Positions 1 to 10,785 of a stretch of DNA of 10,785 nucleotides are shown one piece after another. The first letter of the stretch is position 1. Each line of letters starts with the position of its first letter. Both the position numbers and the translations under genes were made by a program. This stretch comes from a virus (taxonomy: Duplodnaviria; Heunggongvirae; Uroviricota; Caudoviricetes), in the IMG/VR virus record IMGVR_UViG_3300029647_000054, positions 1-10,785 of that record; one strand, given 5' to 3'. Below the pieces are notes generated by a model that made no database searches, was not told the origin of the DNA, and was given only the letters and a program-made list of their open reading frames with translations.

Positions 1-42
1 CAGTTGTTCAGGCTGGCGTGCGAATTGTAAACCAGAATGCCA

Positions 43-71
43 GGAAAAAACAAAACCCGCCGAAGCGGGTT
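43..71 (-). terminator. Rho-independent terminator at the 3' end of the hok transcript
   Basis: Inverted repeat 54-60 / 65-71 (AACCCGC / GCGGGTT) with 4-nt loop; on the minus strand the hairpin is followed by TTGTTTTTT (53-43); lies about 70 nt 3' of the hok stop. Confidence 0.55.
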
Positions 72-139
72 AAGTGCGGGTGCGTTGAGGATGCCTGACT
101 CATCAGAGGTGGCGAGGGATTTCTCCCTCGCCAGGTCTC

Positions 140-295
140 TTACTCCTCAGGTTCGTAAGCTGTGAAGACAGTGACCTCCGTCTGGCCGGTTCGGATTCGT
201 ACCTCGCAGAGGTCTTTCCTCGTTACCAGTGCCGTCACAATGACGGTAATACAGATGACGATCAGGGCGACTAACATCGCCTTTTGCTGCTTCAT
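140..295 (-). CDS. hok: Hok/Gef family type I toxin (51 aa, HokD/HokC-like small membrane toxin)
   Basis: In-frame internal ATG at 295 of the 70-aa track ORF; product MKQQKAMLVALIVICITVIVTALVTRKDLCEVRIRTGQTEVTVFTAYEPEE closely matches my recollection of HokD/HokC; SD AGGAG about 7 nt upstream; single TM helix. Confidence 0.85.
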   Translation of the reverse strand: MKQQKAMLVALIVICITVIVTALVTRKDLCEVRIRTGQTEVTVFTAYEPEE

Positions 296-352
296 AGCCT
301 GCTTCTCCTTGCCTTTCGGCGTGTAAGAGGCTAACCTACATGTGACTAGCAT
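140..352 (-). CDS. mok: Mok-like in-frame upstream reading frame that couples hok translation (70 aa)
   Basis: ATG at 352 in the same frame as hok, as recalled for chromosomal mokC/hokC pairs; existence as a separate regulatory frame is inferred from the hok/sok paradigm. Confidence 0.5.
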   Translation of the reverse strand: MLVTCRLASYTPKGKEKQAMKQQKAMLVALIVICITVIVTALVTRKDLCEVRIRTGQTEVTVFTAYEPEE

Positions 353-410
353 GAAATTGGCCTCAGATTAATGTTAAGCGTCCTGCAAGACGCATAATGT
401 TAACTGGGGC
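340..410 (+). ncRNA. sok: Putative Sok-like antisense RNA overlapping the mok start region (approximate)
   Basis: Inferred from hok/sok architecture only; candidate promoter TTGCCT (309-314) - 17 nt - TAACCT (332-337) on the plus strand; no clean terminator seen, ends not determined. Confidence 0.25.
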
Positions 411-510
411 TTTTCTCTGTCTGCCTTACGGTGGCATGCCCGAGGCAGACAGCCTCAAGCACCCGCAGCAATTCTACTTAACTCTCGCTTTACCGCAAAC
501 CGTTTTTACC

Positions 511-532
511 CGATATGGGAATTCCCATATCG
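511..532. repeat. Perfect 22-bp palindrome CGATATGGGAATTCCCATATCG
   Basis: Read directly: 11-nt arms exactly reverse-complementary with no spacer; not followed by a U-run on either strand. Confidence 0.8.
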
Positions 533-540
533 TAATGAAT

Positions 541-645
541 TCAGTTCCCTAGTCGATCCATCAAAAACACAACCAGGCAGTAAACACCCACAACAGCAAT
601 AACAGCCAGCGCACCTTCCATTGCCAGTGAGATATCATCCGACAC
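541..645 (-). CDS. Small hydrophobic peptide (34 aa, GTG start), single predicted TM helix
   Basis: Not in ORF track (too short). SD AAGGAGG 4 nt upstream of GTG at 645; product VSDDISLAMEGALAVIAVVGVYCLVVFLMDRLGN; start codon uncertain (alternative ATG at 621). Confidence 0.3.
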   Translation of the reverse strand: MSDDISLAMEGALAVIAVVGVYCLVVFLMDRLGN

Positions 646-680
646 ATTCCCTCCTTTGGTGTTAATCCCGGCGAACGCTT

Positions 681-764
681 TTACCCACACCGACAAATAA
701 CATATACTAAAAAAGCGATAGCCATAGCAACGCCTGTAATTGCAAATGCTTCAGGCCAGATCAT
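681..764 (-). CDS. Small hydrophobic peptide (27 aa), single predicted TM helix
   Basis: Not in ORF track. ATG at 764 overlaps the TGA of the upstream DUF551 gene (ATGA); strong SD GGAGG with 7-nt spacing; product MIWPEAFAITAVAMAIAFLVYVICRCG. Confidence 0.4.
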   Translation of the reverse strand: MIWPEAFAITGVAMAIAFLVYVICRCG

Positions 765-1438
765 TGGCGCACCTCCTGCGGCGGTTCTGGTAGCGGCATC
801 CAGTGGGTTACTTTCGATGCCGGTTCTTCCCCATCGTCAGTAACTGCCCACCATTTGTTTCTCGACCAATCGTAATACCCTTCGAAGGTATCGCACTCAG
901 TCCAGCCGTAAGACTTACCCCAACACCAAACATACTGTTTATCGTCCGGAATTCGCTCACTACAGCTTATCCAACCATCCGGAGTTACCGGAGAGCTGGT
1001 TGACGCTTCCGGGATTTTCCGAAAATTATTGGTTGACGAATCTTTATTTTCCCGAAAGTTTCCGGACTGAAGCATGGCTTCGCGGCAATCGTTCCAGCCT
1101 GTAGCGTATGCAGCCGCTTTGCTGCTGCCTTCAACTGGCGCATCCTGCCAATACATTTCTTCCGGCACTACCGGCGCTGGAGGGGCGGCGTAAATGCCCT
1201 CTATCACTAAATGTTTGCGCTCAAAATCATCTGGCTCTCGATGATATACGTAACTCCAATCACCAAGGTTATCATTGCGCCTGCAACGGAAACCTATCGG
1301 CTCTGCTTCCAGCGATGCCAGAGCAATTCGTGCCAGTTCTTCCGCTTCTTCTGCTGGCAGTACAACGTTGCTACCCGGTCCGTATGTTTCGCGCCACTGC
1401 TTGATTGTCAGCAGTCGCTCTTTGGTAATAGTGGTCAT
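761..1438 (-). CDS. DUF551 domain-containing phage protein (225 aa)
   Basis: C-terminal Trp-rich segment (DGWISCSERIPDDKQYVWCWGKSYGWTE...VTHWMPLPEPP) matches the DUF551 pattern I recall from E. coli prophage proteins; ATG start verified. Confidence 0.7.
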   Translation of the reverse strand: MTTITKERLLTIKQWRETYGPGSNVVLPAEEAEELARIALASLEAEPIGFRCRRNDNLGDWSYVYHREPDDFERKHLVIEGIYAAPPAPVVPEEMYWQDAPVEGSSKAAAYATGWNDCREAMLQSGNFRENKDSSTNNFRKIPEASTSSPVTPDGWISCSERIPDDKQYVWCWGKSYGWTECDTFEGYYDWSRNKWWAVTDDGEEPASKVTHWMPLPEPPQEVRQ

Positions 1439-1440
1439 AG

Positions 1441-1629
1441 CTATTTCACCTTAATCTCAACATTTCGCAGCTTTAGCTCTACTGGCAGGTCTGACTTTCC
1501 GGTTAATGCTAATGCGAGATTTTCTGGAGTAATGAGAGCAGTTATTGTTCTACCCATCGCAAGGCGGATAATCAGCCTTATCTCTTCGTCACAAGCGCCA
1601 GGGCGAATAATTGATATTTGTCCGTTCAC
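1441..1629 (-). CDS. Hypothetical small protein (62 aa, GTG start)
   Basis: GTG at 1629 one nt after the upstream TGA, preceded by SD AAAGGAGAG at 5-nt spacing; same geometry as the ATG at 2484. The track's ATG at 1671 would overlap the upstream gene by 41 nt and lacks an SD. Confidence 0.5.
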   Translation of the reverse strand: MNGQISIIRPGACDEEIRLIIRLAMGRTITALITPENLALALTGKSDLPVELKLRNVEIKVK

Positions 1630-1630
1630 C

Positions 1631-1663
1631 TCACTCTCCTTTAATGCGAATGCCAGCGGCGCG
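1631..1663. repeat. Module-junction repeat, copy 1 (about 33 bp, 31/33 identical to copy at 2486-2518)
   Basis: TCACTCTCCTTTAATGCGAATGCCAGCGGCGCG; encodes the shared C-terminal AGIRIKGE tail plus stop and the SD for the next gene. Confidence 0.8.
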
Positions 1664-2164
1664 GGAATCATTCCATCGCTTTACTTCTTCACGAATTACG
1701 TCAATGCATTCTTTCGAATCCATTAGGTAATCTTCATCAAAAAGACGTTCCTGTTCGTTTTCTATCGCAACAATGATTGCTTCAACTAACTTTTGTGCCT
1801 GAGAACCACTTTCTAACTCTGCAATGCGCTGTTTTACGGTATCAAGTTCAATCGATAATTTTTCCAACTGCTCTTTATGCTTCTTGTATTCCTGATATGC
1901 GTGCCAGGACTGACCTTTGCGCACACTATCAGTAATATCAGTAATCTGTTCTGGTGTTAGCGTAGTCAGTGGCTGTGCTGGGAAAATCAGCACTTTCCCG
2001 GAATCCCAATCAAAACCAGCGTGAATTGACTGAACCTCAACTGATGGTGTTGAACCGATGCGACCAGGCGAATGAACAACGATCGTTACATCCATATCTC
2101 GACGATGGCTGTGGTTGCTGGACAAAATACGATTCACCAACTCAGAAAATTTGGAAAATTTCAT
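1631..2164 (-). CDS. Hypothetical protein (177 aa) with coiled-coil C-terminus ending AGIRIKGE
   Basis: ATG at 2164 overlaps the upstream TGA (ATGA), SD AGAGGG at 7 nt; the track ORF's extra 43 N-terminal residues would overlap the upstream gene; last 8 residues identical to the Ea22-like protein. Confidence 0.6.
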
Positions 2165-2484
2165 GTTGATCCCTCTTTCTCTCCCCGGATAATTCTGTTG
2201 CACACATCCACACACTCGTCGCAGATGAAAACGGCGTCCCCAGCAATTAACTTTTTGACGGCGTACTGGGATTTGTTGCAGAAGCTGCAACAAAGTGTTC
2301 GCCTGACTGATAAGGATGGAGCGCCAGATGTCAGCCGCTCCATATCGTTCTTGCGACGCAATATCACACGGCTGAACTCAACCAGTTTCTCCGGGGATAT
2401 CTCCTCCTCCGTAGCGAGCGTCTCTAGTCGTTCGAGTATGTTGAAGGCTTTTTCCTGGGTAATAGCAGAATGCGATGTGGTCAT
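2161..2484 (-). CDS. Small protein with ClpX N-terminal zinc-binding-domain-like C4 zinc finger (107 aa)
   Basis: [38 protein letters not shown] aligns with ClpX N-terminus ([37 protein letters not shown], from memory) with identical CxxC-x18-CxxC spacing; ATG at 2484 with SD AAAGGAGAG. Confidence 0.75.
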
Positions 2485-2485
2485 C

Positions 2486-2518
2486 TCACTCTCCTTTGAT
2501 GCGAATGCCAGCGACGCG
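2486..2518. repeat. Module-junction repeat, copy 2
   Basis: TCACTCTCCTTTGATGCGAATGCCAGCGACGCG; same coding/SD content as copy 1. Confidence 0.8.
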
Positions 2519-3181
2519 TGGCACATTAACTTCCACGATGCGCACATTTGGTTTGTACATCTCAATCGCTGTCAGCCAGTCAGCGCCAGTCATGCGCTTT
2601 TCTGCATCGCCATTAGTCCACTTAACCGGTACACCAATAGCCTTCATCGCGATTTCTATTTCCCCGGCAATGGTGCTTTTTCCGCAACCAGTAAAACCAG
2701 ATACAACGACCAGAACTTCACCTTTGGCTGGTTTTATTTCCCGCGCTTCCAGTTCTGCTATGCGCTTACTTCCATCCGAGATAACACCTTCGTAATACTC
2801 ACGCTGCTCGTTGAGTTTTGATTTTGTCTCCTCAAGCTCAACGCGCAGCTTCCCTACCGTTAACGCAATATCCTCGTTCTCCTGGTCGCGGCGTTTGATG
2901 TATTGCTGGTTTCTTTCCCGTTCATCCAGCAGTGCCAAGACAGCAGTCGGATTGGCCTCTGCTATGAACTCAGCGTTTGCATAAGCCTGAGCATCTGTTT
3001 CAACCAGGCAGTTAACATGACATTCTGCAATCACGCCACCGGGTTCTCCTTTCCATTTTTGACAAACAAAAACTCCTGTTAAATTGCCGTGCTGGTTAAC
3101 AGATGTATGCCCTACGATGTAGCTTCCTTTAGTTGCTTTCTCTGCCTTTTCACGCAGTGCCTGATAGTTAATCTCGCTCAC
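2486..3181 (-). CDS. Ead/Ea22-like protein with C-terminal Walker A (P-loop) motif (231 aa, GTG start)
   Basis: N-terminal region with [20 protein letters not shown] motif typical of Ea22-like proteins as I recall them; central coiled coil; [10 protein letters not shown]-loop; GTG overlaps upstream TGA (GTGA) with SD GGAGGA at 6 nt. Confidence 0.7.
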
Positions 3182-3402
3182 TCTTCATCCTCCAAGTCGG
3201 CAACGGCGTCCATCACATCAGAACCGCGAATAACCTCAAAAGCACGGCAGGCCATTTGAAATACCAGTTGCTCTTGCGGGTGAGGAGACTCCCAATATTT
3301 GAAGCCTGGGCGATGCGTGTACCCCATCATTGAATAAAAATCACCAGCAAGCTTAATCGCGGCATCGACAAGCTCTCTGTTAGTCATTCTTTTTCCGCTC
3401 AC
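3178..3402 (-). CDS. Hypothetical small protein (74 aa, GTG start)
   Basis: GTG at 3402 overlaps the upstream TGA; SD AAGGAGG at 6 nt; no family recognised. Confidence 0.5.
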   Translation of the reverse strand: MSGKRMTNRELVDAAIKLAGDFYSMMGYTHRPGFKYWESPHPQEQLVFQMACRAFEVIRGSDVMDAVADLEDEE

Positions 3403-3749
3403 TGGTTGCCTCCTTTGCGAAGCTGGGCGGCTAACTCATCACATATGTGCGTCAAAGAACAAAGTTTGATTGATGGATGTTCGCGCATCATCTCTACCCC
3501 CTGCGCCCGCACTTCAGACAGGAAAGCATCGGTGGCTGGCATATTTCCTGTTGCCTTCATTGCCTCCAAAATAACCAGAACGCCATCTCGCCCAATCTCC
3601 TCGCAGATAACCTCGGTGCTGTCGCCAACAACATCGCAAAATGCCTGAACTGCTTTACGAGCCAGCGCATCTTCCGCCCTGTGAAACGCCTCGCGGTTGA
3701 AATTTTCATATCCCGTCATTGGACCGGCAATATAAACTCTGACCCTCAC
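3399..3749 (-). CDS. DUF4406-like (nucleoside 2-deoxyribosyltransferase-like fold) phage protein (116 aa, GTG start)
   Basis: N-terminal VYIAGPMTG motif characteristic of DUF4406 as I recall it; rest of protein did not match my memory of the family; GTG overlaps upstream TGA with SD AGGAGG at 7 nt. Confidence 0.55.
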   Translation of the reverse strand: MRVRVYIAGPMTGYENFNREAFHRAEDALARKAVQAFCDVVGDSTEVICEEIGRDGVLVILEAMKATGNMPATDAFLSEVRAQGVEMMREHPSIKLCSLTHICDELAAQLRKGGNQ

Positions 3750-4138
3750 TCCATCACCTCCTGAAAGTTTCCCCGATAGAACGCCAGCACACGCTGCATA
3801 ACTTCGCTCCTCCTGCTCTCACGACAAATTATGTTCTGCCGTCTGTTGTAACGACGTATTTCTCCGTCAGGTAACTTTCGAATCAGTGTCGGGTCAGCAG
3901 CCTTCTCCGGTGTCTTACGCCATACGCGATACGCCTGCTCTGATGGAAATACCCCGCAACCAGAGAGCCAGACATCACCACTGGCCGCAAGCGCACCAGA
4001 TAAACGACGAATAGCGGTCTTACTGACACCCGTTTTATCTGCCAGTTGTCGAAAAGTTTCTCGTCCGCTCAGGCGCACGAATTCCACAATGCGCGCCTTC
4101 ACTTCTTCCCGCTCTTCTGGTGTAAATACTTTTGCCAT
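3746..4138 (-). CDS. Putative HTH DNA-binding protein (130 aa)
   Basis: ATG at 4138 with SD GGAGG at 5 nt (track start at 4153 is TTG); helix-turn-helix-like segment FRQLADKTGVSKTAIRRLSG. Confidence 0.6.
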   Translation of the reverse strand: MAKVFTPEEREEVKARIVEFVRLSGRETFRQLADKTGVSKTAIRRLSGALAASGDVWLSGCGVFPSEQAYRVWRKTPEKAADPTLIRKLPDGEIRRYNRRQNIICRESRRSEVMQRVLAFYRGNFQEVME

Positions 4139-4153
4139 AAGCGCCTCCGGCAA

Positions 4154-4879
4154 TCACTTTTCCGATACAACACGGCGGGAAGAATCAGTAATCTGTCGAA
4201 CAATATCCCGGTGCTTGTTCAGCTCCCGCAGCGCGGCGCAGACTCGCTCCCACTTCTGAACCTGACCTTTTGCCCGGCGCAGCTCGCGGTTAGCCACATG
4301 CAGCGATGGTAAAATCAGACCATCCGGATGTTTTCTGGTGAACGACGGCTGTGACTGCACTGTGACCGCCACACTTTCCGTTTTTATTTCTTCCTGTGTT
4401 TCTGCTTCCCGGACAGGTAACGCAACACCTGCTGGCTGAGGAAAGGCTTTACCGTCGGTTTCCGCTACGGATGCAGCTTCCGGCTCTGCCGGTAAATCAG
4501 CGCCCGGTATGCAGTAACGAAATTTACCGCCCTGATTCACGCGAATCAGACGCCCTTTGCTGATTGCCATGGCCAGCGATGAATTCGCCCGGCGGGAGGT
4601 AATCCCGAACATCAGTGCCAGCTCATCCGCCGTTTGTGGGCCATGTTGTTCAATCGCCTCAGTCAGCATTTGCGCTGTCACTTTCGGTACCGGTGACACC
4701 GGTTCACTTTCACCAGCCTGAATCAGCCGCCACATCGAACCCTTGTTATCCGCTTCACCGCGGCGCTTCAGTTTCCACAGTTCGTTGACCGCATCTTCAC
4801 GGCTGATTCCAAGGCGGGACGCCACTACCTGTGAAGAGGCTCTTTTCAGTGCTTTCAGTGCGTCAAATACGGTTTCCAT
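4154..4879 (-). CDS. Hypothetical phage protein with two winged-helix-like segments (241 aa)
   Basis: ATG at 4879 with SD GGAGG at 8-nt spacing (track start at 4897 is TTG and contains that SD); two internal segments resembling winged-helix DNA-binding folds. Confidence 0.65.
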
Positions 4880-4912
4880 TAAAATTTCCTCCGACAAAAT
4901 CGTTTCTCAGAT

Positions 4913-5575
4913 TCAAATAAAACCAGCTGCCTTCCGGCGTTCGTATTCCTGTTTCAGCCGTTCAATTGGCGTTGGCCCTTGCGGGTGTTTCGCCCCTTCC
5001 AGTTGTCGTCGCACTGGCGGAACACTCATCCCGTTACCAACATGCTTTGCCCATTTCGTCAGTTGCCGTTCCGCAAGTCGTTTTAACTCACCCTGCGTCA
5101 TCTGGCGCTCAATCCCTCTGGTACGCATTTCGAGGCAGATGTGGTACAGCACAGGCTGTGGCCACGGGTATTTATCACTCCCGTCGTATCGCCAGGATTC
5201 ATTGCGCCAGCGCCGGTACTCTTCCATCACGGCATCCACCGTAAGACCAAATGGATTTGCCCCACTCTCCGAAATCAGCGCAACAAACTCAGCCAGGTCC
5301 GGGGGCCACGTTTCACCCGCCCGGCAGCGGTCCATGCACTGACGGCAGACCAGCCGGATTTGCTGTTCAGTCATCGTGCCAATCTGGGCAATCCAGAGCT
5401 TCGAAGGTGCGGCCCCGTTCTTCTGAGTCCAGCGGTTCGAATACACCTCCCCCATAAGCTCCCACAGCTTCCAGGCCATTTCCGTTGCTGATAAATCCGT
5501 TGTCTCGTTCCCACTGTTCGCGTGCTGCCCGGATTTCCTGAACTGCCCGTGATGCCGTGCCACCTGATGCTGCAT
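4913..5575 (-). CDS. Replication protein P-like (lambda P family helicase loader), up to 220 aa
   Basis: Similarity to lambda P as recalled (W-x-A...TMxEQ, FxP-P--F-A, YPW motifs); ATG at 5575 has SD AAGGGGG at 6 nt; start uncertain (alternatives 5479, 5455); overlaps O-like frame. Confidence 0.7.
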   Translation of the reverse strand: MQHQVARHHGQFRKSGQHANSGNETTDLSATEMAWKLWELMGEVYSNRWTQKNGAAPSKLWIAQIGTMTEQQIRLVCRQCMDRCRAGETWPPDLAEFVALISESGANPFGLTVDAVMEEYRRWRNESWRYDGSDKYPWPQPVLYHICLEMRTRGIERQMTQGELKRLAERQLTKWAKHVGNGMSVPPVRRQLEGAKHPQGPTPIERLKQEYERRKAAGFI

Positions 5576-6404
5576 GGCTTACCCCCTTGCTGACTGGTTT
5601 TACCTGTGTCCTGACGTGCTGCACGTGGCGGGCAAATTTCTGCTCCCACTGAACCTGTGTGAAAACCTTCCCCTCCGCCATCCAGTAATCCCGGAATGCG
5701 GCAAGCTCTGCAGGTGTAAATTCCGGCTCAGGCAGAGCCATACCCCACACTGCTGCCCGTTGTCGAAAATCCGACGACGGCTGCCAGACAGTAGTCATCG
5801 AAAATTTCCCGATCGGTTCGCTCAGGCCGTCCAGGTATTCAGGTTCGGCTGTCTGCAACGGCGCACCATGCGACTCACCGGTTGGAGCACTCTCGCGCAT
5901 GCGCGCGTTATGTGTGGGGTTTAATTCTGTATCTGTATCTTTATCTGTCGTGACTTGTCGTGACAGATGCGTGACACGTCGTGACTCATCGTGACAATCA
6001 GCATCATATTTCCGCAGCTTTTCGCGCTCCCGCTGCGCTCTCTTGCGCTCTGCCGGGGATTTTGCCGTTTGCGAAACGTTACCATTGTCCTCTTTCAGCA
6101 CCTGACGTTTTTCCCATCCGGAAATAAGGTCACCATCCAGAACCCGCCCCTGCATTGCATGCAAAATTGAATCAATTACGTCTTCCGTCACATCAAGCGC
6201 ACTTGCTAAATCTTCCGTCGTGACATCAATGTGACCACGTAGTGACACGCCGTGACATGTCGTGACATTTCGTGACGCACTCACCAGAAGGTGGATATAC
6301 ACCGCCATCACTGTTGCGATTGGCTGTCCTGAGACCCTGGCAATGGTTCGCCATTTGGGATCATTTGGCATGTCATGCCACAATCTGAGCCAGGCATTAG
6401 CCAT
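5367..6404 (-). CDS. Replication initiator / replisome organizer (lambda O-like) with internal iterons (345 aa)
   Basis: N-terminus MANAWLRLWHDMPNDPKWR resembles phage replisome-organizer N-domains; iteron clusters inside the coding region; ATG at 6404 with SD GAGG at 5 nt (track start 6410 is GTG). Confidence 0.75.
   Translation of the reverse strand: MANAWLRLWHDMPNDPKWRTIARVSGQPIATVMAVYIHLLVSASRNVTTCHGVSLRGHIDVTTEDLASALDVTEDVIDSILHAMQGRVLDGDLISGWEKRQVLKEDNGNVSQTAKSPAERKRAQREREKLRKYDADCHDESRRVTHLSRQVTTDKDTDTELNPTHNARMRESAPTGESHGAPLQTAEPEYLDGLSEPIGKFSMTTVWQPSSDFRQRAAVWGMALPEPEFTPAELAAFRDYWMAEGKVFTQVQWEQKFARHVQHVRTQVKPVSKGVSHAASGGTASRAVQEIRAAREQWERDNGFISNGNGLEAVGAYGGGVFEPLDSEERGRTFEALDCPDWHDD
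5948..5995. repeat. Iteron cluster 1: five direct repeats of (T/G)CGTGAC at 10-11 bp spacing, preceded by a 6-bp periodic (TATCTG-like) tract
   Basis: CGTGAC at 5949, 5959, 5970, 5980, 5990; adjacent tract 5924-5947; read directly. Confidence 0.7.
6220..6276. repeat. Iteron cluster 2: six direct repeats of GTGAC at 10-11 bp spacing
   Basis: GTGAC at 6220, 6231, 6242, 6252, 6262, 6272; read directly; about 270 bp from cluster 1, both inside the O-like gene. Confidence 0.7.
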
Positions 6405-6472
6405 ACTCACCTCATCTGATACCGAACTTTACCCTCGAACATCCGGAAGAAATCCGGCATGAATATTGTTGG

Positions 6473-6898
6473 TCAATGCACGACAACAGCATTACCAGGC
6501 TGACCACCACTGTTAGTCAGGGTGCCCCAGGCGATCGCCGCTGCGACAAAATCATCCACATCTTTCACCAGCCGATCCCTCCGTTCGACGATCTCACGGT
6601 AATATTCAGAGCTGTGACTGCGCATACGGGCCACCAGCAAAGGCGGCATCGCCTTTTCGATCGCCGGTAACAGAGCCTGCATTTTTTCAACAGCATCAGG
6701 GGTGTCTTTATCCAGCCAACGGAAAATTTTCTGGGTATTACGGGCCAGGGCTTCCGGATGGCTGTCGTCATACAGTTCCGGGAACGTCATTCCCAGCTCG
6801 AAATACGCTTTGGTAATTTTCGCAGCCGGTACTTTTTCGCCGTCCGGATGCGCCCAGACATTCATCGCCATGCGGATGTGTTCATGCTTGATTTTCAT
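6473..6898 (-). CDS. YdaT-like protein in the cII position (141 aa)
   Basis: Starts MKIKHEHI and ends VVVH as I recall for Rac YdaT; ATG overlaps the Cro-like gene's TGA (ATGA); family assignment from memory only. Confidence 0.55.
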   Translation of the reverse strand: MKIKHEHIRMAMNVWAHPDGEKVPAAKITKAYFELGMTFPELYDDSHPEALARNTQKIFRWLDKDTPDAVEKMQALLPAIEKAMPPLLVARMRSHSSEYYREIVERRDRLVKDVDDFVAAAIAWGTLTNSGGQPGNAVVVH

Positions 6899-7158
6899 GA
6901 ATCAACTCCCAGCGCGGGTTGTGTGTTAGCCTGATAGTCAACAGGTATGCCATCGGTTGGGTTGGGGTAAGTACTGCTATCAATCTCGTGCGGGGTCACT
7001 ACCCACCCTGTTGCTTCACACCAGCGTAAAACTTTCCCCCCCGTAAGTTTCGCCCGTCCAGTAATAACATGGCTTACCATCCCTTGGGTTACCCCAACAA
7101 TTTCAGCAAAATCTTTCTGGGTTATACGGGAATGATGCAAATATTCTCCAAGATTCAT
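6895..7158 (-). CDS. Cro-like HTH transcriptional regulator (YdaS/Cro family, 87 aa)
   Basis: HTH segment QKDFAEIVGVTQGMVSHVITG; divergent from the CI-like repressor across an operator-containing intergenic region; SD GAGGTG 4 nt before ATG. Confidence 0.75.
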   Translation of the reverse strand: MNLGEYLHHSRITQKDFAEIVGVTQGMVSHVITGRAKLTGGKVLRWCEATGWVVTPHEIDSSTYPNPTDGIPVDYQANTQPALGVDS

Positions 7159-7188
7159 TGTTCACCTCATGTTATGTGACCATGAATA

Positions 7189-7230
7189 TTAATAGCATTG
7201 TTATTTTTAAAAGTAAATAGCACTGCTATT
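7189..7230. promoter_or_regulatory. OR-like region: two 15-bp palindromic operators plus a PR-like promoter for the Cro-like gene
   Basis: Operators AATAGCATTGTTATT (7191-7205) and AATAGCACTGCTATT (7216-7230); on the minus strand TTTACT (-35, 7217-7212), 17-nt spacer, TATTAA (-10, 7194-7189). Confidence 0.65.
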
Positions 7231-7265
7231 TCAAAGAGATTAATAATCTTATTAGAATTGAAGGT

Positions 7266-7766
7266 ATGAAAAGAAAACCCCTGTCAGAGATCGACCTGCA
7301 AGCCGCCCAGAGACTGAAAGAAATCTGGACGACGAAAAAAACTCAACTTGGGTTAACCCAAGAGCGTGCGGCAGAAATTCTGGGTTTTTCGACACAAGGG
7401 GCAGTAAGCCATTATCTAAATGGTCAGACACCTTTAAATCTAGAGGCTGTTATCAAGTTCGCTGGGTTGCTACAAGTTCCGCCTGAGTCAATTAGACCAG
7501 ATATGGCAGACTTGTTACGAATTGTAAGGATGTACCCCCAAGAACTGCAGCAGGATAATGTTGTCGCTTTACCCGCAGAGATGGAACAATCGGAAAACGA
7601 ACTTCCGTTTAATATAGAACCTATAGAGCGAGATTTGATCCAGACGTTCAGGGCTTTCCCAAAAGAAGACAAAGAGAAAATGCTTAAGGAAATGAAGGAG
7701 AAAAAAGAATCAATTGAAGAAACCGTTGCGCGGTGGCTAGAGGCGCAAAAAGGTCTTCGCGCCTAA
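7266..7766 (+). CDS. paaR: CI-like HTH repressor, regulator of the three-component TA module (PaaR-like, 166 aa); no S24 peptidase domain
   Basis: N-terminal HTH (LGLTQERAAEILGFSTQGAVSHYLNG); divergent from Cro-like gene; directly upstream of antitoxin-toxin pair; C-terminus too short and lacks a LexA-like autocleavage domain. Confidence 0.75.
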   Translation: MKRKPLSEIDLQAAQRLKEIWTTKKTQLGLTQERAAEILGFSTQGAVSHYLNGQTPLNLEAVIKFAGLLQVPPESIRPDMADLLRIVRMYPQELQQDNVVALPAEMEQSENELPFNIEPIERDLIQTFRAFPKEDKEKMLKEMKEKKESIEETVARWLEAQKGLRA

Positions 7767-7783
7767 TCTGAGGAGGTTAGAAC

Positions 7784-7975
7784 ATGAGTACAGTCCTTTC
7801 CCCGATAATTTCAGAATTTGAAACAATCGAACAAGAAAACAGCTATAACGAATGGTTACGCACCAAAGTGGCAGCAAGCCTCGCAGACCCCCGTCCTGCA
7901 ATTCCGCATGACGAAGTAATGGCTGAAATGGAAAACCTTATTGCGCAAATAGCTTCGACGAACAGGAGTGAGTAA
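7784..7975 (+). CDS. paaA: PaaA-like antitoxin (63 aa)
   Basis: 63-aa acidic protein immediately upstream of and overlapping (TAATG) the ParE toxin gene; matches my recollection of the PaaA2 antitoxin from E. coli O157 paaR2-paaA2-parE2; SD GAGGAGG at 8 nt. Confidence 0.7.
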   Translation: MSTVLSPIISEFETIEQENSYNEWLRTKVAASLADPRPAIPHDEVMAEMENLIAQIASTNRSE

Positions 7976-8265
7976 TGCTGCCCATTTTATGGCTACCTTC
8001 TGCGCGTGATGATTTGCGTCAGATCGTAGCCTATATTGCCAAGGAAAACCCTCCCGCTGCACGTAGACTAAAAATACGCATTGAAACATCAGTTTTGTCA
8101 CTTACTGAACACCCTTACCTGTATCCACCAAGCGAAAGAGCCCTAGGCCTTCGTGAGATAGTGACCCATCCTAACTACATAATACTTTACCGAGTAACAG
8201 CATCTAACATCGAGATCGTAAATGTAGTTCACTCACGAAGGCAGTATCCAAACAAAAGCTGTTAA
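7975..8265 (+). CDS. parE: ParE/RelE-superfamily toxin (ParE-like, 96 aa)
   Basis: Typical ParE sequence features (LPILWLPSARDDLRQIVAYI...EHPYLYPPSE...REIV); start overlaps antitoxin stop by 1 nt. Confidence 0.8.
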   Translation: MLPILWLPSARDDLRQIVAYIAKENPPAARRLKIRIETSVLSLTEHPYLYPPSERALGLREIVTHPNYIILYRVTASNIEIVNVVHSRRQYPNKSC

Positions 8266-8280
8266 TCATTCCTACCAACA

Positions 8281-8304
8281 ACCACCTTCGGGTGGTTTTT
8301 TTTT
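8281..8304 (+). terminator. Rho-independent terminator after parE
   Basis: ACCACC-TTCG-GGTGGT hairpin followed by a run of nine T. Confidence 0.8.
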
Positions 8305-8320
8305 CTTACCTCCAAAAAAC

Positions 8321-8362
8321 AATAGCATTACTATTTACAGAATAAAATAGCAGTGCTATTGT
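8321..8362 (+). promoter_or_regulatory. OL-like region: two 15-bp palindromic operators plus a PL-like promoter driving the dicB-type operon
   Basis: Operators AATAGCATTACTATT (8321-8335) and AATAGCAGTGCTATT (8346-8360); TTTACA (-35, 8334-8339), 17-nt spacer, TATTGT (-10, 8357-8362); mirrors the OR architecture. Confidence 0.65.
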
Positions 8363-8538
8363 TTATTCATCACCCACCCTCCCCACAGAATGCAGGGCAA
8401 TACTTCGAGTTACCCGGCAGTGGTCAGGGGTTAAGTAGCCAGCCCGAGGCGTATGAACATGACGGCGGGAACACTTTGTATAACAGCGCAGCAGGTTTTT
8501 GTTCCGCTACCCCGGCGTTAAGGGGAAATGAGGTCAGC

Positions 8539-8691
8539 ATGGATACTATCGAGCTTGGCAACAGCGAATCTCTGGTATGCGGCGTGTTTCCCAACCAGGA
8601 CGGCACGTTTACCGCGATGACGTATACCAGAAGCAAAACGTTTAAAACGGAAGCTGGCGCGCGTCGCTGGTTAGCAAGAAGCTCTGACTGA
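8539..8691 (+). CDS. Small protein (50 aa), first gene of the PL-type operon; possibly YdfA/YdaF (DUF1391)-like
   Basis: ATG with SD GAGG at 5 nt; in frame with the track ORF whose GTG start lies inside the operator; family assignment is positional only. Confidence 0.4.
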   Translation: MDTIELGNSESLVCGVFPNQDGTFTAMTYTRSKTFKTEAGARRWLARSSD

Positions 8692-8789
8692 TGAAGGTTA
8701 GTAATTAAAGAGTTCTCCACAGGCGAAGTGGAATACGTTCGCAGGACACGGGTAAGCATTCGGCATGCTCTTTAACAATCTGGGTATTC

Positions 8790-9236
8790 CTAACCACAAA
8801 GGAATCGCATCAATTTGGATTTTGCAGACAGTTTCTCTTGTTGTTCTACGGAGATTCCTATTTTGATCTGGGTTTTTAAGATTGCGATATCTTTAAGCGA
8901 CGACCAAATATTATCATCTGTTTTTTCCAGGAGCTTTAACTGCATTTTCAATTCCGAATCGGAATATTTTTCTGCATCATCATAAAGCTGCAGATATTCT
9001 GCGGATTTTCTCATTGCGTTACCTGACTTTTGTCCGAATCCGTAAATCGTTTGAACGGTTGCTATCACAACAATGAGAACTCCAGAAACTTCAGGAATAA
9101 ATCCACCAATGACAGATGAACCGAGGATAATACTCACCACTGAGAAAAGTTTATCGAGACGACCAGTCGCTACAGAGAATAGTTGTTCAAGAAAATAACC
9201 ATATAAAACCCTGTCAAGAATATCATCCCGGTCCAT
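8790..9236 (-). CDS. AT-rich two-TM membrane protein with coiled-coil-like C-terminus (148 aa); candidate superinfection-exclusion (sieB-position) protein
   Basis: Opposite strand to the surrounding operon; SD AGGTG at 8 nt; hydrophobic segments LFSVVSIILGSSVIGGFI and VLIVVIATVQTIYGF; clearly lower GC than neighbours; function inferred from position. Confidence 0.55.
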   Translation of the reverse strand: MDRDDILDRVLYGYFLEQLFSVATGRLDKLFSVVSIILGSSVIGGFIPEVSGVLIVVIATVQTIYGFGQKSGNAMRKSAEYLQLYDDAEKYSDSELKMQLKLLEKTDDNIWSSLKDIAILKTQIKIGISVEQQEKLSAKSKLMRFLCG

Positions 9237-9295
9237 ATATCATCACCTGCTTGTTTGATTGTTGCTGTTCCCCCTCTCCTCTGAAGGAGCTGGAG

Positions 9296-9484
9296 ATGGT
9301 TTTGGTCGAATGTTTTTCTCAGGTATATGTTTCCTGGTATTCGGAATGTCCGCCCTGTCCGCAGGCTTACCAGTACCTGAACAATTCTTTTGAACCACCA
9401 TATAAAACACCTTCCTGTTGTTGGGGATATCCAGATTATACAGATTTCCTGTTATTGGGGAATGACGGAAACCACCTCGCCTGA
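9296..9484 (+). CDS. Small Cys-rich protein (62 aa), hypothetical
   Basis: ATG with SD GAAGGAG at 6 nt; six Cys including CPPCP and SCCW; preferred over the overlapping low-complexity minus-strand ORF. Confidence 0.4.
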   Translation: MVLVECFSQVYVSWYSECPPCPQAYQYLNNSFEPPYKTPSCCWGYPDYTDFLLLGNDGNHLA

Positions 9485-9699
9485 CGTGGTTAAAAGCAGG
9501 CACACAACACGAAAGCGCACGGCGAGATTCCTTTGCATATAAGGCTTGTCGTTAAATTTCTTCGACCGTGCACTTCCGGTTGTGGCAGTCCGCGAAATGG
9601 CGCGGCGGTAAGTATGGCTGGGGCTTCCTCCATTGCTCCAGAAAATGCACCGGGTCGTCAGGTTGACCATACGCTTAAGTGACAGCCCCGCCACAATAC

Positions 9700-9757
9700 C
9701 CATGTGTAGTATTTGGTGGCATCAGTTCTACTCCGTGACTGCTCTGCCACCCTTTTT
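9700..9757 (+). ncRNA. dicF: DicF-like small RNA (ftsZ-targeting sRNA family) with intrinsic terminator
   Basis: TTTGGTGGCATCAGTTCTACTCCGTGACTGCTCTGCCACCCTTTTT closely matches my recollection of K-12 DicF, with compensatory stem changes; sits directly upstream of dicB as in Qin. Confidence 0.7.
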
Positions 9758-9761
9758 AAAG

Positions 9762-9922
9762 TGAATTTTGTGATGCGGTGAATGCGGCTATGCGCACGCG
9801 GAACAGTTAAAACCGTAAAGTGGTCTTTTACGGGGCGTAACGGGCATCCTTCTGTATTCCGGCGTTAATTGTTAACTGGTTAACGTCACCTGGAGGCACC
9901 AGGCACCGCATCACAAAATTCA
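9762..9922 (+). repeat. Long-range 19-nt perfect inverted repeat (TGAATTTTGTGATGCGGTG at 9762-9780 and its reverse complement at 9904-9922) bracketing 123 nt between dicF and dicB
   Basis: Read directly; would form a 19-bp RNA duplex in the operon transcript. Confidence 0.7.
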
Positions 9923-9939
9923 TTGTTGAGGACGCGATA

Positions 9940-10128
9940 ATGGAAACGTTATTACCAAACGTTAATACGTCTGAAGGTTGTTTTGATATTGGTGTTCTGC
10001 TCAGTAACCGGGAGTTTACGGAAGATGCCATTAAGATGAGAAAATATGAACCTTATCTTCTCAATGATAATTCCATACTTTCCAGAATTGCCCTTCTTGA
10101 ACTTGGTATTATCGGAGAACAGCAGTGA
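9940..10128 (+). CDS. dicB: Cell division inhibitor DicB (62 aa)
   Basis: N-terminal 35 residues (METLLPNVNTSEGCFDIGV...FTEDAI) closely match K-12 DicB as recalled; C-terminus diverges; SD GAGGA at 7 nt. Confidence 0.85.
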   Translation: METLLPNVNTSEGCFDIGVLLSNREFTEDAIKMRKYEPYLLNDNSILSRIALLELGIIGEQQ

Positions 10129-10313
10129 CTTCAGCATTTGCACTGGTGATGACCGTTTTTCTTATAACGGGTGAGCCACAAAATGTGATTACCGGAATTT
10201 ATGACAGTAAGTCATCCTGCATTCAGGTAAGGGACGAACAAAAAATCCCCGGTGAATGCCTCCCGTTAAAAAAAGTATCGCTGAACCTGAATAACGAAAT
10301 ACCGGCTGGATAA
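10125..10313 (+). CDS. ydfD: YdfD-like small membrane/lysis protein (62 aa, GTG start)
   Basis: GTG overlaps the dicB stop (GTGA), SD GGAGAA at 5 nt; N-terminal hydrophobic helix; assignment by position in the dicB operon and size. Confidence 0.5.
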   Translation: MTSAFALVMTVFLITGEPQNVITGIYDSKSSCIQVRDEQKIPGECLPLKKVSLNLNNEIPAG

Positions 10314-10408
10314 CCCGCCAGCCATATTAACACCATACCAACGGATTAAAAATGCCAGCAATGGCAGGGATTCGTTCACCCTGAAATCTGTAATGAGGTT
10401 AAAACAAA

Positions 10409-10785
10409 ATGAGTAAAGTCTTTATTTGCGCCGCTATTCCTGACGAACTGGCAACAAGGGAAGAAGGCGCTGTGGCTGTAGCCACAGCCATTGAAGCTGG
10501 CGACGAACGCCGTGCTCGAGCAAAATTTCACTGGCAATTCCTGGAACATTATCCGGCTGCTCAGGACTGCGCTTATAAATTTATTGTCTGCGAGGATAAA
10601 CCCGGCATACCCCGCCCTGCCCTCGATTCATGGGATGCTGAATATATGCAGGAAAACCGCTGGGATGAGGAGTCTGCTTCCTTTGCCCCGGTTGAGACTG
10701 AATCAGATCCGATGAACGTCACTTTTGACAAGCTGGCCCCTGAAGTACAGAACGCTGTCATGGTTAAGTTCGACACATGTGAAAA
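10409..10785 (+). CDS. Partial CDS (runs off the window end, at least 125 aa), YdfE-position hypothetical protein
   Basis: ATG at 10409 with SD GAGG; open frame to the window end; not in the track because no stop is reached. Confidence 0.55.
   Translation, partial: MSKVFICAAIPDELATREEGAVAVATAIEAGDERRARAKFHWQFLEHYPAAQDCAYKFIVCEDKPGIPRPALDSWDAEYMQENRWDEESASFAPVETESDPMNVTFDKLAPEVQNAVMVKFDTCE

Follow-up and report, generated by a model that had tools for sequence, protein, structure and literature searches.

A long-range helix between dicF and dicB: an extended closing stem in a domain related to STnc100, and a probable RNase III processing site

The RNase III sites of the T7 early region (R1 to R5) and of the lambda N leader are local hairpins of ~50-60 nt with internal loops. 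In the processing stalks of 16S and 23S rRNA, long-range flanking helices are cut on both strands by RNase III, and the folded RNA is excised. We analysed a 10,785-nt stretch of viral DNA, hereafter called the window, in which two distant complementary segments located between dicF and dicB pair around a folded RNA, as in the rRNA stalks. Unlike in those stalks, the enclosed RNA is small, and K-12 wild type seems to be depleted of it instead of accumulating it. The locus shares with the T7 and lambda sites a duplex within a long phage operon, where a cut by the host RNase III parts cistrons and can alter the translation of the next gene, the RNase III step being assigned here by homology with K-12. 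It differs from them in that the duplex is built from distant arms around a 123-nt folded domain.

The same locus is present, at ~87% identity, in a sister prophage, Qin of Escherichia coli K-12, for whose dicBF operon PMC5069750 and PMC9438474 report an RNase III processing site 3' of DicF, citing Faubladier, Cam and Bouche (1990). According to these two papers, the 3' end of the 53-nt DicF is generated by its own Rho-independent terminator, and a 72-nt DicF is made by RNase III from the full-length dicBF mRNA. Qin and the window share the order of elements, namely DicF, U-tract, AAAG, left arm, folded spacer, right arm and dicB ribosome-binding site. The Qin arms (GAUGUGGUG and CACUGCAUC) differ by two transitions, with U.G and G.U pairs where the window has C-G and G-C, and the duplex energies are -27.3 kcal/mol for Qin vs -32.1 kcal/mol for the window. 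The two prophages also differ in spacer length (Table 1), in their upstream genes and in DicB, over its C-terminal half.

The Rac prophage of K-12 harbours the same order of elements (MG1655 1418000-1418900, minus strand; our locus L303), with the KilS (b4833) hairpin and U-tract in the position of DicF, followed by the same left arm, a homologous domain, a right arm and kilR. There, the gene downstream is kilR instead of dicB, the right arm has a one-base bulge that splits the helix into 9 bp and 13 bp, and the loop of KilS differs from that of DicF.

The dicF-dicB region of the window

The stretch is 100% identical to a prophage adjoining ompW in E. coli strain G1/2, and matches to it are found in 4,634 of 5,426 complete E. 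coli genomes. Its RF00039 match is followed on the same strand by a gene of the DicB family (PF05358), which is the composition of a dicBF-type operon module (Table 1). Position 9700 is the equivalent of the annotated 5' end of K-12 dicF; in K-12, the Rfam match begins 1 nt inside the annotated gene. On the plus strand, the DicF terminator hairpin is followed by UUUUU (9753-9757), AAAG, the left arm, the 123-nt spacer, the right arm, five nucleotides, GAGGA and the ATG. A first-pass annotation made from the sequence had placed an inverted repeat between dicF and dicB, and both of its arms indeed lie 3' of DicF and 5' of dicB.

Table 1. Features of the dicF-dicB region (window coordinates)
Feature	Position	Strand	Remarks
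DicF small RNA	9701-9752	+	Rfam RF00039, 62 bits vs cut-off of 48
DicF terminator hairpin	~9715-9751	+	within DicF
Terminator U-tract and AA, UUUUUAA	9753-9759	+	predicted weak pairing with 9926-9932 in read-through RNA (MFE and centroid folds)
Left arm of closing helix	9760-9780	+	perfect 19 nt at 9762-9780; putative RNase III cut at ~9771
Internal hairpin H1	9784-9799	+	stem covaries C-G to G-C across the family; loop GCG invariant
Variable central hairpins	9813-9860	+	indel-rich between prophages; this version 13 nt longer than in K-12 Qin
Internal hairpin H3	9861-9887	+	10 bp, 7-nt loop; both GTTAAC sites; stem covaries in the family
Internal hairpin H4, CCUGG-AGGCA-CCAGG	9889-9903	+	abuts the right arm directly
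Right arm of closing helix	9904-9924	+	perfect 19 nt at 9904-9922; putative partner cut
dicB Shine-Dalgarno GAGGA	9928-9932	+	7 nt before ATG (9940); predicted pairing with U-tract 9753-9757
dicB, 62 aa	9940-10128	+	Pfam PF05358, 129.5 bits; also annotated by RefSeq at the identical G1/2 locus

A scan of positions 9400-10200 detected no promoter-like site and no plus-strand terminator-like site. The right arm does not have the form of an intrinsic terminator, as it is followed by UUGUUGAGGA, with no U-run. The sole terminator-like match in this interval is on the minus strand (9813-9833, CCGTAAAAGACCACTTTACGG followed by TTTTAACTGT; chance expectation 1.1), and it is the reverse of a central hairpin specific to the longer spacer variant. 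No tRNA- or tmRNA-like genes were detected in the window using ARAGORN. We also considered a coding role for the spacer. However, the ORFs at 9828-10031 (minus strand) and 9633-9764 (plus strand) were not taken as genes, because the central indels are not multiples of three.

The remainder of the window harbours other features. At its left end, a full-length match to the sok antitoxin RNA (290-464, minus strand; RF01794, 117.6 bits) implies a hok/sok-type toxin-antitoxin locus. Three genes in a row on the plus strand (7266-8265) code for a helix-turn-helix regulator (166 aa), a PaaA2-type antitoxin (63 aa) and a ParE toxin (96 aa). The trio stands where K-12 Qin has dicA, and it resembles the three-gene PaaR2-PaaA2-ParE2 module of O157 prophages. 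Lastly, a 148-aa ORF with no Pfam match (8790-9236, minus strand) is found between a ydfA-like gene (8539-8691, DUF1391) and DicF, at the position where K-12 has ydfB and ydfC. It would be convergent with the transcription of the dicBF operon.

The helix and the STnc100-like domain that it closes

The arms, 9762-9780 (TGAATTTTGTGATGCGGTG) and 9904-9922 (CACCGCATCACAAAATTCA), had been described as exactly complementary around 123 nt, and a repeat search recovered all 19 pairs at that spacing. Among the perfect inverted repeats of the whole window whose loops measure at most 200 nt, this one is the longest. In 20 shuffled versions of the window, the longest inverted repeats reached just 9-12 nt, and the analytic chance expectation for a 19-mer is 7.8e-6, which together rule out a chance origin. 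One A-U and one G.U pair extend the helix to 21 bp (9760-9780 with 9904-9924). E. coli RNase III takes duplexes of ~20-22 bp, i.e. about two nearly uninterrupted turns (PMC6212723), and the helix has this size, with 19 Watson-Crick pairs, or 21 pairs when the A-U and G.U are counted. The tandem GTTAAC sites noted in the spacer are present as well, at 9871-9876 and 9879-9884, where they form the loop and the 3' strand of the internal 10-bp hairpin.

The expectation of a long duplex in the operon transcript was borne out by RNA folding. Both the MFE and the centroid folds pair the two arms with each other, with z scores of -4.4 for the RNA 9695-9945 and -4.6 for 9753-9945, and the plus-strand RNA folds better than the minus-strand RNA by 11 kcal/mol.

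To follow the helix among related elements, we gathered loci from IMG/VR that matched a DicF pattern or a motif internal to the spacer or were found by searching for DicB, and GenBank phages were added. A DicB search of genome contigs yielded only two Escherichia albertii loci, and the diversity therefore comes from IMG/VR and the GenBank phages. The subfamily linked with DicF or KilS comprises 89 distinct sequences (202 instances). With one bulged base tolerated, 21 of 21 pairs are formed in 75 of them (84%), 20 in 13 and 19 in one, in a set of closely related sequences whose pair counts are not independent events and in which many identical pairs are inherited. Non-Watson-Crick cells amount to 148 G.U vs 13 A.C; as one G.U pair is constant, ~59 of the 148 are variable G.U cells. 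Two adjacent pairs vary, with C-G, U.G or U-A at one and G-C, G.U or A-U at its neighbour, and two full compensatory double changes are found in one locus (L265). The right arm is kept, with one bulged base, where kil or another gene replaces dicB downstream. Template-switch correction of quasi-palindromes could also be a source of matched changes in both arms, independently of selection. We conclude that the arms form an RNA helix on the transcribed plus strand, with mismatches biased between strands as an RNA helix predicts.

The arms do not stand alone as a palindrome: they form the closing stem, here lengthened, of a conserved multi-hairpin, STnc100-like domain of ~165 nt. In a permissive Rfam scan, positions 9750-9972 match the full RF02076 STnc100 model (1-206) with 36.8 bits (E = 1.1e-6 in a 341-nt search), a score below the RF02076 gathering cut-off of 47. 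At the gathering threshold, RF02076 had no match in the window, K-12 Qin, K-12 Rac, P7 or Stx phage 75/02. The RF02076 consensus includes the same long-range closing helix, and the window displays the STnc100 architecture, with GGUGAAU, the GCG loop of H1 and an H4 with CACCNGGAGGCACCNGGCACC that closes onto the stem. When canonical members are aligned with it by MAFFT, 30 columns are invariant, and the common structure proposed by RNAalifold covaries in all helices. The window and STnc100 have in common a closing stem ending in GGUG/CACC, an AAU, H1, a variable centre, H3 and H4. The H4 motif CACCNGGAGGCACNNGGCAC is almost invariant, its two stem N positions covarying (G-C or U-A).

There are also differences. 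H1 has GCGGC.. in the window for CCCCC.. in STnc100, and the middle stem pair of H4 is U-A for G-C. The closing stem has 21 bp in the window and 8-9 bp in the family. Furthermore, the window element is in an early (pL-type) operon right behind a small-RNA terminator, whereas members of the family form tandem arrays behind phage tRNAs. Canonical copies (77-165 bits) stand in tandem, two to four together, immediately after clusters of phage tRNA genes and on the same strand as these (L248, 811-1488; L217, 2265-3380). In GenBank phages, the spacer is also found without DicF. It precedes kil in the Stx phages 75/02 and POCJ13 and, within the ban operon of P7, terB; Klebsiella phages have it too, and D6 matches the same spacer stretch as P7. 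PasD is a reported relative of STnc100.

The window could be aligned with 82 STnc100-like relatives, giving an alignment of 83 distinct family members anchored by MAFFT only. RNAalifold identified a five-helix structure in it, in which the closing helix corresponds to columns 19-26 with 172-179, and five of its eight pairs display both-side, compensatory changes. Covariation is also seen in the internal hairpins. When the full 21-bp helix was placed on this alignment, 71% of the cells paired, vs 60% in shuffles and 33-49% in slid registers. Its covariation score of 0.341 (vs 0.192) was attained by none of 500 shuffles. A Shine-Dalgarno-like GGAGG (9892-9896), which spans the 5' strand and the loop of H4, is invariant in all 83 elements; no start codon is found at the right distance downstream of it.

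The inner 8-9 bp of the helix are family-wide, and the outer 12-13 bp are paired only in the DicF/KilS-linked subfamily and in a second lineage. In the three loci of the latter (L231, L234 and L277), the interior is nearly identical to that of the window, and the closing stem is a perfect 20-22-bp helix of unrelated sequence (CAACAGACCTTGCAATGCAGTG and CACTGCATTGCAAGGTCTGTTG). The P7 relative has a closing stem of only 9 bp (ATTGCGGTG and CACCGCAAT), itself with compensatory changes, and the domain can therefore exist without an RNase III-sized helix. Closing the domain thus does not require a long duplex, yet one was built twice from different sequences and kept intact.

RNase III at dicF-dicB

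In MG1655, dicF is at 1649382-1649434 and dicB starts at 1649609. The 72-nt length of the RNase III-dependent DicF, which is given in two secondary statements, leads from the DicF 5' end to MG1655 1649453. This is position 9771 of the window, the tenth of the 19 positions of the left arm. No second RNase III-sized duplex was found downstream of DicF.

In a comparison of wild-type and rnc deletion strains by RNA-seq (Gordon 2017, Table S1), a site flagged as known is listed at 1649470, 'intergenic dicF-dicB', with 0/0 reads in the wild type vs 26 in the mutant. The method reports coverage-ratio peaks, one site per 400 bp, and has many low-count entries, and its resolution is low. The peak corresponds to about position 9788 of the window, 8 nt into the loop and outside the arm. 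We take this signal as supportive only. The same study has an rnc-dependent peak in Rac at 1418510, which is just 5' of KilS, near its 5' end, and not in the stem.

A double cut by RNase III leaves 2-nt 3' overhangs, and the two positions between the cuts are paired, usually with G-C (Altuvia 2018, PMC6212723). A cut after 9771, a position deduced from the 72-nt length of the secondary sources, would place G9770-C9914 and U9771-A9913 between the cuts, the former being a G-C pair of the sort preferred in vivo. By the overhang rule, the partner cut would leave the 5' end of the dicB mRNA near 9915.

Another RNase III site has been published upstream of DicF. According to Ragunathan 2023 (PMC10448788), a site ~137 nt upstream gives the 5' end of a 190-nt DicF, and ydfA-containing transcripts vanish in the rnc deletion strain; a downstream site is not mentioned there. 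The loss of the ydfA transcripts points to an upstream RNA that is made more stable by RNase III processing. The accounts of the 72-nt 3' end and of the 190-nt 5' end, which both cite the 1990 study, do not exclude each other. We considered a matching long-range helix for the region of the published upstream site (9536-9700; Ragunathan 2023, Fig. S1), but its predicted fold is no more stable than those of shuffles (z = -0.78). We considered the 1,146-nt transcript of the same work as a marker of a 3' end in the right arm and dropped it, as the origin of its numbering is not given in the text.

Based on these data, the RNase III site that had been proposed 3' of DicF is supported in the literature for the K-12 homologue, with the 72-nt end in the left arm and the site of Gordon 2017, and it would extend to the present allele by homology. 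The proposal that processing releases DicF stands in part. As the main DicF 3' end is produced by termination at its own terminator, the main published route, RNase III would free DicF from read-through transcripts only. In our assessment, a probable RNase III duplex 3' of DicF matches the published K-12 biology, and the core of this finding is already known.

Might the helix be a mere closing stem of an STnc100-like domain that has a job of its own, being for instance a platform for binding or else a small RNA that is stable, with RNase III cleavage as incidental turnover that has no role in DicF release or dicB expression? The family-wide inner stem fits this reading, as it occurs also in elements away from DicF and dicB, such as those that follow phage tRNAs or stx2 and the one that precedes terB in P7. 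Canonical STnc100 RNAs accumulate in EHEC, one of them having been seen on a Northern blot according to the literature, and, to judge from its invariant loop motifs, the domain may be functional in its own right. Nevertheless, 8-9 bp suffice in P7 and in most members, whereas the extension to 21-22 bp arose in two lineages with unrelated sequences and has remained intact in most of the distinct DicF/KilS-linked sequences. In addition, the published 72-nt end, as relayed by the secondary sources, maps within the extension. Reads from the domain are absent in wild type and present in the rnc mutant, which speaks against the excised RNA being stable in K-12 under the conditions of that study. We therefore regard an incidental cleavage of the stem as unlikely.

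Translation of dicB and the proposed processing

When the RNA starts at the U-tract, the predicted helix runs on past one bulged G, with UUUUUAA (9753-9759) pairing with UUGAGGA (9926-9932). Five Us thus face the GAGGA Shine-Dalgarno sequence, with predicted unpaired probabilities of ~0-0.3, and the same is predicted for K-12 Qin. This pairing is weak, consisting of three G.U and two A-U pairs. Where kil lies downstream, the predicted partner of the U-tract is an A-run immediately 5' of GGAG. In a third type of downstream context (L070 type), the ribosome-binding site is ~10 nt or more from the stem, and pairing between the U-tract and the Shine-Dalgarno sequence is absent. The outer duplex left after a mid-stem cut is A/U-rich (-13.6 kcal/mol in trans) and should fall apart, so that RNase III cleavage could unmask the start of dicB, as far as these predictions go. 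They make plausible the suggestion of the first-pass annotation that the duplex could set dicB translation. The dicB start codon itself is in a predicted local hairpin (GAUAAUG-GAAA-CGUUAUU, ~9936-9955), likewise in K-12 Qin, which overlaps a direct repeat (AAACGTTATTAC and AAACGTTAATAC).

These predictions could also be read without RNase III, the helix being an attenuator that blocks ribosomes at dicB, or else a terminator or Rho barrier on the read-through RNA. The predicted extended helix of 28 bp does cover the dicB Shine-Dalgarno sequence, and the A-run pairing in the kil contexts also speaks for this reading. However, the Shine-Dalgarno pairing is both weak and specific to some contexts, and the RNase III-dependent 72-nt species is left unexplained. 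Termination at the right arm is excluded by the sequence, which lacks a U-run there, and the scan found no plus-strand terminator at this place. The attenuator is largely compatible with processing by RNase III and does not exclude it; as an explanation that dispenses with the enzyme, it is very unlikely in our view.

A function of the repeat as DNA, with the arms as MITE-like terminal inverted repeats, as a cruciform, as a palindrome bound by protein or as a joint between recombined prophage modules, appears most improbable. It would account for terminal inverted repeats of 19-21 nt around ~125 nt, for a multi-copy family (11 Rfam STnc100 copies in EDL933) that occupies many contexts, and for a homology to other prophages that ends just past the right arm, where dicB is swapped for kil or other genes. 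Against it, inspection showed no target-site duplication beside the arms, all 90 distinct true DicF loci harbour the element and no empty sites were seen. Most family members have a short covarying stem with non-conserved termini, and the preponderance of G.U among the mismatches on the transcribed strand (148 vs 13) is not favoured by a DNA structure. Orientation was compared in multi-copy loci, and the tandem copies are co-oriented in six of the seven listed.

The explanation that we consider probable is that a read-through helix closes the STnc100-like domain and is cut by RNase III between DicF and dicB. From the fold, the conservation and the covariation of the helix obtained here, read-through of the DicF terminator would allow the arms to pair in the plus-strand RNA as a helix of at least 21 bp and to close the STnc100-related domain. 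Relative to the short stems of most relatives, the closing stem would thereby be extended to about two turns, a duplex size accepted by E. coli RNase III. On the strength of the K-12 literature, which provides the RNase III dependence and the 72-nt end, the enzyme would cut mid-way through the left arm, at ~9771. We infer a matching cut in the right arm at ~9913-9915. Such cleavage would part the upstream RNA, ending in the 72-nt DicF precursor, from the dicB message, and would also excise or destroy the spacer domain. The 72-nt species might then be trimmed back to the terminator, and the dicB ribosome-binding site, paired with the U-tract as long as the helix is intact, may be unmasked by the cut.

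A broader proposal can be made for the three-part module in which a small-RNA terminator is followed by an STnc100-like domain with a long stem and then by the site where ribosomes bind the message of a division inhibitor, as in DicF-dicB, KilS-kilR and the kil loci of Stx phages. The module might be one conserved post-transcriptional switch, in which only read-through RNA would form the stem, the U-tract would mask the start of the toxic gene, and RNase III would license its translation and free the small RNA. STnc100-family RNAs would then not be small RNAs of the ordinary base-pairing kind but processing cassettes within long operons of phages. We find this generalization rather doubtful at present.

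The novelty of these observations is low, and the kinship with STnc100 is a modest new point. Both this kinship of the arms and the three-part module shared before dicB and kil appear to be absent from the searchable papers, and they are modest points; one paper on STnc100 relatives mentions neither DicF nor RNase III.

DicF and DicB are prophage products that halt the division of the host cell, alter sugar uptake and affect virulence in EHEC. The yield of each from one transcript therefore matters, and the stem would be the physical point that parts the small RNA from the message of the toxic protein. The published RNase III-dependent 72-nt end can now be assigned to a specific, strongly conserved helix. 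For the control of dicB translation, the predicted pairing of the U-tract with the Shine-Dalgarno sequence makes for a concrete prediction. Lastly, the lengthened STnc100-like closing stem ties a family of unknown function to a probable role in RNase III processing.
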